This document shows, piece by piece, positions 1 to 64,000 of a stretch of DNA of 64,000 nt. The position numbers were made by a program, and so were the translations under genes. Origin of the DNA: Clostridia bacterium (GTDB lineage Bacteria > Bacillota > Clostridia > TANB77 > CAG-508); the NCBI GenBank assembly GCA_017410505.1, contig JAFQQR010000044.1, positions 1,620 through 65,619 of the forward strand, in the 5' to 3' direction. The notes beneath the pieces are model-generated. The model saw nothing but the letters and a program-made list of their open reading frames with translations, was not told where the DNA came from and made no database searches. Position 1 is the first letter of the stretch, and each line of letters begins with the position of its first letter.

Positions 1-3000
1 TCTTGCAACTGGTCTCTAAATCCATATGCTCCACCAGATTGATAAAACCCTGTTTTTCCTTGTAATCTACTTTGTATTATTTGATATACACACCATCCAT
101 TTAGGATTATATTCACTGATTCTAATGGTGTATATACTTGTAATCTTCCCAATAATTCTTTCCAATAATTTTTTACTTTTTCTAATTCTTGTCTACAATT
201 TTGTACTTTGCTATATTTATAGGCCATATTTTTGCTATCAATAATTGACTCTTCTGCTCCGAGTGTGAATATAATTTCTTTTTCTGATAAACTTTCAAGT
301 TCTACTTCTATTTCATATGCTATACATGGTTTCTTTCCTAAACTATTTTCATTATTTAAACTCGGTTTTCTTATTGCATCTGGATTCGCTAAATTTCCAC
401 TTCCTAAAAAGAATCTTTTATCTCCTGTATAGCTTTTTATTTTTTCACTATTTGATACATAAATAATGTCATTTCTAAATTCAGTATTATATAAATTTTG
501 AGCACATATTATATTATTATTTTTATCATACTTTAAGTCTATATAGCCATTTGCTCTTAATTCATCTTCTCCTAAAACTGGTTTTGCATAATATAGTATT
601 TTTAATCTTTTTCTCTTTAAGCTCATATTTTTTAGTTTTAAAATTTGAACTTTAACACTATCTTCTTTTGGTACAAACATTTCTAATTCTTGTTCTATTT
701 CATCACTTTTGTGAATATATTTAGCATATCCAAATCCATAAATAACATTATAATTTTTATCATCTGGCATAGGATTTTGTCCAAGTGACCATGCTTTTTT
801 AGTTTCTAAATCTTTTAAATATATTATTTCTGATGGAATATCAAAATTAGGCTGATTTTCCCACGATGTTACTCTATTTAGCCTACTATTTTTGTACCAG
901 GTGTATCCTCCCATATTTTCTGTAACTAAAGTTCCAAATTTTTCATTTGCCATTATATGTGACCATACTGTTGGTAGTTTATTTTCTTTATTTACTTTTA
1001 TTAGATATTCTTTTCCATCTTCTGAAAAGGCTCCATATTCATTATAATATTTTAGTTTTTCTGAATTTTGTAAAATATCTATATTTTCCGTATTTTCTGT
1101 TTCTATTAATATACTTTCTGCTTCATTTCCTATACTTTTGTATTTCTCAAGATATTCTTCTTCTAAATCTTTAAGTGAATTTTCTAATCCACCTTTACTT
1201 CCATCAATAACAATTCGTGCTAAAAATTTTAGTAAATCTAAATCTTCTCTGCTTATTTCATTTTTAGAAAGTTCAAAAATTCCACCTCTTATATTTTTTA
1301 AATATGCTAATTGACTGTTTAAAATTATTCCTTCTATTTCTTCTCTTACATAATTTTCATAACTATGTTTTTCTTCATCTATAATTACAAGTTCTGTTTC
1401 AAAATTTTTAGTTCTTATAAATTCATAGGCTTTTAAAACTTCTTTTACTACATAAGCATCATTTATATCTTTTATTTTTACTAAAATTATTGGTATATCT
1501 CCTGATATTCCATATTTCCATAATTCACTTTGTTCATATTTTCGTTTTGGCAATTTTTCTAAATTAATTTTTTTAGCTGGATTATTAAATATAATATAAG
1601 ATAACATTTTTTGATAATTTCTTATTTGCGTTCCTTTTATTCTTAAATATCTGCTCTGTGCTTCATTTTTTGCTTTCGATAATTCAAATGCTTTTTTTAC
1701 ATTTTCTTCTATTTTATATTTTTTTATATTTTCAATTGTTTTTTCTTTATCTTCTCCTACTGATATAAGTAGATTTATTGTTGTTTTTTGTTCTGGTTTT
1801 ATTTTCATTGTTCTTTTTAAGCTAACTACTGGTTCAGTGACAAGTCCTATTTTTTTAGAAAATGGGTTTGAATTTTTAACCATTTGAGGTATTCCTATGT
1901 TTCCTCTACCCATAAACTTTTCTTCATCTATTTCGTATTCTAAATCCCCAATTATTTCACTATGTGTACATAAATTTACACACATATATAATTCTTGTTC
2001 ATTTTCATCTCTCTTTTTTCTTTTTACAACAATGCTATTTGTTTCGTGGTCAAATTCAAATATTAAAAATAGATTGTTAAATGCAGGATGAGCATAATCT
2101 TGCTCTTTGTTTGAAAGTACTGGTTCAAAATGTGAAGTTATTTCTAAGATTTCTTCATCATTTCCTAAATTTTCTAATGTTACTTGCCTTATTTCAACAG
2201 GCTCATCTGGGGCCACAATAGTTTCTATTTTTGTTTTTATATTATCATTTAGCATTTCTTGTTCTATCTTGTCTGGCATAAAACTGATTTGATATTTGTT
2301 ATTTTTTCTATAGTTAGAACTCCATATTTTTTTTGATTTTATATTTTTAATATCAAAAAATATTCCTTGAGGGTAATCATCTGTGCTTTTAAATCTATTT
2401 ATAAATTTATTTTTATATACACTTATTCCTTCTCCCTTTTGATTCATTGCTATAAAATAATTTTCATTTGCTATTACATTTCCTCTAATTAGTCTTTCGT
2501 CTATTTTTTTATACGTATCTTGAATATAATCTTCATAATCTATATATTTTAATTTTTCTACTTTTTCTTTATTTTCTTTTGTTATTAGAGCTGTTTCAGG
2601 CATTCTTTCTTGTAACAATATATTTACTGCATTTATTTCTGGATTTTTTATAAATCTCTTTTGCAGAATATTATCATTAAATAAATTATTTATCGAAAGT
2701 AATATTAAACTTTGGTGATGTGCCATATAAGTTTTAACAATACTTGCTTGTGTTCCTTTTTCTAATCTTTCTGGTGTAAAGTCTATTGATTCATAAAATC
2801 CATATTTTCCATACATTCCATAATTTTCTAATATTTTTAAATTTTGATATACCTCTTTTGGATAATCTGTTATTGCTAAAACACTTCCATAAGTTGATAC
2901 TACCATTTCATCTGCTAATCCTCTTTTTAGTCCAAGCCAAGGTATTCCAAATGCTTTATATTGATAATTAGAATGTAAGTCTTTTAAATTAAATGCCGCT

Positions 3001-6000
3001 TCTGATATTCCCCATGGTATTTGCAATTTTTTTGCATATGCCATTTGACACATTACCATAAATTTGCATGATTCGTCTAAAAGACTTCCTTCATATTTTG
3101 GAATATTTATATTGGGCATTAAATATTCAAATGATGTTCCAGACCAAGATATTAAACCTTTATATTTTCCAAATGTAGTTAAAGTTCTACTTAATGAATT
3201 CCAATGTTTTGCAGGTACATCTTTTTTAGCTATTGCTACTAAACTTGCTTGTCTTGCTTCTGATGCTAATAAATCATAATATGAATTTGTTAACTTATTT
3301 TCCTCTATATTAAATCCAATTGAGAATATTCTTTGTTCTTTACAATATAAGTGTGAAAAATCCGTATTTTTTATTAATTTGTCAACAATTTCTAGTAGCG
3401 TTTTTATTTCGTAGGTCGTAGTTCTGATGTCTGACATCTGACTTCCGAAATCGACTTCTGACATCTCTTCTAACCAAGCCTTCACAACATATAAATATCC
3501 AACAAAATTTCCGCTATCAACTGTTGATACATACCTCGGAATTAGTGGTTCTTTTGACTCTGTACTGTACCAGTTGTATAAATGTCCATTCCATTTTTGC
3601 AACCCCTCTATGGTATAAATTATATTTTTTAATAATTCTATTGCTTGCTTATATTCTATATATCCTAAATCATGTGCAGAAATTACTGCTAACATTGATA
3701 AACCAATATTTGTTGACGAAGTTCTTTTTACAATTTTGTTTTTTCTTCCTTCTTGATAATTATCTGGTATTAAATAATTATTTTCTTCATTCAAATATTT
3801 CTCGAAAAATTCCCATGTTTTTCTTCCTACATCCAAAATATATTGTTGTTCTTTTTGTGTCAATATTTCTAATGATGCTTTCTCTTCTCTTTCCTTACTT
3901 ATATACCACATTATGATAGGAGTAATTATCCATAAAAGTCCTAAAATAAATGATAATATATTTTTATACTGTATATATATTATAAGTGTAATTACTCCCA
4001 ATATAACATTTATTAACATATTTTTGTAATACGATATTAAATCTGTTTTTGCTGTTTTTTCAGCTTCTTCTGATGTTGTCCACTCTAATAAATTTTTATG
4101 TGTAATTATTAGTCTATATAGTGTCTTTGATATAGCCTTTAAGCTTAAATATGCTTTATATGGCAGACATCCAAGAGAAATTACTGTTCTTAGTAATATT
4201 CCCTTTAACCCAGAAATTTTTGGAGTAAATGTTTTTTGTTTTTCTTCTCCTTCTTTTATTCCTATTAAATAATTAAATAATTCTAATATATATGGTATTA
4301 TAACAATTCCTACGAGTAATATTGAAATTTTTGATATATTAATATTATAAAAACATTTAATTATATTTATATATACTAATCCTATTAGTATTGAAATCTC
4401 AAATAAACTTCTTCTTAGATTATCAATTATTTTATATTTTGATAACAAATTTAATGGACTTTTGCGACTTAACCATTTAATAATTTGCCAATCTCCTCTA
4501 ATCCATCTAGAAAGTCTATTCATGAAACTTGTGTATTTTGTAGGATAACCATCCATTAACATTACATCTGATACTAGACCACATCTTAAATAACATCCTT
4601 CTAATAAATCATGGCTTAATACTGTATTTTCCGGTATGCTATTTTTTAAAACTTTCGAAAATACCTTTAAATCATATATTCCCTTTCCTGTAAAAATTCC
4701 TTCTTTAAAATTGTCTTGATATATATCTGAAATTGCATTTGTATAACTGTCTATCCCTCCTGCTCCTGCAAATATTTTTGTGAATATTGTTTTATAACTT
4801 ATATCTAAATTGATCCCTACTCTTGGCTGCATTATTCCATATCCGTCTATTACTATGTTTTTTTGTTCATCTATTACAGGTGTATTTAAAATGTGTGCCA
4901 TTGCTCCAATTAATTCTAAACCTGAGTTTAATACTAAATCCGTATCTGCATCTAATGTTATTATATATTTAATATTTTTTAATACTCCTTTTACTTGCTC
5001 ATTTTCTATTTGTTCTTGTATTGTATTTATTTTAAATGGATTTTTTAAATGTAAAATATATTCATTAAATTGATTTAATAAACCTCTTTTTCGCTCCCAA
5101 CCTAAATAACATCCTTCTTTTTCATTCCATACTCTTTCTCTATATATAAAACTAAATATTGGGAATTCTTCATTTTGATATTTTTCATTTAACTTTTGTA
5201 CTTGTTTTTTTCCTTCTTGAATTACTTCTTCATCAAATTTTTCTTGTTTATTACTACTTTGTGAACAATCTCCTAATAAGACAAAATATAAATTTTTAGA
5301 TTTGTTTGCTAAATAGTATCTTTCTAAGTTTTCCATCATTTCTTGAACTTTTTCTTTATTTTTTAAAATTGTTGGTATGACTACTATAGTGGAATTTTCT
5401 TTATCTACACCATTTGAGAAATCAATTTTTGGTATTAATTTTGGTTTTACTATTTTATTTAGAATATATTGAATTATTTGAATGACTATTTCGCTTGATG
5501 GTATCAAAAATACTAAAAAACTTAATATTGCTATTCCTGTATTTTTTATTTTTAAATTTAATAGATAACTTAATAGCATTGAAACTAATATGCTAAAAGT
5601 TGAGATTGCTAAGATATATGTTTTTGTTTTGTTTTGTTCAGTGTCTTCTTTCTTTAAAGTATATTCTAATCTGTCATATAATTTATTAATTCCTTTATCT
5701 ATTAAATAGTATCCTATGTGTGATTGTTTACTATGTCCTTCTTTTTCAAAATTTTCTTGTGCTAGTTCTAGCATTTTTCTTGCTATATATATTTCAGATA
5801 TTTTACTTTTTTTGCTTACTTCTTTTATTTTCCCTCTATAATATTCTTTTGTTTTATGATCCATTTTATTATAAATTTGAACAGGGTCTTTTTTTAGTAT
5901 TTCTTCTACTCCATTTATTTTTTCAAATATTTCTAAAAAGTTTATTCTTTGTGTTTCTTTTATACTTGTTATACTATTTCCTATTAATACTTTTTGAAGA

Positions 6001-6806
6001 GCTATATCAAAATGTTCTTTTTTTATTACATCAGATACTGTTGTGCCTAGCTTTTCTACTACTTCTTCTAGTATATTTAAATATGCATTTGCTTTTTTTC
6101 CATATCTTTTTAAGATATATGACATATATTCTATAAATGGATATCTCATGTCTTGAAGTATTTCTTTTTCTATTTTTTTGTTATTATTTTTGAATTTGAT
6201 TTCTGTTTTATCCTTGTTTTCTATTAATCTTTCTACAATATTTTCTGCTCTATATTTCTGCATTTGACTACTATATATTTTTGCACATACTTCAGTTATA
6301 TTTTCTATTATCGCTATTTGAAGAAACATTCCTATATTCCAGATTTCATCCATACTTAGTGTTTTTTTACTTTGATAGCTTATTAAATAATCTTCTAATT
6401 TTTCTCTTTCTATTTTGTTATCTGAATATGCAACTATTTCTGATGCTAATACATATATTCTTGCAAATCCTCTATATTCTCCATTTGCTATTCCTACAAA
6501 ATTTGTGTATTTATTTAATGGTAGTTCTTTTTGAATTTGTTTGACTGTTTCTTCTATTATATAAAAATTATCTAATAACCATTCTCCTGCTGGATGTATA
6601 TTTATTCCTAATTTTAGGTGTTCATTTAGTACGTTATATACTTCTTCTATGGTTTTGAAATTTTCTAATAGTTGTGGTATTGGATATGTGTCTTTTTGTG
6701 ATTTTGATGTTATATTATGGCTTGATGCTATTTTTTCTAAGTGTTTCTCTAATTGGCTTTTTTCTAACATTGTTCCTGTTATTTTTAGTTTTCTATTTTC
6801 TTTCAA
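1..6806 (-). CDS. Cyclic beta-1,2-glucan synthase-like giant glycosyltransferase/glycan phosphorylase (GT84 + GH94 type, NdvB/ChvB-like). Partial: the 3' end runs off the left edge, with more than 2260 codons present.
   Basis: My own minus-strand translation is free of stops from 6806 to 1. The gene is missing from the ORF track only because it is open at the window edge. N-terminus reads LKENRKLKITGTMLEKSQLEKHLEKIASSH. It has TM segments, a GT core IKYIITLDADTDLVLNSGLELIGAMAHILN, YYDLLASEARQASLVAIA, and SGGAYGFRDQLQ at the edge. RBS GGAGTGGG at 6813-6820, start TTG at 6806 (alternative ATG at 6770). All plus-strand ORFs listed in 26-6894 are antisense shadows. Confidence 0.85.
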   Translation of the reverse strand, partial: MKENRKLKITGTMLEKSQLEKHLEKIASSHNITSKSQKDTYPIPQLLENFKTIEEVYNVLNEHLKLGINIHPAGEWLLDNFYIIEETVKQIQKELPLNKYTNFVGIANGEYRGFARIYVLASEIVAYSDNKIEREKLEDYLISYQSKKTLSMDEIWNIGMFLQIAIIENITEVCAKIYSSQMQKYRAENIVERLIENKDKTEIKFKNNNKKIEKEILQDMRYPFIEYMSYILKRYGKKANAYLNILEEVVEKLGTTVSDVIKKEHFDIALQKVLIGNSITSIKETQRINFLEIFEKINGVEEILKKDPVQIYNKMDHKTKEYYRGKIKEVSKKSKISEIYIARKMLELAQENFEKEGHSKQSHIGYYLIDKGINKLYDRLEYTLKKEDTEQNKTKTYILAISTFSILVSMLLSYLLNLKIKNTGIAILSFLVFLIPSSEIVIQIIQYILNKIVKPKLIPKIDFSNGVDKENSTIVVIPTILKNKEKVQEMMENLERYYLANKSKNLYFVLLGDCSQSSNKQEKFDEEVIQEGKKQVQKLNEKYQNEEFPIFSFIYRERVWNEKEGCYLGWERKRGLLNQFNEYILHLKNPFKINTIQEQIENEQVKGVLKNIKYIITLDADTDLVLNSGLELIGAMAHILNTPVIDEQKNIVIDGYGIMQPRVGINLDISYKTIFTKIFAGAGGIDSYTNAISDIYQDNFKEGIFTGKGIYDLKVFSKVLKNSIPENTVLSHDLLEGCYLRCGLVSDVMLMDGYPTKYTSFMNRLSRWIRGDWQIIKWLSRKSPLNLLSKYKIIDNLRRSLFEISILIGLVYINIIKCFYNINISKISILLVGIVIIPYILELFNYLIGIKEGEEKQKTFTPKISGLKGILLRTVISLGCLPYKAYLSLKAISKTLYRLIITHKNLLEWTTSEEAEKTAKTDLISYYKNMLINVILGVITLIIYIQYKNILSFILGLLWIITPIIMWYISKEREEKASLEILTQKEQQYILDVGRKTWEFFEKYLNEENNYLIPDNYQEGRKNKIVKRTSSTNIGLSMLAVISAHDLGYIEYKQAIELLKNIIYTIEGLQKWNGHLYNWYSTESKEPLIPRYVSTVDSGNFVGYLYVVKAWLEEMSEVDFGSQMSDIRTTTYEIKTLLEIVDKLIKNTDFSHLYCKEQRIFSIGFNIEENKLTNSYYDLLASEARQASLVAIAKKDVPAKHWNSLSRTLTTFGKYKGLISWSGTSFEYLMPNINIPKYEGSLLDESCKFMVMCQMAYAKKLQIPWGISEAAFNLKDLHSNYQYKAFGIPWLGLKRGLADEMVVSTYGSVLAITDYPKEVYQNLKILENYGMYGKYGFYESIDFTPERLEKGTQASIVKTYMAHHQSLILLSINNLFNDNILQKRFIKNPEINAVNILLQERMPETALITKENKEKVEKLKYIDYEDYIQDTYKKIDERLIRGNVIANENYFIAMNQKGEGISVYKNKFINRFKSTDDYPQGIFFDIKNIKSKKIWSSNYRKNNKYQISFMPDKIEQEMLNDNIKTKIETIVAPDEPVEIRQVTLENLGNDEEILEITSHFEPVLSNKEQDYAHPAFNNLFLIFEFDHETNSIVVKRKKRDENEQELYMCVNLCTHSEIIGDLEYEIDEEKFMGRGNIGIPQMVKNSNPFSKKIGLVTEPVVSLKRTMKIKPEQKTTINLLISVGEDKEKTIENIKKYKIEENVKKAFELSKAKNEAQSRYLRIKGTQIRNYQKMLSYIIFNNPAKKINLEKLPKRKYEQSELWKYGISGDIPIILVKIKDINDAYVVKEVLKAYEFIRTKNFETELVIIDEEKHSYENYVREEIEGIILNSQLAYLKNIRGGIFELSKNEISREDLDLLKFLARIVIDGSKGGLENSLKDLEEEYLEKYKSIGNEAESILIETENTENIDILQNSEKLKYYNEYGAFSEDGKEYLIKVNKENKLPTVWSHIMANEKFGTLVTENMGGYTWYKNSRLNRVTSWENQPNFDIPSEIIYLKDLETKKAWSLGQNPMPDDKNYNVIYGFGYAKYIHKSDEIEQELEMFVPKEDSVKVQILKLKNMSLKRKRLKILYYAKPVLGEDELRANGYIDLKYDKNNNIICAQNLYNTEFRNDIIYVSNSEKIKSYTGDKRFFLGSGNLANPDAIRKPSLNNENSLGKKPCIAYEIEVELESLSEKEIIFTLGAEESIIDSKNMAYKYSKVQNCRQELEKVKNYWKELLGRLQVYTPLESVNIILNGWCVYQIIQSRLQGKTGFYQSGGAYGFRDQLQ

Positions 6807-6906
6807 AAAAATCCCACTCCTTGCAAACGTTTTTTGTTTTTATTGTTTGCTAAAGAGTGGTAATTTATACATTTTTTATTTATTTTCGATATAAAAAGAT
6901 TCGCTA

Positions 6907-7161
6907 TTAGCGAATCTTTCTTTGGAGTTTACGTCTGTAATCCGTAGCTAGGATTTTATCTAATGCTGCTATAGAACATACAATCATTATGTCTCCTATA
7001 AACAGACCGTATGCGATAATAGTGGTTATTACCCATTCTATACCGCTATCAAATCCTGGTGCAATGTGACAGATATTACAAATAGTTATTATAATACCTA
7101 AAATCAACACTGCTATTGCTAGGATTATATCCCGTAATTTTCTTATTTGATGTTTTTTCAT
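6907..7161 (-). CDS. Small membrane protein with two TM segments (84 aa), function unknown. Contains an in-frame CGG codon at 7132-7134.
   Basis: ORF-track ORF. RBS GGGAG lies about 8 nt upstream of the ATG at 7161. Two hydrophobic helices. No family recognised. Confidence 0.5.
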   Translation of the reverse strand: MKKHQIRKLRDIILAIAVLILGIIITICNICHIAPGFDSGIEWVITTIIAYGLFIGDIMIVCSIAALDKILATDYRRKLQRKIR

Positions 7162-7318
7162 GATAATCTCCCTTTCTTCTTGGCTATATCTAGCCGAATT
7201 TTTACAATGTGTATAGATATATTATAACATATCTTTACATAAAATGCAAAATTTTTTATATTTTAAAATTTTTTGTCATTTTTTCATTTTTTTTCATATT
7301 ATATAATAATCAAACATT

Positions 7319-8197
7319 ATGTTTGAAAAAAGAAAGGATGTATGTATTATGGAAATGGATGGTAGAAAACCTTTTTGTCCAATAATGGATGTTGATGGTG
7401 TTGTATCAGGCGGAAAACAATTTGATTTAGATATAACTTTACCAGAAGATAACAGAGATGTTATATATGGTGTTATAAGAGATTGTTTCAAAGAGCCAGT
7501 ACGTGATGCTGTTATTAAATTAACAGAAATCGTATATGATTGTGGTAAAGAAGAAAGAAGACCTATTGGTCATACTTTTACTGATGAAGAAGGAGAATTT
7601 GTTTTTGGTCCTCTTTGCCCTGATAGACATTATGCAATTCAAATTTGGGCAAATACAACTAAAAAGATAAATGTTTGTGCTAAATGTCATCATGAAGGTA
7701 AATGTTTAAAGGGCGAAAAACATGATAAATGTGATTGCTTTATAGACGAGAAGAAACCTTGCCACAAAGAAGATAAGTATGATTACTTCAAAGATGATAA
7801 AAAACCTTATTATGAAGAAGATAAATGCGAATGTTTTAAAGATGACAAGAAGCATGAATATAAAGAGGATAAATGCGAGTGCTTCAAAGATGACAAAAAA
7901 GATGACCATAAAGAAGATAAATGCAAATGTTTCAAAGATGACAAAAAAGATGACTATAAAGAAGATAAATGTAAATGTTTCAAAGACGACAAAAAAGATG
8001 ACTATAAAGAAGATAAATGCAAATGTTTTAAAGATGACAAAAAAGATGACTATAAAGAAGATAAATGCAAATGTTTCAAAGATGACAAAAAAGATGACTA
8101 TAAAGAAGATAAATGCGAATGTTTCAAAGATGATAAAAAATATGATTATAAAGAAGAAAAATATGAAAATTATAAAAATAAATGTTTTAGAAGATAA
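7319..8197 (+). CDS. Cys/Lys/Asp-rich tandem-repeat protein with an N-terminal carboxypeptidase-regulatory-like (prealbumin fold) domain. Possibly a spore coat or exosporium protein.
   Basis: The N-terminus VIYGVIRDCFKEPVRDAVIKL...TFTDEEGEFVFGPLCPDRHYAIQIW fits the CarboxypepD_reg pattern. It is followed by about 10 units of KEDKC(K/E)CFKDDKKDDY. The likely start is the ATG at 7349 (RBS AGAAAGGA at 7331-7338) rather than 7319. A CATAttaTA element near 7296 resembles a sigma-K -10 box (weak evidence). Confidence 0.75.
   Translation: MFEKRKDVCIMEMDGRKPFCPIMDVDGVVSGGKQFDLDITLPEDNRDVIYGVIRDCFKEPVRDAVIKLTEIVYDCGKEERRPIGHTFTDEEGEFVFGPLCPDRHYAIQIWANTTKKINVCAKCHHEGKCLKGEKHDKCDCFIDEKKPCHKEDKYDYFKDDKKPYYEEDKCECFKDDKKHEYKEDKCECFKDDKKDDHKEDKCKCFKDDKKDDYKEDKCKCFKDDKKDDYKEDKCKCFKDDKKDDYKEDKCKCFKDDKKDDYKEDKCECFKDDKKYDYKEEKYENYKNKCFRR
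7766..8149 (+). repeat. Tandem repeat with a 48-bp period (16 aa), 8 clear units. The 4 central units (7910-8101) are nearly identical at DNA level.
   Basis: Read directly: aaagaagataaatgcaaatgtttcaaagatgacaaaaaagatgactat repeats head to tail and in frame within the CDS 7319-8197. The ORFs 7706-8227(-) and 7779-8243(+) are artefacts of this repeat. Confidence 0.95.
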
Positions 8198-8339
8198 AAT
8201 GCTAAGTACCTTTTTTAATAAGGTCACATTGTTTAATAATTAATATTTTAAAAGTTGCTAGTGGGGACGCATAAGTTATCTGCAACAAGCCAAACTTTAT
8301 CAAATAACTAGAAAATTGGCGTCCCTTTTGACAACTTTA

Positions 8340-8480
8340 TTACATAATTCCCATTTTTTTTGCAAATTGCTTTCCTTTTTTCATCATTTTATTTTTGTTC
8401 ATCATATTTGTATCATTATACATCATTAATAACCCTGTTGTGATTAATCCACCTATTAATAAGCCCTTTGTAAATTTCAT
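8340..8480 (-). CDS. Small hypothetical protein (46 aa, MKFTKGLLIGGLITTGLLMMYNDTNMMNKNKMMKKGKQFAKKMGIM)
   Basis: Not in the ORF track because it is short. RBS GGAAAGGA lies 9 nt upstream of the ATG at 8480. One hydrophobic segment followed by a basic tail. Convergent with the repeat-protein gene. Confidence 0.35.
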   Translation of the reverse strand: MKFTKGLLIGGLITTGLLMMYNDTNMMNKNKMMKKGKQFAKKMGIM

Positions 8481-8503
8481 ATTTATCAATCCTTTCCAAC
8501 TTT

Positions 8504-8887
8504 TTATTTATTTTCCCTCATTTTTGTTTTTTTATTCTCTTTTATGATGGTATATATTTCATGAATAGCAATAATTGCTAAAAAGATTCCAAAATATTTC
8601 CTTAAAACATTTACGTCTGTGTGAATTGATAAGTTTGCTCCTATAATTGCCCCTAGTATTCCAAATATTGATATTACTGTTGCTAATTTTAAGTCTATAT
8701 TTTTGTTTTTTATATTTACAATTATTGCTACAATTGATGTTGGTATGAAAAATATTAAATTTGTTGCTTGAGCTATATGTTGCTGTAGTCCACACATAAA
8801 TGTTAATAGAAATATCAGTATGGTTCCTCCACCCATTCCTGTTCCACTTACAATTCCAGAAATAAGTCCTATAATTATTTCTTTCAT
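8504..8887 (-). CDS. Half-size TSUP (TauE/SafE family) membrane transporter subunit
   Basis: 127 aa with 4 predicted TM segments. The N-terminal GLISGIVSGTGMGGGTILIF Gly-rich motif is typical of TauE/SafE. Confidence 0.75.
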   Translation of the reverse strand: MKEIIIGLISGIVSGTGMGGGTILIFLLTFMCGLQQHIAQATNLIFFIPTSIVAIIVNIKNKNIDLKLATVISIFGILGAIIGANLSIHTDVNVLRKYFGIFLAIIAIHEIYTIIKENKKTKMRENK

Positions 8888-9109
8888 TTATTCCTCCATT
8901 TTATGTGTTTCTTTATTTTTTAAAGTTTTAAACATTTCTTCTGCAATATTTGTTATACATTTATCACATTTAAGCATTTGACTTATTATTGATTTTTTTA
9001 GATTTTCATCTTGTATATTATCAGCTAAATCTAAAAATTTCTGCAATTCAAATAAATATTGCGAGTTCTTATTTTTCCATCTACTTTTTTCTAAAAATTT
9101 ATTCTCCAT
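8888..9109 (-). CDS. Hypothetical 73-aa protein located between the two TSUP half-genes
   Basis: ORF-track ORF directly abutting 8887. Contains a CDKC motif. No family recognised. Confidence 0.5.
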   Translation of the reverse strand: MENKFLEKSRWKNKNSQYLFELQKFLDLADNIQDENLKKSIISQMLKCDKCITNIAEEMFKTLKNKETHKMEE

Positions 9110-9218
9110 CGTTCACTTCCTTTTTTGAAATCACTATTAACCTTATGCTATTTTTTCTATTTTTTCCACTTTTTTTCATAAAAACCTATTTTTAATATAT
9201 AACTATATATGTTGCATT

Positions 9219-9579
9219 TTACTTAAGTATCATTTTTAGTGATACATAAATCAAAAATGCTGTAAATGCTATTTTAAAAATTTTATCTGGTAATTTCTTT
9301 AAGAGTTTTGCTCCTATATATCCCCCAATTGCTCCTCCAGCTCCACATAATATTGCTATTTTCCAGTCTATAAAATTGCTTTGATAATAGAAAAAACTGC
9401 TTGTTACTACCATTGGTAGTATACAAAATACTGACGTTCCTCTTGCTTTTTGAGGTTCCATATTTAGCATATAAATAAATCCAGGAACTAGTATTAATCC
9501 TCCTCCTGTTGAAAAAAATCCGACTTATGATTCCTGCTAAAAAACCTATAATTATTTGTTTAATATATTTTTTTAACAT
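9219..9579 (-). pseudogene. Second half-size TSUP (TauE/SafE) transporter subunit, interrupted by a +1 frameshift at in-frame CGG (complement 9520-9522)
   Basis: ORF 9283-9579 gives MLKKYIKQIIIGFLAGIIS-R-IFFNRRR (nonsense after the R). Skipping C9522 gives ...GIIS-G-FFSTGGGLILVPGFIYMLNMEPQKARGTSVF..., which runs in frame into ORF 9219-9470 (9521-9470=51). Confidence 0.85.
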
Positions 9580-9623
9580 AAAAACAACCTACTTTTATAG
9601 TAGGTTTTCCATTTTTTTAAATT

Positions 9624-10865
9624 TTAATCAATATTTTCATCTTTTATATAATATTTTGTTCCCAACATTTTATCTGGTAGATATTGTTGTTCTACCCAAT
9701 GTCCTGGAAAATCATGTGGATATAGATATCCTTCATGATATCCTAATTTTTTCATATCTTCAATTGGCGCATTTCTTATATGCATTGGTATTGTCCCTGT
9801 ATCTTTATTTTGTACATCTTCTAAAGCTCTATTTATTGCTAAATAGCTTGCGTTTGATTTTTTAGAAGTCGCAACATATACAGCTGCCTCTGAAAGCAAA
9901 ATTCTTGCTTCTGGCATTCCTACCATATGAACAGCTTGCATTGCTGCATTTGCTACAACTAATGCATTTGGATTTGCCATTCCAACATCTTCTGATGCAC
10001 AAATTACAATTCTCCTTGCTAAAAACATGGGGTCTTCTCCTCCACTTAGCGCTCTTGCTAAATAAAAAACTGCTGCATCTGGGTCTGATCCCCTCATTGA
10101 TTTTATAAATGCACTTATATTATCATAATGTGTATCACCTTTTTTATCAAAAATTGCTTTTCTACTTTGAATACAATTTTTTATTACATCATCAGTTATA
10201 TGAATATATCCATCACTTTCCATATTTGTTGTAAGTACTGCAATTTCCAGACCATTTAGTGCTGTTCTTACATCTCCGTTTGATATAGCTGCAAGTTTTT
10301 CTAAAGTTTTATCTTCTATTTTTATGTTGTATTCTCCTAATCCATCTTTTCTTTCTATTGCATTTTTTAATATTTTGTAAACATTATCTTTTGTTAATGG
10401 TTCTAATTTTATGACCATTGACCTTGATATTAAAGCTTTATTTACTTCAAAATATGGATTTTCTGTTGTTGCTCCTATTAAAATTATTAATCCATTTTCT
10501 ACATAAGGTAATAATGCATCTTGTTGCAATTTATTAAATCTGTGAATTTCATCTATAAATAATATACTTTTTCCTGTTGGATTTATCATAAAATTTTTGG
10601 TCTCTTCTATTACTTTTTTTATATCTGAAACTCCTGCTGTTACTGCATTTATTTTATAAAACTTGTATTTTGTTGTTTCACTTATTACCTTTGCTAATGA
10701 TGTTTTTCCACATCCTGGTGGTCCAAATAGTATTATACTAGATAATCTATCTGCTTTTATTGTTCTATATAATATTTTGTCTTTTCCTAATACATGTTCT
10801 TGACCAACATACTCTTCTAATGTTTTTGGTCTCATCCTATATGCTAGTGGTTCATTATTGTTCAT
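9624..10865 (-). CDS. rarA: Replication-associated recombination protein A (AAA+ ATPase, MgsA/RarA)
   Basis: 413 aa. Walker A GPPGCGKTS, FIDEIHRFNK, and the C-terminal MgsA domain YDNISAFIKSMRGSDPDAAVFYLARAL. Confidence 0.95.
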   Translation of the reverse strand: MNNNEPLAYRMRPKTLEEYVGQEHVLGKDKILYRTIKADRLSSIILFGPPGCGKTSLAKVISETTKYKFYKINAVTAGVSDIKKVIEETKNFMINPTGKSILFIDEIHRFNKLQQDALLPYVENGLIILIGATTENPYFEVNKALISRSMVIKLEPLTKDNVYKILKNAIERKDGLGEYNIKIEDKTLEKLAAISNGDVRTALNGLEIAVLTTNMESDGYIHITDDVIKNCIQSRKAIFDKKGDTHYDNISAFIKSMRGSDPDAAVFYLARALSGGEDPMFLARRIVICASEDVGMANPNALVVANAAMQAVHMVGMPEARILLSEAAVYVATSKKSNASYLAINRALEDVQNKDTGTIPMHIRNAPIEDMKKLGYHEGYLYPHDFPGHWVEQQYLPDKMLGTKYYIKDENID

Positions 10866-10881
10866 TTCTTTCTCCTAAAAA

Positions 10882-10972
10882 AGAAGGATTATGGGGATGT
10901 GGCTTAAAATCCTTCTAAAATTCACTTATTTATATTTTAGAGGGATTTAAAGCTCGTCCCCATAATCCCTCT
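10882..10972. repeat. Two inverted copies (10882-10916 and 10939-10972) of a hairpin element of about 35 nt (family RE-1, AGAGGGATT..GGGGA(C/T)G..AATCCCTCT)
   Basis: agaaggattatggggatgtggcttaaaatccttct and agagggatttaaagctcgtccccataatccctct are reverse complements of each other apart from a few changes. Related copies lie at 25564-25596 and 40001-40036. Confidence 0.8.
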
Positions 10973-10975
10973 TTT

Positions 10976-11596
10976 TTATTTTCCCAAAATAGCTAGACCT
11001 TTTCTTATTAAGTCTTCTGTAGATAATCCTTCTTTATCTAATTTTTCAAATGATTTTTCAATTTCTTTCTTGTTATATCCTAATACTTGAAGTGCTGCAA
11101 TTGCTTCATCAATTTTTTGACTATTTTCTATTGCAACTTCTACATTTGTTTTTATTCCTTTTGTTGCTGCTGTTAATTCTTGTATTTGTTGTTCTTTCTT
11201 TATTTTATCTTTTAGTTCTAATATTATTCTTTGTGCTGACTTTGCACCTATTCCAGGAATTTGTGTTAATGCTTTTATATCTTCTGAAATTATTGAAATA
11301 GCAAACTCTGTAGGTTCGCATACTGCAAGCATAGTAAGCGCTGTTTTTGCTCCTACTCCGCTTACTGATATTAATAATTCAAACATTTTTAATTCTTCTA
11401 ATGTATTAAATCCAAATATACTAATATCATCTTCTCTAACTTTGTAATATGTATGTACTTTAACTGTTTCTCCTATATTTCCTAATTTTTCTATTCCTGA
11501 GTCTGACATGAATACTTTATATCCTAATCCTCCAACATCTATTACAATATATCCTGTCATTTTCATTTCTAATATTCCTTTTATATATGCTAACAT
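10976..11596 (-). CDS. ruvA: Holliday junction branch migration complex subunit RuvA
   Basis: 206 aa. MLAYIKGIL..., HhH motifs LISVSGVGAKTALTML and LTQIPGIGAKSAQRIILEL. ruvB is not adjacent. Confidence 0.9.
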   Translation of the reverse strand: MLAYIKGILEMKMTGYIVIDVGGLGYKVFMSDSGIEKLGNIGETVKVHTYYKVREDDISIFGFNTLEELKMFELLISVSGVGAKTALTMLAVCEPTEFAISIISEDIKALTQIPGIGAKSAQRIILELKDKIKKEQQIQELTAATKGIKTNVEVAIENSQKIDEAIAALQVLGYNKKEIEKSFEKLDKEGLSTEDLIRKGLAILGK

Positions 11597-11645
11597 TTTC
11601 TTTTCTTCCTTTCTTGTTCATCAGGGACGTTTCTTTTTGGACACA

Positions 11646-12200
11646 TTAAATATCATAAAAATATGTTGCCTCTAAATCGGCTTCATGCATTAATAACGCT
11701 AATGGGTATTTTTTGTATGCCGCACCTATTGTGTTATATAATTCTTTTGGTTCTGTATATCCCATATGCCAACGAATTGCATATTTTTCTTCTGGTGTTA
11801 ATTTCATATATTCTGTTATCATCATTACTGATTTTTCTCCATGTCCATATGGTATTGTATCATCTATAGTGTAATATGGTACTTTTTCCCATACTCCTAA
11901 TGCATTTTTTGCATTTCTGTAATCTACTTTATAAAAGTTTGCTTTGCATAGGTCATGTAATAATGGAACTATTATCAATGTTTCTGGATTTACATTTAAT
12001 GGTTCTATATTTGTTTCTACTTTGTGTTTTAATATTTCATATACTTTCATACTGTGTTCTACTAGTCCACCTTCATAGTCTCCATGAAATCTTGTACTTG
12101 CTGGTGCTTTGAAGAAATCTGTTTTTTCTATAAATTCTATTAATTCATCTATTCCTTCTCTTTTTACTTGTTTTAATAATTCTAGAAATTGTTCTTTCAT
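11646..12200 (-). CDS. HD-domain metal-dependent phosphohydrolase
   Basis: 184 aa. The H...HD pattern (FHGDYEGGLVEHS, LLHDLCK) is typical of HD superfamily hydrolases. Confidence 0.75.
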   Translation of the reverse strand: MKEQFLELLKQVKREGIDELIEFIEKTDFFKAPASTRFHGDYEGGLVEHSMKVYEILKHKVETNIEPLNVNPETLIIVPLLHDLCKANFYKVDYRNAKNALGVWEKVPYYTIDDTIPYGHGEKSVMMITEYMKLTPEEKYAIRWHMGYTEPKELYNTIGAAYKKYPLALLMHEADLEATYFYDI

Positions 12201-12215
12201 TTTTTACCTACTTTC

Positions 12216-12244
12216 TTGACTTTTTAATTTTTATATTCTATAAT
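12216..12244 (+). promoter_or_regulatory. Candidate sigma-A promoter (TTGACT, 17-nt spacer, TATAAT) driving a structured leader or small RNA
   Basis: Read directly as cTTGACTttttaatttttatattcTATAATat. Downstream lie hairpins at 12273-12287 (accacaaaatgtggt) and 12301-12330 (tccatatc..gatatgga), followed by cttctttattt. Confidence 0.45.
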
Positions 12245-12552
12245 ATATTTAGAAAATAAGAGACCACAAAATGTGGTTGCCAAGTGTTTTATATTTTTAG
12301 TCCATATCTAGCTGGTCGCAGGATATGGACTTCTTTATTTGCTTATAATTTTAGCTAAAGCTATAATTAAGGCACATGTCCCACATTCTGCTTTTTCTCT
12401 CATTTTCTTTGCCTATTATATAAATATAACCTTAAAATGTCAATACTATTTAACAAATTTTTGTTTGTATTAAATAGAGTTTTTTATTTGGTTGAAAATT
12501 ATAATTCTTTATGTTATTATTCTAATTGAAAATATAAATAAGGAGTTTTTAA

Positions 12553-13992
12553 ATGAGAATAGGATTAGATATAGATAATGTAATATCAAGTTTTGATAAT
12601 AGTTTATTAGAAGAATATTTAAAACATGATAAAGAATTAAGAAATACTGGAATTATAAATGAAAATTCTGATTCTATAAGACGTGGTATGTTTGATTGGA
12701 CTGATGAAGAAGACAACACTTTTTATCAACAAAATATTGAAAGAATAGCAACTAACTTAAAACTAATTAATGATGCTGATAAATTTATAAGTAAATTATT
12801 AGAAGATGGAAATGAAATATATATAATTTCTGGTCGTGATAATGGTGATTATAAAGAACCTTATGAAATGACAAGAAACTGGTTAGCTAAAAATAATATT
12901 AACTATACCAAATTGATACTTACAAATGCTTATGATAAACATGCAAAAACAATAGAATGCATAAAAAATAATATTGATATTATGGTTGAAGATAATAAAG
13001 GTATTTGTATTGACTTAAAAGAAAATGGTATAAAAGTTTTAATGATGAATACTAGATTTAATCAAAATAATCTAGATATTGAAAGAGTATCATCTTGGAA
13101 TGAAATATATTCAAAAATTTCTAAATTGTATCCTAAAAAAGAAGTTGAAAAAATAAATGTAATATTAGACACAGATACATATAATGAGGCTGATGACCAA
13201 TTTGCACTTTCTTACTTACTAAAATCCCAAGATAGATTTAATATTGAGGCTATCACTATTGCACCATATCAACATGATAATGATTTATCAATAGAAGAAG
13301 GCCAAGAAAAAAGCTATCAAGAGGTACTAAAAATATGTAATTGGCTTAATTTTGATACTCATAATAAAATTTTTAAAGGTTCTACCAATTACATTACAAA
13401 TGAATATAATGAAGAAAATGATGCTGTAAATAAAATAATTGAAACAGCATTAAAAAATAAAAAAACATATATTATTGCAATTGGAGCTATAACTAATGTG
13501 GCTTTAGCAATACTTAAAGAACCAAAAATAATTGACAAATTAGAAGTTGTATGGCTTGGCGGTCATAGTTTACTATGCACAGATAACAAAGAATTTAATT
13601 TTAGACAAGATATGCAAGCTGTAAAAACTGTATTTGAATCAAAATTAAATTTAACAATACTACCTTGTAAGGGTGTTGTTTCAAATTTAAAAACATCAAT
13701 TTATGAAGTAGAATATCATTTAAAAGGAAAAAATCAATTATGCAATTATTTATGTGAAAGATTTTATGATGATGGAAAACACGGCATTCAAACTAGAAGA
13801 GTAATTTGGGATATAAGTGCTATTGCTTATCTTATTAATAAAGATTGGTTTGAAACTTCAAAAATTAATTGTCCTAATATAAATGATGATACATCTTATG
13901 AATTAGATACTAATAATCATTTAATTACAATGGTTAATTACTTGGATAGTGATAAGATTTATGAAGATTTATTTAGAAAGTTAGGCAAATAA
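12553..13992 (+). CDS. Bifunctional-looking fusion of an N-terminal 5'(3')-deoxyribonucleotidase-like HAD domain (NT5C type) and a C-terminal inosine/uridine-preferring nucleoside hydrolase domain
   Basis: N-terminus MRIGLDIDNVISSF... carries the HAD motif I DxDxV, with ...IYIISGRD.. and ..DIMVEDN. From about aa 200, KINVILDTDTYNEADDQFAL (the Asp cluster of IU-nucleoside hydrolases), IIAIGAITNVALAI and VIWDISAIAYL. RBS AAGGAG at 12540. Confidence 0.8.
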   Translation: MRIGLDIDNVISSFDNSLLEEYLKHDKELRNTGIINENSDSIRRGMFDWTDEEDNTFYQQNIERIATNLKLINDADKFISKLLEDGNEIYIISGRDNGDYKEPYEMTRNWLAKNNINYTKLILTNAYDKHAKTIECIKNNIDIMVEDNKGICIDLKENGIKVLMMNTRFNQNNLDIERVSSWNEIYSKISKLYPKKEVEKINVILDTDTYNEADDQFALSYLLKSQDRFNIEAITIAPYQHDNDLSIEEGQEKSYQEVLKICNWLNFDTHNKIFKGSTNYITNEYNEENDAVNKIIETALKNKKTYIIAIGAITNVALAILKEPKIIDKLEVVWLGGHSLLCTDNKEFNFRQDMQAVKTVFESKLNLTILPCKGVVSNLKTSIYEVEYHLKGKNQLCNYLCERFYDDGKHGIQTRRVIWDISAIAYLINKDWFETSKINCPNINDDTSYELDTNNHLITMVNYLDSDKIYEDLFRKLGK

Positions 13993-14060
13993 ATATGAAA
14001 ATTAAATATTATAGTGATGATATTGAAAAGGTATTCATGGAATCACATTTTATTATAAAT

Positions 14061-14096
14061 CTGTCAAAAAGGGATATCCCTTTTGACAGATTTTCT
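14061..14096. terminator. Bidirectional rho-independent terminator between convergent genes
   Basis: ctgtcaaaaagggatatcccttttgacag followed by attttc. It is flanked by an A-tract on one side and a T-tract on the other. Confidence 0.8.
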
Positions 14097-15332
14097 TTAT
14101 TTGTTTAATTTTTTAATTCTCTCAATTGCTTCAATTGTATTTTCCTTAGTATTAAATGCTGTTAGTCTAAAATACCCTTCACCATGAGGACCAAAACCAC
14201 TTCCAGGTGTTCCAACAACATTTGCCTCTTTCAATAATTTATCAAAAAACTCCCATGATGTCATACCTTCTGGAATTTTAAGCCATATATATGGTGAATT
14301 AACTCCTCCATATACTTCATATCCCGCTTCTTCTAATCCTCTTTTTATTATTTTTGCATTTTCTAAATAATAACTTATATTTTCCTTTATTTGTTTTTTT
14401 CCATCTTCTGTATAAACCGCTTCGGCTGCTCTTTGTATTATATATGGTACTCCATTAAATTTAGTACATGTTCTTCTATTCCATAATTTATTTAAACTTA
14501 CTTCTTCCCCATTTTTTGCTAAACCTTTTATATCTTTTGGAATAACAACATATCCACATCTTAATCCTGTAAATCCTGCTGTTTTTGAATAACTTTTAAA
14601 TTCTATTGCAACTTCTTTTGCTCCTTCAATTTCATAAATACTATGTGGTATATTTTCTTCTGTTATAAATGCTTCATATGCTGCATCATATAAAATTATT
14701 GATTTATTTTCTTTCGCATAATCTACCCATTTTTTTAATTCATTTTTATCTAACGTTGTTCCTGTTGGATTATTTGGAAAACATAGATATATTAAATCTA
14801 CTTTTTCTTTTGGTAATTCTGGTTTGAATTCATTTTCAGCTATTACTGGTAAATACACTATATTTTCATATATTTCTTTTTCTTTATTATATTTACCACT
14901 TCTCCCTGCCATCACATTTGTATCTATGTATACTGGGTATACCGGATCTGTAATTGCCACTTTATTGTTTTTATCAAATATATCAACAATATTACCACAA
15001 TCACATTTTGCTCCATCTGATACAAATATCTCATCATCTAGAATCTCTATTCCTCTTGATTTATAATCATTTTCAGCAATTGCTTTTCTTAAAAAATCAT
15101 AGCCCTGTTCTGGTCCATATCCTCGGAAGCCTTCTTGTGCTCCCATTTCTTCTACTGCTTTTTGCATTGCTTTTATACATGCTGGCACAATTGGTTTTGT
15201 TACATCGCCAATTCCTAATTTTATTACTTTTTTATCTGGATTTTCTTCTGTAAATTTAGCTACTTTTTTTGCTATAGTTGAAAATAAGTAGCTATCTTGT
15301 AACTCTAAAAAATTTTCATTTATAAAACTCAT
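14097..15332 (-). CDS. dapL: LL-diaminopimelate aminotransferase
   Basis: 411 aa, a PLP aminotransferase with the DapL-type N-terminus [24 protein letters not shown], plus [15 protein letters not shown]. It overlaps dapF by 4 nt. Confidence 0.9.
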
Positions 15333-16177
15333 CTTATCGCCTCCTTATAAAGTTCCCCATCAAATACAGTTACTGCTGGTCCTATCATATATACATGATT
15401 ATCCTCTTTATTCCATTCTATCTCTAGCTTTCCACCTAATAATTCTATTTTTACTTTTCTATCTGTCAATCCGTTTAAATTACAGCTTACTGCTGTTGCA
15501 CATGCTCCAGTACCACAAGCTAATGTTTCTCCTGCACCTCTCTCCCAGACTCTCATCTTAATATTTTGTCTATCTAACACTTGAATAAATTCTACATTAG
15601 TCTTTTTAGGAAATGCCTTATCAATTTCTAATAACTTTCCATATTTTTCTACATTAAAATTTTTAGTATCATCCACAATTGTAATTGCATGTGGATTTCC
15701 CATAGATACACATGTAAATTTAAATTTCCTTCCTTCTGCTTCTAATTCTAAATTTTTAACTGGTTTTTCATTTGATATTACTGGTATCTTCTCTGCCTCT
15801 AATATAGGTTCACCCATATCAACTCTTACATTTTCAACTTTTCCATCTTTTGTGTTTAAATTTAATGATTTAATTCCAGCTAATGTCTCAATAGTTACTG
15901 TTGTTTTATTTGTAAGTCCTTTGTCATATACAAATTTTCCAACACACCTAATTCCATTTCCGCACATTTCAGCTTCACTTCCATCTGAATTAAACATCCT
16001 CATTTTAAAATCTGCAACATCACTTTTGCATATTAAAATTAGTCCATCTGAACCAATCCCAAAATGTCTGTTGCTAACAAATTGAGCTAGAGATGATTCA
16101 TTTTCTATATTTTGATTTACGGCATCAATATAGACATAATCATTCCCTAGCCCATGCATTTTTGTAAATTTAATCAT
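15329..16177 (-). CDS. dapF: Diaminopimelate epimerase
   Basis: 282 aa. [11 protein letters not shown], both catalytic Cys motifs ([18 protein letters not shown] and [12 protein letters not shown]). Confidence 0.95.
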
Positions 16178-16293
16178 AATATCACCTCATTTAGGTATTA
16201 ATAACAAATAAAATATAATTATATTTTATTGTTTTGTATTCTATCATATTGTATTTTCTTTGTAAAGAGCTTATTTTTAAAATCAGCTGTACT

Positions 16294-16563
16294 GTTGAAA
16301 CTATTCAGACCTAAATATGAAGAGTTGATGGAAAAGGTTGCTATAGCCATCAATTTATGCAATGACGAATGTGACGGGAATAGGCTTAGAAATTCTTAAT
16401 TAATTTTATGGAAAGAGTTCACGCAGCGCAGCGGAGTGGAAGGGTGCCATAAAATTAATTTAGAATTTCTTAGTCTATGTATGGAGCCGAGGAATGAAAT
16501 AAATTGATGGCTATAGCAACCTTTTCCATCAACCCTTCATATTTAGGTCTGAATAGTTTCAAC
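16294..16563. repeat. Long nested palindrome E1 with 65-bp outer arms (64/65 complementary), an inner stem of about 27 bp and a GC-rich apical loop
   Basis: Left arm 16294-16358 (gttgaaactattcagacctaaatatgaagagttgatggaaaaggttgctatagccatcaatttat) and right arm 16499-16563. Inner stem cttagaaattcttaattaattttatgg / ccataaaattaatttagaatttcttag. Apex aaagagttcacgcagcgcagcggagtggaagggtg. Confidence 0.9.
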
Positions 16564-16631
16564 ATCTTATATTTGCATTTTTTATATTTTATTGTATAAT
16601 ATAACCAAATACAAATGAAAGGTTATATTAT

Positions 16632-17318
16632 ATGAAATTTATAAAAAAATTATTTATTGCAACTATCATCTTATTTCTTCTAATTTGTTCAATCATATTT
16701 TTCCTAGGTCACTCATATTACACAAAAGCATTAGAAGAAAAACCTTTACTTACAAGAGTTGATGAAATTACAACACAAGAAAATTTTGTAAAATTTGAAG
16801 ACATGTCAACATACTATAGAAATGCAGTAATAAGTGTTGAAGACCATAGATTTTATGACCATGGCCCTGTTGACTTTATTGCAATTGCAAGAGCTACTTT
16901 TACAAATGTAAAAAATGGTGAATTAAAAGAAGGCGGAAGCACTATCACACAACAAGTTGCTAAGAATGTAGTTTTTAATCAAGAACCTACTTGGATTAGA
17001 AAAGTCGCTGAAATTTTTGCTGCATATGATTTAGAAAAAAATTACACTAAAAAAGAAATTTTTGAAATATATGTAAATACTGCCTATTTTGGTGATGGAT
17101 ATTATGGTATTTATCAAGCAAGTTATGGATATTATAATAAATCTCCAAAAGATTTAAATTTAGATGAATCATCTATGCTTGCTGGTGTTCCAAATGCTCC
17201 TTCTGTATATGCCCCAACTGTAAATCCAGATTTGGCAAAAAAACGTCAATATCATGTTTTGAATACAATGCTTGAATATGGCTATATTACTAAAGATGAA
17301 TCTTTATCTATTAAATAA
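16632..17318 (+). CDS. Monofunctional peptidoglycan glycosyltransferase (GT51 transglycosylase)
   Basis: 228 aa. N-terminal TM segment, then GT51 motifs ISVEDHRFYDHGPVD, GGSTITQQVAKN and RKVAEIFAAYDLEKNYTKKEILEIY-like. Confidence 0.9.
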   Translation: MKFIKKLFIATIILFLLICSIIFFLGHSYYTKALEEKPLLTRVDEITTQENFVKFEDMSTYYRNAVISVEDHRFYDHGPVDFIAIARATFTNVKNGELKEGGSTITQQVAKNVVFNQEPTWIRKVAEIFAAYDLEKNYTKKEIFEIYVNTAYFGDGYYGIYQASYGYYNKSPKDLNLDESSMLAGVPNAPSVYAPTVNPDLAKKRQYHVLNTMLEYGYITKDESLSIK

Positions 17319-17424
17319 TATCTTTTTATGGCCAATAATAGTTAACTATAGTTTTATTACTACTTTTTATTTAGAAGTAGTAATTTTTTTTATCCTTCAT
17401 ATATATTATTACGGAGGTTTTTTT

Positions 17425-18223
17425 ATGAAAATTATGTTTATTAAAAAAAGAAAACTTATATATTTATTTTTTTCTATTATAATTCTTTTTCTATTTTTCA
17501 TGTTAATATTTTTTATAAATTATCCATCATCTTTTGCAATTGAATTAAAGAAGAATTCTTTTTTTAATATTGATGTTACTACAACTTTAGATGATATTGC
17601 TAAATCTGATGAAAAAAAAGCTTATCTTACTTTTGATGATGGACCAACAACTAAAGCTACTGGAAAAATACTAGATGTTTTAAAAGAAGAAAATGTTAAA
17701 GCTACTTTTTTTGTTGTTGGAAAACATGTTAAAGAACATCCTGAATTAGTGAAACGTGAATATGAGGAAGGTCATTATATTGCTAACCATGGCTATAATC
17801 ATAATAATAAATTATTATATAAAGATATGGAGAGTTTTAAAAATGAAATTACCTCAACTGATTTAGAAATTTCAAAAGCTATTGGCGTTGAAAATTATTG
17901 TTCTCATATATTCAGATTTCCAAATCGGTTATATGTCTCATATATATACTAGTCAAAAAAAAGATGCTATTAAAGTTTTGTCTAGTTTGGATTATGTTTA
18001 TGTTGATTGGAACTGTTTAAATAGAGATTCTGAAAAAAAGGCTACTAATGCACAATTATTAAACAATTTGAAAAAAACTGCTAAAAACAAAGGAACATTA
18101 ATCATTTTAATGCACGATACTGCAGATGTTAATAAAACATATGATGTTCTAAAAGATTCCATTTCTTATTTAAAATCTCAAGGATATGAATTTAGCAATT
18201 TTTATGATTTTATTAATTTATAA
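17425..18223 (+). pseudogene. NodB-homology polysaccharide deacetylase, interrupted by a +1 frameshift at in-frame CGG (17926-17928)
   Basis: Start ATG at 17425 with RBS GGAGG at 17413-17417. TM segment, then YLTFDDGP, HGYNH. Frame 0 reads ..HIFRFPN-R-LYVSYIY*. Skipping C17926 gives ..FRFPN-G-YMSHIYTSQKKDAIKVL.., which continues in frame into ORF 17882-18223 (17927-17882=45). Confidence 0.85.
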
Positions 18224-18355
18224 AATTATTAATATCATTTTTTTGTACGAATCTAATATTTAGTATGTTGTTTTTTTATTTTCAATTTGTTATTGTTTTT
18301 CTACTTGATACCATTTGGTTAATCTTTTTTATTTTTTTATAATTTAGGTAAATAT

Positions 18356-18383
18356 TATAGAACTCATTAGTTATAGTTCTATA
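18356..18383. promoter_or_regulatory. Inverted repeat TATAGAACT-N10-AGTTCTATA, a candidate operator upstream of the XRE regulator gene
   Basis: Read directly. Perfect 9-bp arms located 23 nt upstream of the ATG at 18406 and overlapping a TATAAT-like box. Confidence 0.4.
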
Positions 18384-18405
18384 ATATTTGATATAGGAGG
18401 TTTCT

Positions 18406-18756
18406 ATGGATTTTGATGTAGAAAAATTTAGTTATAGGTTAACTGTCTTATTAGATGAAAATAACATGACTCAAACACAATTAGCAAAAAAAATAGGTAC
18501 TTCAAATGTTACAATTTGTAGATATCTTACTTGTGAGAGAATTCCTCGACTTGATGTTGTTACTAAAATTGCTTCTGTGTTTAATATCTCTTTAGATTAT
18601 TTACTTGGTCTGTCAGATGATAAGGATATTCAAGTTTCAGATGAAATTTCTGATTTAAATATTGCACTATTAATTAGTAAATTATATTCTTTAGATGATA
18701 ATTCTCATTTATCGAAAAATCAAATTGAATTAATAAAAAAAAATATTACTAGCTAA
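18406..18756 (+). CDS. XRE-family helix-turn-helix transcriptional regulator
   Basis: 116 aa. LDENNMTQTQLAKKIGTSNVTICRYLTCERIPRLDVVTKIASVFNISLDYLLG is a typical HTH_3 domain. RBS GGAGG. Confidence 0.85.
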   Translation: MDFDVEKFSYRLTVLLDENNMTQTQLAKKIGTSNVTICRYLTCERIPRLDVVTKIASVFNISLDYLLGLSDDKDIQVSDEISDLNIALLISKLYSLDDNSHLSKNQIELIKKNITS

Positions 18757-18783
18757 TAAAGACTTTATTCTTTCAGCATAAAA

Positions 18784-18815
18784 GGAAATAAGATATTAAA
18801 TCTTATTTCCTTTTT
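18784..18815. terminator. Bidirectional rho-independent terminator
   Basis: ggaaataaga-tattaaa-tcttatttcc with flanking A and T tracts, between convergent genes. Confidence 0.8.
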
Positions 18816-18816
18816 G

Positions 18817-19068
18817 CTATCTTTTATTTATTATTTCTTCTAATGCTAGTGCTAATTGATCTGGACATGATGTTCCCCTCATTCCACATGGTATTCCTTT
18901 TAATCTTTTTATCGCTTCTTCTATTTTCATACCTTCAACTAATCTTGATACTCCTACTGTATTTCCTGCACATCCACCTTGTATTGTTACTTTTTTTATT
19001 ATATCTTCTTCTATTTCTATTATCATTTCATATGAACATACTCCTTGTGGTTTGTATCTATATTCCAT
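18817..19068 (-). CDS. TSCPD-domain protein (small family with 4 Cys, TIGR03905-like)
   Basis: 83 aa. GGCAGNTVGVSRL and CGMRGTSCPDQLALAL motifs. Confidence 0.7.
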   Translation of the reverse strand: MEYRYKPQGVCSYEMIIEIEEDIIKKVTIQGGCAGNTVGVSRLVEGMKIEEAIKRLKGIPCGMRGTSCPDQLALALEEIINKR

Positions 19069-19153
19069 TTTTCATTCCTCCTTATTTTTTCATTATTATG
19101 TAGAATAATCAAAAAAGATGAAAAGTCCAGCAAATAGCTGGACTTTTATGTTG

Positions 19154-37718: not shown

Positions 37719-38393
37719 ATGAAATTAGTAACATTTCAAACATTAGAAGCATTAAAAGAGCTTTTGAATACTGGTTATTTAGAATGTAATGAAAAATATA
37801 TAAATATTAATAAAGCAAGTTCAACTTACTCTTGGATTTTAAAGAAAATGAATGAAAGGATACCAAATACTGACAATATAAAATATCCTCTATGGGCTTG
37901 GGTAAAATTTAAAAATGGAATTTGCCCTCCTAAACATAAAGGGGAACCTGTTGATGGCTTTGAAGTCAAAATAACATTTAATAAACCTAACGAAGAAGTA
38001 TTTATTACTGATTTTAGAAGATATTCTTTTTTATTAAATAATATGTATATCCCAAATAATTTGAAAGAAAAAGAAAATTTTGCAAATGAATTAAAAGAGA
38101 ACAATATTACCAAAGAAGAATTAAAAGCTTTTGTGAGACCAGACAAATATAAAACTCACAGAACAGATAAATTGTTTTTGGAAACTTGCAAAAAAATAGA
38201 AAATAGTTTTGATAGATGCATTACATCTGATAGTGATGTTCTACAAGGATGTGTATGGAGAATAAATTTAAGCGAAATTGAGAAAATAGAAATATTAAAT
38301 GATAAAAATTATACTTATGGTTCATTTAATTATATTAGAAGCAATGGAAAAAGATTTAATTGGATAAACGATTTTTATAAAAAGTTAATATGA
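37719..38393 (+). CDS. DUF3841-like protein
   Basis: Start MKLVTFQTLEALKELLNTGYL (ATG at 37719, RBS AGTGGGTGG). The N-terminal pattern is as in DUF3841 proteins. The assignment is from memory. Confidence 0.6.
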   Translation: MKLVTFQTLEALKELLNTGYLECNEKYININKASSTYSWILKKMNERIPNTDNIKYPLWAWVKFKNGICPPKHKGEPVDGFEVKITFNKPNEEVFITDFRRYSFLLNNMYIPNNLKEKENFANELKENNITKEELKAFVRPDKYKTHRTDKLFLETCKKIENSFDRCITSDSDVLQGCVWRINLSEIEKIEILNDKNYTYGSFNYIRSNGKRFNWINDFYKKLI

Positions 38394-38401
38394 ATAAAGC
38401 T

Positions 38402-38444
38402 AAAACGAGAAAATATTGATATTTCAACATTTTCTCGTTTTTTC
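38402..38444. terminator. Bidirectional terminator hairpin, and copy 1 of a repeated terminator element of about 43 bp
   Basis: aaaacgagaaaatattgatatttcaacattttctcgtttttt. A copy about 90% identical, including the loop, lies at 39645-39687. Confidence 0.8.
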
Positions 38445-38457
38445 TTATCTAACTCTT

Positions 38458-38853
38458 CTAATATTTATTTAAAAAATTTTTAACTACTTCTATTATATAA
38501 ACAAGTAAATAATAGTAAATATATGTTAATCCAATTCCTCCAGTAACTCCTGTTATTAATCTTCTAGCATTATTCGATTGTAATATTTTTATAAATTGAA
38601 TAAACCAATCAAAACCCATAATTAATAATAAAAAAATAGATACTACTATATTAAATCTTATTCCTAATAATATTAATATTACTGCTATGATTTCTCCTAG
38701 AATAACACCTGTGCATCTTGCACATACTGGGAATTGATAACCATTAAGAAAGAAACTTCTTTCAGGCATTTGGTGGCAACCTATTCTATGCCCATATTCC
38801 ATAAAACTAATCCATATTTTTTCTTTCTTGTTCATTTTCATTAAGTTCTCCAT
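38458..38853 (-). CDS. DUF2085-like membrane protein
   Basis: 131 aa. GCHQMPERSFF..FPVCARCTGV motif followed by TM segments. Confidence 0.7.
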   Translation of the reverse strand: MENLMKMNKKEKIWISFMEYGHRIGCHQMPERSFFLNGYQFPVCARCTGVILGEIIAVILILLGIRFNIVVSIFLLLIMGFDWFIQFIKILQSNNARRLITGVTGGIGLTYIYYYLLVYIIEVVKNFLNKY

Positions 38854-39050
38854 TTATTTCCACAATTATTGCAAACCCAATATTGGTTATTATGTGTTTG
38901 TTTTCCTTCACCACAAGCTCCACAAAGTATTCCTATTGGTCCCATTAAAATAGCTCCACAACAGCCTTTTCCTGCTGAAAAATCTTTTCCTGTGGTTGTT
39001 ACTTCATTAATAATTTGACTATTATTTTCTCCACATTTTGGACATTTCAT
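38841..39050 (-). CDS. Small zinc-ribbon protein (69 aa)
   Basis: CPKCG ... CNNCG pairs. Overlaps the downstream gene by 13 nt. RBS AAGGAG. Confidence 0.6.
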   Translation of the reverse strand: MKCPKCGENNSQIINEVTTTGKDFSAGKGCCGAILMGPIGILCGACGEGKQTHNNQYWVCNNCGNKWRT

Positions 39051-39143
39051 TTTAAATTTCTCCTTTTTTACATTTGATTTATCCTATCTATATTTTCTTG
39101 TCAAAATCTTATTTGACAATCTTATGTCTTGTCCAAATTATAT

Positions 39144-39172
39144 TTGACAAACGTAAAAAATAAGTTTATAAT
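39144..39172 (+). promoter_or_regulatory. Consensus sigma-A promoter (TTGACA, 17-nt spacer, TATAAT)
   Basis: Read directly as TTGACAaacgtaaaaaataagttTATAAT. It is preceded by two TTGTCAAA-N6-TTTGACAA-like inverted repeats at 39090-39150. Confidence 0.6.
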
Positions 39173-39178
39173 ATAGAT

Positions 39179-39262
39179 AGAAAATGAGTAACACAAAGTG
39201 TGTTGCCGAAGAAATGATTTAAACCATTCACTCCGTCAAAAGCAGAATGGTTTATTTTTTAT
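39179..39262 (+). ncRNA. Candidate small antisense RNA of about 84 nt (type I antitoxin-like), convergent with and overlapping the 3' end of the small toxin-like ORF
   Basis: Runs from the consensus promoter to an intrinsic terminator (aaaccattc..gaatggttt at 39221-39253, then attttttat). Contains the hairpin aacacaaagtgtgtt. Its only ORF is 11 codons long and has no good RBS. Confidence 0.4.
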
Positions 39263-39369
39263 TTGCTCAAAATTACTACTAATGCAATAATCAAGGCAAT
39301 AGCTATGATTGTAACAGTTATTAATCCAAAGAATAATAACTTTATTATTTGTAATAATAATATTTCCAT
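39259..39369 (-). CDS. 36-aa hydrophobic peptide, type I toxin-like (MEILLLQIIKLLFFGLITVTIIAIALIIALVVILSK)
   Basis: Internal start of track ORF 39259-39483. RBS GAGGTGG lies 5 nt before the ATG at 39369. A single TM helix with a polar C-terminus. The 5' UTR sequence GCCACCT can pair with the SD AGGTGG. Promoter TTGAAA-17-TATAGT near 39455-39483 on the minus strand. Confidence 0.45.
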   Translation of the reverse strand: MEILLLQIIKLLFFGLITVTIIAIALIIALVVILSK

Positions 39370-39644
39370 AGCACCACCTCGCTTTCTCACAGATGAACTG
39401 TGTAATATGTAAGGTGGCAACACACTCTGCTTATTCTCATTTCCTATGGTAGATACTATATAACATTTACATATAATTTTCAAGCGAACAAAACAAATTT
39501 TCTTAAAAATATTTTAATACATTTTTAACATTATATTTTTTTATTTTAACACAATTTTAACACAAAAGGTTTTAATTTTTGATTTTTAAACCTCTAAAAG
39601 CCTTAAAAATACTGAATTTTTATTTTTAGATTTTAAACGTACAA

Positions 39645-39687
39645 AAAACGAGAAAGCATTGATATTTCAACGTTTTCTCGTTTTTTA
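39645..39687 (-). terminator. Terminator of the tRNA operon, and copy 2 of the repeated terminator element
   Basis: aaaacgagaaagcattgatatttcaacgttttctcgtttttt. The T-tract is present in both senses. Confidence 0.75.
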
Positions 39688-39689
39688 TC

Positions 39690-39763
39690 TGGAGGCGACA
39701 CCCGGATTCGAACCGGGGATCAGAGTTTTGCAGACTCGTGCCTTACCACTTGGCTATATCGCC
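39690..39763 (-). tRNA. tRNA-Cys (anticodon GCA), CCA encoded
   Basis: GGCGATATAGCCAAGTGGTAAGGCACGAGTCTGCAAAACTCTGATCCCCGGTTCGAATCCGGGTGTCGCCTCCA. It folds by hand into a cloverleaf with a 7-bp acceptor stem, T-arm CCCGG/TTCGAAT/CCGGG and anticodon loop CTGCAAA. Confidence 0.9.
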
Positions 39764-39769
39764 GTTTTA

Positions 39770-39846
39770 ATTTCAGACAATGTTACCAGATACTGACGCT
39801 GTAACTCACTTTGTTCGAACAGCCTCAGCAACTTGGCTATATCGCC
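39770..39846 (-). other. Degenerate tRNA-Cys-derived segment. It has the exact 5' 16 nt of tRNA-Cys (GGCGATATAGCCAAGT) followed by sequence that does not form a cloverleaf.
   Basis: A 21-nt direct repeat (minus sense aaaacggcgatatagccaagt; plus strand 39748-39768 and 39831-39851). I could not fold a T-arm or an acceptor 3' strand. Confidence 0.5.
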
Positions 39847-39853
39847 GTTTTGT

Positions 39854-39929
39854 TGGAGCGGGAAACGGGGCTCAAACCCGCGACCTCTGCCTTGGCAAGG
39901 CAGCGCTCTATCAACTGAGCTATTCCCGC
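39854..39929 (-). tRNA. tRNA-Gly (anticodon GCC), CCA encoded, with an unusual elbow (A19 and U56 in place of G19:C56)
   Basis: GCGGGAATAGCTCAGTTGATAGAGCGCTGCCTTGCCAAGGCAGAGGTCGCGGGTTTGAGCCCCGTTTCCCGCTCCA. Perfect acceptor stem, anticodon loop TTGCCAA, D-loop AGTTGATA, T-loop TTTGAGC. Confidence 0.9.
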
Positions 39930-40000
39930 ATCTCTTAATTAATTATATTCAAAAGCAATTAATATGATACCAAAAATTATAAATATTGTCAATAGTTTTT

Positions 40001-40036
40001 AAGAGGGATTTTGAGACCCGTCCCCTTAATCCCTCT
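40001..40036. repeat. RE-1 family hairpin directly after the topA stop codon
   Basis: aagagggattttgagacccgtccccttaatccctctt followed by ttttt. Confidence 0.75.
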
Positions 40037-40043
40037 TTTTTAT

Positions 40044-42104
40044 TTATTTCTTAGCTTTTGCTTTCTTTTTAGTAGTTCTCTTTTCTGTTTCTTTTTTTAC
40101 TTCTTCCGCTTCTTCAGGATTCCATTTTTCTCCTGGTTTTGGTTTATTCCAAGAAATATAATCGCAAGAATTTGGATTATTTTCACATATATAATAATTT
40201 CTTCTTCTCTTTGTTTTTCTTACTTGTACTGTTGCTCCACATTTTGGGCATGGAACATCTATTGTTTCAATTATCGGTTTGGCGTTTTTACATTCTGGAT
40301 ATCCTGGGCATGCTAAAAATTTTCCATATCTCCCATATTTATAAACCATCATTCTTCCGCATTTTTCACATTGTACGTCAGATACTTCATCAACTAATTC
40401 AACATGTTCTAGTTCTTTTTCAACTTTTTCAAGTTCTTTTGCAAATGGTCCATAGAATTCTCTAATCATCTTTTTCCATTCTTCTTTTCCTTCTGCGATT
40501 TCATCAAATTCGTTTTCTATTTTTGCTGTAAATTCTATGTTTATTACATCTGTAAAGTTTTCTGTAAGTAGTTTATTTACTATTTTTCCTAGCTCTGTTG
40601 GTATTAATCTTTTTTGTTCTTTTTCTATGTATCTTCTCTCTAAAATCGTGGTAATTGTTGGTGAATATGTACTTGGTCTTCCTATTCCTTTTTCTTCTAG
40701 AGCTTTTACTAAACTTGCTTCTGTATATCTTGCTGGTGGTTCTGTAAAGCTTTGTTTTGGATCTATTTTTATTAGTTTTACTTCTTGATTTTCTTGTAGT
40801 TCTGGTAACATTTTTTCTTCTTGTTCTTCTTTTTCGTCTGTTCCTTCTACATATAAAATCATAAATCCTTTGAATTTTAGGTTTTGTCCATTTGCTTTAA
40901 AGTCATAATCATTTGCTTTGATATTAACTGCCATTGTGTCATAAATTGCTGGTTTCATTTGGCTCGCCATAAATCTGTTATATATCAATTTATATAATCT
41001 ATATTGGTCTCTTGTTAATTCATTTTTTACATCATCTGGTTCTATGTCTGAATATGTTGGTCTTATACCTTCGTGTGCGTCTTGTGCGTCTTTGTTTGTT
41101 TTGTAATATCTATTTTCGTAATATTCATCTCCATATGTTGAAACTATGTGATTTTTAGCTGCAGCTCTAGCTTCTTCTGATATTCTTGTTGAGTCTGTTC
41201 TCATATACGTTATTAAACCAACTGTTCCTTTGTCTGCTATTTTTACACCTTCATATAAACTTTGTGCGACAGACATTGTTTTCTTTAATGTGAATCCTAA
41301 TTTTCTTGACGCTTCTTGTTGCATTGTACTTGTTGTAAAAGGTGGTTCTGGGTTTCTTTTCTTTTCACCTTTTTTTATTTCTGATACTATATATTTTGCT
41401 TTGTCAATATTTTTTAATATTTCATCTACTTGCTCTTTTGAACCTATTTCTTGTTTTTTACCGTCTTTTCCATAAAATTTAGCTTCAAATTCTTTTTTAG
41501 ATTTTTCATCTTTTAAATTAGCATATATATTCCAATATTCTTGTGGAATAAAGCTTTCGATTTCATTTTCTCTATCTACTATTAATTTAACTGCTACTGA
41601 TTGAACTCTACCTGCTGATAATCCTCTTTTTACTTTTTTCCATAATAATGGACTTATTTTGTACCCAACTATTCTATCTAGAACTCTTCTAGCTTGCTGC
41701 GCATCTACAGTATCTTTATCAATATTTCTTGGCTCTTTTATTGCCTTTTGGACTGCTGATTTTGTTATTTCATTAAAAGTGACTCTTGTAATTTTATCTT
41801 TATCTTCTTCTAATATTTTTGATAGGTGCCATGCTATTGCTTCACCCTCACGGTCAGGGTCAGTTGCTAAATATATTTTTTTTGCTTTTTTAGCATCTAA
41901 TTTTAGTGATTTTATTAGATTTCCCTTTCCTCTAATATTTATATATTCAGGTTCAAAATCATGTTCAATGTCTACTCCTAATTTTGATTTTGGTAAATCT
42001 CTTATATGTCCCATTGAGGCTACAACTTTTGTGCTTCCTCCTAAAAATTTTTTTATTGTATTTGCTTTTGCTGGTGATTCTACAATTATTAATTTATCAG
42101 CCAT
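40044..42104 (-). CDS. topA: DNA topoisomerase I (type IA) with C-terminal zinc ribbons and a Lys-rich tail
   Basis: 686 aa. Toprim LIIVESPAKA, active-site region GLITYMRTDSTRIS, and CEKCGRMM / CPKCG zinc ribbons. Confidence 0.97.
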   Translation of the reverse strand: MADKLIIVESPAKANTIKKFLGGSTKVVASMGHIRDLPKSKLGVDIEHDFEPEYINIRGKGNLIKSLKLDAKKAKKIYLATDPDREGEAIAWHLSKILEEDKDKITRVTFNEITKSAVQKAIKEPRNIDKDTVDAQQARRVLDRIVGYKISPLLWKKVKRGLSAGRVQSVAVKLIVDRENEIESFIPQEYWNIYANLKDEKSKKEFEAKFYGKDGKKQEIGSKEQVDEILKNIDKAKYIVSEIKKGEKKRNPEPPFTTSTMQQEASRKLGFTLKKTMSVAQSLYEGVKIADKGTVGLITYMRTDSTRISEEARAAAKNHIVSTYGDEYYENRYYKTNKDAQDAHEGIRPTYSDIEPDDVKNELTRDQYRLYKLIYNRFMASQMKPAIYDTMAVNIKANDYDFKANGQNLKFKGFMILYVEGTDEKEEQEEKMLPELQENQEVKLIKIDPKQSFTEPPARYTEASLVKALEEKGIGRPSTYSPTITTILERRYIEKEQKRLIPTELGKIVNKLLTENFTDVINIEFTAKIENEFDEIAEGKEEWKKMIREFYGPFAKELEKVEKELEHVELVDEVSDVQCEKCGRMMVYKYGRYGKFLACPGYPECKNAKPIIETIDVPCPKCGATVQVRKTKRRRNYYICENNPNSCDYISWNKPKPGEKWNPEEAEEVKKETEKRTTKKKAKAKK

Positions 42105-42190
42105 AAATCCTCCTTAGATTTTTTTCATACTTAAGTATTCTAGAACAAATCTAGATATTTTTCAAGGTTTTTTACAATATTTTATAACAT

Positions 42191-42219
42191 AAAAAAGAGA
42201 ATTGCAATTCTCTTTTTTT
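42191..42219. terminator. Palindromic bidirectional terminator
   Basis: aaaaaagagaattgcaattctcttttttt. Confidence 0.7.
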
Positions 42220-42457
42220 AAGTTTCAGTTTTTTGCAAAAGCTGCATTATGTCTCAGCATAAATGCTTATATATTAAAATGCAGTGACGCGCAGTTTGAA
42301 AGGACACAAACTCATATAGATCATCTAGATTAACTATTCAAACTCTGAAATACAAATATCTTACTCATATGATTAGTCCGACCAGTAAGGAACGGATTTT
42401 TAATATATATGTATTTATGCTTAGACATAATGCAGCTTTTGCAAAAAACTGAAACTT
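42220..42457. repeat. Long nested palindrome E2 with outer arms of about 60 bp around a conserved core of about 117 nt that is shared with E3
   Basis: Arms aagtttcagttttttgcaaaagctgcattatgtctcagcataaatgcttatatattaaaa and its near-perfect reverse complement at 42397-42457. The core begins tgcagtgacgcgcagtttgaaaggacac and ends gattagtccgaccagtaaggaacggat. Confidence 0.9.
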
Positions 42458-42469
42458 AAATCTTTTTTA

Positions 42470-42787
42470 TTAAAATTTATTTCTAAATAAATCTGAAATA
42501 ACTTCCTCAGAATTTATTAGAGTTACTTGATTATCTTTAAATATGTTTAAAATCCTATTTATCTCAAATTCTTCATTTGTTATATATCTTATATTCTTTG
42601 TTTCTACTTTTAAATTATTTGGTATATATTCTGTTTTTATTATACTAATTCCATATTTTGCTTTATTATTTGAAATTATTTCATCTTCATTTATTTGCTT
42701 ATAATACTCCAATTTTATCGGATAATCTATTCCCGCTTCTTCTAATTTTTCTTTTTCTATAAAAGCCCCTCCAAAAAAAGTCTTCAA
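42470..42787 (-). CDS. Hypothetical protein (105 aa)
   Basis: ORF-track ORF with a TTG start behind AAAGGGGGA. No family recognised. Confidence 0.5.
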   Translation of the reverse strand: MKTFFGGAFIEKEKLEEAGIDYPIKLEYYKQINEDEIISNNKAKYGISIIKTEYIPNNLKVETKNIRYITNEEFEINRILNIFKDNQVTLINSEEVISDLFRNKF

Positions 42788-42943
42788 AAAAAATCCCCCT
42801 TTTCTTTAGTATTTTTTATCAAATTTTTTCTATTTTACTATTAATATCAAGGGTTTGCAAGAATTTTTCATCGCAATTTTTGACATATTAAATTACTATA
42901 TTATTATATTTTATTTAATTAGACAGCTTTCATTTTTATTCGA

Positions 42944-43843
42944 CTAATTGTTGTAATATTTTTTTATATATTTTGCAATTTCATTTGCTAATATTTCTTC
43001 TTTTCCAGAATAACTATGATTAGCTTCATCTATATATCCTATATCCAAATCTTCATTTTTTATTTTACTTTGTAAAAACTCACACAATTCATCTGCCTTT
43101 TGTACTATTAATTCTTTATTATTTCCCCATCTCATAAATAAAGGAACTTTTATATTATTCAATTCTTCAAAATCATATAAATTATCTGAAAATCTAGCAA
43201 AATTAATATCATTATTTTCTATTGTATATCTTAAAAATGTTTTTACACTTATAGGATGTATAAAGCTTTTTTCAGGCATTAATTGATTTCCCATACCTTC
43301 TTTTTTTATATTTTTTGCATATGTTACTATAGCTGGAAAATCATCTTGTAAGTAAATTGTTAATGCTGTTGGTATATCTACTAAAGATAATAAAATTATT
43401 CCTTTTATTTTACTAACTATATCTGTATTTTCTTTTAAAAATTTATTATATGCATATACTATTTTCGTTGAACCCAAACTATGTCCCATCAAGTATATTT
43501 CATCATAGCCATTTTTTATTGAATAATTTATTGCACCTAATATATCATTATAACATTCTGATATTTCTTCATATGAAGTTCCGGCTAATTCTTCTTTTTC
43601 TTTGTTTTCTTTTTTTATATAATTTATTAAATCATGACCTCTATTATTAAACACCAAAATGTCCATATTTAATTCATTTATTTTTTCAGCAATCTTTTCA
43701 TCTCTCTTCTTTATGCAATTTGTAGCCATCCCATGTACTGATATTAATATTTTTCGTGTCTCATTCTTAGATTTATATATAAATCCTTTTAAATCCACTC
43801 CATCTGTAGCATTAAAAAATATTGTTTGTATATTCATATACAT
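42944..43843 (-). CDS. Alpha/beta-fold hydrolase
   Basis: 299 aa. Nucleophile elbow GHSLGS. The likely start is the ATG at 43837 (RBS AAGGAG 8 nt upstream). Confidence 0.8.
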   Translation of the reverse strand: MYMNIQTIFFNATDGVDLKGFIYKSKNETRKILISVHGMATNCIKKRDEKIAEKINELNMDILVFNNRGHDLINYIKKENKEKEELAGTSYEEISECYNDILGAINYSIKNGYDEIYLMGHSLGSTKIVYAYNKFLKENTDIVSKIKGIILLSLVDIPTALTIYLQDDFPAIVTYAKNIKKEGMGNQLMPEKSFIHPISVKTFLRYTIENNDINFARFSDNLYDFEELNNIKVPLFMRWGNNKELIVQKADELCEFLQSKIKNEDLDIGYIDEANHSYSGKEEILANEIAKYIKKYYNN

Positions 43844-43907
43844 TTCTCCTTTTAATTTATTTTATTGAACAATTATAACATATGTTTTTATAATCTTCTA
43901 TATTTTT

Positions 43908-43989
43908 GGCAAAGTTTTGTCCTTCCAAACTGCGCGTCACTGCATTTTAATATATATGTATTTATCCTGAACAGGACAGAACTTTTGCC
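43908..43989. repeat. Truncated, inverted mini-copy of the E2/E3 element inside its own short hairpin
   Basis: 43921-43961 (ccttccaaactgcgcgtcactgcattttaatatatatgtat) is the reverse complement of E3 44834-44873. The flanking arms are ggcaaagttttgtcc / ggacagaacttttgcc. Confidence 0.8.
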
Positions 43990-44067
43990 GAAAAGCATGG
44001 TTTAAATTTTGAATAATTATTAAATTATTGTCTATAATGTATAAAATATTTATAAAAAGGTGATTAT

Positions 44068-44775
44068 ATGGATTTATTAAAAGTCGTATGGCTTTCATTT
44101 GGCTCTTTATTTGCTTTATTTATACTAACAAAATTAATGGGAAATAAAGAGATGTCACAACTTAGTATGTTTGACTACATTATTGGAATTACAATTGGAT
44201 CTATAGCTGCCGAAATGGCTACAGCACTAGAAAGTGATTTTATGCAACCATTACTTGCAATGGTTATTTATGCTTTAACATCAATACTCATATCATTTGT
44301 ATCCTACAAATCTTTAAAAATAAATAGATTTCTTTCTGGACCTTCGCTAATTTTACTAGATAATGGCGAAATTTACAGAAAAAATTTAAAAAAGGCAAAA
44401 TTAGATCTTAGTGAATTTTTAGTTCAATGCAGAACTAACGGATATTTTAATCTAAGCGATATTCAAACCGCCATTCTAGAACCAAATGGTAAGATCAGCT
44501 TTCTACCCAAAGCCGAAAAAAGACCAGCTACTCCTTCTGATCTAAACATTTCACCTCCTGTTGATATGATAGTTGTCAATATCATTTTAGACGGTCAACT
44601 TCTAAAAGAAAATTTATATCATACAGGCAATGATGAACTATGGCTTCAAAAGCAACTTACATCTCAAGGAATTGAAAATATTGATGATATTTATTTAGCA
44701 ACATGTGATTGTAATAATAATCTATCTGTTTATATGAAAAAAGATTTAGAAAACAAGCATGATTTTTTTGATTAA
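44068..44775 (+). CDS. DUF421 (YetF/YrbG-like) membrane protein
   Basis: 235 aa. LTKLMGNKEMSQLSMFDYIIGITIGSIAA is the family-typical N-terminus. Confidence 0.85.
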   Translation: MDLLKVVWLSFGSLFALFILTKLMGNKEMSQLSMFDYIIGITIGSIAAEMATALESDFMQPLLAMVIYALTSILISFVSYKSLKINRFLSGPSLILLDNGEIYRKNLKKAKLDLSEFLVQCRTNGYFNLSDIQTAILEPNGKISFLPKAEKRPATPSDLNISPPVDMIVVNIILDGQLLKENLYHTGNDELWLQKQLTSQGIENIDDIYLATCDCNNNLSVYMKKDLENKHDFFD

Positions 44776-44795
44776 TCTCACATTTCAATATTTAA

Positions 44796-45021
44796 GTTTG
44801 TTTGAAAAAGTCGTGTTATAGTTCAGGGCTCAATACATATATATTAAAATGCAGTGACGCGCAGTTTGGAAGGACACAAAAACATACAGACCATCCAGAC
44901 TAACTCTTCAAACTCTGAAATATCCAAAAGTCACTCATATGATTAGTCCGACCAGTAAGGAATGGATTTTTAATATATATGTATTGAGCCCTGAACTATA
45001 ACACGACTTTTTCAAACAAAC
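44796..45021. repeat. Long nested palindrome E3 with perfect 54-bp outer arms unrelated to those of E2, and the same core and inner inverted repeat (atacatatatattaaaa)
   Basis: Arms gtttgtttgaaaaagtcgtgttatagttcagggctcaatacatatatattaaaa and its perfect reverse complement at 44967-45021. The core is about 85-90% identical to E2. Confidence 0.9.
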
Positions 45022-45048
45022 GACAACAAATTTTTATGCAGAATACCT

Positions 45049-45669
45049 CTATCTTATAAAATTAGTAGCTACTATTTTCTCATTTTCAGGCTCCTTTATC
45101 CCTGAATTTTTACCACACTCTATACACTTTAGCAACCACGCCATATTATTCCCCAAAGTCCTCATTGTTTGCATACCTTCTTCATCTTTTAAAACATCAT
45201 CTGGCTTACTTCCATGCACCATATTCCAATATTGAGATGTCACTATTGGCATATTATTCATAGCAAAATACTTATTTATTTGGTCAAATGTTGATGTTGC
45301 TCCACCTCTTCTACAACTCACAACACCTGCCGCAACTTTATTTTTAAATAAGTTTCTTCTTCCATAGAAAACTCTGTCCATAAATGAAGTAATTGCTCCA
45401 CTTCCAGATGCAAAATGTACAGGAGTTCCAAAAATAAATCCATCTGCATTTGTAACTTTTTTTAAAAACTCATTTACTTTATCATCTATAAAACATCTTC
45501 CTGTGTTTATACAAGATCCACAACCTCTACATCCTGATATTGGTTTGTTTCCTATCCAAAATTCTTCAGTTTCTATACCGTTTTTTTCTAATGTTCTCTT
45601 TACTTCTGTTAAAGCTGTGTACGTACATCCATTTTGATGTGGACTTCCATTTACTAATATAACTTTCAT
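45049..45669 (-). CDS. Flavodoxin-fold NAD(P)H-dependent FMN reductase / iron-sulfur flavoprotein-like protein
   Basis: 206 aa. MKVILVNGSPHQNGCTYTAL and the Cys cluster CRGCGSCINTGRC. Confidence 0.8.
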   Translation of the reverse strand: MKVILVNGSPHQNGCTYTALTEVKRTLEKNGIETEEFWIGNKPISGCRGCGSCINTGRCFIDDKVNEFLKKVTNADGFIFGTPVHFASGSGAITSFMDRVFYGRRNLFKNKVAAGVVSCRRGGATSTFDQINKYFAMNNMPIVTSQYWNMVHGSKPDDVLKDEEGMQTMRTLGNNMAWLLKCIECGKNSGIKEPENEKIVATNFIR

Positions 45670-45699
45670 AAATCTTCTCCTTTTGAAAATTTGGGATGG

Positions 45700-45764
45700 G
45701 GAATTGGGGACGTGTTAAAAATCCTTATTTAAAAAATGAGGATTTTTAACACGTCCCCAATTCC
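45700..45764. repeat. Perfect 26-bp inverted repeat (RE-2 family, two GGGGACG motifs) abutting the stop codon of gene 45766-46431
   Basis: ggaattggggacgtgttaaaaatcct-tatttaaaaaatg-aggatttttaacacgtccccaattcc. Confidence 0.9.
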
Positions 45765-45765
45765 T

Positions 45766-46431
45766 CTAAAATTTTTCTACAATCTCATTCTGATTTTTAT
45801 ATATACTATTTGCTTCAACTACTTTTCTTACAGAAGACAATGGATAAATATTACTATTTTTACCTATCACAGTACCCGGATTTAAAATAGAACCACACCC
45901 AACTTCTACTTCATCCCCTATCATTGCACCAAACTTCTTCAAACCAGTTTCTATTTTTTCTGTCCCATTTTTAACAACAACTAATTTTTTATCTGATTTC
46001 ACATTTGATGTTATAGAGCCAGCTCCCATATGAGATTTATACCCTAGTATTGAATCTCCAACATAATTATAATGAGGAACTTGAACTTTATTAAATAATA
46101 TAACATTTTTAAGTTCAGTTGAATTTCCAACAACTGCACCTTCACCTACTATCGCTTTTCCTCTTATAAATGCACAATGTCTTATTTCTGCATTTTTTCC
46201 TATTATTGCAGGTCCTTTTATATATGCAGTTGGTGCTACTGTTGCTGATTTCGCTATCCACACATCTTCCCCTATTTTTTCATATTCATTTTCATCTAAA
46301 GTATTACCTAGTTCAATTATAAAATCATTAATTTTAGGTAGCACTTCCCAAGGATATGTTACTCCCTCAAATATTTTTGCTGCTATTGTTTCTTCTAAAT
46401 TATATAAATTTTTTATTTTTACTTCTTCCAT
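45766..46431 (-). CDS. Hexapeptide-repeat (left-handed beta-helix) transferase-like protein
   Basis: 221 aa. Repeated [LIV]G-x4 hexads (IIGKNAEIRHCAFIRGKAIVGEGAVVGNSTELKNVILFN...). Confidence 0.7.
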   Translation of the reverse strand: MEEVKIKNLYNLEETIAAKIFEGVTYPWEVLPKINDFIIELGNTLDENEYEKIGEDVWIAKSATVAPTAYIKGPAIIGKNAEIRHCAFIRGKAIVGEGAVVGNSTELKNVILFNKVQVPHYNYVGDSILGYKSHMGAGSITSNVKSDKKLVVVKNGTEKIETGLKKFGAMIGDEVEVGCGSILNPGTVIGKNSNIYPLSSVRKVVEANSIYKNQNEIVEKF

Positions 46432-46662
46432 TATACTTTACTATCAAAAATTAGATTTTTGATAAATTCTCCTTTCTAAAAAATTTTATAAATTGTATAA
46501 TATACTAGTATATTATACAATATTAATACTATTATTACAAATATTTTTTAGCTGTTATCACACTTGCAATTTTATGTAAAATTTGATATAATACCCCTTG
46601 TAACTTTAATAGCAAATGCTATTTTCACATTAATTCAGCTGTGTACAGCAGAAAGGGATATT

Positions 46663-46920
46663 ATGTTTTTTTCTCGTAAAAAATCAAAAACTAAAACTTG
46701 CTCTTCTAATCTTGATCTTGTCTTTTTAGAAGAATTATCAAATGGTTCATTAATTTTTAAAATTATAGACTATGAGTATAATCCTGCCGGACATGTCGTT
46801 GTCACCCCTAAGCTTGATATTGCGATTATTAAAAGTGGTGTATATACATTTGATAAAGTTGACCGAGAACATTTAACAAAGCAGGCAGAATTATTTTATC
46901 GAGCAGCTAATAGATTTTAG
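46663..46920 (+). CDS. Hypothetical protein (85 aa from the ATG at 46663)
   Basis: RBS GAAAGGGA at 46651-46658. The upstream part of the track ORF, from 46564, lacks an RBS. Confidence 0.4.
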   Translation: MFFSRKKSKTKTCSSNLDLVFLEELSNGSLIFKIIDYEYNPAGHVVVTPKLDIAIIKSGVYTFDKVDREHLTKQAELFYRAANRF

Positions 46921-46928
46921 TTACAAAC

Positions 46929-46966
46929 AAAACCAAAGGTATTTACCAATTCCTTTGGTTTTATTT
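46929..46966 (+). terminator. Rho-independent terminator
   Basis: aaaaccaaagg-tatttaccaatt-cctttggtttt. Confidence 0.75.
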
Positions 46967-46971
46967 GTAAT

Positions 46972-47191
46972 GCAATCGCTTAAAATTAATGATTACTGAA
47001 AAGTCAGATCCGAGGGGTATATATATTATTTTTGAAGTGAGCTTGTGGGGGGACCGGCAACTTACAGTATGTTATAGAATGAAACATAGTGGAATTCTAT
47101 TACATACTGTTAGGCAGTTGGGACGAACGAAAAATAATATATATACCCCTCAGATCTGACTTTTCAGTAATCATTAATTTTAAGCGATTGC
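46972..47191. repeat. Long nested palindrome E4 with outer arms of about 61 bp (one mismatch) and an inner 17-bp stem
   Basis: Arm gcaatcgcttaaaattaatgattactgaaaagtcagatccgaggggtatatatattatttt and its reverse complement at 47131-47191. Inner stem acagtatgttatagaat / attctattacatactgt. Confidence 0.9.
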
Positions 47192-47239
47192 CTTATTTTA
47201 TTTGATTTTCCTTTTAAATTTTGTTATACTATTTTCATT

Positions 47240-48157
47240 ATGAAAAATGAAGAAAGATATAACCATTTAAACAAATATTTAAAAGAAAAATTCGGAGAAA
47301 GAACCTTAAAAATATGCATAGACGGTGGATTCACATGTCCAAACAGAAATGGCACCATTAGTACAAACGGATGTATCTTCTGCAGTGAGAAAGGTTCTGG
47401 AGATCTTATAAAATATAATAAAGATATTAGTAAGCAAGTAATCGACTATTTTTCAAGTTACAGAAGTGAAAGAGCAAACAAATTTATTGCTTATTTTCAA
47501 AATTTTACAAACACATATGATTCAATTCCAAATTTAAAATCAAAATATGATTCAGCCTTAATCGACGATAGAATTGTTGGCTTAGAAATCGCAACACGTC
47601 CAGATTGTATAAATGAAGATATTTGTAAATTATTAAAAAGCTATTCTGATAAATACTATGTATGTGTTGAATTAGGATTACAAACTTCTAATGATAAGAC
47701 AGGAGCTTTAATAAATCGAGGCTATTCAAGTAATCAATTTACCGATGCCGTTAAGCTTTTGAATAAATATAATATTGATATTGTTGCACATATTATGGTT
47801 GGACTTCCTGAAGAAAATTTTGATGATGTAAAATCAAGTGTGGATTTTATAAATACTCATCATATTCAAGGAATAAAAATACACTCTACTTATGTTATTA
47901 AAAATACAGTTTTAGCAGATATGTATTTTAATGGAGATTATACCCCTATCACTTTAGATTATTATTTAAATGCTCTTACATTTATAATTACACACATCTC
48001 CCCTGAGATTGTAATTCATAGAATTTCAGGAGATGCTCCTAAAGATTTACTAATTGCACCTGAGTGGAATTTGCATAAAAAGTGGGTACTAAATGGGTTT
48101 GATAAAATTTTGAGAGAAAATGATTTATGGCAAGGAAAATATTATAAAAAGAAGTAG
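47240..48157 (+). CDS. TIGR01212-family radical SAM protein (YhcC-like)
   Basis: 305 aa. CIDGGFTCPNRNGTISTNGCIFCS (CxxxCxxC-like cluster region), VELGLQT, HIMVGLPEE. Confidence 0.85.
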   Translation: MKNEERYNHLNKYLKEKFGERTLKICIDGGFTCPNRNGTISTNGCIFCSEKGSGDLIKYNKDISKQVIDYFSSYRSERANKFIAYFQNFTNTYDSIPNLKSKYDSALIDDRIVGLEIATRPDCINEDICKLLKSYSDKYYVCVELGLQTSNDKTGALINRGYSSNQFTDAVKLLNKYNIDIVAHIMVGLPEENFDDVKSSVDFINTHHIQGIKIHSTYVIKNTVLADMYFNGDYTPITLDYYLNALTFIITHISPEIVIHRISGDAPKDLLIAPEWNLHKKWVLNGFDKILRENDLWQGKYYKKK

Positions 48158-48186
48158 TAACTATTATTTAAAGTTACTACTTTTTG
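48154..48186. terminator. Bidirectional terminator between convergent genes
   Basis: gtagtaact-attatttaa-agttactac followed by tttttg. Confidence 0.75.
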
Positions 48187-48193
48187 TTTCATT

Positions 48194-51100
48194 TTATCGA
48201 TATAAGTTTAAATCTTCTATTTTATATATTTTAAACGTCTCTTTTATTGACATGAAATCTTTTGTACCATTTTGTGCATAATAATAAATCAATAATTTAT
48301 TATTATCTCCACTAGAAATAGTTTTTCGCACATACTTATTAGCGGATTTTCTACCATTAACATCATCTTCATCTATATAATAATTTTTTACTACATTATA
48401 TGAATAAAATTTATCTTTCTCCATACCTATTCTAAATCTTGTATCCATTTTAAATGTTATTAAATAAGTTGAATCTTTATCAATACTCATATAAATAGAT
48501 CGATTATCTGTCTGTGTGCTATTATCTACTAGATTTATTTCTTGAATTTTTTGATTACTGTATGATATATCAGTTGCAGCATCTTTTGCCTCTATATTAA
48601 ATACACTTTTAGATATTTTATACCATCCAGCATACACGTTTGTAGAGGTATTTATATTATCAAAATCGGCTAATTGTGTTAGATTTTGATCCATGTACCA
48701 TCCGGCAAATGCATATCCTTCTCTTGTAGGGATTTGAGATTCATCTGCTGGATCATATCTATCTAAGTCAATTTCTCTTAATAATATTTCTCCATCATAA
48801 AATTTTATTTTTTTACTTTCTTCCATTTTTGCATAAAGAACCATAGAATTATATACATTTGTTCCATTAGAAAAACTATTTTTAAATTCTTTATCTGTAT
48901 ACCAATCTACAAGGGTCAATCCCTGTTCATCATAAATATAATTATGTGGATAATTATTTCTAATTGTTACTTCATTTACCAATTTATCATTATAAACATA
49001 TTTTATTGTATGCTCTTTATTTTTTTCATGATTCAATAATGATTTATCATATGGCGGATCTATTTTTTCGTATCCATAACATCCGCTAGCTATCCAAAGT
49101 TCTCCTGTTTTAGGATCTACCCTTATTGTTTGAACTTCATATCCACCCTGATTATTTGCTATTGATGGGAATTTTTCATTATTTGATGTTGTTAGTACAC
49201 TCCAATTTTCTCCTCCATCAATACTTCTAAGCAATCCTGTAGCTGTAGAAAAGTAATTTCCAGCTCCTCCAACATATATTACTGATGTTGAATTTGGATC
49301 AATTGCAATACTTTTGTAATTCATCACTCCTGTTGAATCTGTTGGCAGTGTTATTTTCTTTTTGGTTTTATTATTTATATCATACTTATATAAATATGTT
49401 GACTTTGAACCGCCAAGTATAAGTTGCTTGGATTAATGTATACATATTATTATTTACTTGATCATATGCTAAATCTATAATATATTCTCTTGCAATATTA
49501 CTATCTGTATTCCAATGTCCTGTAGACAGCTCTGTCCACGTATCTCCATTGTCGTATGACACTACTAAATTTCCACTTTCATTTCCACCATATAGTTCTT
49601 TTTTTCCTTCATAATTGAATGTAAATACACTTGTACATCCATTCATTTTATTCCAAGTATATCCCTTATCTTTAGAGTAATATTCTGCTGCAAACAAAAC
49701 ATTTGGATTAGTAATTGATTGCAGAGAAGAATAATAAGTTGTTTCTGATACACCAGATACACTGAGTCCTGTATCTACCCATGTATCTCCTCCATCATGA
49801 GTATATGTTAAGGTTCCTCCATACCAGCTTTTATTTGCAAATCCATAAATAGTATTTTCATCAACTGCGAATCCTCCATATAAATTTCCTTTTCCTAGTA
49901 TATTAATTCTTGAATATGTTTCTCCTCCATCTGTTGATATTACTCCTGTATAATCTTGTGCTGAAAAAAATAATAAATTATTATCATAATAGTTAAAATT
50001 AAATCTTCCCCCTTGCATCAAATTTGATATTCCACTTACTTGAATAAAATTTTTTCCTCCATCGCTACTTCTCATAAGTGTATCAGCTCCAAATGTTATT
50101 ACATTATTATCATCACTAGGATCTATTATATAAGTTTTTTCCCTACTTAACCAGCTAGATTTATAAAATGTTGTATTATTATTGGCTATAGCCGTTTGCC
50201 AAGTCTTTCCTCCGTCAAATGATACTGATGTATCATTTACATAGTAGCTTTTTACATTTCTTCTATATTGAATAACAATATGATTAGGATTACTCTTCGA
50301 AACCTCTACGAATTGAGGCCATCTACTACTTCGATAATTTTCATTGGTTATTTTTGTCAATTCCCCATTTATTAAAGTATATATTCCATCCCATGTCTGT
50401 GCATATATAGTATTTCCGACTACGTCCAGCCCAGTAATTCCTTTCGAATAATCTACACTAGGGTCATTTTGTAAATAAGTTTCTTTTATTTCATATGTTT
50501 CTTTGTTTATTAAGAACAAACCATATTGATTCCCTATATAGATTTCTCCATTATCAGTTATTTTAACTATTCCATCTGCTAATTTGGCGTCATTTATAAT
50601 AAGTGTAAATGTTTCTCCACCATCACTGGACTTATATAGTCCTACCTCATTTTCTTTTAACTGACTTTTTGTTTCAACCTCTACTTGGGGGTCTACTCTA
50701 ATATCTGTATCTCTTTTATATGGTATAGAAAAATATACATCCATACTGTATCCTGTTTGACTATCATAACTTGTAGGATCAAATTCTAACCCATCCCATA
50801 AATATCTATATCCATATGTAGAAAAATTTTGTGTTTTTTTCCATGTTTCTGCCATATTATAACTTACATGCATACCACCTATTGAGTCTTTAAGACTACT
50901 TCCTAGCGCAAGAACATGATTTGTGTTATGTGGATCTATTGCAAACATTTCAACTCCTCTGGATACTATCCCACTATTTGCAGTCACCCATGTTTTTCCA
51001 TGATCTGTTGATTTATACATTCCTGCAACATCTATACCATAAAGCATTAAGCTTCCTTCATTTGATGATTCTAATCCTACAGGCCATTGACTTCCAGCAC

Positions 51101-52226
51101 CTGTAATTCCATATTCAGTCATAGCTTTATTTGCCATTAAAATTCTATCATATGTAACATTATTATTTTGTGGTGTAATTTGCTCAAAAGTATATCCTGG
51201 AAAACTAGTATCAGATACTGTTATTTCTTTTTCTTCTTTATCATTATAAACATATTTTACTAATAAAGATAAGTCTGTTAGGTTTATTATCTTATTATTA
51301 TTCATGTCAGCTATATTGGAATATTCGATAGTTTTTAGCTCAATTAATATTTCTTCCAATATATTTACATCTAGATAATCTATTTGTCCATCTTTATTTA
51401 TATCTCCAGCTTCTGTCGAATTTGCAAATGTGTAAATTTGTTTTATAGATATACTTATAATTAATAATATTATCATTGCAAGTATATTTCTATTTATTTT
51501 TTTATTTTTTATATAAATCACTATTTCAATTGCAATCATAATTATAATTGCATATACAATTATATTACTTTTTCCTGTGTTTGGTAAAATTTTATCTGAT
51601 ATATTTTCTTCTTCAATTATATTATTAATTAAATTCTCTTTTTCTATTTCTTGTATTTTACTTTCATTTTCATTGTTTTGTTCTAATTCATTATTTTCTG
51701 CATTAGTATTATTTTTATTATCTGCGCTAATATTTTCACTCTGTTCTGTTTTATACACATTTATTTTAAGTTCTAATTGTTCTGAAGAAATATCACTTTC
51801 ACCATATGATGTTGTTATATCTTTTATTTTTATTATAGTATCTCCTAAATTTGCATCTGTTTTGACTTTAAAATGTATTTGCAATATATCTTCCGCTTCT
51901 TTACTTCCTTCTTTTTTTATTGTTATTAATTGTCCATTTTCTTTATTATATTTAAAATCAGTCCATGAATTTAAACAATAAAAATTATTTTCGTCTATCT
52001 CTTCAAAAATAGATTTATCATAATCTATTTTTGCTTTATATGTATTTATTTCATCTTCCATATCAGTATATTCTGCTGTACCTATATTTACAATTAATTC
52101 ATCATTTTCCTTTACTTTTTGTTTATCACTTTCTATATCAAATTTAATAATTGAATTTGCATTTACCTTTGTAAATGACATTATTATAATTATTAGTAGT
52201 AGTATAAAAATTAATCTTTTCTTCAT
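48194..52226 (-). pseudogene. Surface protein of about 1343 aa. Domain order: signal peptide, cohesin-like module, LPNTG sortase signal with TM and basic stop-transfer, second signal-peptide-like helix, type I dockerin, BNR/Asp-box beta-propellers (GH74/sortilin-like), then Listeria-Bacteroides repeats. It is split by a +1 frameshift at in-frame CGG (complement 49410-49412).
   Basis: ORF 49386-52226 ends ..IQATYTW-R-FKVNIFI*. Skipping C49412 gives ..TYTW-G-SKSTYLYKYDINNKTKKKITLPTDSTGVMNYKSIAIDPNS.., which is ORF 48194-49327 (49411-49327=84). LPNTG lies at aa 214-218. The dockerin is GDINKDGQIDYLDVNIL...ADMNNNKIINLTDLSLL. There are about 10 SxDxGxTW boxes. The C-terminal repeats include YAFAGWYMDQNL..NVYAGWY. 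Confidence 0.8.
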
Positions 52227-52388
52227 TTCTTCCTCCCTTTACTATGTCATTTTCTTTATATTACCATAAAATAAAAATATTGTAAATTCACAATATTCCT
52301 TTTAATTTACTCAATGAAATAACCTAAATTCTTGATTTTTTCTATATAAGTTGATATAATTCGCAGTATTGAAGAAAAGAGGTTATAA

Positions 52389-54596
52389 ATGGAAAATGCA
52401 CAAAATTTATTAAAAAAATACTTTGGATATGAAAGTTTTAGACCTGGTCAAGATCAAATAATAAGTCATATCTTAGATGGAGAGGACTGTTTAGGCATAA
52501 TGCCAACAGGTGCTGGAAAATCAGTATGTTATCAAATCCCAGCAATGCTTTTACCTGGTGTAACAATTGTAATTTCTCCTCTTATATCACTTATGAAGGA
52601 CCAAGTTGATGGTTTAAATGAAATTGGAATTCCTGCAACATATATAAATAGTACTCTTACAGATTCAGAGTATTCACAAACAATTGAAAATATTTTATAT
52701 AATGTTTATAAAATAATTTATGTAGCACCAGAAAGATTAAATTCAGACACCTTTATAAATCTTTTAAATAGATTAGATGTTTCTATGATTACAATAGATG
52801 AAGCTCACTGCGTTTCTCAATGGGGACATGATTTTAGACCAAGCTACAGAGAAATTGCTAATGTTATTTTAAATTTAAAAAAGCGTCCTATTGTATCAGC
52901 ATTTACTGCTACAGCAACACAAATTGTAAAAGATGATATTATAAATTTATTACATTTATCTAACCCATTTACTTTAACAACAGGATTTGATAGAAAAAAT
53001 CTAAACTTTTGTGTTGAAATTCCTGAAAGTAAAAAAGATTTTATTATAGATTTTATAGAAAAAAACTCTAAAGATTCAGGTATAATTTATTGTCTAACCA
53101 GAAAAACAGTTGATAATTTATATGAAGGACTGCTTAATTTAGGTTATAATGTTTCAAAATATCATGGTGGGATGAGCGAAAATGCTAGAACAAAATCACA
53201 AGAAGATTTTACATATGATAGAACTCAGATAATGGTAGCAACAAACGCATTTGGTATGGGAATTGATAAATCTAATATAAGATATGTAATTCACTATAAT
53301 ATGCCAAAGGATTTAGAAAGTTATTATCAAGAAGCTGGTCGTGCTGGTCGTGATGGTGATAATTCTAAATGTATTTTACTTTTTAGTAGAGCTGATATTG
53401 TTACAAATAAATTTTTAATAGAACAAACAACTTCTGACTCTAATCATAAAATTGAATATGATAAATTAAATGATATTATTGATTATTGCAATACAGACAA
53501 ATGTCTTAGAAAATATATTTTAGAATATTTTGATGAAACTCCAACATTTGATGATTGTAATAATTGTAGCAATTGCTTATCTGAAATAGAAACAACTGAT
53601 ATAACACTTGACTCTAAAAAAATATTATCATGTATAAAAAGAATGAATGAGAGATTTGGTTCAGGCTTAGTTACAGATGTTTTAAAAGGTTCAAAATCTG
53701 CAAAAATAAAATCATTTGGTTTTGATAATTTATCAACTTATGGAATTATGAGTGAATATACAAAAGACACAATAAAAGATTTAATTTATTTTTTAATTAC
53801 TGAAGGCTATATTAAATGTGTTGGAGATAAATATCCTATTTTAGTTTTAGATAATTCTGCTAATGATATTTTGTTTAAGGACAAGCAGGTTTTAATAAAG
53901 AGAAAAATTGAGAAAATTATTCCTAAAAATGTTGCGACAAATTCTAAAGAAGAACTTGACTATGATAATAATTTATTCGAAATTTTACGAAGTCTTAGAA
54001 AAGAGATTGCTGAAATTAATGGTATCCCGCCATTTATTGTGTTTACAGATGTTTCTTTAAAAGAAATGTCCACATATTTCCCAACAAATGTGGAAAATAT
54101 GCTTGAAATAAGCGGTGTTGGTGTTAATAAATTGGAGAAGTATGGTAATATTTTTATAGAAACTATTAATAAATATGTTGTAGAGAATAATATCGAAGTT
54201 CAAGGAAGAAAGGTTAAAAATTCTAAAGATTCTTTAGTTTCAGATTCAATTTCTGATGATACTGAATCTAAAAATGCTCCTGCTAAGGTTAAGGAAGATA
54301 CTCGCGTTGTTTCTTATAATTTATATAAAGATGGGAATTCTATTGATGAGATTTCGAAAGTTCGTGGTTTGAAAAGACAGACTATTGAGGGACATCTTGT
54401 TAAGTGTTATGAACTTGGAATGGATGTTGATTTGGAGAAGGATATTCATGTTGAGTTTGAGGGGATTATTTTTGATGCTATTGATAATCTTGGGTTTGAT
54501 AAGTTGCGTCCTTTGAAGGATTTTCTTCCTAGTGATGTTAGTTATTTGGATATTAATTATTTTGTTGTGAAATATAAAAAAAATCGATTGTTATAA
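52389..54596 (+). CDS. recQ: ATP-dependent DNA helicase RecQ (with RQC, HRDC and an extra C-terminal HTH-like domain)
   Basis: 735 aa. FGYESFRPGQ, MPTGAGKS, DEAHCVSQWGHDFR, QEAGRAGRDG. Confidence 0.95.
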   Translation: MENAQNLLKKYFGYESFRPGQDQIISHILDGEDCLGIMPTGAGKSVCYQIPAMLLPGVTIVISPLISLMKDQVDGLNEIGIPATYINSTLTDSEYSQTIENILYNVYKIIYVAPERLNSDTFINLLNRLDVSMITIDEAHCVSQWGHDFRPSYREIANVILNLKKRPIVSAFTATATQIVKDDIINLLHLSNPFTLTTGFDRKNLNFCVEIPESKKDFIIDFIEKNSKDSGIIYCLTRKTVDNLYEGLLNLGYNVSKYHGGMSENARTKSQEDFTYDRTQIMVATNAFGMGIDKSNIRYVIHYNMPKDLESYYQEAGRAGRDGDNSKCILLFSRADIVTNKFLIEQTTSDSNHKIEYDKLNDIIDYCNTDKCLRKYILEYFDETPTFDDCNNCSNCLSEIETTDITLDSKKILSCIKRMNERFGSGLVTDVLKGSKSAKIKSFGFDNLSTYGIMSEYTKDTIKDLIYFLITEGYIKCVGDKYPILVLDNSANDILFKDKQVLIKRKIEKIIPKNVATNSKEELDYDNNLFEILRSLRKEIAEINGIPPFIVFTDVSLKEMSTYFPTNVENMLEISGVGVNKLEKYGNIFIETINKYVVENNIEVQGRKVKNSKDSLVSDSISDDTESKNAPAKVKEDTRVVSYNLYKDGNSIDEISKVRGLKRQTIEGHLVKCYELGMDVDLEKDIHVEFEGIIFDAIDNLGFDKLRPLKDFLPSDVSYLDINYFVVKYKKNRLL

Positions 54597-54607
54597 AAGG
54601 TATCGGT

Positions 54608-54687
54608 GGACATCTTCTGCTCTTATATACACAATATTCTTACCTTAAAGGGTGGGAGATATTGCGTATATAAAAGCAGAAGATGTC
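54608..54687. terminator. Long imperfect hairpin (arms of about 29 bp) between convergent recQ and the phosphoesterase gene
   Basis: ggacatcttctgctcttatatacacaatat ... atattgcgtatataaaagcagaagatgtc. Confidence 0.7.
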
Positions 54688-54723
54688 TAGTGAATTTAAG
54701 TACTTTTCTATTTTGTTTTTTTA

Positions 54724-55263
54724 TTATTTAATGTTTAGTTCTTGTAGTGTTTTTCCGTCTATATTTTTTAATGTGATTTTGTTTTCTTCTAATATTAAGT
54801 AGCTATGTTCTGTGTTGCATTTTGGTAGTGATATTGAACCTGGATTTGCGAAGATGTATCCTTCTTTTTCTTGTATGAATCCTTGGTGTATGTGCCCATA
54901 TATTAGTATTTCGAAGTCCTCATATGGTATGTTTTCTATGTTGTATTTATGTCCGTGTGTGAAGTAGATTTTTTTGTCGTTTATTTCTATTAGTATGTGG
55001 TCTTCGAATTTGAATTCTGATATCATTTCGTCTACTTCTGCATCGCAGTTTCCTTTTACTACTGATAATTTGTCTTTTAATGAGTTTAGAATTTGTGCGA
55101 CTTTCATTGGTCCATATTCTTGGCTTAGCTCGTTTCTTGGCCCGTGGTAATATATATCTCCTAATAAGATAATTTTGTCTGGTTGTTCTTTTTCATTTAT
55201 TTCTTTTATTTTTTCTGCATAGTATCCAGAACCGTGAATATCTGATATTACTAAGACTTTCAT
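54724..55263 (-). CDS. YfcE/MJ0936-family metallophosphoesterase
   Basis: MKVLVISDIHGS, GDIYYHG, GNCD, THGH, GHIH. RBS AAGGAGG before the ATG at 55263. Confidence 0.85.
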   Translation of the reverse strand: MKVLVISDIHGSGYYAEKIKEINEKEQPDKIILLGDIYYHGPRNELSQEYGPMKVAQILNSLKDKLSVVKGNCDAEVDEMISEFKFEDHILIEINDKKIYFTHGHKYNIENIPYEDFEILIYGHIHQGFIQEKEGYIFANPGSISLPKCNTEHSYLILEENKITLKNIDGKTLQELNIK

Positions 55264-55277
55264 CGTTTCCTCCTTTT

Positions 55278-64000: not shown

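What the first reader, a model, noticed from the sequence alone, without database searches (positions are those of the whole stretch)
42220..45021. Palindrome family E2/E3: a conserved structured core of about 120 nt flanked by long, perfect but unrelated inverted arms
E2 (42220-42457) and E3 (44796-45021) share two things. One is a core of about 117 nt that is roughly 85-90% identical (tgcagtgacgcgcagtttgRaaggacac ... actcatatgattagtccgaccagtaaggaaYggat). The other is a short inner inverted repeat (atacatatatattaaaa / ttttaatatatatgtat).

Their outer arms (about 40-45 bp beyond the inner repeat) have unrelated sequences, yet each pair is perfectly or almost perfectly self-complementary.

A MITE would share its terminal repeats between copies. 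A conserved RNA stem would not stay perfect over 45 bp by ordinary covariation. This architecture suggests one of three things: an element that inserts into the apex of pre-existing long hairpins, an insertion mechanism that generates an inverted duplication of the flank (foldback or hairpin-primed synthesis), or a structured RNA or DNA hairpin of unknown function.

A G-to-A difference between copies (tccg..cgga in E2, tccg..tgga in E3) is compatible with a G-U pair if the element is transcribed from the plus strand.
Basis: seen in the sequence. Interest (0 to 1): 0.62.

Follow-up and report, generated by a model that had tools for sequence, protein, structure and literature searches.

The report
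Mobile palindromic repeat with structured centre
E2 and E3 are two copies of an uncatalogued family of small non-coding mobile hairpin repeats of uncultured gut Clostridia: a conserved folded centre sits between long inverted arms that change quickly but always together, which gives a clear case for studying how such repeats move and stay perfect.

Summary
E2 (42217-42460) and E3 (44796-45021) share an 88% identical centre between near-perfect 63- and 54-nt arms. A third, internally deleted copy lies at 43909-43990 on the minus strand. The arms are diverged homologues, not unrelated.

About 60 further copies were found in gut Clostridia MAGs and metagenomes. None match Rfam, phage or plasmid records. 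All share a closing module, GCA-GUGAC-GCGCAG-UUUGG...CCAG-UAA-GGAAC-GGA. It has covarying helices, invariant tandem G.A pairs and many G.U wobbles on one strand only. The arms are strict DNA palindromes: 16 mismatches in 1,522 bp, with no G.T excess.

Close relatives have empty sites. E2 inserted as a whole, arms included, with a 6-8 bp direct repeat. E3 stands where relatives have a plain terminator. Between related copies, 39 of 42 arm substitutions are mirrored on the partner arm. At one locus the whole unit is flipped in 2 of 9 samples, so arm-to-arm recombination occurs.

Best reading: a new REPIN/MITE-like foldback repeat family. Apex insertion and flank duplication are not supported for E2.

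The parts
42217..42279 (+). E2 left arm (63 nt)
   Evidence: Inverted repeat I1, 95% complementary (3 mismatches). Absent from the empty sites in L084/L085.
42280..42397 (+). E2 centre (118 nt). The closing module halves are 42281-42305 and 42376-42396, with a variable distal part between them.
   Evidence: Covariance model R1 scores 134.9 bits on + and 14.2 bits on -. Structure counts.
42398..42460 (+). E2 right arm (63 nt)
42211..42218 (.). Left copy of the direct repeat TCTTTTTT flanking E2 (6-8 bp; the exact length is ambiguous because the arm starts with TTT).
   Evidence: There is a single copy in the empty sites of L084/L085. The X4 contig joins 42210 to 42461 with 8 letters shared by both sides.
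42461..42468 (.). Right copy of the direct repeat TCTTTTTT flanking E2
42191..42218 (.). Native terminator hairpin AAAAAAGAGAATTG/CAATTCTCTTTTTT. E2 inserted into its T-tract.
   Evidence: Inverted repeat I24. Conserved in L084/L085.
43909..43990 (-). Deletion derivative ('half copy'): full left arm, first 27 nt of the centre, then the outer right arm. The junction is at the microhomology AGGACA.
   Evidence: I3, I4; R1 26.2 bits, E 0.0017, 90 model positions skipped. Absent in L086, L089, L092 and L093.
44796..44849 (+). E3 left arm (54 nt)
   Evidence: Inverted repeat I2, 100% complementary.
44850..44967 (+). E3 centre (118 nt). The closing module halves are 44851-44875 and 44946-44966.
   Evidence: R1 scores 133.3 bits on + and 14.1 bits on -. 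Structure counts.
44968..45021 (+). E3 right arm (54 nt)
   Evidence: The whole 44777-45049 spacer is replaced by a 37-61 nt terminator hairpin in X18, L082 and L083.
42345..42373 (+). Promoter-like motif CTGAAA-17-TATGAT inside the E2 centre (weak, 9 of 12)
   Evidence: The TATGAT lies at a fixed distance from the centre's end in subfamily A only. The scan as a whole is not above shuffles.
44915..44943 (+). Promoter-like motif CTGAAA-17-TATGAT inside the E3 centre (weak, 9 of 12)

Best explanation
E2, E3 and the truncated copy at 43909-43990 belong to an uncatalogued family of non-coding palindromic (foldback) mobile repeats. The repeats are 150-330 bp long and occur in uncultured, roughly 27% GC gut Clostridia.

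Each element has two layers.
- The centre folds on one strand only. Its closing module is 5' GCA-GUGAC-GCGCAG-UUUGG-GA-(4 covarying bp) ... (4 bp)-GA-CCAG-UAA-GGAAC-GGA 3'. It contains invariant tandem G.A pairs and an invariant U.G pair, and it closes a roughly 70-nt distal part that differs between subfamilies.
- The arms are strict DNA-level inverted repeats, 18-106 nt long.

Shown:
- The element is dispersed and polymorphic.
- It enters gene-end spacers as a whole unit, arms included. E2 has a 6-8 bp direct repeat.
- Arms of related copies are homologous, and their differences are mirrored on the partner arm.
- The unit can be flipped between its arms.

Inferred:
- The arms stay perfect because one arm is repeatedly copied from the other. 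This could be intramolecular recombination or gene conversion between the arms (the process that also flips the centre), or template switching at the hairpin. Base-pair-by-base-pair selection is the less likely cause.
- The conserved mismatched module is the handle recognised, in folded single-stranded form, by a trans-acting mobilising protein. A REP/IS200-type tyrosine (HUH) transposase is the leading candidate.
- Where a copy has displaced a terminator, as E3 has, the long hairpin probably takes over that role.
For: Family and structure:
- 18 true loci in genome MAGs and about 50 in metagenomes; 51 distinct cores.
- No Rfam match at E <= 1. No phage or plasmid match. No ORF of 60 aa or more overlaps E2 or E3.
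- Structure counts: 74% of cells paired against 34-44% in slid registers; 0 of 500 shuffles reach any of the five measures; P2b pairs show many double changes.
- G.U 33 versus A.C 8 at the variable pairs, plus U.G in all 51 copies at pair 30/124.
- Model R1 scores 135 bits on one strand and 14 bits on the other.

Arms:
- 1,522 bp with 16 mismatches and no G.T bias.
- 39 of 42 substitutions between related copies are mirrored.

Mobility:
- E2's empty site in L084/L085 holds a single TCTTTTT(G/T), matching an X4 contig that joins 42210 to 42461.
- E3's empty sites are in L082, L083, L086 and L092 and in a 2,686-nt X18 contig.
- The same arm occurs in at least 3 gene contexts.
- Many copies lie at contig ends. 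Core depth is 10-30 times the flanks.
- The element is never found between divergent genes: 0 of 37.

Flip: at the fabZ-accC locus, 7 samples have one orientation and 2 the other, with identical flanks.

Against:
- A direct repeat is clear only for E2 and lies in a T-tract. HUH 'peel and paste' transposition makes no target duplication, so the two inferences sit uneasily together.
- The element's ends are not conserved between copies, unlike classical MITEs or REPINs.
- Tandem G.A and G.U pairs are typical RNA motifs, and a chicken-gut metatranscriptome holds the core ends, so an RNA role is not excluded.
- The flip was seen in short-read assemblies at a locus with 36-nt outer arms. If the assembler's k was below 36, the orientation could be arbitrary.
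- E2 carries 3 uncorrected arm mismatches, so correction is not continuous.
Confidence: 0.68

Rival explanations
1. A dispersed family of small structured RNA genes. The centre is a functional RNA with a k-turn or loop-E-like protein-binding module. The long perfect arms are a double-stranded processing stalk (an RNase III substrate) and/or a bidirectional terminator. On this view the copies spread as a by-product.
For: - The fold is strand-specific, with G.U 33 versus A.C 8 and invariant tandem G.A pairs.
- An A-tract before the centre and a U-tract after it are conserved.
- The core ends are present in a metatranscriptome.
- The mini-cores in the L063 array keep only the closing module.
Against: - There is no orientation preference relative to neighbouring genes (15 against 13) and the unit flips inside an essential operon, so a cis or co-transcribed role is unlikely.
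- No promoter is conserved across subfamilies.
- The arms carry no G.U pairs, as DNA palindromes would and unlike RNA stems.
- The whole unit comes and goes between close relatives.
- G.T and sheared G.A pairs are also stable in DNA hairpins (own knowledge).
Confidence: 0.15
2. The core inserts into the apex of pre-existing long hairpins, or insertion generates an inverted duplication of the flank (foldback or hairpin-primed synthesis). Either way the outer arms would be local DNA.
For: - In six loci (L019, L030, L031, L033, L043, L056) the element lies inside a second, outer REP-like stem.
- E3 stands where relatives have a terminator whose stem (AAAAAGTCAT) resembles E3's AAAAAGTCGT.
- The right outer arm of the 46968 palindrome resembles native DNA in L082.
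Against: - E2's empty site has neither arm, and its flanks are intact with a direct, not inverted, repeat.
- The fabZ-accC composite is wholly absent in L050.
- Both resemblances are non-significant against shuffles, at p about 0.1.
- E2, E3 and the half-copy arms are homologous to one another, so they came with the element.
Confidence: 0.08
3. An invertible promoter cassette (inverton). The arms are recombination sites, and flipping the centre redirects an internal promoter to switch neighbouring genes.
For: - Both orientations exist at one locus.
- Subfamily A centres carry nTGAAA-17..19-TATGAT. In L002 it is TTGACA-17-TATGAT and in L033 TTGATA-18-TATGAT.
Against: - The flipping locus is the housekeeping fabZ-accC spacer.
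- The promoter-like motif is absent from the other subfamilies and the scan is not above shuffles.
- No invertase gene is seen next to any copy.
- Flipping was not tested for E2 or E3, because contigs break in the arms.
Confidence: 0.05

Closest known systems
REPINs (REP doublets forming hairpins) with RAYT / TIRYT tyrosine transposases (Bertels & Rainey 2011, PMC3116915, PMC3337134; Di Nocera et al. 2013, PMC3733652)
   Same: - Short, non-coding, extragenic, high-copy units that fold into a long hairpin.
- A sequence-variable but always self-complementary part with paired (compensatory) changes.
- Located downstream of genes, between unidirectional or convergent ORFs.
- Occasional tandem clusters (L063).
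- Some copies here sit in the middle of a REP-like doublet (L033 and others), and subfamilies B-D begin with GTAG.
   Different: - The topology is inverted. In REPINs the ends (REPs) are conserved and the middle varies. Here the middle is conserved and the arms vary.
- E2 and E3 have no GTAG tag or REP at their ends.
- The conserved module (about 45 nt, with tandem G.A pairs and a 6-nt bulge) closes a further 70-nt distal domain.
- E2 has a direct repeat.
- No RAYT link could be tested.
Bacterial MITEs with long inverted ends and functional centres (Correia/NEMIS of Neisseria, ERIC/IRU of enterobacteria, bcr1 of the Bacillus cereus group); from my own knowledge
   Same: - About 100-250 bp, non-coding and dispersed in intergenic DNA.
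- They fold into hairpins in transcripts.
- They can carry promoters or act as terminators.
- They show presence/absence between strains and a target duplication.
   Different: - Those families keep the same terminal repeats in all copies, tied to a parent IS. Here the terminal sequences differ between copies while staying perfectly paired within each copy.
- There is no sequence similarity to those families.
- The conserved part here is an internal, strand-specific fold.
Large inverted repeats kept identical by flip-flop recombination and copy correction (plastid IR, yeast 2-micron plasmid, Y-chromosome palindromes), and quasipalindrome correction by template switching in E. coli; from my own knowledge
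   Same: - The two arms evolve in concert.
- The segment between them is found in both orientations.
- Mismatches are rare relative to the divergence between copies.
   Different: - The scale is far smaller (tens of bp against kb).
- Here the palindrome is itself a mobile, multi-copy element.
Invertons (invertible promoters of gut bacteria); from my own knowledge
   Same: Inverted repeats flank a short segment that occurs in both orientations and may hold a promoter.
   Different: - The arms are much longer and are not conserved recombinase sites.
- There is no adjacent invertase.
- The element is dispersed and mobile.
- The flipping locus is inside a housekeeping operon.

Membership tests
Any Rfam RNA family | Match to a curated covariance model | tested here: not met
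   cmscan over 41500-45800 at E <= 1 gave no hit on E2, E3 or the half copy. The only hits were chance miRNA-like matches on the 45700 hairpin.
Classical MITE | Short, non-coding, multi-copy, with presence/absence polymorphism | tested here: met
   No ORF of 60 aa or more. About 60 copies found. Empty sites.
Classical MITE | Terminal inverted repeats with the same end sequence in all copies, matching a parent IS | tested here: not met
   The outermost arm sequences differ between copies. Only the inner part is shared.
Classical MITE | Target-site duplication of fixed length | tested here: inconclusive
   E2 has TCTTTT(TT), 6-8 bp, confirmed by three empty sites. No clear duplication was seen at E3 or most other copies.
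REPIN / REP-RAYT | Two REPs (short imperfect palindromes, usually GTAG-tagged) in inverted orientation form the conserved ends | tested here: not met
   The ends of E2 and E3 carry no GTAG or REP. Subfamilies B-D start with GTAGAGTA but end in GGCY. REP-like outer stems flank only some copies.
REPIN / REP-RAYT | Hairpin-forming variable part with compensatory changes | tested here: met
   39 of 42 arm substitutions are mirrored. 1% mismatches in 1,522 bp.
REPIN / REP-RAYT | Extragenic, downstream of genes, between unidirectional or convergent ORFs | tested here: met
   -E- 15, +E+ 13, +E- 9, -E+ 0, using ORFs of 120 aa or more.
REPIN / REP-RAYT | Co-occurrence with a (usually single-copy) RAYT/TIRYT gene flanked by the repeat | not testable with these tools
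Only unverified earlier notes mention such a gene in this lineage.
Inverton | Both orientations present in natural populations | tested here: inconclusive
   Met at the fabZ-accC locus of another species, 7 against 2 samples. Not testable for E2 or E3 because contigs break in the arms.
Inverton | Functional promoter inside, and a site-specific invertase | tested here: inconclusive
   The promoter-like motif is in subfamily A only and the scan is not above shuffles. No recombinase is seen among the neighbours.
IS200/IS605-type single-strand transposon derivative | Strand-specific imperfect hairpins as recognition elements, and no target duplication | tested here: inconclusive
   A strand-specific imperfect hairpin module is present. 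However, E2 shows a direct repeat, and no TnpA could be sought.

The most novel reading that the evidence does not exclude
The conserved mismatched closing module (GCA-RUGAC ... GGAAY-GRA) is also found at the base of the unrelated 16293-16564 palindrome, and in variant form at 46968-47195. It could be the handle of a shape-directed mobility system. In this reading a trans-acting protein recognises the folded single strand and moves whatever complete hairpin is attached. The arms would be re-templated from one another at each cycle. The transposon would then be defined by its structure rather than by its end sequences, and it would continually replace gene-end terminators in these streamlined gut Clostridia.
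Probability: 0.18. Interest if true: 0.8.

Novelty: new variant of a known kind. Interest (0 to 1): 0.5.

Why it matters
Palindromic repeats (REP, REPIN, MITE) are known mostly from Proteobacteria. How they move and stay symmetrical is still argued.

This family inverts the usual layout, with a conserved strand-specific centre and free but perfectly paired arms. It also offers natural data on three processes:
- insertion of whole units;
- concerted change of the arms;
- flipping.

The same gene-end spacer holds a different hairpin element in almost every close relative. Such elements may therefore be a main source and sink of terminators in these small, AT-rich gut genomes. That matters for annotating MAGs: contigs break at these elements and their orientation is ambiguous.

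The closing module gives a concrete oligonucleotide substrate for finding the enzyme that moves the elements.

Tried and rejected
- Rfam at E <= 1 gave nothing on the elements.
- The viral contig scan with the two-anchor pattern gave 0 hits. Annotated phages and plasmids gave no match.
So there is no own-genome census, no transposase co-occurrence test and no replication-strand test.
- By eye, E3's outer arm seemed to derive from the native terminator, and the right arm of the 46968 palindrome from native flank. Both failed the shuffle test at p about 0.1, so I treat them as unproven.
- The idea that all long-arm palindromes in the window are one RNA family was rejected. Model R1 finds only E2, E3 and the half copy. 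The 16293 element shares only the short closing motif.
- Target duplications at other copies: no consistent pattern.
- L035, which has a copy next to a topA-like gene, is not alignable with the window's topA upstream region.
- TATGAT as one strand of a helix was rejected. It is invariant while its would-be partner varies.
- The RNAfold minimum-energy structure of E3 does not reproduce the covariation-supported module, because G.A pairs are not modelled. I used it only for z-scores (+ strand -4.7, - strand -2.7).
- The metatranscriptome contigs carry no strand information, and their ends are graph breaks, so they say nothing about transcript starts.
Full report
**1. Observation**

The coordinates and anatomy hold.
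- E2 has arms at 42217-42279 and 42398-42460 (63 nt, 3 mismatches).
- E3 has arms at 44796-44849 and 44968-45021 (54 nt, no mismatch).
- Each pair of arms encloses 118 nt. The shared 154 nt are 88% identical.
- The core words are far beyond chance: 3 and 2 matches against 0.00 expected.
- No ORF of 60 aa or more overlaps either element.

The window is about 27% GC. The neighbouring genes are topA, a DUF6514 gene, an alpha/beta hydrolase, a YetF-like gene and an FMN reductase.

**2. A widespread family**

The invariant 19-mer TGCAGTGACGCGCAGTTTG retrieved 24 genome loci. Eighteen are from low-GC uncultured gut Clostridia MAGs, including Clostridium sp. CAG:492. One MAG has 12 hits, most of them at contig ends.

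A two-anchor pattern retrieved 54 metagenome loci and none from viral contigs. Together these give 51 distinct cores in at least six subfamilies that differ in the middle roughly 70 nt.

Rfam, annotated phages and annotated plasmids have nothing similar.

Laid contigs of related strains break exactly 29 nt inside each arm, as a k=31 graph does at a true palindrome. Summed depth over the core is 10-30 times that of the flanks.

**3. The centre is a strand-specific fold**

All copies share this closing architecture:
- arm;
- 3 nt (GCA/GGA), of which the middle pair covaries (CG 19, UG 10);
- GUGAC/GGAAC (G-C, U-A, G.A, A.G, C-G);
- an internal loop of GCGCAG(U) opposite UAA;
- UUGG/CCAG, with an invariant U.G pair;
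- GA/GA;
- a 4-bp helix that covaries freely (for example pair 38/116: AU 22, UG 12, CG 6, UA 3, GC 2).

On alignment A2, 74% of cells pair, against 34-44% in slid registers. No shuffle out of 500 reaches any of the five measures.

In L048 the GA/GA step becomes Watson-Crick. At the variable pairs, G.U outnumbers A.C by 33 to 8.

A covariance model scores 133-135 bits on the + strand and 14 bits on the minus strand. In the window it finds only E2, E3 and the half copy.

So one strand, as RNA or as single-stranded DNA, carries a conserved structure.

**4. The arms are DNA palindromes that change in lockstep**

Across 51 distinct copies the arms total 1,522 bp with 16 mismatches. Four are G.T and four are A.C, so there is no wobble tolerance. 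Arm lengths run from 18 to 106 nt.

The arms are not unrelated.
- E2 and E3 arms align at about 84% identity with gaps. Their outer parts alone beat all but 10 of 2000 shuffles.
- Copies within one MAG share 40-50 nt of arm.
- One subfamily has a fixed 26-nt arm with asymmetric ends (GTAGAGTA...GGCY) in at least three gene contexts.

In eight pairs of related copies, 39 of 42 arm substitutions, and the indels too, are mirrored on the partner arm. The arms are only about 1.5-2 times more diverged than the centres.

Ordinary compensatory evolution would leave many intermediates, and these are not seen.

**5. Empty sites**

Relatives were found through YetF homologues.

*E2.* L084 and L085 read ...AAAAAAGAGAATTCCTATTCTCTTTTTG|TTAAAATTTGC... 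with neither arm. The window has the whole 242-bp palindrome there, flanked by TCTTTT(TT) on both sides. A low-depth contig in run X4 joins 42210 to 42461 with the same 8 shared letters. So E2 entered as a complete unit, arms included. It landed in the T-tract of a terminator, and its arms are not local DNA.

*E3.* L082, L083, L086 and L092, and a 2,686-nt X18 contig at depth 17, go from stop codon to stop codon in 37-70 nt. The spacer holds only a plain terminator hairpin. The window's flanks are not alignable with these, so E3's boundaries and any duplication are unresolved.

*The fabZ-accC locus of another species.* The whole composite (outer REP-like stems, spacers and element; 299 nt) corresponds to a 26-nt spacer in L050.

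The element is never found between divergent genes: 0 of 37, with -E- 15, +E+ 13 and +E- 9.

**6. Flipping**

At the fabZ-accC locus, nine independent assemblies share identical flanks and outer arms. Seven have the centre antisense to the operon and two have it sense. The asymmetric spacers are inverted together with it. The genes are fabF, accB, fabZ and accC, so this is not an obvious phase switch.

It does show that the arms recombine with each other. That process also converts one arm to the other, and it explains both the perfect arms and the mirrored changes.

Caveat: these are short-read assemblies with 36-nt outer arms.

**7. The half copy**

It keeps the full left arm and the first 27 nt of the centre, then continues with the outer right arm. 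The junction is the 6-nt AGGACA, which is present both in the centre (GGAAGGACA) and in the expected right arm (CAGGACAG). It is a microhomology deletion of about 135 nt, not an independent mini-element.

**8. What it is and how it works**

The evidence fits a mobile foldback repeat of the REPIN/MITE kind with an unusual layout. The precedent for hairpin repeats whose variable part keeps pairing through paired changes is explicit in the REPIN literature (PMC3116915, PMC3337134). So is the gene-end location (PMC3733652).

I infer that the conserved mismatched module is the recognition handle for a trans-acting protein acting on the folded single strand. Only unverified earlier notes place such a gene in this lineage.

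E2's direct repeat does not fit HUH-type transposition well, so the enzyme class is open.

An RNA role remains possible. The motifs are RNA-like, and a metatranscriptome holds the core ends. Against it stand the absence of orientation bias, the flipping inside an operon and the absence of a promoter shared by all subfamilies.

Subfamily A, which includes E2 and E3, does carry nTGAAA-17..19-TATGAT at a fixed position. This is weak evidence for an outward promoter.

**9.

- Apex insertion is contradicted for E2 and unsupported elsewhere.
- Inverted duplication of the flank is contradicted for E2.
- A structured hairpin is supported.

The nested outer stems seen in six loci are REP-like hairpins of a second family, which also occurs empty in the window at 45700-45764.

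**10. Novelty**

I found no catalogue entry or paper describing this family. Earlier notes of this scan describe similar repeats in other gut Clostridia genomes. They prompted the flip test but are not independent support.

I rate it a new variant of a known kind, of moderate interest.

Noticed in passing
window 16293-16564: A second long-arm palindrome (66-nt arms at 98% complementarity, 140 nt between them). Its centre is unrelated to E2/E3 but closes with the same module next to the arms (GCA-ATGAC ... GGAAT-GAA). A member of this family, in reverse orientation, occupies the E3 site in the 94% relatives L089-L091 (23-nt exact match, E 5e-10).
   Followed up: partly
window 46968-47195: A third long-arm palindrome (66-nt arms at 97% complementarity, 96 nt between them) with a variant closing motif (GUGAG ... 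CGAAC). It is absent from relative L082, where the spacer is 115 nt against 319 nt here. The resemblance of its right outer arm to native L082 DNA is not significant (p about 0.1).
   Followed up: partly
window 45700-45764 and 10876-10978: These look like REP-doublet hairpins. Each arm (GGAATT-GGGGACGTGTTAA-AAATCC) is itself a small hairpin. The same type of stem (GGGGMC...AAAATCCC) forms the outer stems around family members in L019, L030, L033, L043 and L056. It is absent or different at the same spacer in L082, L083 and L086.
   Followed up: partly
window 44776-45049 compared with L082, L083, L084, L085, L086, L089-L093 and the X18 contig: The spacer after the YetF-like gene holds a different hairpin element in almost every relative with YetF 78-94% identical. 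Contents seen: E3; a 16293-family element; a 14-bp-stem hairpin that may be its collapsed remnant (L092); a plain AAAAAGTCAT terminator; a GGGTCAAAAGGGACGCCC inverted doublet (L085); and two other hairpins. This points to rapid turnover of palindromic elements at gene ends.
   Followed up: partly
L063 3370-4370 (metagenome contig Ga0209800_10000160): A tandem array of at least six family cores with a period of about 186 nt. Only the first has a left arm. The last two units are 45-nt mini-cores that keep just the closing module.
   Followed up: partly
L060 compared with L038 and L029: L060 has the left flank of one locus and the right flank of another around the same 26-nt-armed copy. This is either recombination between dispersed copies or an assembly chimera at the repeat.
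   Followed up: no
window 42470-44068 compared with L084, L085, L089 and L093: Gene content between the DUF6514 gene and the YetF-like gene varies among close relatives: an alpha/beta hydrolase here; nothing in L084; a Sua5/YrdC-like gene in L085 and L093; a 265-aa gene with faint MarR/HTH hits plus the hydrolase in L089. It is a small accessory block bounded by palindromic elements.
   Followed up: no

Follow-up and report, generated by a model that had tools for sequence, protein, structure and literature searches.

Among the closest described counterparts of the protein presented here are surface proteases of streptococci. The IgA1 protease and ZmpB-D combine a signal peptide, an N-terminal LPXTG motif, two transmembrane segments and a second signal-peptidase site (PMC3518915), and the secretion model set out there, for which Bender & Weiser 2006 is cited, lets the second helix serve as a second signal peptide. 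Deletion of srtA depletes IgA1 protease and ZmpB, and surface retention is SrtA-dependent (PMC13604702). The order of elements in ZmpA-D, which are M26 zinc metalloproteases, is also that of the protein analysed here and of its family, a likeness of layout. For the streptococcal proteins, however, neither a cohesin ahead of the LPXTG motif nor a dockerin behind the second helix has been described, so that retention of the enzyme by the anchored N-terminal piece is not explained by defined modules, whereas the present protein has both.

Sortase-anchored scaffoldins with a single cohesin (the ScaE type of Ruminococcus and cSca5 of the Limousia mucinolysome) share with the present protein the signal peptide, the lone cohesin, the linker and the LPXTG sorting signal, and their cohesin, fixed to the wall, receives partners that carry a dockerin (PMC11557425, PMC12997984). 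The sorting signal is where they stop, and the partners with the dockerin are products of other genes, whereas the chain described here runs on through a second helix into its partner. Cohesin and dockerin occur together on one polypeptide in the monovalent adaptor scaffoldins (a category defined in PMC11557425); these, however, have no sorting signal or hairpin between the modules, no cut is expected in them, and the specificities of their cohesin and dockerin differ by design. An earlier, sequence-only reading of this DNA had taken cohesin anchors and dockerin-bearing enzymes to be normally separate polypeptides. As the adaptor scaffoldins show, a cohesin and a dockerin on one chain are not in themselves unusual; a sorting signal and membrane hairpin between the two modules are. 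The same reading had not seen the design described. This has to be qualified, since topology and processing model have been published for the streptococcal Zmp proteins (PMC3518915). What appears to be new is the version with cohesin and dockerin alone, no description of it having been found in the literature on internal LPXTG motifs, on cohesin together with dockerin and on dockerin-bearing M26/IgA1 proteases.

The gene lies in a 64,000-nt stretch of DNA from a Clostridia bacterium (GCA_017410505.1, contig JAFQQR010000044.1, positions 1,620 to 65,619, forward strand), referred to as the window. It is found in three assemblies (NCBI MBQ2938448.1, ENA ERZ28018789 and Logan SRR12529058), whose 100% identity over 9-12 kb does not support their independence; they are probably one sample. 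The open reading frame 49386..52226 on the minus strand encodes, in a single frame, 946 amino acids that comprise, in this order, a signal peptide, a cohesin, an Asn/Glu linker, LPNTG, a hydrophobic helix (TM1), a basic loop, a second helix (helix 2), a type I dockerin and a GH74-like tandem propeller (Table 1). All elements listed in the earlier reading were recovered where it had placed them, and the frame is open from 52226 to 49389 without a stop codon. Of the span that it gave, 50700-52226, the upper end is correct, but the lower limit falls within the propeller and the frame continues to 49386.

Table 1. Features of the cohesin-dockerin gene and of its detached 3' part, in window coordinates.
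Feature	Residues	Position	Strand	Basis or remark
N-terminal Sec signal peptide, MKKRLIFILLLIIIIMSFTKVNA followed by NS (ends VNA/NS)	1-23	52158..52226	-	read from sequence
Cohesin	26-158	51753..52151	-	Pfam Cohesin, AF2, Foldseek
Asn/Glu/Lys-rich disordered linker	159-213	51588..51752	-	AF2 pLDDT <50 over residues 165-219
LPNTG sortase-type motif	214-218	51573..51587	-	read from sequence
TM1, hydrophobic part of sorting signal, IIVYAIIIMIAIEIVIYI	222-239	51510..51563	-	read from sequence; AF2 helix 222-241
Basic loop KNKKINRN, predicted cytoplasmic	240-247	51486..51509	-	read from sequence
Helix 2, internal signal-peptide-like segment, ILAMIILLIISISIKQIYTFA	248-268	51423..51485	-	predicted signal peptidase I site TFA/NS after A268
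Type I dockerin	273-326	51249..51410	-	Pfam Dockerin_1; two Ca-binding repeats
Dockerin repeat 1, DINKDGQIDYLD	275-286	51369-51404	-	read from sequence
Dockerin repeat 2, DMNNNKIINLTD	307-318	51273-51308	-	read from sequence
Cargo, GH74-like tandem BNR/Asp-box beta-propeller, shortened by frameshift	336-946	49389..51221	-	Pfam, profile, AF2, Foldseek
Frameshift site, TGGCGGT where relatives imply TGG GGC GGT		49410..49415	-	stop codon follows at 49386-49388
Detached 3' part of cargo gene: last propeller blades, InlB B-repeat (Flg_new), C-terminal domain		48194..49327	-	Pfam Flg_new 48.7 bits

The N-terminal signal peptide forms a helix (residues 2-18) in the AF2 model, and its pattern of MKK, hydrophobic stretch and small-x-A is kept in all homologues. 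The module behind it, previously called cohesin-like, passes the Pfam Cohesin model PF00963 by a small margin (25.7 bits versus a cut-off of 24.1, residues 35-145). AF2 folds residues 26-158 into an all-beta sandwich with a pLDDT of ~95, and a Foldseek search of this model against the PDB returned the C. perfringens structures 2vo8 (TM 0.81) and 2jh2 (TM 0.79) as best matches, followed by type I cohesins at TM 0.6-0.7, all with probability 1.0. On the predicted structure the module is of cohesin fold, in agreement with solved cohesins. The structures 2vo8 and 2jh2 are the cohesins of the GH33 enzyme NanJ and the GH84 enzyme NagJ, respectively, both non-cellulosomal. These nearest structural neighbours share only 11-17% identity with the window cohesin, and they are also the sole sequence matches, weak ones, obtained with the cohesin part of a profile of the cassette, that is, of the 335 residues preceding the cargo. 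Like the window system, the NanJ/NagJ cohesins assemble host-glycan-degrading enzymes rather than cellulases, but they lie inside enzymes that are secreted, and have no LPXTG or hairpin syntax. The AF2 model of the whole cassette reaches a pTM of 0.66, more than the ~0.42 expected if the cohesin alone were placed rigidly, which suggests that dockerin/hairpin and cohesin are packed against each other in the model.

After a linker whose length differs from homologue to homologue, the chain displays the full syntax of a sorting signal, with LPNTG, K-S-N, the 18-residue TM1 and KNKKINRN. Two sorting-signal HMMs score below threshold here (TIGR01167, 12.4 bits versus a cut-off of 15.9, E 0.2; NF053819, 18.2 versus 47). 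The signal occupies residues 214-247 of the 946-residue frame (of more than 1300 residues before the frameshift) instead of the extreme C-terminus, and is followed by helix 2, dockerin and enzyme. A motif of the type [LW]Px[TA]G is present at the same position in 31 of the 32 close homologues and in 31 of 65 more distant cassettes; in 31 of those 65 it is degenerate or lost, so that a sortase step would be dispensable in many lineages; TM1 is kept in all cassettes. A search for open reading frames with the TLxTC motif of a sortase, covering the 64-kb window and 45 related loci (534 kb), found none, and only one of these 45 loci (L044) encodes a canonical C-terminal LPXTG protein. A close paralogue family (P0032) has a normal C-terminal LPKTG signal, implying that related organisms have a sortase.

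The KNKKINRN loop, encoded by runs of A, has two roles, since it closes the sorting signal as its charged tail and opens helix 2 as its n-region. The net charge of the loop is positive in 65/65 cassettes (median +5, never below +3). Together with the h-region ILAMIILLIISISI and the c-region KQIYTFA/NS it gives helix 2 all three parts of a signal peptide, and behind the hydrophobic core 59 of 65 cassettes carry a small-x-Ala motif. Helix 2 contains a Met codon (Met251, 51474-51476), ahead of which the bases ...AAATAGAAATATACTTGCAATG include no Shine-Dalgarno-like sequence, again in line with the earlier reading. In 25 of the 32 close homologues the stretch from the basic loop to the dockerin lacks a Met codon, and therefore separate translation of the second half is not the conserved mode; initiation at Met251 was rejected as a general mode on both grounds. 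The segment from helix 2 through the dockerin aligns residue for residue, starting at residue 2-6, with the N-terminal signal peptide and dockerin of free-standing dockerin-enzyme genes, which have their own RBS and ATG. This alignment shows helix 2 to descend from an ordinary N-terminal signal peptide.

The dockerin, earlier recognised as a type I duplicate, scores 30.9 bits against Pfam Dockerin_1 (PF00404, cut-off 22.9) over its whole tabulated length, and both repeats are confirmed. The cassette profile matches solved type I dockerins (4fl4, 4e-9; 6kg9, 2e-7; 1ohz, 2e-5), and the AF2 model places helices at residues 284-294 and 316-334 with a pLDDT of ~90. In the cargo, Pfam detects BNR (44.4 bits) and Sortilin-Vps10 (47.5 bits). 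A search of the PDB with the single cargo sequence gave no match and a family profile was needed, which found GH74 xyloglucanases (2cn2, 1.8e-9). GH74 glycoside hydrolases consist of seven-bladed beta-propellers in tandem, separated by a cleft. The AF2 model of the cargo (pLDDT 81.6, pTM 0.77) retrieved only GH74 structures among its top 25 Foldseek matches (E 1e-21 to 1e-15, best 6p2m at 1.7e-21), at TM 0.43-0.56 and 12-16% identity, the second propeller being shortened by the frameshift.

When the frame is shifted at 49410-49415, the translation reads ...TYTW followed by GGSKSTYLYKYDINNK..., matching TYSWGGIERIYKYDINND of the homologues, and the separate frame 48194..49327 is collinear with the C-terminal third of an intact homologue of 1363 aa (P0002). 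The cargo gene is, on this comparison, broken in the window's genome by a frameshift, which we interpret as the loss of 2 nt from a run of G; a programmed frameshift was rejected, no slippery motif being present.

The junction itself is a different matter. The same syntax is found in 31/32 full-length homologues (~50% identical), which answers the question, raised with the original observation, of whether homologous loci have a stop codon there, as these 31 keep it in one frame. The layout occurs as complete open reading frames in at least 8 species-level genomes. A search with the cassette profile gave 5095 matches at E<=1e-3 and 80 at E<=1e-30 (a second homologue search with the cassette alignment gave 3 matches only and was uninformative, probably owing to low-complexity words), and the whole cassette stands at the N-terminus of ~65 distant proteins of 330-3417 aa, ahead of differing cargo. 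Chance is far from sufficient to explain the pattern, since dozens of diverged proteins repeat the syntax in the same order, and the layout is, as judged from these homologues, conserved in many gut Firmicutes. Of 59 cassette-bearing representatives, 41 belong to a cargo family with M26-annotated members, 8 are GH74-like and 3 are GH5; all three members of the 41-protein family that were scanned against Pfam are M26, and M26 is the cargo of relatives such as P0068, P0079 and P0095. Cargo thus consists mostly of M26/Zmp-like peptidases, in addition to GH74-like and GH5 enzymes, so that the commonest cargo, unlike that of the window, is of the kind carried by the streptococcal Zmp proteins.

The relatives also display the parts in other combinations. 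There are stand-alone anchors of ~250 aa (signal peptide-cohesin-LPXTG), permuted proteins (signal peptide-dockerin-cargo-cohesin-LPXTG) and split loci in which a cohesin-dockerin adaptor gene lies directly 5' of a dockerin-cargo gene (L017-L035), and among close cohesin relatives fused, split and stand-alone forms interleave. Two candidates for clean two-gene ancestors (P0148 and P0098) were rejected as near-fused or frameshifted versions. Because helix 2 is collinear with free-standing signal peptides and because the forms interleave in this way, the gene is historically a fusion, to judge by its relatives, and one fixed across many species and several cargo types. Fusion through loss of a stop codon had been one of two explanations offered before; the historical fusion holds, but the one-off accident does not, given a junction frame conserved across species, and on the same ground we reject the idea that the junction arose by misassembly or by loss of a stop codon in one genome.

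The other explanation, a self-assembling precursor, proved half right, in that such a model fits all of the sequence evidence (the loop is positive throughout, small-x-Ala is nearly always retained and a cohesin fold stands at the N-terminus), with cleavage and binding as its predicted parts. We give a bipartite surface-display precursor a probability of about 0.5. According to this model, the N-terminal signal peptide would start Sec export of the cohesin, LPNTG-TM1-KNKK would act as sorting signal and stop-transfer, and helix 2 would restart export of dockerin and enzyme, leaving both ends outside and the basic loop inside. Sortase would then cleave between Thr and Gly of LPNTG and join the cohesin to peptidoglycan, and signal peptidase I would cleave after TFA (residue 268) and release the dockerin-GH74-like enzyme. 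The released enzyme would be caught non-covalently by the cohesin of the same chain, presumably its cognate partner, resulting in 1:1 anchoring at the secretion site; in relatives without LPXTG, the cohesin would be kept on the membrane by the hairpin.

The same topology might also persist uncut. As a two-pass membrane protein with the hairpin as permanent anchor, the chain would expose cohesin and dockerin-enzyme on the outside, the cohesin would recruit dockerins of other molecules into daisy-chains or lattices on the membrane surface, and LPXTG would be a relic. This would agree with the loss or degeneration of LPXTG in nearly half of the cassettes, which yet never lack either helix or the basic loop, and the permuted proteins show that chains with both modules can exist uncut. 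Acidic residues in TM1 are commoner in fused proteins (22/65) than in stand-alone anchors (4/34) and Gln or Asn occurs within helix 2 in 48/65 cassettes, together a hint of a packed, lasting hairpin. We nevertheless consider a permanently uncleaved protein rather unlikely, as a plain anchor helix would not need the small-x-Ala motif that stands at a fixed distance ahead of the dockerin in nearly all cassettes and derives from a true, cleavable signal peptide, and as the [LW]Px[TA]G motif is almost invariant in the window's own subfamily. That subfamily conservation, the canonical LPNTG of the window with its hydrophobic stretch and K-rich tail, and the sortase implied by the LPKTG paralogue also weigh against a variant in which signal peptidase alone would act, cutting after helix 2 so that the freed dockerin-enzyme docks on a cohesin held in the membrane by TM1, loop and helix 2. 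This variant would account for the many cassettes without LPXTG and for the lack of a sortase gene in the window and the related loci, and membrane-anchored single cohesins have been described in ruminococci (PMC13463774, PMC11557425); still, we regard it as distinctly improbable. Finally, an error in sequencing or assembly, or a pseudogene in decay that merges two neighbours, could be suspected from the real frameshift further downstream in the same gene, from the identity of the three assemblies and from two relatives (L045 and L046) that are split or frameshifted within the A-rich loop or the TM1 region. However, dozens of diverged proteins, drawn from numerous species and samples, keep the junction frame open, and most close homologues have no Met with which to start a second gene, so that an artefact at the junction is effectively refuted by the comparative data and a non-functional fusion is highly improbable.

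Should the precursor model hold, one translation product would yield a receptor-ligand pair through sortase and signal peptidase, and every secreted enzyme, some of ~3000 aa, would bring its own wall anchor to the site of export, which would give the Zmp-type topology a structural rationale. For annotation, cassette proteins need special handling, since none of the labels LPXTG surface protein, membrane protein or scaffoldin by itself describes them, and as a compact natural single-gene design the cassette could be copied to display large enzymes non-covalently on the surface of Gram-positive bacteria. Taken together, and tentatively, the cassette may be an auto-anchoring module, portable and widespread among gut Firmicutes, that is split into a wall-bound cohesin and a dockerin-enzyme, with cargo of up to ~3000 aa, which dock again; since the cassette most often carries M26 peptidases, it may in addition represent the N-terminal LPXTG arrangement of streptococcal Zmp proteins in explicit, possibly ancestral form. 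If true, this would offer a mechanistic explanation for the long-puzzling N-terminal LPXTG topology of the IgA1 protease/Zmp virulence factors, and the role of cohesin-dockerin pairs would widen past cellulosomes to the degradation of host glycoproteins and peptides by uncultured gut Clostridia and Bacilli.

The minus-strand ORF 49386..52226 encodes a protein of 946 aa, and all elements that the sequence-only reading had listed for it are found on this one chain, at the coordinates given there. The cassette denotes residues 1-335, from the signal peptide through the dockerin, the hairpin denotes TM1, the basic loop and helix 2, and the cargo is the enzyme part after the dockerin. The N-terminal module scores as Pfam Cohesin narrowly above threshold (25.7 against 24.1 bits) and the dockerin clearly so (30.9 against 22.9 bits). 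The LPXTG HMM score is too low at 12.4 against a cut-off of 15.9, which is not surprising because the signal is not C-terminal. Neither a stop codon nor a Shine-Dalgarno-like sequence lies ahead of Met251, as that reading had also stated.

Parts of the protein encoded by ORF 49386..52226
Feature	Residues (aa)	Positions	Strand
Signal peptide, ends VNA/NS	1-23	52158-52226	(-)
Beta module	26-158	51753-52151	(-)
Asn/Glu linker	159-213	51588-51752	(-)
LPNTG	214-218	51573-51587	(-)
TM1	222-239	51510-51563	(-)
Basic loop KNKKINRN	240-247	51486-51509	(-)
Helix 2, ILAMIILLIISISIKQIYTFA then NS	248-268	51423-51485	(-)
Dockerin, two calcium-loop repeats	273-326	51249-51410	(-)
BNR propellers	336-946	49389-51221	(-)

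An AF2 model of the cassette built on a 29-sequence alignment reached a mean pLDDT of 77.7 and a pTM of 0.66, with pLDDT values of ~95 for the cohesin, ~90 for the dockerin, ~65-70 for helices 222-241 and 246-272 and below 50 for the linker. Its Foldseek matches in the PDB are almost exclusively cohesins, the best being the C. perfringens GH33 cohesin 2vo8 (TM 0.81) and GH84 cohesin 2jh2 (TM 0.79), with type I cohesins next in rank, and the cassette profile matches solved type I dockerins in sequence. Since a pTM of only ~0.42 would be expected for 335 residues if just the 133-residue cohesin were confidently placed, the value obtained suggests that in the model the dockerin/hairpin lies packed on the cohesin. 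For the cargo model (pLDDT 81.6, pTM 0.77), the top 25 Foldseek matches are GH74 tandem propellers.

The cassette of the window gene is intact despite a broken cargo. After ...TYTW, at 49410-49415 (-), a run of G has lost two bases: the window has TGGCGGT, whereas relatives point to TGG GGC GGT. The ORF then meets a stop at 49386-49388 (-), and the 946-aa product would be missing the last part of the second propeller. In the shifted frame the sequence continues as GGSKSTYLYKYDINNK... and runs on into ORF 48194..49327 (-), whose 377 aa comprise the rest of the propeller, a Flg_new/InlB B-repeat and a C-terminal domain; an intact homologue of 1363 aa (P0002) matches both the shifted frame and this ORF. 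The ENA and Logan assemblies, themselves 100% identical to the window, show the same break. Its neighbours belong to the housekeeping class (RecQ helicase, radical SAM, Maf, non-canonical NTPase, metallophosphoesterase, cyclophilin), window G+C is 26.7%, and no scaffoldin or sortase cluster was found within the window. Elsewhere, ORF 3-6806 (-), of more than 2268 aa and running off the window, carries GH94 supersandwich, glucoamylase-like and GH94 catalytic domains and resembles a cyclic beta-1,2-glucan synthase or phosphorylase-type protein. A 266-aa surface protein at 57096-57896 (-) combines a signal peptide, a His/Gly-rich segment, a long Ser/Thr spacer and one Big_2, and ends in a Gly-rich TM helix and KKSKQ without an LPXTG.

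Whether the uninterrupted junction is real or an artefact is decided by comparison. NCBI, ENA and Logan assemblies all contain the exact window protein (MBQ2938448.1, Clostridia bacterium MAG); these copies are 100% identical to the window across 9-12 kb and therefore probably represent one sample. The decisive evidence for a genuine junction comes from relatives: among 32 full-length homologues (~50% identical), 31 share the [LW]Px[TA]G, TM segment, basic loop (R/K-Y-K/R-K-I-N/S-K), second helix (ending ...IQA/xS) and dockerin at matching positions, and in 25 of the 32 the stretch from the basic loop to the dockerin is free of Met codons. Complete fused ORFs occur in at least eight species-level gut genomes (loci L018, L023, L026, L027, L031, L032 from Clostridium sp. 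CAG:389, L039 and L042). On these comparisons the junction is not an artefact.

In loci L017, L019-L024, L030, L034 and L035, viewed over about 1 kb around each match, the parts are divided between two genes. The first (309-326 aa) encodes a secreted adaptor without LPXTG, in which a signal peptide and a cohesin are followed by a small beta domain and then by a different dockerin; by implication, those genomes have another, unseen cohesin for anchoring. The second, directly downstream with its own RBS and ATG, encodes an ordinary signal peptide followed at once by a dockerin and then a giant cargo; one such N-terminus reads MKDKMKKILKISICLIVFLILTLGAIYA/TNVLSSKGELNDDGIIDY. In unmasked BLAST, these N-termini align from residue 2-6 with the loop, helix 2, IYA motif and dockerin of the fused proteins at 40-63% identity across ~120 residues, and on this alignment helix 2 is a signal peptide by origin. 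The nearest cohesin neighbours often cross between fused, split and stand-alone (cohesin-LPXTG only) forms, so the arrangements interconvert in evolution. The basic loop at 51486-51509 (-) is encoded by A runs (ATAAAAAATAAAAAAATAAATAGA). One relative (L045) is split exactly there (L045 1174-1192) by a one-base frame difference, the stop of its cohesin-NPQTG gene overlapping the start of its dockerin gene (ATGA), and another (L046) carries a frameshift in TM1. Possibly the loop is a hot spot of slippage, switching genes between the fused and the split state; alternatively, the two breaks may be sequencing errors.

The syntax of the hairpin is that of a sorting signal (LPXTG, hydrophobic stretch, basic tail) set head-to-tail with a signal peptide (basic n-region, h-region, AXA c-region), the basic loop being common to both. 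Across 65 cassettes, the net charge of the inter-helix loop never falls below +3 (median +5; median loop length 15 residues). Behind the hydrophobic core of helix 2, 59/65 carry a small-x-Ala motif, whereas 31/65 have a strict [LIVWF]Px[TA]G ahead of TM1; the remainder show a looser form (3), an xTG remnant (8) or none (23). The signal-peptidase-type site is therefore more constant than the sortase motif, which is nevertheless retained in the window's own subfamily (31/32 homologues). An acidic residue lies within TM1 in 22/65 fused cassettes (E at aa 233 in the window protein) against 4/34 stand-alone LPXTG anchors, and 48/65 cassettes have Gln/Asn in the distal half of helix 2 (KQ at aa 262-263). 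These polar residues may serve helix pairing or act as a handle for clearing the leftover hairpin.

By the positive-inside rule a basic loop stays cytoplasmic, and the cohesin and the dockerin-cargo sides would both be exported, with the two candidate cleavage sites side by side on the outer membrane face. Sortase would fix the cohesin to peptidoglycan, signal peptidase would set the dockerin-enzyme free, and the cohesin would catch it; where the LPXTG has decayed, the hairpin would keep the cohesin tethered to the membrane. We infer every processing and binding step, and the self-assembling precursor proposed from the sequence is the best-supported model. No sortase gene was seen in the 64-kb window or in related loci.

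A profile of residues 1-335 (alignment A1) searched against 1.84 billion representative proteins gave 5095 matches at E<=1e-3, of which 80 reach E<=1e-30. Among the best 150, ~65 proteins (330-3417 aa) show an N-terminal match along the whole profile and ~34-45 are stand-alone signal peptide-cohesin-LPXTG anchors of roughly 235-300 aa (such as P0124, with Pfam Cohesin). Two proteins are permuted, with signal peptide, dockerin, cargo, cohesin and C-terminal LPXTG (P0127, 1053 aa; P0134, 1151 aa); in P0127 the cargo is Big_2 and GH141/beta-helix and the motif LPHTG. In P0074 (2056 aa) the whole cassette is internal (residues 1033-1348), with cargo regions on both sides. Clustering of 59 fused representatives placed 41 in a cargo family with M26/Glug-annotated members (P0068, P0079, P0095), eight with BNR/GH74-like propellers, including the window protein, and three with GH5 (P0069, P0138, P0157); three form a mixed cluster (P0075, DUF4874/DUF4832; P0089, weak BNR-like; P0112, dockerin only) and four are singletons, among them the Big_2-rich P0173. 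Judged by these architectures, the cassette is modular.

The sequence-only reading knew of no description of the design. Topology and proposed processing, however, are the same in the streptococcal Zmp-type precursors (IgA1 protease/ZmpB-D; PMC3518915), whose surface retention is SrtA-dependent (PMC13604702) and whose enzyme type, M26, is at the same time the most frequent cargo of the cassette. Zmp-type proteins have not been described with a cohesin before the motif or a dockerin after the second helix, whereas the cassette has both. Sortase-anchored single-cohesin scaffoldins (ScaE type, cSca5) are the counterpart of its N-terminal half only (PMC11557425, PMC12997984), and adaptor scaffoldins join cohesin and dockerin but lack the hairpin. 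For the combined cohesin-LPXTG-hairpin-dockerin design no describing paper was found in the non-subscription literature searched. The design is a modular, new variant in which a Zmp-type bipartite precursor is combined with cohesin-dockerin anchoring, and it is widespread in low-GC gut Firmicutes.
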